64,000 bases of DNA, from NCBI RefSeq assembly GCF_001194135.2, contig NC_068981.1, forward strand, positions 79,494,202-79,558,201. The letters are read 5' to 3'. Under the pieces are notes generated by a model. The model had not been told where the DNA came from, ran no database searches, and saw nothing but the letters and a program-made list of their open reading frames with translations. Shown piece by piece: positions 1-64,000 of this stretch. The translations under genes and the position numbers were made by a program. How positions within the stretch are numbered: position 1 is the stretch's first letter; every line of letters begins with the position of its first letter. Source of the stretch: Octopus bimaculoides. Lineage: Eukaryota.

Positions 1-31
<31 letters not shown>

Positions 32-1150
32 CATACACGACACAAAACCCTACTTGCGAAGACCTGTTGAGGCAAGTGAAATCGAAATCGAAATCCAGCA
101 TGGAAAACGGACGTTAAACGATGATGATGAAGAGCAAGGTCCAAGCTGGACGGAAACTGATGGATGTTGGTATCTAAACTAAGAGACAAGAGAAAGTGAA
201 CTGTGAGCTGGCTGACAGAAGAGTCTTTGGGGCATTGATCATGGAACAGACCCTTGTTCTATTTGATGGCAGGTTTTCACAAGCAACCTTTATTGTGGCA
301 CCACATGAAGAAAACTAGGTTAAAGTAAGGATGTGTAATTAATCAGGAGTCAGTGAACACAAGCAAAGGTAAACACACATACATATACATACACATACAC
401 ATATATACATGTGAATGTGTGTGTGTGTGTACATGCATGCATTTGTGCGTGTGAATGCAAGTGCATGTGTTTATGTGTGTGAGAGAGAGAGAGATGAAGA
501 AATAGACAATTAGATGAAGAAGCAAGCAAGTTCATAGATTGAAAAACAATTCAGTGCCAACTGAGGAATGCAGAAAGTAATCTGATATAGTAACACTGGA
601 TAATAAAAGTATGTTACAATACGAATATGAGGAAATGTATAAAGTGAATGATAATAGTAATAATAATAATGATTCTTTCTGCTATAGGCACAAAGCCTGA
701 AATCTTGGGGGAGGGGGGCCTAGTTGATTACATCAACCCCAGTATTTCACTGGTACTTAATTTATCTACCTTGAAAGGATGAAAGGCAAAGTTGACCTCA
801 GCAGAGTTTGAACTCAGAATGGAGTGGTAATAATTTCATTGTATGCCACAAGCACATTGCATGTTCGGAAAAGGGTTTACTGGATGTGAAATGATGTACA
901 TAGTTATATATATGTTTACATTTGTAATGAGGCTTCCCCCCACCCCACCCACCTCATATTTCAAAGAGGTCTTAGTGTCTGATGATAACCCTGGTCAGGA
1001 AACCCAGGATAACTCCATAGACCAGCCTCCCCCACCCAAAAAAAAATACACAGACTACTCTACTTCTTAGAGTGTGCTTCTCCAGATTTATGTTTTCTAA
1101 CAATCATCATCATAAATGCCCCAGCATGGCCACAGCTCTGAGCTGAAACT

Positions 1151-1231
<81 letters not shown>

Positions 1232-2090
1232 CAAAACAGGGGTGCAGCAAATGTTATACAATATATCAAGTCAAAATTGGTGCATAAAAACATAAATTTT
1301 GTAAAAAATGAATAACTATACACATATATAAATAAATGAATATAAATAATAAAAAAAAAAAAAACAAACAAAGGCAACCTACCCACATATGAGAGAGAAG
1401 CTTCAATCTAGGTAAGATGAGAACAACTCCATGACACTGAACACCTTCCACTCCTAAGAAAGTAATATTTTCAAAGGTGCCCCTGAATATTTCTGGTGTC
1501 AGAGAGAGAGAGGGGGGAGGGGAGAGAGAGAGAAAGAGCTAGAATTCTCCAAAATCCTTTAGGTAGGTAGTTGCACTCTGACTGTGCATGAAGTGCATGG
1601 GTGGTTCCCACCAACAGCTTATCCTTCAAATGTTCTACAAAACTCAAAGTTAATCTCTTCAGTCAACACAGTTGTAGTCTTTCTTCAACTTGTTTAGCAT
1701 ATCCAACCATTCCTCGTTGGCTGTTCAAAGGACTCATTGAGTTCCATGCAGTTCTAGGAGTAGATGAATTCCTCCTCAACTAACTTACTTGGCTTTGGTT
1801 TGGTTTCTCTTTTGTCTTTTCTGTGTTTTTCTCCCACTTCTCACCCCAGCGCCAATGCTCCTGACATGTTTACACTCCTGCTCATCCTACATCTCTACCC
1901 ATTGTTATAAGATGGAAGACACAGTGCTACAGACAACAGGCCCTCAACTTGCTCGTCGTCAGCTCCAGACTCTGAGGCTGAGGCAGAAAGTTTATCATAG
2001 CAGGACTCAAACTCAGAAGGTAACAAGCTGGAAGAAAAAGCACAAGGCATTTTTACAATGCTTGAACATTCTGTAAGCTCACCACCAATA

Positions 2091-2495
2091 GGTGCAGGAA
2101 TAGCTGTGTGGTAAGTAGCTTGCTTACCAACCACATGGCTCCGGATTCAGTCCCACTGCATGGCACCTTGGGCAATTGTCTTCTACTGTCGCTTCGGGCC
2201 GACCAAAGCCTTGTGAATGGATTTGGTAGATGGAAACTGAAAGAAGCCCATCGTATACACACACACACATATGTATATGTGTAGATGTTTGTATGTCTGT
2301 GTTTGTCCCCCCAACATCGCTTGACAACTGATGCTGGTGTGTTTAATCCCCGTAATTTAGCAGGTTGCCAAAAGTGACCGATAGAATAAGCATTAAGCTT
2401 ACAAAGAATAAGTCCTGGGATCGATTTGCTTGATTAAAGACGGTGCTCCAGCATGGCCACAGTCAAATGACTGAAACGAGTAAAAGAATAAAAGA
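2091..2495 (+). mobile_element. tRNA-derived CORE-like SINE, family A (CpG-decayed copy)
   Basis: Head ggtgcaggaatagctgtgtggtaag with B-box-like ggattcagtccc, CORE-like caccttgggcaa, internal (TG)n and an A-rich tail. Confidence 0.85.
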
Positions 2496-2724
2496 AAAAA
2501 AAGAATAATAATCCTTTCTACTATAGGCACAAGGCCTGAAATTTTAGGGTAGGGGACTAGTCAATTACATCAACCCCACTGTTCAACTGGTACTTATTTT
2601 ATCAATCCCGAAAGGATGAAAGATGAAGTGGACCTTAGAGGAATTTGAAGTCAGAATGGAGTGACTGGTGAAATACCGCTAAGCATTTCACCTGGCATGC
2701 TAATGATTCAGCCAGCTTGTTGCC

Positions 2725-2758
<34 letters not shown>

Positions 2759-4134
2759 GAGAACTCAGTGAGCGCAAACCTCTAAAAAGGCAACACCAAC
2801 GCTCTCTCAACAATTAGCCGGAGATGATTTTTAAAATGAGAATATCTGAAATAAACTCGACTGCTCTCACAAATGAGAAGGCTAAAAATGAACTCGACCA
2901 CTCTCAAAAATTAAATTAAAAAAACGGGAAAATAATCCAGAATCCTTATCCTGTACCTGATTGATCCCAATGGTAGTCATGGAATGTTAAGGGGGTGGGG
3001 TGCAGACTGTGTTTGTAATGCTGTATGTGTGTTGTCTGCAGAAGGAACAGGGACAATTTTCTCTATGAAAACTGTTTTAGTCTATCTACAGATATAGTGT
3101 CTTTATGTCTACAGTGAAAAATTTATCAGTGCATTAAAGAAAATGGAAAGAATGATGCTGTTAATGGGGGTTTAACAATATTGTTGTGCACAAAAATGTG
3201 AAGTAAAGATTCTTCAAAGCAGAACAAGAACTGCAATTGTCATGCAGGTAAGAGGTTTTAAACAGGAGTGATATCTTCAAAACTGGTAAAACTAAAAATT
3301 GTTGAGGATAAATTAAATTTATTATTGTTACTGAATATGTTAGTGTTATTTAATTTCTGAAAAATTTTGCTGCTGTTTGTTTATGTAGTTTGATAGTTTG
3401 ATTTCTTTATCCATCAGTTTCTACTAAGATAGAGATGCAAGTAAAATTAATAATAGACAAAATGAAAATAAAACTTTCGAAACAGCAACGCTACCATAAC
3501 TTACATGGAAATTATGAACCTGCTTTCAGGAAGAGATAATCAGAGAAAGACTTGAAAGTGAATGTAAGATCGTAATACTTCATGTTATAGTAAATATAAC
3601 AAACAATCCAGAATCCTTGTCCGGTACCAGATCAATCCCCAAATTTAATCAGTCTGTAGCAGTCACAACGCTAAACATTCCTGAAAGTTTCAACTGAATC
3701 CATCCAGCAGTTCTTGAGATATCTTGTCCATGGAAAAACAAATAAACACGAGTAAAAACAATACCTCTGCCTTTGCTAAGGCGGAGGTAACAATAATAAT
3801 AATGACTTCAAATTTTGGCACAAGGCTAGCCATTTCAGTGGGAGTGGGTTTGTCAGTTACATCAACCCCAGTATTTAACTGTTATATTATTCTGTCAATT
3901 CCATAAGTAAGAAAAGAAAATTCCTTTCATTTGCCAATGGATAAGAATGATAATTACAAAGACCTATATAAAGTATGGAGGTTTGCATGACGTATTGAAT
4001 GAGTAAAAAAAGCGTGAAGTATATGGATACATGGTGTACAAATAATAAATAGTGATGCAATCCTGCTGACACTAGATCTCCACTGAGGGCCAATCAAGGA
4101 TTGGCACAAATCCAAGATCACTCAAACCACCAAA

Positions 4135-4500
4135 AGTGAGTGACCTCTTCAAATATTATTCTCTGATTTGCAAGTGATCTTTTATCTAGTTTTGCTGTCT
4201 TTTTAACTCTGAGCCACCTTTCAATAAATTCTTTTGAGAACAGTCCTTTCTTCTCTACCCATACCTTCTTTTCCAAGAAAAACAAATCAGTGAGGGCTCA
4301 ACCAAAGAGGAAATGGTCTTATCTCAGACCTTTCAATCTCATCCATCAGACAACCTTTTTTGTTATACCCCATCAAACAAAGGGAAACTGCCTGATCTAC
4401 AGATAGCTGATATGTCCCTTCAAGTGACATGTGCTTGACATAACTTTTCATGTCAACAATAGCCTCAACAGGCACGAGCAGAACAAATTCATCACACTGC
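4135..4500 (-). mobile_element. Older L1/Tx1-like ORF2 C-terminal remnant
   Basis: Minus-strand LTDLFFLEKKVWVEKKGLFSKEFIERWLRVKK resembles the two copies above. Confidence 0.55.
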
Positions 4501-5019
4501 ATGTGTCAGACATCTGATTGTGTTTCTGTGCCAGTAGAGTTTATCACAAACCAGTAGTGCCAAGGCTTTCTGACACCAGTGATATTTGTTTCTACTTGAA
4601 GCACAAAAACCAACAATTTTTGAGGGAAAAGAGTCATTAAAATACATCAACCCAGTACTTGACTAATACTTTATTTTATCAACTCCAGATCAGTTGGTAA
4701 AATGTAAGTCAACAAAAGGAAAGTCGGCCTCAATAGGATTTGCACTAGGAAATAATGGGCCAGAACAAATACCACAAGGCATTTTGCTACTCTAAAGATT
4801 CAGCCATTTCATTACCTTAACAACAACAATAAAGGCAAAAATAAACATAAAGCCATTGCAAATGAATGGCTGTGTGGTTAAGAAGCTCATGTTGCAACCA
4901 CGTGGTTTCAGGTTCAGTTCCACTGCACAGCATCTTGGAGAAGTGTCTTCTACCATAGCACTGCCCCTGATTACAGCTTTGTGAATTTATTAGATGGAAA
5001 TTGTGTGGAAGCTCATTGT

Positions 5020-5068
<49 letters not shown>

Positions 5069-5223
5069 NNNNNNNNNNTCTTCCGATCTTGTGTGTGTGT
5101 GTGGTTGTGTATGCGCGTGTCTGTTCCTCTCCCAATTGTTTGACAACAGTTGTTGGTTTGTTCATGTCCCTACAACTCATTGGTTTGGCAAAAGAGACTG
5201 AAAGAATAATTACCAGACTTTAA

Positions 5224-5809
5224 CCCTTTAGCATTTAAACTGGCCATATCCAGCCCAAATATGGCCAGATCTGGTCTTTCACAACTACCCTACAATGTCA
5301 TTCTAAATGTGGACCATAACATCACCAAAATCTCAAATCTGTGAGATGATACATGATTAATTCAAAATAGGCGCAAGAGTGGCTGTGTGGTAAGTAGCTT
5401 GCTTACCAACCACATGGTTCCGGGTTCAGTCCCACTGCGTAGCACCTTGGGCAAGTGTCTTCTACCATAGCCTCGGGCCGACCAAAGCCTTCTGAGTGGA
5501 TTTGGTAGACAGAAAATGAAAGAAGCCTGTTGTATATATGTATATATATATATGTGTGTGTGTGTGTTTGTGTTTGTCCCCCCAACATTGCTTGACAACC
5601 GATGCTGGCACGTTTATGTCCCCGTAACTTAGCAGTTCAGCAAAAGGGACCAATAGAATAAGTACTAGGCTTACAAAGAATAAGTCCTGGGGTCGATTTG
5701 CTCGACTAAAGGCGGTGCTCCAGCATGGCCGCAGTCAAATGACCGAAACAAGTAAAGAGTATAAATAAATAAGCTTTACATTTGTCAAAGTAATTTGAAT
5801 GCTAAAGAG
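5224..5809. mobile_element. piggyBac-type MITE (TTAA TSD)
   Basis: TTAA-CCCTTTAGCATT ... AATGCTAAAGAG-TTAA; contains SINE A. Confidence 0.75.
5370..5762 (+). mobile_element. SINE family A nested in a piggyBac-type MITE
   Basis: Near-identical to the 2091 and 34845 copies. Confidence 0.85.
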
Positions 5810-8800
5810 TTAAATGAGTACTGGGGTTGAATTGTTCACCCAAACCCATGAAGACGATAGCCACAGAATGAATCAAGTGAAAGATGTAAATTAAGACCAG
5901 TGCAGGAGTGCAAGAAAAAGGCTTTGAAAGTATACTAGCCTTAATAATTATAGTTTGTAGTTATTACCTACGACTACCTGACACTATAATTAACAGTTTG
6001 ACAAGTGAATTCATTGGAATGTATAATGCAACTGTAAAATTGCTCACCATCTGTAGAATGTCAGCCTAAGCACATGTCAGTTGAGGAGTACATCACTAAA
6101 CATGAAAGAGGAAGACAACTGATGCAAATGAAAAATTCCTTTTGATATTTCAATCTGCTGAACTAAATCTACATTCTCACACTCTGAAAAAAAAGTACCC
6201 CTTGCCCTACCTACAAAGATATAAATAATCTTCATTTCTGTTAGAACATTCAACAAATGTAAACACCTCAACATAAGATATTTTCATCCAAATTACACTA
6301 ATCATATCTACCAAGTTCACCAAAGTGCAAAATGATGAAGATTTAGTCACTCATCTTCTCCATCAAGTCACTGACAGACATTTCTATGTTCTGCCAATTA
6401 TTATTTTTTTATGTATTTACTTCCTTTACTAATTGCTTCATTCAGAAGACTTTGGCCAAACTGGAACATTGCTTTCAGGGATTTTTGTTGAACAAATTGA
6501 TCTCAGTACTTATTTTTTCCTAAGCCTGCTACTTATTCTTATTGGTCTCTTTTGCCGAACTGCTAAGTTACCAGGATGCAAACAAACTAACACCAGTTGT
6601 CAAGCAGTGATGGAGACAAACACAAATACACACAATATATATATTGTGACTTAGTGGTTAGGATATTCAGTCATAAGTTCAATTCAGTGTGCCAATATAT
6701 ATATATGACAAGCTCCTTTCTGTTTCCATCTACCAAATCCACTGATAAGGCTTTGTTCAACCCAGAGCTATCATAGAAGTCACTTGCCCAAGGTACTATG
6801 CAATGGGACTGAACCCAAAACCATGTGGTTGAGAAGAAAGCTTCTTACTACATAGTCATGCCTGCACATAAATCTTTTGACTAGCAAGAATTAGAAGTAT
6901 GGTTGTAGAAAAATAATGCACAAAAAATTCAAGTAGCAATATAAAATGTAATTCTTACCACAAGACACATATCAGCAAAAGACCAGCAGTAAACAAGACC
7001 AGTGGTAAACAAAGACCACTGGTAAACAAAAATCTCTGTAATATGCTCAGAATGTTGAAACAATTGGGCATATCACTGCAGAATATCCTATGGCCTAATA
7101 AAGTTGGACAATGTGTCAGTGGGCTATATACAAAAGAACATCATCATTTACCATCCAGTTTTCCATGCTCACATGGGTCAGACGGAATGTGTTGAGGCAA
7201 ATTTTCTTGGCCAAATGCTCATCCTGTTGCCAACCCTCACCGGTTTCCAAGCAAGGTAATATTTCCCCATGATCAGATATGTTTTCACAAAAGACTGGTA
7301 ATGAAGCACACCATTTGCATGATGGTGACGTTTGTTTACATATTTCACGTGAGGTCAAAGCAAGGAGATAGTAACACACACACACACATTGGGCTTCTTT
7401 CAGGTTCTGTTTACCAAATCCTCTCACAAGACTTGGTAGACCTAAGGCTATAGTAGAAGACACTTGCCTAAGGTGCCACACAATGGGATTGAACCTGAGA
7501 TCATGTGATCAGGAAGCAATTTTATTACCACACAGTCATGCCTGTATCACATCTATACATGGGAATACAAGTTAGTGATGATAAATAATAAGCATCTAGA
7601 ACCAGTAACCAAGCCTCTTTAAAACTAACAAAATAATAACCAGATGTTGTCCATAAAAATAAGGTTTGCCCAGCAGTTAATAAATGTTATGAATATCATG
7701 TGATCGACCAGTCTGTCAGATGTTGTTATACATCACTGGTCACAATACACTTTGCATCATTTAAGCTTTTGAATGATGCTACCCTGCTGGCCAGGTAAGT
7801 AGGCCAACATCCCCTCCGATCAGAAGGTTAGTTCATCACAGTGTTACCCATTTACAACAGAGTGGATCAGAGCAGTGTGAAATGGAGTATTTTGCTGAAG
7901 AACACAATGCACTGTCAGCCCAGCAATTGAAACCGTGGTTTAGCAATCTGGAGTGCAACACCTTACCCACTTCACAACCACTTTATTACAGGTCCAGTTC
8001 TGTTGAATTGTATCTTGACAAGTAAGCATCTTCTACTATAGCTCTGGGCCAACCATAATCTTATGAGAGAATTTGGTAGACAGAAACTGAAAGAAGTCCA
8101 TCATGTGTGTGTGTGTGTGTTTGTGCTTGTCTTGACATCATGTCATAGTTGTAAACAAGTGTCACTGTCATTCATTTTCAATATTCTGTGAAAAAATGTC
8201 TGACCAAGGGAAAATATTACCTTCCATGGAAACAGAGGAGTGTTGGTAACAGAAAGGACAATGGCCCAAGAAAATCTGCCTCAAAAATCTTTGTCCAACC
8301 CATGCAATGGTATGAGAAAGAGGATGTTAAAACGACGATGATATATCTGTATTGTAAAAGGTGACTAAAAAGTTGATATCAAAAAAGGCCTCCAAAAATT
8401 AAACTGCCTCAAAAACTCCCCATTCAATCCACACTTGCATGGAAAACCAAACATATAGACAATGAAGTATGTGCAAAGGAAGGTACTGATAAAACATGGA
8501 AAGAAAATTCAATAAACTTCTAATAGAAATCTACATCAACATTTAATGTCCATTTTCCATGCTGGCATGAGTTAGATGGTTTGACAGAAACTGACTAGCC
8601 AGAACCTGCACTAGGCTTAACTGTCTGTTTTGACACAGATTTTATGGCTGGATTCCCTTCTTAATACCAACCACCTTACAGAGGGAATTGAGTGCATTTT
8701 ACATGGCACCAGCACCAACAAGGTTTGTTTTGCTATGATTTATATGGCTGGATACCCTTCTAAATGCCAACCACTTTACAGTGTGGATGCTTTTTATGTG

Positions 8801-9653
8801 GCACCAGCACTGGCAGGGTCACCAAGTAACACACAAAACAAAGATCCTTTGAATTACAGTTATTGTAAACCAGAACTAAAAAGTTCACACAAAAATTCCA
8901 AACTGTCATCAACCTATAAAACATACAGAAAGCTTTCCATTAAGGAATAGCTCATATGATATATAAAGTAGTGTTGTAGGTCAATCCCAGCATGAGGAGT
9001 GGCTTTAAGTATTGAGAATGCACAAATGTCTAGCTAGACTTAATAAAAATTACTTACAGACAGTGGAAAAGAAAAGAACAAATGCAATAATATTGCTAAA
9101 AATAATTGTTTCTGATTTAGGCATAAAGCCAGAAATTTTGAGAGGTGAGGGTTAGTCAATATGATTGAAAGAATTAAGAAGTTGACCTCCTTTACAAGAT
9201 CAATGTAATCGTTATTTTACAACTGTTTTCCATACTGGCACAGGCTAGCTGGCTCAACAGGATCTAAAGGGTTAAAGGATCCAATCTCTATATTGGGGCA
9301 GAGCTTTTTTTTTTATAGGCCAACTCCTAACTGTTTTGACAGGAGATAACAAGCTTCCAGTTGATTAAACAAATGATCCAGACAAACTTTAATGGTGCAC
9401 TGGAAACAAATGATACTATTTATGATGACATTGTTTAGAGACCAGCAAACACATAGACTTGAGAAGAACAAACCCGCTCTCAAAAGGCACACACAAATAA
9501 ATTATATATATCTAAGCCATATTAAATCTCTGAGCGAGATGTAAACAGTAGCAATATGGAATCATAACATATAATTGCCAACCAAGTGTGGTGTCCTACA
9601 TGGGACAGTGCTACTGACATTTATAGCCCAAGGAAAACATCTCAATTGTATGT

Positions 9654-9693
<40 letters not shown>

Positions 9694-12600
9694 GTGGACT
9701 TCTTTCAATTTCCATCAACCAAATAAACTCACAAAGCTCTGGTCAGCTCAAATATATAGAAAACACTCGACCAAGGGGCCATGCAGTGAGACTGAACCTA
9801 GTTAAAAAGCAATCTTCTTGAACACAGCCATGCCTGCATAGGTTAGGCAAACCTGCCACAAAACATATTGCTGTTTATCACAATCTTTCTTTATCTTATC
9901 ATTAAGAGTCCTCCCGTATGTTCTACCATTAGTACCTCCCTGGTAATCATCAATACTAAGTCTTTTATGCAGGTTAAAGTTACACATTTAACAGATCATG
10001 CCTGACTCATGACTTTTCCATCTATGCAGATCTTTCATATTCATAGTCCATGTCTAATAGCCATGTAGCAATATAGTCATTATATATGCTTTTCAGATAG
10101 AGAGAAAAATACCTCAGTTGCCAAAAGTGGTCACATCTCTTTAAAATTCTTCTACCGTTTTTTTCCAAACCATTAAAGGAGCCTCTACAGGGTCACTCAA
10201 CCAACTGGAAATTTCAACCAAATTATTTCGTATCACATCCTTGTGTCTTTGAAAAAAAAAACACATTGTATAATGTAGTACGAAATGCCTTAGATCCCAA
10301 ATCTATTCAATCAGGGTTCATTTGGGCTAAGCAAGAACCTCATCTGTTTTTACTTTCTTTCACAAGCACATACATTCAAATAATTTAACTTAAAATATGT
10401 TAGACCACCACTATATCCTGTTTGCAACCTCATAGAGACTCGCTTGATCAAGAGTAGGCAAGATCCATCCCTTGAGCAAAATCTGACCCATGAATGTAAT
10501 TTGTCAGATCCACATGCAGATATTAAGATTGTAGTGAGACCAATTTCTATTATGGTATATTGGAGACAATCAGGCTTTTATAGGCTCAATATGTTAATCT
10601 ATAAGAATTGGTCATTTTATCTATCACATGAGTTTTGAACATTGGTTGAGTCTTGTGCTGTGATTGGTTGAGTATTGTGCAGGATTTAAATTGAAGGTCC
10701 AATCACATTGCACGTAATACATTCTCAAGCAACTAATCTGTAAGTGCTTTGGAGCCTACATTTTTCCATAAATTTGTGTGATAAATTACTTACATCAGAG
10801 GGGTGAGTAATTTTCATAAAGGCAAGTCATGCTGATTTTCCTATTGTTTTTCACCAGAGAAATATTATTATAATGAAGCACGTGTAACCAATGTTGATCA
10901 AAGCTGAATTATCTAAATGATGGATGACAACAACCACCAGAATTTTTAATGTTTCTTACTTGATCAACAGTACCACTTTATGAAGGAATAAAGTCTCACT
11001 GTTATTTTAAAGTTCGTTTCTTTTGTTACTTCCATGAGTGAACACACAAAATATATTATACAATGGTATACAAGATTCCATAGTAAAAGCAAGGGAGACT
11101 TGTGATCCACCACTAAAAGACAAACTACTTCTTCAACCTGTGAACAATTTTTCCTTATTCTAAATATTTCCTACAATTTCATTGATGGATCATGAACAGC
11201 TTGTTACACTGGTCAAGGGTCCTATTTTGTTCCAAACCAAATCTCAAGAAATAGAACCATTTGTTAATATGAACAAGATAATCTCTTCATGCACACACAT
11301 TTCAAGTGAAATCATTCAAATTTGTAAACAGAAACATCAACGCAATTTAACAAGAAAGGCATGCTACATATCTACTTGAAAAAGAAAATATAATCCATTC
11401 TAGGAAGGCAGATACTTTGTTAAATCTTTTGTGCTTCAACACAGAATATGTGTAAATGATTTGCAAGAAGTATTTAGGACTAATCATCTCTTTTCTATGC
11501 TCACTGTAGAATAATTTGGTAGTTAAATAGAACACAAAAGGAGCAGTTTATGTACTGATATGTATGTCATGCAATTCCTTGACATGTTTTGCAATACCAG
11601 GCTATCAAAGTAGCAATACTTGACTTGTAGAAAATATGTTCCTCCAAGTGGGAAATATCCATGAAAAAAAAAAAAAAAAAAATGAGATCATACATTTTGT
11701 AACATTTATCTTATGTCAGTAATTATTTTAAAAATGAAACCTATCAAGAATCATCTGTAAACAAAAGTGACTGATGTTCCTTTGGATAATGTATTAGCAT
11801 CAACAAGCCTGACAACCAATATTGAAGGGCTTTCATGCAGCTAACAATATTAGGTTTCACACTGATTTATGGACTGTTTGCATTAAAATTAAGCAATTTT
11901 CTTTTTCATGATATTTAATTCACCACCATTCAATGCACTAGGTTCATTTTTGAAGTTTTAAATATTCTTTACTGCTTTTTAATAGATTTTAGGTATGTCC
12001 TAATTAAAATAAATTTGACTCAAGTTCTTTGATTAATAATTGGCATCCTTTGGTAAAGAAACAGGATTTTCCAACATGTATCAATTATTGGTTTGATGAA
12101 AAATGTAATTAAAATGTATTCAAATTGATAATTTATATATTGCAAACTTTGTTGTGGCATTTATCTGATCAATCATGCACTGTGAGATTTCTTGTTGCAA
12201 AAACAGGTTGCTGACACCAGCTCTAGACATCATAGGATTGGCACTGAGAGAAATGTAAGATAGAATAATAAAACTTAGACTGACACAAGGCCATGCATTT
12301 CTTCAGGTAAAAAGAGTTAATTGAATCAAGTCTCATACAAGTATTTATTTTTTCAGTCCCAGAGAAATGGAGGACAAAGTCACGTGTGGTGGAATAAAGT
12401 AACAAAAATATATACTAAAAGATGGATTTCTAACCATTTTAATAATACCCAGTTAACTACACCTAAAGTAATAAATATAACAAAATAATATATAAACAAC
12501 CTATAGGACATGATATGAAAGCATAACTTAGGTATTTTAACGTATCAAAACATCATAAATGAAAACACAGGTTTATATGTACAGCACAAATATAAACTCA

Positions 12601-14489
12601 TTTATAAAATGTAAACAGTCATTGTCAGAAATAAACATACATCCCAATAATGTTGAGTGGGAGTAAAATCTAAGGTGTAATAGTAAATTCTTAGTGAACT
12701 TAGTCTCAGAACCAATATCAATTCCAAGTCAAATTCACTGACATAGTTATTTCTTCAGAAGCGAAATCAAACCATATAAATTTACTGCAGCAGATCCTAA
12801 ATACATATTGTTGTATATTTACATTCCAGTTTTGCTGTTATATTAATGGGCTACCTATTTTCTCTTTTGTTCTCTTATCAAATGTCAATGAATATACCAT
12901 GTTACTGCATATATTAATAAATAAATTCTGTTTTATCAACTATTTACCCACCCATTAAACATCTAGTAAACAATATCAATAAAACAACAAAAAAAACCTA
13001 ACACTACAACATATTCTACAAACTGTGTATAACTTTTTTCCAGTAATCCTCTTTCCACAAAACAACGAAAACTGGACCATTAAACCTTTGCTGTATGTTT
13101 CAAGAACTCAATGTTTTGCTGATATGTTATTTTTCTAGATAAAAATAAAAATTTCAATGGTGTGAATTATAGGATTTTATTTGGTATTCATGCCAATCAC
13201 ATATACAAAGAACAGAATTCATCCATAAATTGAAACAAAGTTGTAATCGTAGCCTGCTAACTCTTACTCTTCAACATTAATTACATTACTGTAGTTGTAA
13301 TGATTTGTTAATTACACACAAAATCTGTTGTTTAGAGCAGTATTGTAGCTGATCTAATCAACCCCAGTAAGAGAAATAAAAAGTTAAAGTGCAGAAGAAT
13401 GAAACTAAATACTAACAATCATTTAGTCAACACTGTGCTTCTTTCATTCTACCACATTCAATATTCTATTAATATTCACTTCCAATATCAGCACAAGGTC
13501 ACACATCATGGATTAAGGTTAAAATTGATTAAGTAATTAGATACAACAAAACATTTTGTTGGACCCTGTAATGATTCTCTCAATCAACATTAATATTATT
13601 TAAAGAGCAATGAGTGTAAGGAACTGGAAGAATCATTGGAGTGCTAGACAAAACGTTTTGCAATATTAGTGTGTCTCAAGGAAAAGATATAAGGTTCTGC
13701 TATCTATGAAACCTATGTAGCCTGGATTTTATCTATTCCATTCCCTAATCTTGGATACACACACACACACACACACATAGAGAAAGAAGATAGATGTGGA
13801 TTCAAGTCCTGCAGGCAGCCTTTGACTGTCCAAAAGATTCTTTCACTCAATATTTACATGCTATTATGTGTAGCTTTGCTTCTGTATCCACCATTCCAAA
13901 AAATAATTATTTCACACACACACATGTATATCAAACAGAGTGATATTCATAATCTGTTGTAGTTGTCTCATCATATATGTAACTTGTCTATTTGGGTTTT
14001 ATAGACTGTCCAGGTTTCAGCTCCATTCAACAGGGGAACAAACACTGGAGCAAAAGGGAATGTGAAGTGAAAAGGAATTGATCATAATCAATGGCAAACT
14101 CAAGTGAAAAACCAACCAACGTGGAGAAAACTTATGAAGTCATGCCAAAGCCATGAACAGTCATAGTTGCAACGGCTGATTACAATAGAAGGAAAAACAC
14201 ACACACACATTTATCATTATCGTTTTAACATCCACTTTACCATTCTTGCATGGGTCAAAGTTTAATGAGGTACCTTTGCTATACAACCAGATGCCCTTCC
14301 TGTTGCCAACCATCACCTGCTTCCAAGTAAAGTAATGTTTCCTAATGGCTGGACATGTTTGTGCAGAATTTTGGAAATGAATGACATGACAGTGACTCAT
14401 CTACTACCATCATGAGATGTCACAACAAGGAAACACAAGTATATACACACACACACTCACACTTATGCACATCTTCATTCATTCATATA

Positions 14490-15919
14490 TATTGGGTCAG
14501 CCCATAAATAATGCAGTTTTTTATACTTCTGTTATTTTTCAAAATTAAGATAAACAAACTTCTTTTTTAATCTAAAATATACTCTCCTTCATTTTCTACA
14601 ATACTCTTCCAGCTATATGTTAGACTTGCAAGGCCCCTCTTCCAAAATTCACTTGTCCATGATGAAAAATACTCCTCCAGTACTGTTCTACATAGTTCAT
14701 ATTTTTTTTGTCCAAATGATTTTGAAGACTGTGGAATAAATGATAATCAGATAGGGCAATGCCCAGTGAATATGGTGGATGGGGCATCGTTTCCTATTCA
14801 AACTGCTCCAGCATTTGGAATGTCATCCTCACTGTATGTAGAAGGGCATTATCCAGATGGAAGAACACCTTTTGTCTTGGAACCAAAGATGGTCGTTTTT
14901 CTTCTAGTACTGACTTAAGCCACTCAAGCTACTCACAGTAGAGCTCCTTTGTTATCATTTGGGTTTAAAAGTTCCAAGTGGACTAAACCTTTTGTATCTC
15001 ACCAAACAGATAACAACATCTTAGTGGGTGAAGACCTTCTTTAACCTGGGGTGTTGGTGTTTCTCCTTTCCCTACCTACTGTCTTCAGTGCTTGACATTT
15101 TATAGAAAGCCCATTTCTCGTCACCAGTCACTGTTCAGTCAAAAAAGGTTCAATTATTGACAGGATGTATGAACAGAACAGTTATGTAGCATTAAGTAAA
15201 GCAAGCAATATTCTTTATCTTCATTCCATTTCACAAATATTTAAAATCAATAAGCATTGCTGTTAGAGTAAACTCATTGATTAATTCAACAGATATTATA
15301 ACAGAAATTGCATTTTAAACATTAATTACTTACTGAATTACGGGACATCAAAAGTTGAGTGTAAGACAGTTGTCAGTCGTAATAAGACTGTTTAACAGAT
15401 GGTTGAAAATTTTGTGGATTTAAAGTTATTACTATTGTGGCTGTTGTTTACCGTCCAAAATTGCCCTATCCGTATGACCTACAATCAATGATATTCCACG
15501 CATGCCCATACTATCTACATAGACAGCAAAGAAGAGTACACATTCACTCTCTGCATGTGATTAGACTCAGTTTCTGAGGAACCCATTGACCCAATTTGTT
15601 GACTTTTTCAATGGCACACAGGTGTCAATGAATGGTTGAATGAGCAAATCCAAGCTTGTCTGCTAATTCCTCAACAATTACAATGGGTTTTTGTTCCACC
15701 AGGGTTTGCAGCAAAATATGCTGAATATGCTCCTTTGTCACTTCCATTATAGCTTTGAAAAAATAACTGTTAAAATCGAACTGCACTCTTCAAAACTTGC
15801 ACGAAGAATAAGTACAAGGTAAAATAACCACCTGCATTTATAGCAAGCTGATGCCCCCCGCTCCAACTTCTTGTTCATGCAATTGAAAAAAAATGCATTA
15901 TTTATGGGATGATACAATA
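14490..15919 (-). mobile_element. Degenerate mariner transposon, internally deleted and interrupted
   Basis: TIRs tattgggtcagcccataaataatgc / tattgtatcatcccataaataatgc. Minus-strand peptides LQTLVEQKPIVIVEELADKLGFAHSTIH, LGQWVPQKL, FHLDNALLHT, HPPYS..IALSDYHLF and WKSIVENEGEYILD*, with stops and frameshifts. Confidence 0.9.
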
Positions 15920-16577
15920 CACACACGCACACACACATTTCTTTCAGTTTCTATCAATCAAATTCAGTGATAAGGTTTTGGTCAGCTTGGGGTTATAGTT
16001 GAAGACACTTGCTCAAGGTGTCATACAGTGGGACTGAACCCAAAACCATGTGGTTGGGAAGAAAACTTCTTAACCACACAGCATCAGAGAGAGAGAGAGA
16101 AAGAGAAAGAGAAAAAGAGAGAGATGTAAGGTTAATTTGTTGGGTTTTTTTTTCATAAAAACATTTTTAGCCTCACTGTGAAATGTACACAATGGGGCTA
16201 AACTATGTTTGTAGCTTCACAACAAGAATAAAGAAGATTGACCTGTCAGTTTTAGCATTTTTAACCATTTCATCAGATTGGTTATCCACAGGAAGACTTG
16301 ATGCAGTAGGGGCATCTAGCCATAGAATAAGTCTTATCTAACCCATTATAGCATGAAAAAGTGGATGTAAAAACAATTATAATGATTATATTTATATATT
16401 TGATACATAAACATATCACTCATCTTTCAATAAAAATTTATAACATTTTATTTGATTTTAAAGTTTTAAATTTAAAAATTAAATCCAAGTGGCCCTGTTT
16501 ATAGCTTCAAAATGAAATAATCCATTTTTCCAAACTTCTTTTGTGATGTCATTGTTATGCTAATATTATTGCATGGC

Positions 16578-17260
16578 AGTGAGCTGGCAGAAACGTTAGC
16601 ACGCCGGGTGAAATGCTTAGCGGTATTTCGTCTGCCACTGCGTTCTGAGTTCAAATTCCGCCGAGGTCGACTTTGCCTTTCATCCTTTCGGGGTCGATAA
16701 ATTAAGTACCAGTTACGCACTGGGGTCGATATAATCGACTTAATCCGTTTGTCTGTCCCCTCTGTGTGTAGCCCCTTGTGGGCAGTAAAGAAATAGGTAT
16801 TTTGTCTGTCTCTACGTTCTGAGTTCAAATTCCACCGAGATCGACTTTGCCTTTCATCCTTTCGGGGTTGATTAAATAAGTACCAGTTATGCACTGGGGT
16901 AGATGTAATCAACTTCATCCCTTTGTCCCCTCTATGTTTAGCCCCCTGTGGGCAATAAAGAAATATTATTGCATGTCTTTTGTGTACTTACATGTGACTG
17001 GGTTACATGTAAGTTATATAGAAGCTACAAGGGCAGCGAGCTAGCAGAATTGTTAGCACACCAGGTGAAATGCCTAGTGGTATTTCGTCTGCCATTACAT
17101 TCTGAGTTCAAATTCCGCCGAGGTTGACTTCACCTTTCATCCTTTTGGGGTCGATTAAATAAGTACTAGTTACACACTGGGGTTGATGCAATCAACTTAA
17201 TCCCTCTGTCTGTCCTTGTTGTCTCCTCTATGTTTAGTCCCCCTGTGGGCAATAAAGAAA
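16578..17260 (+). mobile_element. Tandem cluster of three SINE family B copies
   Basis: Repeated gagctggcagaa..ttagcac..ttctgagttcaaattccgccgaggtcgactttgcctttcatcctttcggggtcgataaa..gtaccag units. Confidence 0.85.
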
Positions 17261-17544
17261 TATATATATAGAAACCACAATAGTAGCTCACAGTTCAGTT
17301 ATTTAGTTTATCTTTTTTCTTTTAACTTTTCCATGTTTCAGTCATTGGACTGCAGTTATGGTGGAGTACCACCTCAATGGATTTAGTCAAACAAACTGAC
17401 ACCAGCGCTTATTTTTAAACTTGGTACTTAGTCTAACAGTCTCTTTCTCTGAACCAAAATGACAGGGACATAGACAAATCAACACTGGTCCATAAAGCAG
17501 TGGGACACATGCACATACACAAAGTTATCTAAATTAAAACTTTT

Positions 17545-17854
17545 GTGGAGGCACAATGGCCCAGTGGTTAGGGCAGCGGACTCGTGGCTGGAGGATCGTA
17601 GTTTTGATTCCCAGACCAGGCGTTGTGTGTGTTTATTGAGCAAAAACATCTAAGCTCCATGAGGCTCCAGTAGGGGGTGGTGGCGACCCCTGTTGTACTC
17701 TTTCGCCCCAGCTTTCTCTCACTCTTTCTTCCTGTTTCTTGAGTAACGCTGCGATGGACTGGCGTCCCATCCAGCTGGTGGGGAACACATATGCCACAGA
17801 AACCAGGCCCATGAGCCTGGCTAGGCTTTAAAAAGGGTGCATAATAATAAGAAT
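17545..17854 (+). mobile_element. tRNA(Arg)-like SINE family C
   Basis: A box TGGCCCAGTGG, B box GTTTTGATTCCC, (AAT)n tail and a 13-bp TSD aaattaaaacttt. Confidence 0.85.
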
Positions 17855-18659
17855 AAATTAAAACTTTACACCAAAATTTCATGCTAATTTATGTTCCAAA
17901 AACCAGCTTAAAAAAGTGACAAAAGTTATACTAAGTTTTTTATTATTTTTGAAACTAATTGAAATAAAAGCAGTGTATTTCATCAGAAATATAATAACAA
18001 AAGATCAACTTGGTTTTAATTTTTGATCCTACAGCAAAAATGCAAAATTTTCTGTATACTTTAAAATATTTGTTTTCATGTAAGGAAGATATAATGGCCA
18101 CACAAAAAAGGTTTGGTAAAAGTAAAACACAAGAATTTGAAATAATAGGAATCTGTGGTGACATCATAATTGCTGAAAAGTTCAGATTCTTGTTATAAAA
18201 TCCTAATTTGACTGAATCTATTCAAGGTTATTCACAAAAATCATGTGAAATAGCTCATTTTCTGCAATTTTGATAAAACTGGAACAAAATGACAGAGTGT
18301 TTTAAATGAGATTCACAGACACCATGCAATCATCTGGGTATTATTGTGTGAAAGCATAAAAAAAACCCTTCCATCAGATGATCCGAAACTTAATGCACGC
18401 ATTGAATTCATTCAACAGCTTGAAGTAATTTCTAAATTTCAGATAGTTGAAACAGAGAAAAAAAAAAAGAAAAAAAAATGAGAATGATGTTGATAATTTC
18501 ACTGTCACAAGTTGATAGAAGCAAGTACAAAACCTGATTATAAATGTCACTTTTGTGGACATGAAAACATCAAAATACTCTGCATTTATTAAAACTTGCT
18601 TTAAGTGTGGGAAAACAAATCATTTAACCCTTAAGTATTCAGATTATTGTTAAATGTAT

Positions 18660-19095
18660 CATCATCATCATCATTTAATGTTCATTTCCCATGCTTGGAT
18701 AGTTTGGATGGTTTGACTGAAACCAATAAGCTGGGGAGCTGCACCAAGTTTCAATATGATTTGGCAAGGTTTCTATAGCTGGATGCCCTTCCTAACACTA
18801 ACTACTCCGAGAAGTGTAGTGGGTGCTTTTTATGTGCCATTGGCACAGGTGCCAGTTACATAACATAAGCTTGACAGGTCTTCCCAAGCATGGTACATTG
18901 CTTAAGGTCTCTGTCACTTGTCACTGTCTCCGTAAGACCCAACATTTGAACAGTGCTTTTTATGTGCCAGTTACGCAACACTGACATCGACCACGACTAT
19001 GATTTCACTTGGCTTGATGGGTCTTCTCAAACACAGCATATTGCTCAACATTTGAAGAGAGCTTTTTACTTGCCAGCTATGCGACACTGGCAAAT
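18660..19095 (-). mobile_element. (GAT)n-tailed non-LTR repeat, family D
   Basis: Shared tggatgcccttcctaa..ccaaccac..gtgctttttatgtg.cac core with 7130-7380, 8545-8830, 14215-14430 and 26612-26910. Confidence 0.7.
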
Positions 19096-19148
19096 GTAAA
19101 GTTTGTTTATTCACATTGTTTTGAATAAATCATGCATTTATTTACGTC

Positions 19149-19292
19149 ATTTACATTTGATGGATATTTGTCCTCATCTTGTTTGTTGTTAACACATTTC
19201 GGCTGATATACTCTCCAGCCAGGAGAGTATATCAGCCGAAACGTTGTGATAACAACAAACAAGATGAGGACAAATATTCATCAAATGTAAAT
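19149..19292. repeat. Near-perfect 144-bp palindrome, Penelope-LTR-like fold-back
   Basis: ~68-nt arms around a 5-nt loop (agcca). The whole insert is flanked by a 14-bp TSD ataaatcatgcatt. Confidence 0.85.
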
Positions 19293-20278
19293 AATGTACA
19301 TAATTCCTCATCTCTCAAATGTAGAACTGTATAAATCATGCATTATCTCACAGCTTTGAGATTTCGATGATGTGATCATTTAATTTTAGAATTGCATTGT
19401 AAGGTAGTAGTGTGAGGCCAGATCTGGTCAGTTTGAACATAAAACAGGTAGAATACTCAGACTAAATGTGGTCAGTTTTAAATGCTAAAGATAGAATGTA
19501 AGTCTACAAAAGACTTCCTCATTCTCTTTAGTTAACATAAAATGTCAACTTTTATGGATATAAGTAAGAACCATCGGTGTATTAAGTTTGTATGTATGTA
19601 CTGGTGAAAATTACATACCAAGATAAGGTCATAAAATGGTTGGAATTATAAGACATGATGATCCAATCAAAGCAATTCTGTGCATGGAATTTCAATTGCT
19701 CTTGGGTCATAGGCCAATGGAATATATATTTTGCAAAAATTATGATTTATCAAAAACTTATATGTGCACATATTTTAAGAGGGGCCTTACAAATGTTGGA
19801 ATTTGATTATGAAATATGTAATGAAATCTCAAATACCACATACTGATATATTTTTACGGTTGGAATGTATTTGTAATGTTGGTTTAGATTGATATAATCC
19901 TCATGAGGATGATTCTTTTATCTATCTTGTAGAAACTGATATTATATCAATTTCAAATTTTGGCACAAGGTCAGCAATTTCAGGGGAGTGGTAAGTTGAT
20001 TACTTTGACCCCAGTGCTCAACTGGTACTTATTTTATCGACTCAGAAAGGATGAAAGGCGAAGTCAACTTTGGCAAAATTTGCACTTAGAACATAAAGAT
20101 GAATGAAATGCTGCCAAGCATCTTGCCTGGCATGGTAACAATTCTGCCAGCTTGCAGATGTTATAAATATTGAAAATATACAGCTGAAGACTGCTAATAA
20201 TAATATTTTATTTGGTATATTAAAGAGGATTATCAATTGCTGAGGCATATTAAAATAGCACGTCTGATTCATTTACGT

Positions 20279-20970
20279 ATGGATATGTGGCAGAAATAAC
20301 GACAATGGACCACACCCCCTTTGGAATTTTTTTTTTTTTCACAGGATCCCACTATATCGAGGGCGNNNNNNNNNNNNNNNNNNNNNNNNNNNNNNNNNNN
20401 NNNNNNNNNNNNNNNNNNNNNNNNNNNNNNNNNNNNNNNNNNNNNNNNNNNNNNNNNNNNNNNNNNNNNNNNNNNNNNNNNNNNNNNNNNNNNNNNNNNN
20501 NNNNNNNNNNNNNNNNNNNNNNNNNNNNNNNNNNNNNNNNNNNNNNNNNNNNNNNNNNNNNNNNNNNNNNNNNNNNNNNNNNNNNNNNNNNNNNNNNNNN
20601 NNNNNNNNNNNNNNNNNNNNNNNNNNNNNNNNNNNNNNNNNNNNNNNNNNNNNNNNNNNNNNNNNNNNNNNNNNNNNNNNNNNNNNNNNNNNNNNNNNNN
20701 NNNNNNNNNNNNNNNNNNNNNNNNNNNNNNNNNNNNNNNNNNNNNNNNNNNNNNNNNNNNNNNNNNNNNNNNNNNNNNNNNNNNNNNNNNNNNNNNNNNN
20801 NNNNNNNNNNNNNNNNNNNNNNNNNNNNNNNNNNNNNNNNNNNNNNNNNNNNNNNNNNNNNNTTTGCAGATTCGGAATCTCCGCACTCGATATAGTGGGT
20901 TCCTGTAAAAAAGAAAAAAACCTCCCAAAGAGGGCGCGGTCCAATGTCTTTACCTCCGTCACATATCCAT
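20279..20970. mobile_element. Long-TIR MITE spanning an assembly gap
   Basis: ~85-bp imperfect inverted arms (ggatatgtg...acagg.tcccactatatcgag) on either side of the N run. Confidence 0.6.
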
Positions 20971-23900
20971 TTTAATTCTGAAATTTTTTTTAGACGTTAC
21001 ACTACAAGGTATCTGAAACACATTTAAAACCGTGCATTTGATATTGTAATTTAAAGGGTGTAATTTAAAATTTTCGTGTGGTTTATGACATTTACATCCC
21101 TGCGATATACTGGTATTATGGTTTACAGGAATCAGTACAAAAGACACTAGTTAGGAATTCTGTATAGCTTGGTATTGGAGGAGGTCTGTGGCAAGATGAC
21201 ACCAATGCTACTGATTCACACATTGGATATTATTCCACCCATCCTCTCACTGCTTTCCCGTCAATTCAATTTATTTTTTAATTCTTATATTGTTTATTTA
21301 AATGTTTAATTATTGTTCTGAAAAACTTATGTGAAACAATTGCATGTATATATATATATGTGCGAGAGTGAAATTACCGGTGTTCCTCGCCCCTCTTTAT
21401 CATAAACGGTAACGTAGAATTTCAAAAAAAAAAAAATACTGAGGTCGCTGGACCGCAATCAGCGACAGGAACAAAGAATATAGGATACTTTATTAAAAAA
21501 AAATATATTATACAATACATAATGCGTATGTTGTTTAATGTCTAGCTGCATGTCTTCACACAGAATGTCAATTGGATTAGCGCGATCTATAACTTCATTT
21601 TTCTGGAATTACTTTTCTTTATCTGCCTAATTCAGGATATTTCCAACCATTTAAGGATGGCGACCCGATTCACTAAAAATAGCACGATACACTATAAATA
21701 TGCTTCCCACCACCTCTTCTTTCTTTAATTAAACATCGTATTGCGATTAAATACAATTTATACAATTCATTCGGGCATGCGCGGTCAAGCTAGTTATGTT
21801 TAATTTTGATCTGCAAATATGAAAACCACAATTAAAATATTCCCATGTTTTGACAATTTCGTGACATAGGTTCGGAAACACCATTTAATTGAATACTTTT
21901 TCGGTGCAATATGATGGCAGGTCGAGCAATTTATGTATTATGTCTGCACGAGTAGAAGTACTACTTTTGTTTATCAGCTGACTGCTAAATGGATGATTGA
22001 ATGGCTGGATAATAACAGAGTGACAGTAATGCATGATGATAGTTTCGACCGAAGAATTAAATTTACCTCACGGAGTTTACCACCAGGAGTTTATACCTTA
22101 CTCTACAATCATAAGAATAAATATTGTTTACACGTATCTTATATTCAGATCTAATGACTTATAATGAAATGAATATAAATAATCTTCCTCCAACTATTTT
22201 TCATCTCCCTCGAATTCTGAAACATTTCAAGAGAATAATATGATTATTTGTAATCAAACGACAAAACTGGTGACTCCTACAGACTATAAGGCATCCATTC
22301 ATTCTGCCACGCATTTATAACAGCTTTTAATTATTTACTTATTTTCATTCATTTATAGAAAATTCATCGTTTTCCGAAGAAACGATTCCTTTGACGTGCT
22401 GTTATTTAACCGGTCGAACAAACCTATGATTTCAAGGCTCCCAGCCGTGTTCGATGCTGTATTCTTATATAGGCATAGTGTATCTTGAGTCTTGCCCCTC
22501 TCTCTTTTGAGACCGAATTTAAAACTACGTTATGCTATATATCCATTGCTTTCAGAGGCTGGTGTCATTTCAGAGAGAGAACTGGCTGCTATTTCGTGGA
22601 GGCTTCCTATTCGACTCGTTAATCATTCCGATACATTTGCAACCCTGACGCTATTTCTACTTATACTCTATACAGGTATCGCTCAAGGCCAGAACCAACG
22701 AAGGGGCTCTTTACGAGGAACTTCAAGTTGCTAGAAATAACAGCTAAATCTCAATCAGCTCACACCCTACAGTTTTGAACAACGATAATATAGTTTGGAT
22801 CCCAGCATATAAGGAAAGATACAGGTTATTAAATTAACAGAATAGCGGCGTAATTTCGAAAAAAGACGAGGAATGCATAAAAACATCATGGTTTATCTGA
22901 AATACTGAAACCAAAAACATTGTTTAATATTTGTTTTTGTTATTTTTACTTTCATTTTTAAAACACTTGTATTATGACGAGAAATTGTGCTGCACTTCTC
23001 TATACTTTTTTTCGACAGGATGGTCACGGATGGAATGACTGATCACTAGTCTGCTTGATTTATGTTGACCTGGGACTAAACAAGATAGGAGACGAGTCAA
23101 TTCGTTCGACAAGCTCCAACAGCAGCCAAATCTCCATTACATCAAATCTTACAGTTATAAAGTGATTGATATATTGGATTATATATTCCTTGATGTCTAA
23201 ACATACGATATGGTCACAGCTGGAACGTCTTTGATGATATAAAACTCTCCTCGATCAGGGCCGGTTTGATCCTCACGAGGCGATCTAAACGACTCATTTT
23301 ACTCCGGTATTTAAGTGGGAGTATTTAATTCAACAACTCTCTAGAGGGAAAATTAAATTACAAAGTCGACAGATAACTAATGTGACCTGTATTAAGAACC
23401 ACGGAACAGCAACGAAGGGAGATGGACAGCACATCTGGTTTGATGATCTCTTGTTCTGTCGTCTGCACAACCTTAATTTCAAGAATTAGAATATAAACTG
23501 TATATGTACATACGTATGTAAATATACATAAAATAGCGACAGCAGCTGTTAAATTCTAACGCTTCTAGTGTGTTGGGTGCAAGTATAGTTATGTAGCTCA
23601 CCGAGTTAAAATAGAAACGGATCCGGTAAACGAAAATAGCAGAAACTCAGAAATTCTAGCTCTATTTAAACGAAAGGATTACCTTAATGGTCAAGACTGA
23701 TTATTAGTACCACCGAATTAATTATAAAAAGTGATTTTTAAAACATGATAATATTAAATGAACTGGACTTCGGTGAGTTGTAAGGAGCCACGTGTTGGTG
23801 CTTCATGAAAAGAAATTTTTCATCACCAGGGTATGAGTAGGAAAACGAACAAAACAAATGGAAAAGGAAGAATAGAGATCTTCATGCCGCAGATCCTCTA

Positions 23901-24491
23901 ACAAGGATTGTATTGCTGAAGGGAACACTGAAGATACAACCTATTTAAAATACTAACAAACTTTTACATTGTGGTGGGAGCTATGTAGGGAACCCTTGAA
24001 AGTTGGATGAAATATTTTATCTAAAAATTATTTTGTCAGTTTACTCATTTTATGCTTTGTGTAAAGAGATTTTATAATACAGTTTAAATGTGATATATAC
24101 ATAACACACACACNNNNNNNNNNTATATATAATGCTTTTATCAATAATATCAAGGATTTGTAAAGCTTTTTGGTACATTCGCATAATTGCTGTCGTTCGT
24201 TAACTCAGTATGGGTAAAAATTTGCTAAGTCATTTTCATGCTTTTGATGTTACTATCAAAACAAAATAATAATAACCGGTCGTTTCTGTAATTAGAAATG
24301 TAGAAATAGATAACTGCTTCAGCAAACGAATGTACATTAATAAAAGAATTTATCTCAATATTTTTTAGGGAATTAGTGAAATGTATGTGTGTGTATCTGA
24401 GATCAGGAATTATCATTCCTAACCGTTCCGATGCATAACTGGTTCTCCTATTGTTGAAAAACAAGGTAACCAAAAAAAAATACTATCTTAC

Positions 24492-24722
24492 CTGTCCTTT
24501 ATTTAATGGCACTCCAATAACCCCGATCTTCTGCAAGTGTATATGTCTTCGGGTGGACACTTGCACTACTTGCCGTGTTGGTCGCAGTAGATTCACACAT
24601 GATCTATTTTGACTGTTTATAACATTTTTGATAACATACGAGAAACTAGAAAACGTCCGTCTGTTAATGAAATTATTCAACAAGTGGTTATATAATGTTC
24701 GTTGACTAAAATGGAAAGACAT
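24492..24722 (-). CDS. ARG: Arginase, first coding exon (77 codons) with putative mitochondrial presequence; remaining exons not found in window
   Basis: ATG at 24722 follows an A-rich leader. The frame ends ...KIGVIGVPLNKGQ at a CAG|GTAAGA phase-0 donor. The motif matches the arginase N-terminal strand (human ARG1 IGIIGAPFSKGQ), and ARG1 also has its first intron right after GQ. Residues 1-65 contain no D/E, 8 R and 2 K. Confidence 0.82.
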
Positions 24723-24950
24723 AATTTTTTATTTTATTGTATTTTTCTCCTGTAATTCTTCGAAGCTAATGTTGCTTATTCTCTATAGAATTATATATTT
24801 TTTCCTGTCTGTAGATTTTTTTTTCCTTTCTTTTCAGTAAAAGTCTTTATTGACCACGGTGCGTCCTGCCTCTGTCTAGGCTCCTTAAAAGTTGCACCGT
24901 TCTGCTTAATATTCCAAAACGACACTCAACTTGTTTCTCTCACTCACTCT
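24723..24950 (-). promoter_or_regulatory. Putative 5' UTR / core promoter of the arginase gene
   Basis: A-rich leader upstream of the ATG with no pyrimidine-tract acceptor on the minus strand, so it behaves like a first exon. CpGs are retained here. TSS position is not determined. Confidence 0.4.
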
Positions 24951-25369
24951 CTACCTCTCTCCTCCCCCTCCGTCTCCTATCTACTTACCTATCTCTTTAT
25001 TATTACTTCCAATCCACCTCTTTCTTCCTCCTTCTTTCTCTTTCATCACAGCAACATCCTCCTCCTTTTTTTCATACCTCCTCCTCCCTTATTGTTTCTC
25101 TTCTTTTTACCTCCTTTTCCTCGATCATCGCACCACGTTTTCCTTATGTCAACCAGCAATTCTCTTGCTATTATTTTTCTCTCACATCTCTTTTACTTGT
25201 TTTATTTTTTCTTATTTTATTCTCTACTACCACATTTACTTTCCCTCTTTTTCTTTCTTTCTCCCTTCCATTGCTCCCTTTTCATCGCATACTTTCTCAT
25301 TCACTTCTTTCCAATCTATCTATCTATCTATCTATCTATCTATATATCTATCTATCTATCTATTTCTCT

Positions 25370-25862
25370 CGTCAACTTTTTCAAGTACCACTTGAAAAGG
25401 AGGATGAGGATAGAGAGGAAAGTGTTGTCGAATGAAAGTTTCAATAAAAAATGGGTAAATGGGGCAAGAATGGTAAGAATGAAAGACGACACCATTTTAA
25501 GCATAGACTTGNNNNNNNNNNNNNNNNNNNNNNNNNNNNNNNNNNNNNNNNNNNNNNNNNNNNNNNNNNNNNNNNNNNNNNNNNNNNNNNNNNNNNNNNN
25601 NNNNNNNNNNNNNNNNNNNNNNNNNNNNNNNNNNNNNNNNNNNNNNNNNNNNNNNNNNNNNNNNNNNNNNNNNNNNNNNNNNNNNNNNNNNNNNNNNNNN
25701 NNNNNNNNNNNNNNNNNNNNNNNNNNNNNNNNNNNNNNNNNNNNNNNNNNNNNNNNNNNNNNNNNNNNNNNNNNNNNNNNNNNNNNNNNNNNNNNNNNNA
25801 AAGCTCTACTTTGTAATTTGTCCATTTTCTGTATTTAGCCCTGTGTGGCTATAATAAAAAGA
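25370..25862 (+). mobile_element. L1/Tx1-clade LINE 3' end, 5'-truncated, inserted in (TATC)n
   Basis: SLVNFFKYHLKRRMRIERKVLSNESFNKKWVNGARM, an AATAAA near the 3' end, and a 17-bp TSD tatctatctatttctct (25353-25369 and 25863-25879). Confidence 0.75.
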
Positions 25863-26920
25863 TATCTATCTATTTCTCTATCTATCTATCTATCTATCAT
25901 ATTTGTTTCTTTTATGCTTTTTACACACCCCTTTCTCTTTTCTTCATAACAGTCTCCTACTTTTTCAGTAAACTATTTCATCACTTTGTTTTTGCATTCT
26001 TTTCATCTGCTACCTCTGGTTTTTACCTTCTCTCTTCTCTTAGTATTTTGTTCCTCCCATCATGTGTATTTTCTGCATTCTCTCTCTCTCTCTCTCTCGC
26101 CCTCTTTCCTTTCTTTTCTCCCCTTTTCTCTTCCCCTCTCTCTCTCCCCCCCTCTCTCTCTCATTTCATTGTGTGATTCTGAGTGTGCCGGCATCTCATT
26201 AATTCACTGAATTTCTATTTTCTTTCTTTGGTTTTATTGTGTTCTTTTCTGAAAGGAACTGTGCCCATGCTTTCACAGGCCCTCCACGTCGCCTTCCTTT
26301 TCTGTGCTCTTTATTTAGTATCATAATCTTTCCTTTTCATTCTTCTTTCCCTTTCTTTTCATTCTACCTTGCCTTCACTCTGCCACCCGCTGTCATGCTT
26401 TCCTGTTTTTCAATGCATTCGTCTTCGTCTACATTAAATGCAAGATGTGTGGTTAAGAAGTTCACTTAGCAGCCATGTGGTTTCGGGTTCATTCCCGCGG
26501 CACTTTGGGCAAGTGTCTTCTACAATAGCCCTGAGTCGACCATTGCCTTGTGAGTAAATTTGTCAGACGGAAACCTTGTGGAAGCCCATTGTATATATGA
26601 ATTATATATATATCATCATCATCATCGTTTAACGTCCGCTTTCCATACTAGCATGGATTGGACGATTGGACTGGTGAACCGGATAGCTGCATCAGGCTCC
26701 GATCTGATCTGGCAGAGTTTCTACAGTTGGATGCCTTTCCTAACGCCAATCATTCCGAGAGTGTAGTGGGTGCTTTTACGTGCCACCGGCACGAGGGCCA
26801 ATCAGGCGGTACTGGCAACGGTCACACTTAAAATGGTGTTTTTTACGTGCCACCTGCACAGAAGCCAGTCCAGCAGCACTGGCAACGACCTCGCTCAAAT
26901 GATTTTCTAACATGTATGTA

Positions 26921-26960
<40 letters not shown>

Positions 26961-27907
26961 TATTAAGTGCAGAAGTGGCTGTGTGGTAAGTAGCTTGATT
27001 NNNNNNNNNNNNNNNNNNNNNNNNNNNNNNNNNNNNNNNNNNNNNNNNNNNNNNNNNNNNNNNNNNNNNNNNNNNNNNNNNNNNNNNNNNNNNNNNNNNN
27101 NNNNNNNNNNNNNNNNNNNNNNNNNNNNNNNNNNNNNNNNNNNNNNNNNNNNNNNNNNNNNNNNNNNNNNNNNNNNNNNNNNNNNNNNNNNNNNNNNNNN
27201 NNNNNNNNNNNNNNNNNNNNNNNNNNNNNNNNNNNNNNNNNNNNNNNNNNNNNNNNNNNNNNNNNNNNNNNNNNNNNNNNNNNNNNNNNNNNNNNNNNNN
27301 NNNNNNNNNNNNNNNNNNNNNNNNNNNNNNNNNNNNNNNNNNNNNNNNNNNNNNNNNNNNNNNNNNNNNNNNNNNNNNNNNNNNNNNNNNNNNNNNNNNN
27401 NNNNNNNNNNNNNNNNNNNNNNNNNNNNNNNNNNNNNNNNNNNNNNNNNNNNNNNNNNNNNNNNNNNNNNNNNNNNNNNNNNNNNNNNNNNNNNNNNNNN
27501 NNNNNNNNNNNNNNNNNNNNNNNNNNNNNNNNNNNNNNNNNNNNNNNNNNNNNNNNNNNNNNNNNNNNNNNNNNNNNNNNNNNNNNNNNNNNNNNNNNNN
27601 NNNNNNNNNNNNNNNNNNNNNNNNNNNNNNNNNNNNNNNNNNNNNNNNNNNNNNNNNNNNNNNNNNNNNNNNNNNNNNNNNNNNNNNNNNNNNNNNNNNN
27701 NNNNNNNNNNNNNNNNNNNNNNNNNNNNNNNNNNNNNNNNNNNNNNNNNNNNNNNNNNNNNNNNNNNNNNNNNNNNNNNNNNNNNNNNNNNNNNNNNNNN
27801 GATTTTCCTTCTCCTCTTTAACCCTTATATTAAATTGTTATTTGATTATCAGGGATTCCTTCCTTCAATGCTTTTTGAAGGGTTATGGGAAATGACCCCC
27901 AACCCAT

Positions 27908-28990
27908 TTACTAAAAGAAAACAAATAAATTGTTAGGTTTGTTTGTGGCGTTGTTATCTAACTCCTCCTACATCGTTTTATTGATTGTGATGAAACTTGG
28001 CACGTGAGTAGAACTCATATCTGGAAACCACGTGACATACTTAGATTGTTGGAAAAGTCGATAATACGGCCCCTGGAAGGGACCTTTATATCTACCTCAT
28101 ATAACTATTTTTTTGAAAATACCCAAGGGAAATAACCTATACCACCTGCACAATATTTTTTAAACACTCAAGGGAAATAACCCATTTCATTGTTTATGTT
28201 CGATTACTTTGAATATTGATTTTTTGTGTCCAATTTCTAATTTTTGCAGACAATATCACTTTTTTACTTTATTTCACACGTGAACAGAACTCATGTCTGG
28301 AAACCTCGTGACATACTTAGATTGTTGAAAAAAATCGATACTAGGGCCCATCCAATGGATCCTCCTATCTACTACATATCACTAATATTTTCTTTAAAAA
28401 ACCCAAGGGAAATAACCCATACTACCTGCAGTTTTTAGCGAAGCGATCAATATTTGATTCTCACGATCAGCCAACCTAATTCTGCATCTCACTACTCACA
28501 GTCTTGAACTACTAAACATTATTATTGCATTTCCTTAATTTGAATATCTTCATTCATGCATTTCTAAACATACATACTTTTTTGAATGCCCATTACTCCG
28601 ATAATTCTGCATTTTAACTGTTACACTTTCTCCATGACAGTAGATAAATTTTTTCCCCACAACGTATTTGTAGTGGTTTCATGCAGGCATAGCGTGGATT
28701 CGATCCTCGATTGCCAAATTTCACTTAACACTTCAACGGAGTTTTTCTCACTAGTTTTTCTCAATAGTTTTTTTTCTGTGAACGACAACCTCTCTCAACA
28801 AACTCAGAAAACCTCTCTCGCCAACCTCCAACAAACTTTCCCGCCGCTAGCTGACAGTTTTTGTACTTTTTCGTGACGGAAAATATACTTTTTGTGACAG
28901 TTATAACGAAATTGCTTTCTTATATCAGAGTAATAAGGCGTTTCAATAGAACATCTTTACCCCCGGGAATTACTGGGTACACCAGCTAGT
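27908..28990 (+). mobile_element. Helitron/Helentron-associated non-autonomous element (DINE/HINE-like)
   Basis: gtttgtttgt near the 5' end, an internal ~270-bp tandem duplication (agaactcat.tctggaaac..cgtgacatacttagattg twice), and a 3' end cccgggaattactgggtacaccagCTAGT. Confidence 0.6.
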
Positions 28991-29304
28991 ATATATANNN
29001 NNNNNNNNNNNNNNNNNNNNNNNNNNNNNNNNNNNNNNNNNNNNNNNNNNNNNNNNNNNNNNNNNNNNNNNNNNNNNNNNNNNNNNNNNNNNNNNNNNNN
29101 NNNNNNNNNNNNNNNNNNNNNNNNNNNNNNNNNNNNNNGAGAGAGAGAGAGAGAGAGAGTGTGTGTGTGTGTGTGTGTTTGTGTGTGTGTGTGCGTGTAT
29201 TAATAATAATAATAATAATATAACAACAAAAAATTGAATGAGACCTCGATATTATGTAAAATAGAGGAATTTATCCATAAATATAATATGTGACAATTAG
29301 TTGG

Positions 29305-29379
29305 TTGTCATAATAAAACTCAGAGTTTCGGATACCGGGGCTGAAGTCTGCTCCGGCATCTCATCAGTTATTAAGACAA
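29305..29379 (-). ncRNA. Type I hammerhead ribozyme within a Penelope-like repeat
   Basis: Minus strand reads ttgtc-t-taataa CTGATGA gatgccgg...ccggtatc-c GAAA ctc-t-gagt T ttatta-t-gacaa. Both core motifs are present, stems I, II and III all pair, and the cleavage triplet is GUU. Confidence 0.75.
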
Positions 29380-29459
29380 AACGCGATGAAAATAACCGTT
29401 GAGTAAAGGGAAATTACTCCAATAGGCATGGTGAAAGTAATACTTTGTTCATAGAATCC

Positions 29460-29865
29460 GTATATGCACACATATACACACACATACATGTACGCACGCA
29501 CACACACACACCTGTAAGTATATATATCTATATACATATTCAAACGCGTGTACATATACATAAAATACACATATATACATCTATATGTCTACGCATACAC
29601 GCACATACATACGCATATAAACCCATGCACGCATCACTGCGCTCATATATACATCTCTACACGCACACACACATACATACGCGGATATACAAAACGTAGT
29701 TTATACGCACATGCATATCAATACGCGGAAAACGTATATACAGATAAAAACACATACGCAAAAATGCACGCATCATTATGCTCATATACACATCTCTATA
29801 CGCAAATGCACATACATACGCGGATAGATGTATATACAAATAAAAACACATACGCAAAAAACATA
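29460..29865 (+). repeat. Microsatellite-derived minisatellite with a ~130-bp duplicated unit
   Basis: atgcacgcatca..gctcatata.acatctcta.acgca...catacatacgcggata occurs twice. Confidence 0.75.
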
Positions 29866-29879
29866 AACCTTGTTGGGGA

Positions 29880-30400
29880 AAATGGGTTTATATTTTTCCT
29901 ACCAGAATTTGAAAAAGACATTAAACTGACCTTAGATTTGCGCTATCACATCAGATCCTTGTGCCATCGACACATAGCTTCATTTACCTGGAGCATACCA
30001 AAAATTAACTTTACACCACTATTTGCGAGAATTTTGACAGGTTTGTCATTCTAATTTTGAATAATATGTTCAAGCTGAGTTTTGCTTTAAAACTATTTCT
30101 CTTCTTTTCAAGTGTGAACTAAACCACTATGATTTACTTAAGGATACAACATCAAAAAGAAGGACGTGCTATAATGACCTCAGTATTTTCTGTTGCATCT
30201 GTGGAAACATTACTCCACAGGCTCAAAGGTGCAACATTAATAACTTTGTCAAGAAGATATATCTTGTTTACTTTAAAGTATCACTTGGCGACCAGAAGAA
30301 AACCTGGTCTCCCCACAAAGTTTGCTAAACCTGTGTTGAAACTTGGTGTGATGAAGCAATTCATCAAAGCTCTAACTATAAGTGCAATTCATAGATGCAT
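29880..30400 (+). mobile_element. DNA transposon 5' remnant, Chapaev3-like transposase N-terminus
   Basis: A frame not listed in the ORF track reads RTCYNDLSIFCCICGNITPQAQRCNINNFVKKIYLVYFKVSLGDQKKTWSPHKVC*TCVE, matching the FCYICG...LGDQDKxWAPHxVCxxC signature. Superfamily name is from memory. Confidence 0.7.
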
Positions 30401-31284
30401 CTATGGATTGCAGTTATAGCTGATGTAATTATTTACCGAATACAGAAACATATGTAACATGGGAATATCTATTTCATACCCATGCTTTTTTCTCAACTCA
30501 CATACACACGCGCGCGCGCAGTGTGTATGTGTGTATATATATATGTATATATATNNNNNNNNNNNNNNNNNNNNNNNNNNNNNNNNNNNNNNNNNNNNNN
30601 NNNNNNNNNNNNNNNNNNNNNNNNNNNNNNNNNNNNNNNNNNNNNNNNNNNNNNNNNNNNNNNNNNNNNNNNNNNNNNNNNNNNNNNNNNNNNNNNNNNN
30701 NNNNNNNNNNNNNNNNNNNNNNNNNNNNNNNNNNNNNNNNNNNNNNNNNNNNNNNNNNNNNNNNNNNNNNNNNNNNATATATATATATATATAGTGGAGG
30801 CGCAATGGCCCAGTGGTTAGGGCAGCGGACTCGCGGTTTCGATTCCCAGACCGGGCGTTGTGAGTGTTTATTGAGCGAAAACACCTAAAGCTCCACGAGG
30901 CTCCAACACGGGATGGTGGCGAACCCTGCTGTACTCTTTCACCATAACGGAGTGCCATACATGTATGTGTTTATGTATGTTTGCCAAATCAATTGCTGAA
31001 TTTGTTGTAGAAGTCCTCAGACGCCTAGAGTTTTGTGCCAAGACTCTTAAACTACTTGGCACATGCCTCGTCAAAGACACGCACACGTGCGCGTAAGTGG
31101 GCATGTGGGGTAACTAGATCCATGAACTTCACAAAGTACATCTTATTTTGTCTAATCAAGGCATTTATTAACTGAGAGTGCTGTACAAATAATCAGAAAT
31201 TGCTTTGGAGCTCAGGTGAATGTCAACTCCAAATAAACTAGAAAAGCACTCGGAGAGCGCAGACCTCCGCCAAACTAGAAGGAG

Positions 31285-31680
31285 CAGCACTACGACGACG
31301 ACGACGACTACCACCACTACCACCACCATATCACACTCACCACCACAACCACCATCATCAGCAGCATTGTCATTGCTTCCACTTCAACCACATACACCTC
31401 CATCAATATTATCATGGCGATTACCTTGACAGTCACTTTCACCACCACAACCAGTATAACCACTACAATACCACCATCACACAACTAACACTACTATTGC
31501 CACCACTATTACCACCATCACCTCAGCATCACACATCACACCGCTCCTGTCACCATTATAACCACCGATACTATTTTATCCTCCTCCCATACTTATCTCG
31601 ACCATCGTCATCATCAACACTGTCTCTGCTTTCACCACAATCACCGCCAAAACTACGATCACCACAATCAGTTTCTTTAC
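31285..31680 (+). repeat. Degenerate (CAC/CAT/TAC)n low-complexity tract
   Basis: Eroded trinucleotide repeat. Confidence 0.8.
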
Positions 31681-31989
31681 ACAGTTGAAAATCCATTATC
31701 CGATACTCATGGGACCGAGATTGTTGCAGATTTTTTTATTTTTCTAACTTCAGAGTGCTTTATTAAAAACAAAAAAATGCATCTACAAAACGGAACAGTT
31801 TGAGGATAGAAACCAGGACTAAAGACAATAGTTTATAGACATACTCTGAATGTAGTTCTATATAAATCTTTAATAATTTTTTTTTATACATAAGACCATC
31901 AGAAATGTTAAAATATCAGCCTCTACCCACGCTGTCATGCTTTGATTAAAAGGTTACAGCATAGATTAGATTACTTAGATAAGTTTCGG

Positions 31990-32452
31990 CCGAAGTTGAC
32001 TCAGGCCATGTCTAATTTAATAGCACCACTTGGAAGAGATTCACAGTCAGCTCTGGGGAATCGCAGCCCTTTCAAGCAGAGGGCTGTTGTTTTCAGAGAC
32101 ATATCTGGGTGTGGGTGGTTTATCTGGTATTTGTTGTAGGTAATCATCTAGGGATCGTTTGAATGCCGTGAAGTCACTTTCCTCCTTTATGTGTGTCTGG
32201 CACGATGTTGAAGAGAACAGGGCCAACTGAGGTGAAATAGTTCTGCCATAGTCTTGTGATACGACAGGAACATTTCTGTAGTGGACGGATGGCACGGGGG
32301 CCAAGCTTCGGACGAATTTTAAAGATGGGCAATGTTGATGGAATATTTTCCATATCATACAGCTGATATAGAGCTCGCAGCGGCGGTGGAAGGAGCAAAG
32401 CCTGAGCTTTTTGAGTCGATCCCAATAGTCAAGGCTTGTCATGTCATCCTCT
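31990..32452 (-). mobile_element. CR1-type LINE ORF2 3' fragment, frameshifted
   Basis: LDYWDRLKKLRL..., RPKLGPRAIRP, FTSVGPVLFNIVP and FKRSLDDYLQQIPDKPPTP are spread across two overlapping ORFs. Confidence 0.85.
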
Positions 32453-32453
32453 G

Positions 32454-32817
32454 CAGACCTCCGCCAAGCAGCTCATTTTAAGATAGATACGCGAGTAAAA
32501 TTACTAATAGAGAAACGAAAATAAACTTTTGAAACAGCAACGCCACCATAGGTTACGTGCAAACGATGAATATGTTTTCAAGGGAAATAATCAAAGAACG
32601 TAACATTGTAAAGTAAATATAACAAAGGAAAAATCCTTCAAGAATCCATAAAAATTCCCGGATCACTATCATCCGTTCCTTGTGTCATTACCAACTTTTT
32701 CTGCAAGTTTCATCAAATATCGTTCACAACTTTTTGAGTTATTTTTCACACAGACGGACAGACGGACAAACCAACGCCAATGAAAACATAACCTCCTTCC
32801 TTGACGGAGGTAATAAA
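32454..32817 (+). mobile_element. Non-autonomous repeat with (GACG/GACA)n and terminal acctcc...ggaggt hairpin
   Basis: Homologous copies at ~2760-2970, 3425-3790 and 31235-31270. Confidence 0.6.
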
Positions 32818-33116
32818 TAGAGAGAATGAAGCTGAAATATAGTCATATTTCAGAAATATATTACATCAAAAGTTGTGAACAATAGTATCTCTAGCTACAA
32901 GGGTTTCTAAGGAGCCACTCAGTGGTTCACAGCATTCCTGAATGCGAAAGTGACAAAAGAGCGTGTGTGACTTGATGCTAAAGAAATATTTTAAGGGACT
33001 TCGTTCGTAAAGCGCCGATGCTTCTGATCTTCTTGGCAATGTTTATATCCTAAAGACATAGACACACATGTGCATGTGCATGCAAACCCACGCACGCACA
33101 TACACAGACACACACA

Positions 33117-33170
<54 letters not shown>

Positions 33171-33562
33171 TCACTCACAGACATGTTCTTGTCTCTGGCC
33201 CACATACATGCTGTCTCCTGTCGGCCTTTATCTATCGCTACTATAGTGGCCTCTTTTCATCCACCACAATGGTTTCTTTTCTTCTGATTTTTCAGATAAT
33301 GAATAACCTGCTTCACATTTCAACGGCCTTCTTCTTTCTATTCATTCATTACGTTTTCTTTTATACTGCGTTCTGAGTATTTTATATCTTCCTTCTATCT
33401 CAAAACTTAACCCTTCTAGAAACTTTCTTCCTACAAATGTTTGCTGTTTCTAGCCTCTGTCTTTCTTAAGTTTAAACTCAACGTTTGATGCGAATTATCT
33501 GTGACATAACTATCCTGCAAGAGGGTATGAAAATGATACGAACACTGGCCTTGGATCATGAT

Positions 33563-33617
33563 GAAGAAGAAGAAGAAGAAGAAGAAGAAGAAGAAGAAGA
33601 AGAAGAAGAAGAAGAAG

Positions 33618-33647
<30 letters not shown>
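33563..33647 (+). repeat. (GAA)n microsatellite
   Basis: Uninterrupted GAA tract. Confidence 0.95.
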
Positions 33648-33648
<1 letters not shown>

Positions 33649-34149
33649 TGTTGCTACTTTTACATCACGCTATGCTCTCATTGAAGTGATCATGAAGGGA
33701 ATGGACGGGGGTTTATAAACAACAGCAGAAGTAAGGAAGGGCTGGTAGCTCGTAATGTAACCGCCACATTTGGGAGAGGGCGCCATTTTATGGTTTATAT
33801 TTTTAGATTCATTTAAGATAACGTATCTCAGAAATGAATGGCTGAATGGTAAGAAGTTTGTTTTCCAACCACATTGTTGCGGGTTCTGTTACACCGCGTG
33901 GCATCTTGGTTAAATGTTTTCTACTATAGTCCTAGGCCGACAGAAGCCTTGTGAGTGGAGCTGGTTGACAGAAAGTGTATTTTTTATACAATTCCTAATA
34001 TCTAATTGCAAAAATACCGTGGGATTTTAAAAATATACATCAAATGGCAATGGAGGTTCAGTAGGGTAAGATAGGAATCAAATCATATGCAGAAAATGGT
34101 TGCGAACCACTGCTCTACAGTGTGAGTTATCTCACTAGATACGAGTGTG

Positions 34150-35480
34150 GAGGAGTCTCTTCGCAATCTGAACCGCACGCTTGCATCAACTGCTTCAAAT
34201 CTCACTAATAGCGCCATTTACACAAGGCTATTGTTGACCGGAACAGTTTCATCCTCTAGCCTTCTTTAATTACATTTGGATACAGTCTTTACGAAACTCA
34301 AATGAGATATCTGTGTTCAATTTAGTCTTTGACTTTTTTACATTTTGCATAATGTAATTTTCCCAAAATTCTTTGGCGGACTGATGTTCATCATTGTAGC
34401 TCTAATCAAGTTCATCAATGATAATATAGCTTGAAAACGGAAATAGTTTCCTAATCCCATATGCTGTAGTGACGATCTTATGTTAGGTGGAATGAAAATG
34501 ACTTCAGCATATGCGTGTGGTCGGAGTGAATCGAGATTCGAAGGATGATCTAGAGCGTTGTGCAAATGCAAGAGTGTCTTGGGCTCCAAATTTTCATTCT
34601 CACAATGACGTTTGACGACAATGCAGAAATGTTCAATGAACGATTCAGTAAAGAAATCCTTTGTACCCGAGCTTTTCGGATAAATTTCCATATAACAGTC
34701 AGACTAGATTGCGAAATGTCTTTTATTGCTATAATGTATCCGAGTAATAAACAAGTAATAACTTTAGTCTCCGCTTTTGCTGCTTTATACTCTGATGTCT
34801 TTTCTCACTCCTTTGAGATAAAAGTTTTAGAAGATAAACATATAGGCGCAGGAGTGGCTGTGTGGTAAGTAGCTTGCTTACCAACCACATGGTCCCGAGT
34901 TCAGTCCCACTGCGTGGCACCTTGGGCAAGTGTCTTCTACTATAGCCTTGGGCCGACCAAAGCCTTGTGAGTAGATTTGGTAGACGAAAACTGAAAGAAG
35001 ACCGTCGTGTATATGTATATGTATGTAAATATGTGTGTGTGTTTGTGTGTCTGTGTTTATCCCCCCTCTAACATCGCTTGACAACCGATGCTGGTGTGTT
35101 TACGTCCCCGTAACTTAGCGGTTCGGCAAAAGCGACCAATAGAATAAGTACTAGGCTTACAAAGAATAACTCCTGGGATCGATTTGCTCGACTAAAGGCG
35201 GTGCTCCAGCATGGCCGTAGTCAAATGACTGAAACGAGTAAAAGAGTAAAAGAATAAAAGAGTATATCCAAATCGACTCGCATTCGGTTACATTAAAAAC
35301 AAGATTGCTAGTTAATTAATTCGTTCTATAGTCTTCAGTTATGCTGGAAATTCAGCTACAGTATGGACATCAGCATTTAGTGATTTAACTTTTCAACTCA
35401 ACCACGAAATGCAACAACCATTTTAATGGTTCTCTTAGCTTCTTGTTTCAACCGATTAAATAAATTCAGTGTGATACCAC
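34150..35480 (-). mobile_element. pogo/Tigger transposase remnant (DDE_1) interrupted by a SINE at 34845-35263
   Basis: Peptides ADVHTVAEFPA and VFNV(T)E on one side of the SINE. On the other side: TFISKE..YKAAK, FIEHFCIVVKRHCENENLEPKTLLHLHNA and EVIFIPPNIRSSLQHM. Confidence 0.85.
34845..35263 (+). mobile_element. SINE family A, full length
   Basis: Same family. Further partial copies at ~4855-5220, 6690-6870(-), 7390-7550(-), 9690-9840(-), 15935-16085(-), 26440-26600, 33830-33975 and 54400-54530. Confidence 0.85.
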
Positions 35481-36588
35481 CGTGCATATTGGTTTAGAAG
35501 CATTCCGTTCACATGAATTTTACATGGCAGCTTTTTATTTTATCAGAGCAATGGTGTCTTTGGTTACACAGGCTCCTAACAGGCCAGTCAGTGGTTCACT
35601 GCATTTCTGAATGCGAGTGACAAGGAGTGTGTGAATTGATAGTGAACAAAATGTAATTTATGGGATTTCGTTTGTAATAAACCGATGTTTCAGGCTTTCC
35701 TGCCAAAGATTTTATTGTAAAGACACACACACACACACGTGCGCTTGGTTCATGGCATTGCTTTTATGAGAGAACATGGGAGGTGGTCACCGTCACCCTT
35801 TAGCAAACTCACGACGAATGGACGACTGGGATTCCTTCAATCGCATTCAATTGTGAGGAGAGATAATCTATTTCTTGTTCACTTACTTCGTAGCAATAAT
35901 AACAATTCAGATGTAGATTTACATTGAGTACATTCCTTATTTATTTTTAACGGAATAAAGGAATAAAAATATCCTAAAGTTCCAATCACAAATATATTTT
36001 TATATGATTCTCAGCCAACAGAACTAGCGACACTGAGTTCGATGTAGTTTTAAAATAGTAAAATTGTTAAATGCGTCAGCACAATCGCCTAAAGCGTTCA
36101 GATTCCTAAGACTAATGAACTTTCCATATTCAATATGGAGACGAATAGGGTTTTTTCCAAATTTAAGAGTAGCTAATCATACAAGTCTCACTATTACATA
36201 GAGTTGCCCTCTGTTAGTTGAGTTTATTCTTATATTTGAGAGCTACAACGAACTAAGAAAGAGAAATGGCTTAAAACAAAAATCTTCATTGAAGATTAGA
36301 AAACTGAAAGCATACATTTTGATTAATATTCATGTTTAGATCGAAAAAATAAGAAATGTACAATTTTGAAGCGAAGCCTAAAATTATTCGTGGAAACATT
36401 TAAAAATAGATGCAAATATGTTTTGTTTTTTAAACTTCCATATAATTAGAGTGATTTCATTTCAGTTAATGTTTAAACAAATTTGTATTATAAAACTTCG
36501 TAAACCTATTAATAATTGTTTTAATGTATATTTTTAATGTTTTATACATGTATATATAATTGTTTTTCATGTCATAAAACTTCTTTAC

Positions 36589-36634
<46 letters not shown>

Positions 36635-39600
36635 ATGCATCACATGTATAATTGCTCCTCGTTTGTTATAAAACTTCTCAAAAGTATATGTCAGATTATT
36701 CTGAGAAACAAGTTTGGATATCATAATAGTGATTGACTAGAATTATAAAGTACGCTGGTTTTATGGTAAGAAATGTATTGATTTGCCCTAAATGTTATGG
36801 AGCCTAATCATACCTTAACTATACGTAATCACTCAACTTGCTGAAAGCAGTAGCCAAAATCTTTAACTCACATTTGGGAAAGAGCCATATGTATCCAGAA
36901 TACTGTTGTCCTGCGTAAATGTTTTCGATTATACGCCTGGCCTGAAGCTAAACTGCATGTGCCTTCAATAAACAGTTTACAGCTCAGCCCTTTCACTGAT
37001 TTCAAGTATTCATACTTAGTTCAAATTCCTGCAGCGTTAAGCAGATGAAAGATATATCTCTCATTCTTCAACAGGAAGCTTGTCTATCGCAAATAACTTT
37101 TCCTATAGCAACTACTCCTCTTATCTAGGTTACTTCAGACAGTATAATATCAACTGAAACTTAATATTACAATATGACATTAAATAAATACCAATGGATT
37201 CCGTCAGGAATTTTGTAAGGTGGAATAAGACTGCTTTCGAGCCCCGGGACAACCTCCTCTCAAAATCTAAGGGAACAGTGAGGTTTTGTGCGTGTGAGTA
37301 TGGCGGGGTCTCGTTTTTGCGCCAAGGAGCGCTTCATTAGATACGAGCACAGGCACCTCCTTGGCTTTCGGGCACCAGAACGATAATCTGGCTGAATCCG
37401 GCAGGCAGTCCAACACTTTAACAAGTATTGTCTAATATTTTAGACAAACTAACCAGATGTATTAATGAAACTGCGACATCTAACATAACCATATTTTGTT
37501 TCGGCTCATCATATGATCAATTTTTCCTATACAAGTACTGTATAACTGATGTTATATGTTACTAAATTAAACTTTGCTGGTATGAGTTTAGAGGATGTTT
37601 TTGATTTGACATTCCAAATCTAATTTTTAAAAAAATTATGTAGTTGTAATTTTTCATGCTAATTACAACTATTATAACTAATTTTTTTTGTGTGTGTGGA
37701 ATGAAACATAAAAAAATAAAGAAGTTATTAGCCCTTAATGACTGAAATTTGGGGGGAATTTCAGCCCATCAACCAATAATATGCGGCCATTTTCGACATG
37801 CCTGCATTTATACGCTAAATTAAAAAGATCCAAGTGTCTTAGTCATAGACACAACGCCTCACCGATGCAAAACATATGAAGTATAACTTCTGTACAACAT
37901 GTAATCGACTAGATCAGATGTAACTTACCATTTGCACATATTTTTTCATGCAACAAAACTTCACCGAATGTTATTAACACCATTTAATTCACCGTCGGTA
38001 AGTGATGGAAATTGACAAAACAGGCAGGACGTTGGAGGAAAATGTGACAAATAAAGACATATTACATAAAATAAGGTGGCAGAGTCGCTAGAGATTTTGC
38101 TCCCAGTCTCTACGCTGTCATTTTAAATCTCGTGGAGGTCAACTTTGCTTTTCACCCTTTCGGAGTCGATAAAAATACAAACCCAGGGCGGTGGATTGCC
38201 GGAACTGTTAGAGGATCGGGTGAGATGTTATACGATATCCACTTCGGCTCTGATAGCAACGCCTGCGACAACATTAATGTTAAGACTACATGGGATCAAG
38301 CCGGCGGCTTTTCTTCTGGATAAACATCGGAGGTGTAGAAAAGAGATACTCGCATGCATGGATAATTGCTAGTCTTCTACAAAAAATCTTGCCTTGGCCT
38401 AGACATACATGTGCAGATGTGTGATAAACATTGGACGACGGAGGGCTTGCATTAAACAATAGAAATAGAAATAAAAGAACGGGTGGAAGAAAGCGGGAGA
38501 AAGAGGTGTGAAAAGAAAGAACGAAAGTATCTTAAGAAAACAGATGACGAAAAGAAACATTAGTGAGTAAAAGTATGGAGAATAAAAAAAAAGCGGGGGG
38601 GGGGGAGAGGTAGTAAGCAATGAAACTAAGAAGAAAAGTGAGGTAAGATAGATGTGGAAAAAAAACCCCACAGAAGCCAAGACGACAAATGCAATTGAAC
38701 TTGATGGGAAAATGCATTATTCTGCAAAGGATGTAAAAGAAAAAATTAAGTGCAGTATGTTCTCACTTTTTTATTTTCTCTATATCAACTGACAGTTATG
38801 ACATAACTGTGACAGTAGAAGGTCAGAGTGACAAATGCATTTTAGTCGTTTCGACTGCAGAAATTAACATTTGCATTAGCTAATAAATATTTATGTTTCA
38901 CGCTGGATGTAAAATTGACACCTCTCTTACTAAGAGCCATTTAGCTGTCACGACAATATTGTCCTCTTCAGTAAACTTCTTGGCAGGGTACACCTTTTGC
39001 CTGGTTTACCATCATAAATACACATCTTTGAACGAGTGGCAATGGAAACAAAGTAGTATTTCTTATAAATCCATGACGATTTTTATCAACGTTTTCAGAG
39101 TGAAGATAGTTGAAGCGACGGCCGAAGTGTCTTTTATTTCATGACACTTAGAGCAAACTGCATTGACAAATAGTTCGTGTTAATGCTTTGTGTGTTTGTG
39201 CAATTATGGATAGAGAGAAATAAATTAAGACAAACTCATTACAAAATAATTTCCCGTTGATACCTATAGGACGTCCAAAAAAAAAAAAAAACGAGAAGTG
39301 TTCCTAAATTTTGGGTATTCATTTTTATAAACATCATTTGGTGTGGAAGGCATCATATTTTATAAACTCGGTATTTTTGGGACTATGATCATGAGATTGC
39401 ACGTAGAAAGTTACTCTCCGAGGCACAAGTCCGGACAAAGTTGTTTATGGAAGACCAGCAGTCGCCCATACAGACCAGCTTCACTCCACGCTACCAAGAG
39501 AAAAGCAAACACCAAGGGAAAGGCAAACTCCAATACAGCTTTTACCAGTGACGTCGCAACTCATTTCTACAGCTGAGTGAACTGGAGTAACTTGAAATAA

Positions 39601-42012
39601 AGTGTCTTGCTCAAGAACTCAACACACAGCTCGGTCTATGAATCGAACTCACTACCTCATGATTGTGAGTCCGACGCCCTAACAACTGAACCATGCGATT
39701 ATGAGCAGAGGGGAAAATAAATCGCAGTACTGACAAGAAGCCGTCCAGTAGAATACATATTTAATAATCTATGGTTTTATAGTGTTATCTAATATATCTA
39801 ATATCGTACATTAATCAAAATGTTAGTTGTAAAACTACTTCTGAAGAAAATCCAGAAGATGAAACCGATCAAATCATATGAGGTCAAAAATCAAATATCA
39901 AAGGCCAATTTTAATTGACGTTGAAAAACAAGCTCGAACAATGAGAAACGTTTAGAGAGAGAGAGTGGTTAGTGGGGCAGACGATAATAAGAGAAACTGA
40001 AAGGAAAATTAAATGCCAGGAAGGACATGGGAGCTGACCGATGCGAGGAAGATGAAGCAGCAGAGAGATCTAGTATGAGTGCACGAGGCATGTACATGTG
40101 TCCCAGTCTTGCCTTGTGTTTATCAGAATATAACTTTGTCCGGTTATAATGTTAAAACTATAACTTAGCGGGTCGATAAATAGTTTCGAAAAAATGATCG
40201 ACTAATATGTGAAGATGGTATGCCCATAGGCGAAATTTAACATTTGAGATGCTTTGCTCCGAGTATTAATTGCCGGAGCTACTCAAAGGTATTGCAAACT
40301 ATTCTTCTGAATCGATGGCAATATTGAAAATCCTTCTGTATCATCAGCAGGTATCGCAGAGTCAAAAGCGTTTCACCCCTAAGCTTGTATGCTTCACCTG
40401 AGTCTTTACCTGCATAAGGGTTCCGCCTTCGGTTTCTTGAGTCACCTAAAATTAAATGGACTCCAGATTTCACTAATATTATACTTTGTGCATTGACCAA
40501 TGGTTCACGAGCGCTATGCTACTGATTAAAAAAAATATAACTGTAGGTTTTATAAAATTTATAATATTGCTTGAGCATCTTAAAAAACGTGTTATTTATA
40601 ACATATCTTTACACATACGAATGATTAATAAAATAGAGTAAACAATAATTTTCTTTATTTTTTTTCTTTCAAAAACTTTCCATTTTAAAATGTGCTTTGT
40701 TTTTAAACTTTCCGTACGAGGTGGGACTGTAATTGTTTATTTCCCATACGAAGTACGCCAGTAAGTTTTCACTTCATTTCGCTCTCCAGTGCGCTACGAA
40801 ATCTATCAGATTCAGAACGTTTGTCATAAACCCCCAAATAATTCTTTCTAATTTTCCCTCTTTCCTTTCTTTTTTTTTTTTTTTTTTTTTTGTACAGGTT
40901 AGAGTTTTTGAGGAGAGAAGTAAGTCGATTACATCGACCCGAGTACTCAACTGATACTTATTTGATTGACTCCAGAAAGGATAAAAGGCAAAGACGACCT
41001 AGACAGCATTTGAACTCTGAATGTAAGCAATTTTTGTTCAGCGTAGTAACGATTCTGCCAGCTCGGTGCCTTAGACCACAGGATGATGAAAGTTTCGAAT
41101 ACCATAAAGGAAACGGGTGTCATTAAATAGAGATGCTCTACCGATTCCATCACCTATTGCTTTTTGTATCAGAATTAGTATTAAAGATACTTAAGAAAGA
41201 CACATTAACCTTCTGTCTACCAGTGGGTCCATTTCAGTTTTTTCAGTTGCTTTTTCCTACTGTTTATATTATTTGATTCTGCTGATTCTCGTGGCTCTTA
41301 TTTTATCTTGACTCTCTTTTATTTGGCAAATGAAAAATTTTCCGTATGTTTATAAAAGCTAAAAACTTTCACTTAATACATTAATTACCGTATGGGTCCA
41401 TTGGACCCTCGAATTAAATTCAGACAATACTCTTGTCATTCTAAACAGAATAAAAGCAGTATCAAATATTATTTTCCCAGGTATTTATTAGATATTAAAT
41501 AGATAAAATTGTATTCAATTTATTTGCTAAATTTTAGATAAAATAAGAAAAATTATGAAAATATTCCTGTAAATTTGTGTGGCATTGCATCATCTTCAAT
41601 CTGCTAGTTTATAGGGTGATGCAATATTTCTGAGATGACGCAATTCTTACAATATATTGCTTCATCTTTCAGGAGAGTATGTGAGAGAGCAATATCTGCC
41701 TTTAGTCTGCTATCAAGTTTCATAGACTTCAGTTGTGCTTTCCAATATGCTTTTCAATCGGAATTGATATGAGAGCAGAGCAAGCTCAACAAACTGCTCT
41801 ACTGGAGACAGCTAGGATATTGAGTTTGGTACTTGGTTGTTGAATGTCTCTCACGATAATTAACAACCAAGTATCAAAGCTTATAATGTGCAGAAAGAGA
41901 CCCTGTGAGACCTCTGACAGCAGGCTGCTGTCCGCTCTCACAGAATCTACCAGAGCAAACAAGACCGAACATTCTGAGAAAAAACAACAACAACAACAGT
42001 AATAATAATATT

Positions 42013-42193
42013 AATCCTTTCTACTATAGGAACAAGGCCTGAAATTTTGGGGGAGGGGCTAGTCTATTATATCGATCTCAGTGCGTAACTGGTACTTATT
42101 TCATCCTTTCGGGGTCGATGAAATAAGTACCAGTTGCGCACTGGGATCGATATAATCAAAATTTCAGGCCCTGTGCCTATAGTAGAAAGGATT
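42013..42193. repeat. Head-to-head fused SINE B halves forming a long hairpin
   Basis: aatcctttctactatagg...tacttatttcatc, an 11-nt loop, then gatgaaataagta...cctatagtagaaaggatt. Confidence 0.85.
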
Positions 42194-42761
42194 ATTATTT
42201 AAAAAATGCCCTAATGCAATACCAGGTACTGGCTCTCATGGCTTCTGATCTTTACTGATTGGAAGTGTTATCATGTACATGTTTTGTCTTTGTGTAAAAG
42301 ATGGGCTACAGCAAATATTCTACTCAATACCGAAGATTTGCATGTCAGTAGTTTGACTTTAACCAGTTGAGCATGTCCCTGAGTGGCTGACGATATGTAC
42401 ATCTCTGATCATGAGCAGAAGTAGTAGGGGTGCATCATAGCCATGTGTTGAGGGGAATTTGGGTGAGGGGTTGAATAATTCACCTCTGGAAACATATGTT
42501 TCGTTCAACATCCTTAAACAACCCTTATTCAGGGACCTTTTAAGCGGGATGGGCTACTCGACCTGAAGAAAATTCTAACTGGTCCCCACCTGCAAGGTCA
42601 TGCGCTGTTTATCTTGATATGAGATCACCATGTCGTGTATATGTGGCTCTGATGCATGTTCCTGGTGTACCCTTATGAGACGGATAGCCATGATGAGTGT
42701 ATTGGGCTTCGTATATTTGCATCCCAGTGTTACTTGATGGTATGTACTGCTCTCTCACTCA

Positions 42762-42842
42762 ATGATGATGATGACGACGACGATGACGACGACGACGATG
42801 ACGATGACGATGATAATGATGATGATGAGGAGGAGGAGGATA
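42762..42842 (+). repeat. Compound (GAT/GAC/GAG)n microsatellite
   Basis: Direct reading. Confidence 0.9.
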
Positions 42843-43804
42843 GCGATTTTTTTTCTTTATTTAACACGAGGAAAACTGATGCAGGAAACAAGAGTTATAG
42901 CAATAATCTCAAGGGTTAATAAAATCAAGAAACATCTTGAGTAATAAATTTCACATAGGTTCATAAAGAAAACTAAAGTAATTTATATCGCATGTTAATA
43001 GAGCAAGCAGCTTGAGGCAGTTTTGATGGCACGAAAGTTTTTCTCTGAGTTACAACAAACAACGAACAGGTTTACAAATAAGTGCACGGTGGGTAGGCGA
43101 TAGAAGGACAAGGGGAGAGTGAAAAAGTGTAATAAAATACACAATAATTAAAACAAACAAAGCTGGGTTAAGACCTATAGAAGCCCTAAGCACTTAAAAG
43201 ATTTTGATGGCTCCATATATATGTAATTCAAAATATAAACAACAATAAACCATAAAATAAATCTTTATTTTCAAAATGAAACAGAACCAACAGTAAGACG
43301 GAGAATAATGTTTATTTTTGTATACTTCCACTTTATTTATGTTTGAAAAGTTTTCTCCTGATTTTTTTTTAATTGTAAAGAGTTTGATCAGATCCTCTCT
43401 ATGACACCATGGAGAATTGGAAATTATATTTCCGATTATAATAAACCACTTAGGGTATTATTTTAGCAAAAGGTAAGTCTTTACAGAAATTCTTGCTACT
43501 TTCCTACCGGCATACGTCCCTCTACTACAGGGCTGCAGTACCATCGAAGCGGAGGTTGCGATTGAGACGACACCAGCGCACGTTGGCTTGAAATGCGTAA
43601 TGTTATAAAAGCGTATGGCGGGCAAAATGGACGATGACACTGCAATGAGAATATTTAAACAGTTTTTTAAGTAGTTTTGGCTGTAAGGGGAGCTAGTACC
43701 ACGTGAATCTTGGATAATTGCATGAAATAATGTTCGGGTTTTAGACAGACTTTTCCTTATACCCGTGTATAAAGGGCAAGCAGGTTTTATATGTCTGGTG
43801 ACCA

Positions 43805-44190
43805 TGGCGAAGAAGTTGTATGGTGGACGAGATTGAAAGGGCTAAAGACAAACACTTTCGTCTTTGGCCAATCCCTCAACAATTACTTCGAGTTTCACTT
43901 GAAAAGGAAAATAAAGGTGGAGAGAAAAATGCCGCCGTCAAGCCATTTTGTTGAAAGGTGGATGAGAGTGGCGAGCATGGTGCGAGTGAACGGACCTGCC
44001 CTGAGATACGCCTCAGAAGTTAAGGCAGCCGTGATTTTATGGGTTTTTTCTTTTTTTTCACTGACTCCAACTCCCACGTGCTGTTGAAGCTGGCCATCGC
44101 GTTTTGCATTCTGATTCACTCGTTTAACATAAATGGCTGCCCGCCAGTTTTCTGTGATAACTCTTTCTTGAATGCTTGCTTCTTGATGGA
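43805..44190 (+). mobile_element. L1/Tx1-clade LINE ORF2 C-terminal fragment
   Basis: EEVVWWTRLKGLKTNTFVFGQSLNNYFEFHLKRKIKVERK...FVERWMRVASMVRVNG is homologous to the 25370 copy. Confidence 0.75.
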
Positions 44191-44196
44191 ATACAT

Positions 44197-44310
44197 CGTC
44201 GTCGTCGTCGTCGTCGTCGTCGTCATCGTCATCGTCATCGTCGTCATCATCATCATCATCATCATCATCATCACCATCACCACCACCACCACCACCACCA
44301 TCACCATCAC

Positions 44311-44345
<35 letters not shown>
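44197..44345 (+). repeat. Compound (CGT)(CAT)(CAC)n microsatellite
   Basis: Direct reading. Confidence 0.9.
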
Positions 44346-45081
44346 ATGACCTTTTTTTTTCTCAGATGATAATTAATCTTAGCAATCTGCTTAATAAAAT
44401 CAAGCAGGATAAAATTTCTTAAAAGTAATAAATTTCATAGTTGTCCATAAAGGAAACAAAACTAGCTTATATTGTGCATGTTAGTAAAGCAACTAGCTTG
44501 AGGCATTTTGATTTAAACGAAAACTTTCCTTGCAATGCTAAGAATTTGGAGTTATTATAACTGACTTGTGTGACACTCTTGTAATTGGGATAACAGCTGT
44601 GTGTGACAGGTGTTTGAGAATTGTATCTCGGCACAGTAAACTGTGAAATTAAACGTTTATTTGCAGTTAATAGGCACTTCAACCTTGTAGTTGTATATAT
44701 TAGTTTTCTTAGTTGTCATAATAACAGAACGGAAAATAGTTAGTGTTATGGAGAGAAAAACAACAGAGCTGCAAACATTTCAACGACTAGACTATTGAAA
44801 CTTCTCAATTGCATTTCATTTATTGTCTATTTTTTTTACCTTTTATCTTTTACTTGTGCTTCTCTGAAACTGCCTAGGATTGAGTTACTTGACAGGGAAA
44901 GCCAAGAAAATGCGCTTCGTTAAAAAACATAGCATTAAATTAAAGACGGTTTCTTACACAGTTAGGCACAAAATTATAAATCTGTATGAAGAAGCAATCG
45001 ATTTTATTGATCCTAGTACTTGACTGGTACTTTATTTTATCGATTCTTGAAGGACGAAAGGCAAATTTGCTAAATAAAATT

Positions 45082-45769
45082 AAATTTTATTCAACGCATA
45101 GATACTGAACAGTATAGATATAAAGGATAAAATCCATTTTTCTTTTTAAAAGCAGAAAAATTTGTCGGCAGCCAGCCAAGAAAAAAGGATTTTATCCTTT
45201 ATATCTATACTGGGATCTATTTTAAAACGGGGGCCACATTTTTCATTAATGTTTTACGTAGTGTTTTTGGTACGGAAAGACTTTCAAACTTCGTATACTT
45301 ATCTATTTTGTGTTATAGAACAGAAAAATATTTTTGTATTCGAATTTATTTCATNNNNNNNNNNTTTGGCTGATTAAGCGATGTAAAGCGTATTTAATCT
45401 CCATACCTTCGTTTTATTTGCTTTTTTCATTTTAAATTTGCTTTAACCCTAACCCTAACCCTAACCCTAGGGTTAAGGTTAGGGTTAGGGTTAATTGTTT
45501 CAGAATCGTTTGTTTATGTAGTCGGCACTTAATGTATGTCGGCTGAATGGACGTCAGTGATTGGTTGAAATTACAGAAATACGACAACTTTAACATGGAA
45601 TAACTTATGGATTTCTTTTTTTTTTTAAGAAGACGAAGAGAAAAATATGTTTTATATGACACATTCTACCAGTGTTCCAAGTTTCAAAGTGTTTCGTTAA
45701 TGAAAAATGTGGCCCCCGTTTTAAAAAATATCCCTATAGTGTTCAGTATCTATGCGTTGAATAAAATTT
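45082..45769. mobile_element. Small fold-back MITE (54-bp arms) split by Merlin MITE copy 1
   Basis: Left arm 45082-45135 is the reverse complement of 45187-45212 joined to 45742-45769. Confidence 0.7.
45213..45733. mobile_element. Merlin/IS1016-type MITE with internal palindromic telomeric cassette (copy 1)
   Basis: TIRs GGATCTATTTTAAAACGGGGGCCACATTTTTCATTAA and its complement; 8-bp TSD ctatactg/ctatagtg. Telomeric block (TAACCC)4-TA-(GGGTTA)~4 at 45444-45493. Confidence 0.8.
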
Positions 45770-46612
45770 ACCTTTCTACTCGTTCTACCATACATTTCAG
45801 CGCTTCGAAAAACAAAGTTGTTTGTTTACATACGGCGTAAAATTAAACTAGTAACAAAGAATACATGTCTTTTGTGTTCTACGGTTTCACACTATTCTGC
45901 ACTATATTCTTCACATGGGCTATGCTAACACTGTCGTACATTACGAAGCGGGTACGCTGGGAAAAATTTTGATAGCTCCTGCTCTAAACGGTTGAACAAC
46001 CTACTAGAAATAACGACTAAATCTTTCTTAAATCACATCATCGTCATCATACAGCCGCAGCTATCGAGAACCATCAATACCTTATACGTGCGAGATTTGG
46101 GATACCTAGTCCGCCATTCTACAGCAGGCGTAACCCATTTTCAGATGAAGGGAGAAGAATAACATGAAATGAAATGCCTTGCTCAAGGACACAGCGTGCA
46201 GTCTGATTTGGGAATCGAACTCACAGCCTTAAGATGTGTCCACGTAGCCACACACCTTTACAAAACAAATCACACCCTACTATCTTTTAAAAAGAAAGGA
46301 TCCATTTGGTAATGTCCACTTATGTACGTCATAAAATAAGACAGAATGATCAGTGCTGAAACACCTTGGATTATCAATTTACTCAATCATAGTTGACCTT
46401 GAGCTAAACAACAATAACAACAGCAGCAGCAGTAGCGGCAGCAGTAGCGGCAGCAGTAGCAGTAGCTGCAGAATTTGTTGAAATAAGTTTTTCTGAAAGT
46501 GACTGAACTGATACATTTGTAATGTATAATACATCACGTATGTATGAAGAAATTGAGTCTTATTTTGAAGATTGTTTTCTGTTAAAGTTCAAGTTAATGT
46601 GAGCTCGCGATC

Positions 46613-46656
46613 GGGAAATGAATTACTGTCGTTTCGAATCTCTTCAGATTCTTCCC
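46613..46656 (-). ncRNA. Degenerate minimal hammerhead ribozyme (stem II collapsed)
   Basis: Minus strand reads gggaa-gaat CTGAAGA gattc GAAA c-gaca-gt A attc-at-ttccc. Core, stem I (4+5 bp) and a GUA triplet are present, but stem II is only GAUUC. Confidence 0.5.
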
Positions 46657-48561
46657 ATGTGGTCCATAGTCTGCATGAAGCAGTCAAGGGAACCACTTCG
46701 ATGGAAAAGTGTTGTCCTAAATTTGAAACTCCTTTAGCATTCAGATTATTCTGTTGACTCTTATGTTTATTTGTTCACATTGTTTTGAATTACTCATTTG
46801 TTATCTTTTTGCTTTGAGATTTTGATGATGTGCTTTTTTTAATTTCGACACAAACGTTGTGCCCTTAACAATACTATTCCAAAAATATGCTGATACAAAA
46901 ATTGTCTACTATTCTAAAAAATTATGCTGACACAAACGTTGCAAAGAATACATTTGAAGAATTTGTTTGTCATAAGGTAACACGATACTGGAATTCATGT
47001 ATGTCTGCATTATACAGTTTTTAAAATTTTTATTTTAAATACTTTGAGATTAAATACACTTGTTATCCTGAATATGTTCATGTTCGTATTTCATCAAACT
47101 CATTTCGTTCCATAAAATAAAAATAATTTTTTCAGCAGTCTCATGCCATAAATAAAGCTAACAGATTTAACACTGAAATGGATATTAGTACGAACCTTCT
47201 TAAGGGTGTTAAGGATGAAATTTTTCTTAAGTTGTTTTATTTTTTTTTATGAATATTAATCAACACTTGTGACTTATTTTCCAATGCAACAAATCTCTAG
47301 ATTTTAGCTGTCGTAGACTCTACTTGGCAAGCATAGAGAATATTTCAAAACGAAAAACTTTCACAATGCTTATATGACTTATTTAGTTTTTATTTGTGAA
47401 TTGGTTTGAGCAGACGATAATTGATTTAAAACATTTATAAAGACAATATAGATATAATATCTAAACCATAGAATGAATAAACGTCAGCTAAAAGTCATAA
47501 TACCAAAATATTGGGTTCCATATAGATGATTGAAACAAGTCACCAACTCTGCTAAATTTTTTAAGATACCAAAATAAAAAAATATTATAGATGACTTATC
47601 TAGTGTTGAGGAAAGAGGGAAGAAGTTCACTTCTAAATCCACGAATGCTAGGTTTTATGTTATATTTTCAATAAAAACATTGGAATACGATGTCTAGATA
47701 CTTGCTGAATCAAGAAACAACAATATGCTGTAGTATTAAAAGCGGTTTTGCTATTTTCTCTGCAAGTATTAGTGGTAATGATTGTAATGATGATGACATA
47801 TTCTCGAATTCTCTACTGACGGCATTCCCACTCTTTTATTTCTTTGTCTCTAATTCCAGTGGTTTCCCTGACAGTGTTTGTATTGGCGAAAACCCTTTAT
47901 TTAAATATTCCAGTCTCTCTGTCTTGGTCTTTACTGATAGAAACCCTCTGTTTGATTCCAGTAGTCTTCCTGACTACTTGGGAGCCTCTGCTGAAAACTG
48001 TCTAAATATTCCAGTCTCTCTGCCAAAGACCCCCACCCGCCCCTGTCTAAACCTATTGATCTCTTTGACAATGTTTCTACTTATGAATACACTTGATATC
48101 GAAATCTGTCACTGACGATTTTATAAACCTTGCTGACGATGTATCTTTGCTTGACAGCAGTGTATTTTCTTCTGTAACTCCTGTTCATAATTCGGGTGAG
48201 GACAGAGCAGATTCCATTTGTAAATCTAAACTCTAACAATACTCCAACAGATATACTGGTTCTGTTTTCTTAATTCGCTAAGCTAAAATAAACGTCATCT
48301 GTAAAGATAACATAATCTCACATCTACCAAACTCATATTGTCTCCCAAACAGTTCTCTGTTTCCAATGAAAAGAAGTAAACGTAGATATTTCAAGCATGG
48401 GAAACTGAGCTCCAGTGGCTAAGCAGGGTATTATGTATATTGCATTACATTCTGTCATCAATCATTGGTTGCTGTATCTATGGAGTTTGTAAATGTTCCA
48501 CGCTGTGATTTGAAAAATGCTTTAGGTCAGCGTTTCCTCAACTTATTTTGTCGTGGAACCC

Positions 48562-48953
48562 TTGTTGTTGTTGGCACTCCGTCGCTTACGACGTCGAGGG
48601 TTCCAGTTAATCCGATCAACGGAACAGCCTGCTCGTGAAATCAACGTGCAAGTTGCTCAGCACTCCACAGACACGTGTACCCTTAACGTAGTTCTCGGGT
48701 ATATTCAGCGTGACAAGGCTGGCCCTTTGAATTACAGGTACAACAGAAACAGGAAGAAAGAGTGAAAGAAAGTTGTGGTAAAAGAATACAGCAGGGTTCG
48801 CCCCCCCCCCTGCCGGAGCCTCGTGGAGCTTTAGGTGTTTTCGCTCAATAAACACTCACAACGCCCGGTCTGGGAATCGAAACCGCGATCCTATAACCGC
48901 GATCCTATAACCGCGAGTCCGCTGCCCTAACCACTGGGTCATTGCGCCTCTAC
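48562..48953 (-). mobile_element. SINE family C nested in a hAT-like MITE (~48528-49242)
   Basis: Reverse copy with an 11-bp TSD gtggaaccctt. Host ends are cagcgtttcctcaa / ttgagaaactcag. Confidence 0.75.
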
Positions 48954-51384
48954 TGTGGAACCCTTATACGATTTTCAAAAAACTGTGGAATCCATGTCTA
49001 CATTTTACGGACGATTTACCTCTGCTTTAAATTTAATTTGATATTAAACGAAACAAAAATTCTTATAGAGAGAATTTATCCATATAAAATTATATAATAA
49101 TTTAGTAGTTGGAAAAAAATGTTGAATATCAATATTTTATAAAATAAATATTTACTACAAGGCACGTCAAGTCACAGAACCCCGGAAAAAATTTTTTTTA
49201 CGGAACCGTAATGTTCTGTATAATCCAATTTGAGAAACTCAGCCGAAGGTGATAAACATGGTTAATGGTCATGAAAAATTCATCAAGCACAAAAATCAAC
49301 GCAATGCACAGTATGCAAATTCTTCGTTAAGCTGATTGAAAAACACTGTTTGTTGACGGAAATTGTTTACGTCATACTATCAACTAATAATTCCCTCGAT
49401 ACTTGACGTAATTATTCGGTTGTTCAAAAAGAAACGAAATCAATATAACCTTAGAGTGAATCATATAATGTAGATTAAGGTAACTTTCTGCATTTCATTT
49501 GAGTATAAAGCTATGCTTGGCACTATTATTAAAAAAAGCATTTTAAGAAGTCCAAAAACAAAATAAAGCAAAATGCCATATATCTGTCACCACCACAGAT
49601 GTAAAATAAATTTATCAATCGTTGTACAGTAGAAACTAAGTCAACAACTCTAGCTGACACGGAGGAAGTCATTTTTTTTTCTTTGTCAGTGATTGCCAAT
49701 GAAACAGGATGTATCTGTCTATTAAATCAAATTACAACTCTCTGGTGGCGTCCATTGTGAAGGCGTGTGGTATAGTGGATGGGGTGTTGAGCTCACAATC
49801 ATTAGATCTGGGTTCGATTCTCGGATCGGGTTGCACACTGCATCCTTGAGCAAGGCACTTCATTTCACATTGTTTCGGTACCCTCATCTGACAATGAGAT
49901 CCAGCGACAGCAGACTGGGGAGGGGTATTAATTGTGCGGGAAATTAGTGTCTCGTTCAGGAGTGACTCTACTATTCTCATTAGTTTAAACTCCTCAGAAA
50001 CTTGAATAAGTTCAGTCTCAATGGGCCTGTAGGCTTGAGAAAACAAATAAAGAATAAAATTTGTGCCCGTTACACATACAATGAAGGGACTTTTTCTCGA
50101 TTTCTAGCAGCTATTTAAACAAATGCAGAAGCAATGATAAAATGTAATTACTGTTCGCGGAGAAGCAGAGCCGGATTAAGTTAGAGCGGATTTGTGGCAT
50201 ATGTTATAAAGGGATCATAAATTAAAACAAAAATACATATAGATATCGGTTTCAAATTTTGGCATAAGGCCAGTAATTTCGGGGAAAGGTTAAGTCGATT
50301 ACATTGACACCACTACTCAAATGGTACTTAATTTATCGACCCCAAAAGGTTGAAAGACAAAGTAGACCTCGGCGGAATTTGAACATAAGAATTAGCCGTT
50401 AAGCATTTTGCCCAGCATTAGCGATTGTACCAGGTCGCCACCTTAAAATACATACAAATATTAAAGCATAAATTCTTTACTTACGTGGTAATCAACTCAG
50501 TAAAAGTTATATTTTTCACATTGAACAAAAGAAAATCTTTCGATGATTTACACAGAAGTTTATGTTCAATGCTCATTACAGTAAAATGGTTCAATCTGTG
50601 TTAACCTATGGTGTGCTCCTTTATTCATTTTAAATCATTTACTGTTTTGTAAATTAGCTTTTCCTACTGTAGTTGGTAATCATGAATGACATGGAGATGC
50701 CCAAGATATCTCATACATTTGGAAAACAAAATTCCGTACAATTGTTAGCAAACTGTAAAGTTCTAAAAGATCCCGTTTGGTGCCAAATATAAGGAGCAAA
50801 ACCTGTTTTAAACAGTTCAGTAGACTTACACATATTTTTCACCAAGATTCCCATCCATACCGTTTAGATTTGATGTGATAAGATTTGACGGTCTCTTCAG
50901 GTGTAAATGCCAGTAACTGATGAAGGAATCCAGAAAAACCTCTTGGCAAAAAAAAAAAAAACACGCTATCAATAATGGTAAATGTTCAACTTTCAAACGT
51001 TTGAGAAAGCATCGAAAGTCAATAAATGAATCAGGAGTGATAAAACGGCTGAAATAATCATACTCTGGATATCACTTGGGTTGTCTTTGAGTTTGTTACT
51101 TTGAGCATTGTTTGTAAAACGTTACCAAACAACATAAAATACACAATAGTAAATTACAGACACATTAGATTTTAAAATCCTTTCAACTGCAAAGGCAAAT
51201 TTGCAAACTATTAAATACATTTCTAATGATTAAAGTGGATAATTTACTAATTTACATGTAAATATCTACAAAAAGGAGCAATCGCTATGCATTGTATGAA
51301 TAATTCAACAATAAACTAGATTTCAAATAAGACATTCGTTATATGATATCGCCAAACCAGAAGTTTGGTGAAAGTAATATTAAT

Positions 51385-53200
51385 TTCAAATTTTGACACA
51401 AGGCCAGCAATTTCAGGAGAGGAGGTAAGTCAACTCCAGTGACCAACCGGTATTTATTTCATCGACACCGAAAGGATGAAATGCAAAGTCAACATTTTTG
51501 AGGCCTGAAAAATGGGGGGAGGGGGAGATAGTCGATTACATCGGCCTCAATATTCAGTTGGTATTTAATTTATCGACTCCGAAAGGATGAAAGGCAAAGT
51601 CGACCTCGGTGGAATTTGAACTCGCTGAGCAATTTGCCTGGCGTGCTAACGATTCTGCCAGCACGTCGCCTTAGAGAGGAAAAAAATAATATTCTTTTCT
51701 ACTCTAGGCACAAGGCCCGCAATTTTGGGGGAGGGGGCCCAGTCAATTAGATCGACCCCAATATGCAACTGGCACTTAATTTATCAACCCTGAAAGGATG
51801 AAAGGCAAAGTCGACTTCGGCGGAATTTGAACTCAGAACGTAAAGACAGACGAAAGTTTATCATGAGGAAAGTTCACCGTGAGAAAAGTTTACCGAGAAA
51901 ATATATCCAAATTATCTCACCATTAATAGTTAAAAACTATTTTATTGAAAGAAGAAAAACGGTGAATTGATGACGGTGTACTTTCCTTGCGGTGAATTGA
52001 TGACAGTGAACGCACCGGACATGTTACTCAACTAAGTGCATAGCTCGGAGATCAGCGAGTCTCTCCAGGTCGAGTCGTTAGTTCTCCACATTGAGAGGTC
52101 TCAGTTCCAGTACTACGGACATGTGATTAGAATGTTGCAGGAAAGAATCGCAAGACGGATTCTTTAAGCCGAGTCAACTGGTAGGAGACAAAAGAGTTGA
52201 CCAAGAATGAGAAGGTTGGATAATATTCACAGTCTTTGTTGGTCAAGCTTAGGAATCTAGCCCGGAAAGTGTAATGACGGCTGCTTCTGATAGGAGCTTA
52301 TGGAGCAGGTGCCTGAAACCTGAAGACTCTACCCCAACAATTCTCTCAGAAATGTTGGGCGAAGAAGAAGAATGGATGCATAAAAATATCATTCATACTA
52401 AATTACTGGGTTTTTTTTTTCTTGTTTTTTTTTCATGTGTATTTTTAGATGCATCGTTAGCGTTCTCTACTTTTGATCTACTGGATAAGAACAACAGAAA
52501 GAGTTTGCTGTAACATTCTGTGTTTTTCCAAATTCTCTAAATTTAGTTGGAAAATGTACTGCTAAATATAGTCACAGAGCATTATTATTATTAATAATAA
52601 TATTATTATTCTCGTCTGTCCTTACGTTCTGAGTTGAAATTCCGCCGAGGTTGACTTTGCCTTTCATCCATTCGAGGTCGATAAAATAAGTTCCAGTTGA
52701 GTACTGCAGTCAATGTAATTGACTTACCTCCTTCCCCGAAATTACTGGCCTCGTGCCAAAATTAATATTATTAAGGCGATGAGCTGGCAGAATCGTTTGC
52801 ACGTTGGACGAATTGTTTTGCGGTATTTTGCCCGTCTCTACGTTCTGAGTTCAAATTCCGCTGTGGTCGACCTTGCTTTCACCCTTTCAAGGTCGATAAA
52901 TTAAGTTCCTGTGAAACATTTGGGTCGATGTAATCGACTAGTCCCGTTCCACCAAATTTCAGGCCTTGTGCCTATAGTAGAAAGGATTATTAAGGCGGTG
53001 AGCTGGTAGAATCGTTAGCACGCTGGGCTGAATGCTTAGCAGCATTTCGTCCGTCTTTACGTTCTGAGTTGAAATTTCACCGAGGTCGACTTTGCTTTTC
53101 ATCCTTTCGAGGTCGATAAAATAGGTACCAGTTGAGCACTGAGGTCGATGTAATCGACTTATCTCCTCCCACCAAATTGTTGGCCTTGTACCAAAATCTT
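51385..53200. mobile_element. Cluster of SINE family B copies, minus-oriented (51385-51860) and plus-oriented (52610-53200)
   Basis: Same core as 16578. Other copies at ~670-820, 2510-2730, 19955-20155, 40900-41065, 50250-50445 and 63300-63490. Confidence 0.8.
52045..52350 (+). mobile_element. RTE-clade LINE 3' fragment
   Basis: IERSQFQYYGHVIRM...RPRMRRLDNIHSLCWSSLGI...DRSLW corresponds to the RTE C-terminal RWFGHV...GRPR..W motif. Confidence 0.75.
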
Positions 53201-53701
53201 AAATCATTATTATATTATTTTTTTTAGAAGGTTTGTACACATTTTCCTGTTTATTTTTATGCATTTCCCCATCAGTGTGATCTATTTTCTGTTGCAATAT
53301 CTGATAGTGATACTTATTTACCTATTCTAGAAAGAATGCCAACTCGTAAAGATTCAAACATAAAAATTTCTACATAGATGCTTTTTCTGCAATAAAATAA
53401 TTCTTGCATAACATTTCAAATAATTTTCTGACGAAAATGTGTCGAGGTCAGGTTCAAGTATTACTTTCAACAATGATGAGTTTGGAAATAGTAATGATAA
53501 TCTATTTACTGGATTATTTGAAGGTTAAAGACCGAACGGTTCTTGCTGTTGTTGATAGGTTGCTTTCAACCCAGTCAAAATGCCAAATAGTGTATCAAAA
53601 AGTGAATAACATATATGAATTCCTTCACCAGGAATAGTGTTTATACATGGAGCGATTGATTGTAAAGAGGCCATCGAATCTAATCAAATCATATCCCGAA
53701 G

Positions 53702-54265
53702 GGATCTTGTTCAAAACGGGGGCACCGGTTTTCATTAATGTTTTATGTAGTGTTTTTGGTATCGAAAGACTTTCAAACTTCGTATACTTATCTATTTTGT
53801 GTTATAGAACAAAAAAAAATTTTTGTATTCGAATTTATTTCATGTAAAAAATTGTCTTATTTCGATAATTTCAACCAATCACTGACAAGTATTCAGCTGT
53901 TTATACTTACTCCTTTAGCAGTTTAAGCGGTGTAAAGCGTATTTAATCTCCATTTATAATTTCGTTAACATCTGCCTGAACTGTATGTGTANNNNNNNNN
54001 NATAATAATTTTATCACCGCCAGAACCGTTTGAGAATCGTTTGTTTACGTAGTCAGCACTTAATGTATTCGGCTGAATGGACGTCAGTCATTGGTTGAAA
54101 TTACAGAAATACGACAACTTTAACATGAAATAACTTGCGATGTACGTTTTTTTTGTTAAGAAGACTAAGAGAAAAAGATGTTTTATATGACACATTCTAC
54201 CAGTGTCCCAAGTTTCAAAGTGTTTCGTTGAGAAAATACTGGTGCCCCCGTTTTGAACAAGATCC
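53702..54265. mobile_element. Merlin-type MITE, copy 2 (variant TIR, no telomeric cassette visible)
   Basis: TIRs GGATCTTGTTCAAAACGGGGGCACC and complement; perfect 8-bp TSD tcccgaag (53694-53701 and 54266-54273). Body is homologous to copies 1 and 3. Confidence 0.8.
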
Positions 54266-54528
54266 TCCCGAAGAACTCAGAAAGTCTTAGCGAAAGAATT
54301 CGTGTAGTTTCCTGAACAGTTTAAAACTTAGCTTTTCATATTGGCGCCGAACAAGATATTTTAGAGTTTTACTGTTTTACCGTTTAATAGCTAACAGTAG
54401 GCTCAGGCGTGGCTGTGTGGTAAAGTTTGCTTCCCAGCCAGATGGTTCCAGGTTTAGTCCCACTGCGTTTCACCTTGGGCAAGTGTCTTCCACTACAGCC
54501 CTTTAGTGGATTTGGTGTGTGAAAACTG

Positions 54529-54568
<40 letters not shown>

Positions 54569-55678
54569 CTGTGCGTGTGTGTGTGTAGGAGATCGTTTTC
54601 CTCTGTTTAGCTGAAATTCGAAACCGAATCCATACACTTGTTGCTTGCGAGACGAATGTCTGATCCTTTGTGTCTGAACTCTATGCCAGAGGATTAATGA
54701 AAATAATCTGTCCTCAGTAACCGTANNNNNNNNNNNNNNNNNNNNNNNNNNNNNNNNNNNNNNNNNNNNNNNNNNNNNNNNNNNNNNNNNNNNNNNNNNN
54801 NNNNNTGTGTGTGTGTGTGTGTGTGTGTGTATCTGTGCGTGTGTGTGTGTAGGAGATCGTTTTCCTCTGTTTAGCTGAAATTCGAAACCGAATCCATACA
54901 CTTGTTGCTTGCGAGACGAATGTCTGATCCTTTGTGTCTGAACTCTATGCCAGAGGATTAATGAAAATAATCTGTCCTCAGTAACCGTAGTCGTAGAAAG
55001 GTCAATCCTTTGTTTTAGGTTTGACCAACTTCCTGGCTAAACCTTGTATAATCGAATGAAAAGTTTGCTTTTCTCTTTTCGGTTTTCAACCTGCTATATG
55101 ACGCACACACAGACATACATGTTAACCTATCAATAAAATCTTCTCTTAAACGTTCTACCCCGGTTGTGTCTCTCTTTCCCTTCTGGCACTTATACTCATT
55201 TATCCTTTTTCATATTTTATTTGTATCGACCATGCGCTGTACTAAAGGAGCCATTCTCGTCACCTCTCCTTCGTACGGTCGTTTACACATCTGCTGGCCG
55301 AATGGAAAGGGACAATGCGATTCTTACTCTTTCTTCCTCTCTGACAGTAGACCGTTAACTTGGTTTTCACACACAGCTTCCAACATACACTTAGAGCTCG
55401 CGACCAACTCACATTGTTGCCATTGTCACTTACTACGATTACTACTAAGTTTGTGTTACTGACCACTGCCGGCAAATAAAATCTGTAAATATTATTCTTT
55501 TCTCTTCGATGTTGCTTTTTCGCTGTTTTATCCTACTTTGACCATCTACATATAGCGACCCCAACGCGAAACAAGAATCCACATCAAGTAACTTCTCATC
55601 TGTACGCTACAATTGGTAACTCCGACGTAGAACCACATACGATTTCGCTGCACGCGCGCGCGCACACATATGTATGTA

Positions 55679-55715
<37 letters not shown>

Positions 55716-55871
55716 GGATAAGCAAGTTAGGCAAGTCGATATACAAAAACTATTAAATACATTGCCTAACTTACATTTACTCCTCTACCTGCTCAAGTTT
55801 AAATCTCTTGAACACTACGAAGTGAATTCTTTAAAGAGAATATATGACTCTCATCTATCTATCTATCTATC

Positions 55872-56439
55872 GGATCTATTTTAAAACGAGGGCCACATTT
55901 TTCATTAATGTTTTACGTAGTGTTTTTGGTACCGAAAGACTTTCAAACTTCGTATACTTATCTATTTTGTGTTATAGAACAGAAAAATATTTTTGTATTC
56001 GAATTTATTTCATGTAAAAAATTGTCTTATTTCGATAATTTCAACCAATCACTGACAAGTATTCAGTTGTTTATATTTACTCCTTTGGCTGATTAAGCGA
56101 TGTAAAGCGTATTTAATCTCCATACCTTCGTTTTATTTGCTTTTTTCATTTTAAATTTGCTTTAACCCTAACCCTAACCCTAGGGTTAGGGTTAGGGTTA
56201 ATTGTTTCAGAATCGTTTGTTTATGTAGTCGGCACTTAATGTATATCGGCTGAATGGACGTCAGTGATTGGTTGAAATTACAGAAATACGACAACTTTAG
56301 CATGGAATAACTTATGGATTTCTTTTTTTTTAAAGAAGACTAAGAGAAAAAGATGTTTTATATGACACATTCTACCAGTGTTCCAAGTTTCAAAGTGTTT
56401 CGTTAATGAAAAATGTGGCCCCCGTTTTAAAAAAGATCC
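55872..56439. mobile_element. Merlin-type MITE, copy 3, with perfect (TAACCC)3-TA-(GGGTTA)3 palindrome
   Basis: Same TIRs as copy 1; 8-bp TSD tatctatc inside a (TATC)n tract. Palindrome at 56163-56200. Confidence 0.8.
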
Positions 56440-56501
56440 TATCTATCTATCTACCTACCTACCTACCTATTTATCTATCTGTCTTTCTGTCTGTCTATAT
56501 A

Positions 56502-56910
56502 CACGAGATCTGATCAATAAGTATCCGGACTGTTGCCATAGAAACGAAGCTAAAGCACGCACAGTAAAACCACTTGAACTCTGCTGTGCATGCGCACTAA
56601 GTTTTAACGTTCTAGTTCACTTCTGCTTTTTACGGTAGTGCTTGGAAGGAACGTGTGTAGCGTATGATCGTCGCATTGACCATGGCAGAGATAGTTGTCA
56701 TGGCGATACCTGCTCAAAGGACTACTTAAAGTTGCAGAAAGTGTATGAGCCATACGCAAGTGTATGAGTAGGTCAGACGTTTCCAAGATGGCCGAAAAAA
56801 TGTCGATATTGATGAACGTTCTGGGAGACCCGCAACCAGCAGAACTGAGAAAAACATTGCAGATGTGCATGCAGCTGTGAGGGGAAATCGTAGTATCACC
56901 AAGAGAAGAG
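56502..56910 (+). mobile_element. 5' fragment of a mariner element
   Basis: TIR-like cacgagatctgatcaataagtatccggac, then RRFQDGRKNVDIDERSGRPATSRTEKNIADV (mariner HTH / SGRP linker). Confidence 0.8.
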
Positions 56911-59444
56911 AAGAAATCAGTTTTGCAATAAAATTTATATTCAACTAGTTTCGAATAACATCGAAATTGGATAAATTTCTTGTAGATTTTTCTCTTCGAT
57001 GATAACCTTTTAATGCTCATATGATACTTTGGTCACTCGGTTGAATTAACGACTGAGTGTTTTAAGGCAAGAAATTTCCTTTGTCGTTCCATCAAGAAAA
57101 ATCCTTTCTGTGTACCGTATAAATTGTCAACTCAGAAAGCAATTTTTCGTTTTTATTCAACAACTAAAAATAACTGTAGCCATCTATGCATTTACATTAG
57201 AACAGTATTGTTCAAGTAAGCTTTTGATACCTTTAAAACACCAAAAAGTTTTTACTTTCTACAATCACGAGAAACTTCTATTTTTGTCCGTTCATGTTTG
57301 CTCCGCAAAGAAATGGCACTCGCTATTTTGAAGATTTCAATCCTTTCGCATTTTCATTTTTAAACAAATAAATATACCAAAACGAGGTTCCTCCGAATTT
57401 TCACATGAGTAACCTCACTTGATATGGTACGCACCTCAGATCAGAGATCAGGTAATCGTTCCAGGTCGAGCTAATACCCCACTTTAAAAGGTCACAGCTC
57501 CGGTTCTACGGGCCTGATAGTTAACATTAAAAAAAAAAAAAAACCTGAAGTCATCTGTTGATGACACACTGCACCACCCTCTGTTCGTCTGTTTTGTCAG
57601 TACAACTTTAATAACTAACCATTCATTCCAAATTCAGATACCAGTATCATTTCCAGTGAATGTACACAGGGTGAGGAAATTCTAAACCGCTTCAGACAGG
57701 CTTCTGCATTTTTTAGAAACCTCAGGTTTTAGAAGTCTTTGGAAATAATCATGCAATCATCCATACCAAATGCTTTGTCTTATTGGTATTCTGTGATTCA
57801 AAGAAGACCACTTTGAAGAGAGGCAACTCTCCAATGTGAAAATAGCCTACTGCCATTCACTCTGGTGGTCTTACTATTTATTAGAGAGTGATTGAAGCTA
57901 TGGAGGAGAAATTCACTCATCACAAACAAAAGCAAGAAAAAGACATGTATACATTCAGATTTATACCTAATATCTCTAATCAAACACTCACATATCCTCT
58001 CTGCGATCGATACTATATCTCGAGGATTGTGACGTACGGTTTTCATTGGCCAAAAACTGAAGGAGAAAACGCCTAACATCAGACTCCATAAACAACCGTA
58101 AGCAAGTTTGTGTTATGTGAATATGTAAATATTCGAAATAGGAAAAGCCAATATTGATGCTGATAAATAAAATTTAAAATAACTTTGGTGAAATTACCTT
58201 TCAACAGCCTTAACCTGTTATACTTCTTTCCTGTGTTGACACAAACTAAATGAATGATTTACAATAATATCTATATTAAACATTGACTCTGTCTTCTTTC
58301 TAAATTATTTCAAAAACGATGCTTACAATACTGCTATGACATATCTGCAGTAAAAATTTATTTAATGTATGCTTAAAGCATCACAGTACAGAGTAAATGA
58401 GATGCCCATGTTCTTTGGGAAAGATTTTTTAACGCAAAATCTATCTAAAAATAAACAGGCAAACAAAAGCATTTTTATAACTTATGACTGATGTCTTACT
58501 CTAGCAAAATTATTAAGCTATTCTGGGTGACAGTCATTAGAAGGACAAACAACCAGCGGGAGATAATTGATCCACTGCTTATTACTGGCATTGCATTGTA
58601 TTCGAACTCTCAAATTACACAGACCGCCTAGTCGGAACGCGTCAGTGTTGAGTCAATTTGCTGTTGCAAGTAAGAACAGCATAAAATTGACAGCTTCCAG
58701 TGTTGAGTTAAAATACTTCAGTGTGTGTATGTAAACTATTCTCGTACTCGCTTTCAATATAGTCTTCTGGTCGTCTTGTCTCATTTTGACATTGTAAGTG
58801 ATCTCTGTTTCTGATTACAAAGTGTTTGTAATAGCTGCGGTGCATTCTGTTTTAAATTCATTACTAATAGACCCCGATTACATGCGGCATTTTCTTCAGT
58901 CGCGAACGATTCCTACTGCATAACTGCTATACTTCCGTTTCATCTATAAGAGTTGATACGTTTCCTAAAAGACACAATAATACAGAGAATGGAAGATGTC
59001 CGCTTCAACTTACAAGCAAAACCGGTCTACAAAATTGACTTGCTATGAGCATATCTCTCACCCTAGAATGTTCCCTCCGCCAGAGAAGTATTCTAAGCCA
59101 CAAAGTCACTAATGTATTTAACGAGAGTCCATATTGTTATTTAAGCCATCAGTAATGTCGTAGAGTGTCTCAGAGTTCTAAGGGACCGATGCTTGTTAGT
59201 GTATGCTGTAGCTTTTTATCAATAAATACAGTTCCAGTGTATAGATTTGCCTCGGGGTCTGTAAAGCTGTTAAGATGAACAATACCAGGAAAATATTTAT
59301 ATATCATCAATAGAATTTTGAAGTCATTCAAGTAAGAATCGAAATCGGTTCATAGAGTTTACCGCTTAATCAACAATTTTTCCTACTCTTTGTTCAATAT
59401 TTATTTTTAAAAATATATCAAAATTCTATTGACTATATATAAAT

Positions 59445-60078
59445 GTGGAGACGCAATGGCCCAGTGATTAGGGCAGCGGACTCGCGGTCATAGGATCGCG
59501 GTTTCGATTCCCAGACCGGGCGTTGTGAGTGTTTATTGAGCGAAAACACCTAAAGCTCCACGAGGCCCCGGTAGGGGATGGTGGCGAACCCTGCTGTACT
59601 CTTCCACCACAATTTTCTCTCATTCTTACTTCCTGTTTCTGTTGTGCCTGTAATTCAAAGGCTCAGCCTTGTCGCACTGTGTCACGCTGAATATCCCCGA
59701 GAACTACGTTAAGGGTACACGTGTCTGTGGAGTGTTCAGCCACTTGCACGTTAATTTCANNNNNNNNNNTTGTGAGTGTTTATTGAGCGAAAACACCTAA
59801 AGCTCCACGAGGCCCCGGTAGGGGATGGTGGCGAACCCTGCTGTACTCTTCCACCACAATTTTCTCTCATTCTTACTTCCTGTTTCTGTTGTGCCTGTAA
59901 TTCAAAGGCTCAGCCTTGTCGCACTGTGTCACGCTGAATATCCCCGAGAACTACGTTAAGGGTACACGTGTCTGTGGAGTGTTCAGCCACTTGCACGTTA
60001 ATTTCACGAGCAGACTGTTCCGTTGATCGGATCAACTGGAACCCTCGACGTCGTAAGCGACGGAGTGCCAACAACAAC
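59445..60078 (+). mobile_element. SINE family C; its middle ~240 bp is duplicated across an assembly gap
   Basis: Head at 59445 and (AAC)n tail. 59521-59759 is repeated at 59771-60005. Another copy lies at 30795-30945. Confidence 0.8.
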
Positions 60079-60649
60079 GTATATAAATATTTTCGTGCCA
60101 TTGCTCCAATTATCTCTAATACCTTACAATGGAAAATATATAGATTCAATGTCTGAGTTGTTTCTTTCCACACTCCGGTTTATTAATTCCCAGCTATTGA
60201 GCCTAATTTACTGACGGTGGAGTGCTGAAACTTCGAAGTCCCTGTAAAAGAAAATTAAAATATCTGACTCTATACTTGTAAGGAGTTCTATTTTCAGTTA
60301 ATGTTCGATGTTTTTGGTCATTCAAAAAAGAATCAATCGCATTTATCATACACATTGAAGCTTCATCTATCGGCGTTTTGTATCAAGTCTTTCTTACTTT
60401 AATCCTTTTAGAGCAGAGTTCGAAACATTCTTATGTTGGAAAGCCGCAATGAACAGTCATTTGTGAAATTCACGTGTGAAGAAAAAAATCTACAGCTCTA
60501 AGAAAATATAAAAGAGCTGCAGTTCAGGAATAAACAACTCCACTATAACTTTTTATCGAAAACTTTTTCCCCATAAAGAAAAAAAGACAATTGTTATTAC
60601 TTTAAACGATTACAAATGTAACATATATACATACATACATACATACATG

Positions 60650-61894
60650 GATGGATGGATAGGCTGAAAAGTTCAGAGGATAACTATGAAGGAGTAATGA
60701 TAGAGTTGTGAAATCTTGCATGCATTAATTTCGACCCTTCTTATTAATAATTGCATCGTTTCTTTCAAGGTGAACTGGCATCTGACTGTTCAAAAAAGAC
60801 TTCAAAAGTAACTAGTGGCGACTTCTCTTGAAAATGGACAAAATTTAGCATCGTAGTGTTATCAAGTACCTATAGAAAAAGAGTTAGCCCCCAAGGACAT
60901 TCATGCTGATATAGTTGCTACATTAGGGGGGGTGCTCCAGCTTTACCAACAAAACAAATGTGAGCAGCTGGATTTAGGAAGAGAAGCGAAATTCTTGAAG
61001 ATGACCTAAAGTCTAGACGTCCTGCAACTGCTACCATCGAGGAAAACATTGATCGTATTCACCCTGACAGCCGATTGGTAATAAATCAAATAGCCAATGC
61101 TATTAACATATACCGTAAGAGACTTGAGAAGATTCTGCACAAAGGATTAATGGATTTGCATGATGAAGGTTTCTGCCACGTCTTTTGACACCTGATGAAA
61201 AATTACCAGGCTGATCATTTCACGGGGAAATCTGAAATTGTTTGAGTCAGATCCAACCGGTTTCCTTTAATGTTTCCAAACCCAGGAGAGGTGTTGGCTT
61301 TATCACTTTGAGCCAGAGACAAAAACACAATCCATGCAAGTGGAAACACTCCTCCTTACCTGCACCAAAGAAGGCCAAGGTCGTTTCACTTTCAGGGAAG
61401 GTAGTTGCCTCAGTTTTTTAGTGGGGATGCAAAAGGCATGATGTTTATTGACTATCTTCAAAAGGGCCACACTATCAATGGAAAGTACTATGCCAAATTA
61501 CTGAGGCAGTTATAAAAGGCTATCAAGACCAGACGCTTAAGAAAACTGACGAAAGTGGTTTTGTTTCATCAGGACAATGCTCCAGTACATAAGCCCTTCG
61601 TTTCTGTGGCTGCTGTGCGTGACTGTGATTTTAAACTGGTTGATCACCCTCACAATTCTCTTGATTTTCACCAATTTCACAGTAACGATGATGTCATATT
61701 CGCTGTTGGTGATTTTTCCGACCAAGAGGATGACAGCGTCTTCACCAACGGGATCCAAGCACTGCAACAACTATGGAAGAAGTGTGTGAACTGCAAAGGG
61801 AGACTACGTTGAAAAATAAACCTCATTTGGACACATTCCATCAAAGTATCTTGGTCAGTTTGTCAGCCTATGAACTTTTCAACCGACCCTCGTA
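60650..61894 (+). mobile_element. Near full-length degenerate mariner transposon (pseudogenised transposase)
   Basis: Ends match (aggctgaaaagttca / tgaacttttcaaccgaccctcgTA). Peptides MDKI*HRSVIKYL, YHFEPETK, LFHQDNAPVHK and GIQALQQLWKKCVNCKGDYVEK*, with many stops. Confidence 0.9.
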
Positions 61895-61914
61895 CACACA
61901 CACACACGCACGCA

Positions 61915-61983
<69 letters not shown>

Positions 61984-62112
61984 GTTTAAAAACCCTTTTG
62001 AATATTTATGGCCTTTTATATTTTTAGATCTACAGTTAAAAAGGAATTATGTCACATTCTTTCGGAGTTTCTAAATTCATATGACGTTAACAGAGGAGAA
62101 AATCGTTAAGCG

Positions 62113-62348
62113 AGAATGCTAGATGTATATTTGTGCCTTGTTAGGCTTTGAGAATGGCATGTACCCACTGCCAGCCGCATGCTAACACAAAATCCGTTAC
62201 TACTGGAAGCAGTGATTGAAAATTCACTGATATTGCGATTAGCAACCCGACTGAATAAAAATTTTACGAATGTTGTTTTAGCATGCGGCTAGCAATGGAT
62301 ATATGCTAGTGAGAAACCCCAACGAGCCAAAAATGTACAGCTAGCATT
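62113..62348. mobile_element. Small fold-back MITE with ~85-bp imperfect arms
   Basis: gaatgctagatgta...gccagccgcatgctaacacaa versus ttgttttagcatgcggctagc...tgtacagctagcatt. Confidence 0.6.
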
Positions 62349-62481
62349 TTCACCGCCATTTTTCATATACTACTGATATAGTATTGTATTTTTAAACAGA
62401 GTGCGTCCATAGGGAATATTATACCCTGGACGAATATCGCCTTTCGCTATGTATGCGCCTATTGTTTGATGTACAAACTGG

Positions 62482-62523
<42 letters not shown>

Positions 62524-64000
62524 NNNNNNNNNNNNNNNNNNNNNNNNNNNNNNNNNNNNNNNNNNNNNNNNNNNNNNNNNNNNNNNNNNNNNNNNNNNNN
62601 NNNNNNNNNNNNNNNNNNNNNNNNNNNNNNNNNNNNNNNNNNNNNNNNNNNNNNNNNNNNNNNNNNNNNNNNNNNNNNNNNNNNNNNNNNNNNNNNNNNN
62701 NNNNNNNNNNNNNNNNNNNNNNNNNNNNNNNNNNNNNNNNNNNNNNNNNNNNNNNNNNNNNNNNNNNNNNNNNNNNNNNNNNNNNNNNNNNNNNNNNNNN
62801 NNNNNNNNNNNNNNNNNNNNNNNNNNNNNNNNNNNNNNNNNNNNNNNNNNNNNNNNNNNNNNNNNNNNNNNNNNNNNNNNNNNNNNNNNNNNNNNNNNNN
62901 NNNNNNNNNNNNNNNNNNNNNNNNNNNNNNNNNNNNNNNNNNNNNNNNNNNNNNNNNNNNNNNNNNNNNNNNNNNNNNNNNNNNNNNNNNNNNNNNNNNN
63001 NNNNNNNNNNNNNNNNNNNNNNNNNNNNNNNNNNNNNNNNNNNNNNNNNNNNNNNNNNNNNNNNNNNNNNNNNNNNNNNNNNNNNNNNNNNNNNNNNNNN
63101 NNNNNNNNNNNNNNNNNNNNNNNNNNNNNNNNNNNNNNNNNNNNNNNNNNNNNNNNNNNNNNNNNNNNNNNNNNNNNNNNNNNNNNNNNNNNNNNNNNNN
63201 NNNNNNNNNNNNNNNNNNNNNNNNNNNNNNNNNNNNNNNNNNNNATTAACTTAATTCCTTTTCCCCAAAACTGAAGCCTTTGTGCCTAAATTTGAAATCG
63301 AAAGCCGCGGACAAAATGCTTAATGGCATTTTCCCCAGTTTTAAGTTCAGAATTCAAATTGTACTGTAGTTGACATTGCCTTTCATCCTTTTGGGGTCGA
63401 TAAAATAAGTCCTAATTGAGCACTGGAATCGATGCAACTGACTAGCCGTCCCCTCAGAATTTCGGGTCTCGCGCCTGTTGTAGAAAAGAGGTGGAAGCTC
63501 GTTCAGAGGTGTGCATTCGTCTTTCAGTAATCCTTAGAGTGAACGGTAGTGCTGCAATTTAAATCACCATTACGACCGCTAAAGCAGTAGGATACGAAAC
63601 ATTCTGCAGCTCATCTTTGGGTTCTTTCCTAATGTTCTTCCGTTCCGTAATTACTCATATCGAAGATTAGCAGTTGACACACATGGAAAAATGACCAAAT
63701 AAATATAAGTCGTGGAAAACCCGAGATACATGGTAGCCAGAAATATGACAAATGCAAGTGCAAAGATGGGTTAACAACGTGACAAAAACATTCTCGATGT
63801 AGAAGAAAGATAAAAATCATGCCAGATTTATTAACTACATTTACATGAACTGTTGAGAAAATAGTCATCGATAAAATTTTTATATTGAAACTGTGTGCAA
63901 GTCAGAGTTCGTGTTGCAAGGGAAACAACTCTTACATTTATAGCTATATTGTTTCTGAAAAACTTAATTAACAAGTAAATAACGGGATCCGATGATTTCA

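What the first reader, a model, noticed from the sequence alone, without database searches (positions are those of the whole stretch)
29305..29379. Complete hammerhead ribozyme fold hidden on the minus strand upstream of arginase
Seen: the minus strand carries CUGAUGA and GAAA cores. Stem I is 6 bp (taataa/ttatta) plus a U:U mismatch plus 5 bp (ttgtc/gacaa). Stem II is gatgccgg/ccggtatc with one bulged C. Stem III is ACUC/GAGU closed by a single U. The cleavage triplet is GUU, giving a predicted cut between 29317 and 29316. Known: type I hammerheads with very short or palindromic stem III occur in Penelope-like retroelements and often cleave as dimers. Inference: this is a self-cleaving RNA in a dispersed cephalopod repeat (about 29220-29450), co-oriented with arginase and ~4.6 kb upstream of its ATG. 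It could cut upstream read-through transcripts or mark a retrozyme-like family.
Basis: partly seen in the sequence, partly recalled or inferred. Interest (0 to 1): 0.85.

Follow-up and report, generated by a model that had tools for sequence, protein, structure and literature searches.

The report
Solo hammerhead ribozyme motif in octopus-like DNA
The minus strand at 29305-29379 really does carry a complete hammerhead self-cleaving RNA motif that chance is very unlikely to produce, but it is a single, probably transposon-derived copy of a kind already known to litter animal genomes, and nothing links it to arginase regulation.

Summary
Window 29305-29379 (minus strand) has every invariant hammerhead nucleotide: CUGAUGA, GAA, the A15.1-U16.1 pair and H17=U. 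It also has three helices. Helix I is 6 bp + U.U + 5 bp. Helix II is 8 bp with an extra C. Helix III is the palindrome ACUCUGAGU. The predicted cut lies between 29317 and 29316.

It is the only such motif in the 64 kb. Nothing comparable appeared in 20 Mb of random sequence. None of 539 decoy cores scanned on the real window came close.

It matches neither described animal class. Rfam hammerhead models do not score it, but they also miss 14 HHR motifs beside Penelope-like element (PLE) ORFs that I fetched as controls. A covariance model built from those PLE hammerheads does not score it either.

The window holds no PLE coding remnant, no second copy and no tandem partner. No related copy turned up in any collection I could search, so "dispersed repeat" is untested. 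The arginase link rests on a 14-residue exon-1 match plus a splice donor.

Best reading: a solo, mobile-element-derived type I hammerhead with a marginal helix III that favours dimer cleavage, probably idle at this locus. This is a new member of a known kind, of modest interest.

The parts
29368..29379 (-). Helix I, 5' strand: UUGUC (29375-29379), an unpaired U (29374), then UAAUAA (29368-29373).
   Evidence: Ensemble pairing probabilities are 0.64-0.999 for all but the outermost pair and the pair next to the core.
29361..29367 (-). Catalytic core, 5' box: C3 U4 G5 A6 U7 G8 A9 (CUGAUGA).
29331..29360 (-). Helix II: GAUGCCGG paired with CCGGUAUC (8 bp, one G.U), closed by the 14-nt loop AGCAGACUUCAGCC (29339-29352). 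The loop can add 2 more bp.
   Evidence: Pairing probabilities are >= 0.99.
29330..29330 (-). Extra C on the 3' side of helix II. Either C of the CC pair (29331/29330) can pair with G10.1. The extra base is therefore a migrating bulge or an insertion next to G12.
   Evidence: RNAfold pairs G10.1 with C29331. The canonical core geometry needs C29330 instead.
29327..29329 (-). Catalytic core, 3' box: G12 A13 A14.
29318..29326 (-). Helix III, the self-complementary 9-mer ACUCUGAGU (A15.1 to U16.1). As a hairpin it gives only 3 bp plus a 3-nt loop. As a duplex of two copies it gives 4 bp + U.U + 4 bp.
   Evidence: hairpin pairing probability is about 0.08; the isolated duplex is -7.9 kcal/mol, and the cofold dimer is -52.5 against 2 x -20.2 for two monomers; this is the only copy of the 9-mer in the window.
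29316..29317 (-). Predicted cleavage site: 3' of H17 (U 29317) and 5' of N1.1 (U 29316). The triplet is GUU.
   Evidence: Hammerhead numbering applied. H17 = U also occurs in the control PLE hammerheads of L009, L011 and L014.
29305..29316 (-). Helix I, 3' strand: UUAUUA (29311-29316), an unpaired U (29310), then GACAA (29305-29309).
29226..29460 (-). A 235-bp single-copy segment (GC 0.35) that carries the motif. It is bounded by (GA)n(GT)n(TAA)n at 29139-29220 and by TG/TA-rich simple sequence from about 29462. It sits on a 1.4-kb contig piece between N gaps 28998-29138 and 30555-30776.

Best explanation
This is a genuine hammerhead-type (type I) self-cleaving RNA motif. Most likely it arrived with a small non-autonomous retroelement of the Penelope/retrozyme lineage, or with a 5'-truncated element end. 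It sits as a single copy between microsatellites.

How it would work, if the minus strand is transcribed:
1. Helices I and II form readily.
2. The core then positions the 2'-OH of U29317 for in-line attack.
3. Cleavage leaves a 2',3'-cyclic phosphate on U29317 and a 5'-OH on U29316.

Helix III is marginal as a hairpin and perfectly self-complementary. Efficient cleavage is therefore expected mainly in a double hammerhead made from two copies. This solo copy has no partner in cis. It is probably weakly active or idle here, with no host function.

Shown: the motif, its improbability by chance, its solitary state, and the dimer thermodynamics. Inferred: the mobile-element origin, dimer dependence and inactivity.
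For: - Core and helices are complete.
- The motif is unique in the window. It is absent from 20 Mb of random sequence at comparable stringency and from 539 decoy-core scans of the real window.
- G10.1-C11.1 and C15.2-G16.2 are present although the descriptor did not require them.
- With the core held unpaired, the hammerhead fold is -20.2 kcal/mol against an unconstrained MFE of -23.1.
- The cofold dimer forms the double hammerhead with an intermolecular helix III, about 12 kcal/mol better than two monomers.
- The same descriptor recovers 11 HHR motifs next to RT-EN ORFs in fetched PLE loci, so it works on real elements. H17 = U occurs among them.
- Microsatellite flanks fit the reported PLE insertion bias (PMC8557442).
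- Dispersed single retrozyme units are documented (bioRxiv 10.64898/2026.07.22.740005).
- Penelope families are annotated in Octopus vulgaris (PMC13282606). 235 Rfam hammerhead loci were reported in the giant squid (PMC6962438).
Against: - There is only one copy. No relative was found anywhere, so there is no covariation and no evidence that it belongs to a repeat family.
- Rfam hammerhead models give no hit even at E <= 10 on 96 nt.
- The CM built from PLE hammerheads gives no hit.
- The extra nucleotide is on the 3' side of helix II, not between A9 and G10.1 as in every PLE control.
- Loop 2 is 14 nt against 3-4 nt in the controls.
- No PLE coding remnant is in the window.
- In the 235-nt context the MFE fold uses competing hairpins instead of helix I, and UCAUC pairs with the GAUGA of the core.
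- Activity is untested.
Confidence: 0.62

Rival explanations
1. An active tandem or clustered element. The copy belongs to a live retrozyme or PLE array, and its partner copies are hidden in the assembly gaps. In vivo it would cleave as a cis dimer and yield small linear or circular RNAs.
For: N gaps lie 167 nt downstream (28998-29138) and about 1.2 kb upstream (30555-30776) of the motif. PLE and retrozyme arrays are known to break short-read assemblies (PMC8557442). The motif is fully intact, which fits a young copy.
Against: Retrozyme units abut head to tail. Here both immediate flanks are microsatellites, not a second unit. No other copy of the 9-mer ACUCUGAGU or of the 235-bp segment is in the window.
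Confidence: 0.13
2. A chance look-alike. AT-rich non-coding DNA happens to spell the core boxes next to hairpins, and the sequence has never been a ribozyme.
For: It is a singleton. Descriptor hits that cannot be grouped into families are normally discarded (PMC4209133). No covariance model recognises it. It fits neither described animal architecture.
Against: The expected count at this quality is about 1e-5 per 64-kb window. That figure is my extrapolation from the Markov simulation, the decoy-core control and a rough calculation from base frequencies. On my rough estimate it is well below one per genome once the helix I extension, G10.1-C11.1 and C15.2-G16.2 are counted. The Rfam negative carries little weight, because Rfam also misses all 14 PLE-associated control hammerheads.
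Confidence: 0.17
3. An exapted host ribozyme. The motif is kept by selection upstream of the arginase-like gene to cut read-through or upstream transcripts.
For: It is co-oriented with an arginase-like exon 1 and lies 4,595 nt upstream of it. The motif is intact.
Against: There is no evidence of transcription or of conservation at the orthologous locus. The arginase identification is itself weak: a 14-residue match at E = 0.28, no database protein shares the exon, and there is no Pfam hit. Helix III is too weak for efficient monomer cleavage. The neighbourhood is otherwise SINE-rich repeat sequence.
Confidence: 0.05

Closest known systems
Penelope-like-element hammerheads: the min-HHRs and their variants with a small palindromic helix III (Cervera & de la Pena 2014, PMC4209133).
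   Same: - Type I topology.
- A long helix II (8 bp here, 6-8 bp there).
- G10.1-C11.1.
- A palindromic helix III that points to dimer cleavage.
- An extra unpaired nucleotide at helix II.
- H17 can be U.
- Mostly solo copies scattered in animal genomes, with a liking for microsatellites.
   Different: - The extra nucleotide is on the 3' side (next to G12), not between A9 and G10.1.
- Loop 2 is 14 nt against 3-4 nt.
- Helix III is a 9-nt palindrome against 0-4 nt.
- Helix I is 6+5 bp against 3-6 bp.
- It is not next to any RT-EN ORF.
- A CM built from six PLE hammerheads fetched here does not score it.
Canonical metazoan type I hammerheads of non-LTR retrozymes and satellite DNA in newt, Schistosoma, coral and mussel (Rfam RF00163; PMC7229834).
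   Same: - Type I topology.
- A 6-bp helix I up to an interruption.
- A weak helix III with a palindromic cap. In amphibians this makes cleavage depend on dimers.
- A low-GC host segment of a few hundred bp.
   Different: - Helix II is 8 bp, not 4 bp, so the usual loop 1-loop 2 contact cannot be assumed.
- There is no tandem array.
- There is no Rfam hit at any threshold.
SINE-like hammerhead elements of schistosomes (Sm-alpha / Sj-alpha).
   Same: A single hammerhead inside a short, non-coding, dispersed element.
   Different: No Pol III-type element structure was identified here and no copies are available for comparison. This parallel comes from the literature only (PMC6765202).

Membership tests
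Hammerhead ribozyme (general definition) | Invariant core: C3 U4 G5 A6 N7 G8 A9, G12 A13 A14, the A15.1-U16.1 pair, and H17 not G. | tested here: met
   CUGAUGA at 29361-29367, GAA at 29327-29329, A29326-U29318, and U29317.
Hammerhead ribozyme (general definition) | Three helices radiating from the core, with G10.1-C11.1 closing helix II. | tested here: met
   Helix I is 6 (+5) bp, helix II 8 bp, and helix III 3 bp as a hairpin or 4+4 bp as a dimer. The G-C pair is available through either C of the CC at 29331/29330.
Hammerhead ribozyme (general definition) | Site-specific, Mg2+-dependent self-cleavage 3' of H17. | not testable with these tools
   This needs in vitro transcription, or mapping of RNA ends at 29317/29316.
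Rfam hammerhead clan (Hammerhead_1 RF00163 and relatives) | A covariance-model score at or above the gathering threshold. | tested here: not met
   No hammerhead hit at gathering on the whole window. None at E <= 10 on 501 nt or on 96 nt. Control: Rfam also reports none of the 14 PLE-associated HHR motifs in L008-L014, so this failure carries little weight.
PLE min-HHR (Cervera & de la Pena 2014) | An unpaired nucleotide between A9 and G10.1. | tested here: not met
   G10.1 follows A9 directly, and the extra C is on the 3' side at 29330. All 11 control PLE hammerheads found by the descriptor have the 5' extra nucleotide.
PLE min-HHR (Cervera & de la Pena 2014) | A long helix II (6-8 bp) and a very short palindromic helix III. 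| tested here: inconclusive
   The 8-bp helix II fits. Helix III is palindromic but 9 nt long, against the 4-nt palindrome in all the controls. Loop 2 is 14 nt against 3-4 nt.
PLE min-HHR (Cervera & de la Pena 2014) | A position in the pseudo-LTR beside an RT/GIY-YIG ORF, or sequence homology to such a pLTR. | tested here: not met
   No Pfam domain in ORFs of 27.8-35 kb. No PLE motif by regex. tblastn of 120 PLE proteins against the window gave nothing below E = 0.08. Homology to an octopus pLTR could not be tested.
PLE min-HHR (Cervera & de la Pena 2014) | A match to a covariance model built from PLE-associated hammerheads. | tested here: not met
   Model R1 re-finds its training set at 41-61 bits and finds 3 new copies in L014 at 24.7 bits. 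In the window it finds nothing, and with filters off it gives only a 5.6-bit fragment.
Non-LTR retrozyme (Cervera & de la Pena 2020) | Head-to-tail tandem units of about 150-450 bp, each with a type I hammerhead. | tested here: not met
   There is a single motif. Both flanks are microsatellites, and the window holds no second copy of the 235-bp segment. Assembly gaps nearby prevent complete exclusion.
Non-LTR retrozyme (Cervera & de la Pena 2020) | Low GC content (< 45-50 %) and expression as small linear or circular RNA. | tested here: inconclusive
   GC is 0.35 for 29226-29460, which fits. Expression cannot be tested here.

The most novel reading that the evidence does not exclude
The motif may be the first sighted copy of an undescribed cephalopod hammerhead class. 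Its marks would be an 8-10 bp helix II with a large loop, an extra nucleotide next to G12 instead of next to A9, a 9-nt palindromic helix III and a long interrupted helix I. Such a class would be carried by its own family of small non-autonomous retroelements. Both Rfam and PLE-type models miss it, so genome annotations would overlook it.
Probability: 0.15. Interest if true: 0.45.

Novelty: new member of a known kind. Interest (0 to 1): 0.3.

Why it matters
Hammerheads are already known by the thousand in animal genomes, mostly tied to Penelope-like elements and retrozymes. One more copy changes little.

Two points have modest value:
- This copy has a full core but an architecture that both the curated Rfam models and a PLE-derived model miss. 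Rfam also missed all 14 PLE-associated control hammerheads. Annotation by covariance model alone therefore undercounts these ribozymes.
- If the source genome turns out to hold a family of such motifs, cephalopods would gain a distinct retrozyme-like lineage to study for circular RNA production.

There is no support for a role in arginase expression.

Tried and rejected
Searches for related copies, all empty:
- Self-BLAST of 29000-29700 against the window gave only microsatellite hits.
- Exact-product look-ups of four window ORFs found nothing.
- A six-frame pseudo-protein of the 235-bp segment against 5.8 billion proteins found nothing.
- A 38-aa pseudo-ORF across the motif against 1.84 billion representatives found nothing.
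- Pattern scans of metagenome contigs gave 0 hits, then 4 hits in bacterial contigs whose flanks show no hammerhead helices; by eye they are GC-rich proline-rich coding repeats.
- The scan of bacterial and archaeal genomes gave 3 hits. The one I inspected (L001) is a chance match without stems.
- The scan of viral contigs gave 0 hits.
- Literature full-text search for the sequence strings found only unrelated primers.

Routes to the orthologous locus:
- The exon-1 peptide shares no words with any database protein.
- tblastn with human ARG1, written from memory, finds only the 14-residue exon-1 match.

Other dead ends:
- The Rfam microRNA 'hits' at 29440-29600 and the miR166-like match inside helix II/loop 2 are low-complexity or chance matches far below gathering.
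- TE remnants I thought I recognised by eye have no Pfam support at E <= 1. These were mariner-like at about 56.8 and 61-61.8 kb, pogo-like at 34341-34703, and a LINE RT tail at 32050-32472.
- Lunse et al. 2017 on PLE hammerhead dimers is not held in the library.
- No cephalopod PLE locus could be singled out among the 6,282 PLE protein hits. Whether octopus PLE hammerheads look like this one therefore remains open.

Full report
**What is there**

The minus strand of 29305-29379 reads:

UUGUC-U-UAAUAA / CUGAUGA / GAUGCCGG-(14 nt)-CCGGUAUC-C / GAA / ACUCUGAGU / U / UUAUUA-U-GACAA.

In hammerhead numbering the parts are:
- Helix I: 6 bp, a U.U mismatch, then 5 more bp.
- Core: C3-A9.
- Helix II: 8 bp with one G.U, plus one extra C.
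- G12-A14.
- Helix III: from A15.1 to U16.1.
- H17 = U at 29317 and N1.1 = U at 29316.

The topology is type I, because helix I is the open one. The one correction concerns helix III. A 4-bp stem closed by a single U cannot exist as a hairpin. Helix III is either 3 bp with a 3-nt loop or an intermolecular duplex.

**Is it more than chance?**

- A descriptor I wrote finds this site and nothing else on either strand of the 64 kb.
- In 20 Mb of first-order Markov sequence with the window's composition, stems of at least (6,4,4) occurred once and (6,6,4) never. The observed motif is (6,8,4).
- To allow for the hairpin content of real DNA, I rescanned the real window with 539 decoy cores of identical composition. 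Eight reached (4,4,3), one reached (5,5,3) and none reached (6,6,3).
- Extrapolation from those counts, together with a rough calculation from base frequencies, puts the expectation near 1e-5 per window. It is below one per genome of a few Gb on my rough estimate. This is before counting the helix I extension and the G10.1-C11.1 and C15.2-G16.2 pairs, which the descriptor did not require.

A chance origin is therefore unlikely, though not excluded for a singleton.

**Folding**

- The unconstrained MFE (-23.1 kcal/mol, z = -3.96) pairs part of the core.
- With the core held single-stranded, the hammerhead secondary structure is the optimum at -20.2 kcal/mol.
- Helices I and II are robust, with pair probabilities mostly above 0.9.
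- Helix III as a hairpin is not robust, at about 0.08.
- RNAfold pairs G10.1 with C29331 and leaves C29330 next to G12. Because the two bases are CC, the bulge can migrate and restore the canonical G10.1-C11.1/G12 stack.
- Two copies cofold into a double hammerhead with an intermolecular helix III of 4 bp + U.U + 4 bp. Its energy is -52.5 kcal/mol against -40.4 for two monomers.
- In the 235-nt context competing hairpins appear: GACAA/UUGUC downstream, and UCAUC against the GAUGA of the core.

**Comparison with known classes**

- Rfam gives no hammerhead hit. This holds at gathering on the whole window and at E <= 10 on 501 nt or 96 nt.
- To judge what that means, I fetched real Penelope-like-element loci.
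  - A synthetic RT-EN consensus written from memory hit 6,282 PLE proteins.
  - Seven of those proteins led to loci L008-L014.
- My descriptor finds 11 hammerheads in five of these loci. They lie 31-312 nt downstream of the ORF in the four loci with 3' flank, or upstream of it (inverted in four loci, direct in L009 and L011).
- All 11 share one architecture:
  - helix I of 3-6 bp;
  - one extra nucleotide between A9 and G10.1;
  - helix II of 6-7 bp;
  - loop 2 of 3-4 nt;
  - a 4-nt palindromic helix III (ACGU or AUAU);
  - H17 = C or U.
- This matches the published description (PMC4209133).
- Rfam detects none of them, so its silence on the window motif says little.
- A covariance model built from six of them (A1, R1) re-finds them at 41-61 bits. 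It also discovers three further copies in L014 at 24.7 bits. It does not score the window motif, even with filters off.

The window motif is thus a hammerhead by definition. It sits between the two described animal architectures. It has the long helix II and palindromic helix III of PLE types. It has the 6-bp helix I and lacks the 5' extra nucleotide, like canonical types. On top of that it has a 14-nt loop 2 and a 3' extra C of its own.

**Context**

- The motif lies in a 235-bp single-copy, low-GC (0.35) segment at 29226-29460.
- That segment lies between (GA)n(GT)n(TAA)n and TG/TA-rich simple sequence, on a 1.4-kb contig piece bounded by N gaps.
- There is no second copy of the segment or of the helix III 9-mer in the window.
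- There is no PLE coding remnant. Pfam finds nothing on the local ORFs. A motif regex finds nothing. tblastn of 120 PLE proteins finds nothing.
- Insertion into microsatellites and scattered solo copies are typical of PLEs and of retrozyme monomers (PMC8557442; bioRxiv 10.64898/2026.07.22.740005).
- The window looks octopod. A SINE core that I recalled from memory as the octopus SINE occurs 16 times in it.
- Octopus genomes carry Penelope families (PMC13282606). The giant squid genome was reported to hold 235 Rfam hammerhead loci (PMC6962438).

**The arginase claim**

- ORF 24483-24722 on the minus strand ends in IGVIGVPLNKGQ, followed by a CAG|GTAAGA donor.
- This resembles the N-terminus of arginases, with 9 of 14 residues identical to human ARG1 written from memory (E = 0.28).
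- No other arginase exon is in the window.
- No database protein shares the exon.
- Pfam is silent.
Nothing points to a functional link.

**What could not be done**

No cephalopod genome was reachable. Every route to other copies came back empty. Family membership, covariation, copy number and orthologous conservation therefore remain open, and so does activity.

**Verdict**

It is not shown to be a dispersed repeat, a PLE-type member or an arginase-related element.

The most likely reading (about 0.6) is a solo, mobile-element-derived hammerhead that is weakly active or idle at this locus.

Rivals:
- a chance look-alike (about 0.17);
- a copy of a live array hidden by assembly gaps (about 0.13);
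- an exapted host ribozyme (about 0.05).

This is a new member of a known kind. Interest is 0.3.

Noticed in passing
window 765, 2602, 16678, 16852, 17135, 20037, 38150, 42099, 50336, 51462, 51573, 51784, 52662, 52877, 53097, 63381: Sixteen matches (up to 3 mismatches, 0 expected by chance) to TTTCATCCTTTCGGGGTCGA. I recalled this from memory as the core of the abundant octopus tRNA-derived SINE. It supports an octopod origin of the window and shows how repeat-dense the window is.
   Followed up: partly
window 24483-24722 (-): An arginase-like first exon. It has a 60-residue basic, serine-rich leader that looks like a mitochondrial presequence, then IGVIGVPLNKGQ and a CAG|GTAAGA splice donor. 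No further arginase exon is in the remaining 24 kb downstream.
   Followed up: partly
L008-L011, L013, L014 (fetched PLE loci): In L008, L010, L011 and L013 the HHR motifs come in pairs, one direct copy just after the RT-EN ORF and one inverted copy upstream, as expected for an inverted 5'-truncated partner. L009 has a single copy upstream and L014 has three. Their architecture is uniform across loci from different assemblies (two are Amphiura and Branchiostoma, the rest unidentified). H17 is U in L009, L011 and L014.
   Followed up: yes
L008-L014: Rfam release 15 reports none of the 14 PLE-associated HHR motifs in these loci, even at E <= 1. A six-sequence home-made CM finds all of them, including three in L014 that my descriptor missed. 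Rfam-based annotation therefore misses this class.
   Followed up: yes
window 29607-29687 and 29752-29826: An 81-nt direct repeat at 83 % identity, spaced about 145 nt apart, inside the TG/TA-rich stretch upstream of the motif on the minus strand. It may be a short satellite-like duplication.
   Followed up: no
window 29440-29600: Several Rfam microRNA models (mir-3149, mir-297, mir-466 and others) give sub-threshold matches. All lie on (TG)n/(TA)n hairpins and are composition artefacts.
   Followed up: yes
window 29331-29390 (-): Helix II and loop 2 (GCCGGAGCAGACUUCAGCCCCGG) resemble the plant miR166 mature sequence closely enough to give a 15.5-bit partial MIR166 match. I take this as coincidence.
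   Followed up: no
window 32050-32472 (-), 34341-34703 (-), 56772-56945 (+), 60964-61809 (+): Open frames that look by eye like the C-terminal tail of a LINE reverse transcriptase, a pogo-type DDE transposase and mariner-type transposase fragments. Pfam gives no hit at E <= 1, so these remain impressions only.
   Followed up: partly
window 29297-29314 (-): Just past helix I, GACAA-CCAACUAA-UUGUC can form its own hairpin. It reuses the GACAA that otherwise extends helix I. In the 235-nt fold this hairpin, together with a UCAUC/GAUGA pairing to the core, replaces the hammerhead fold.
   Followed up: partly
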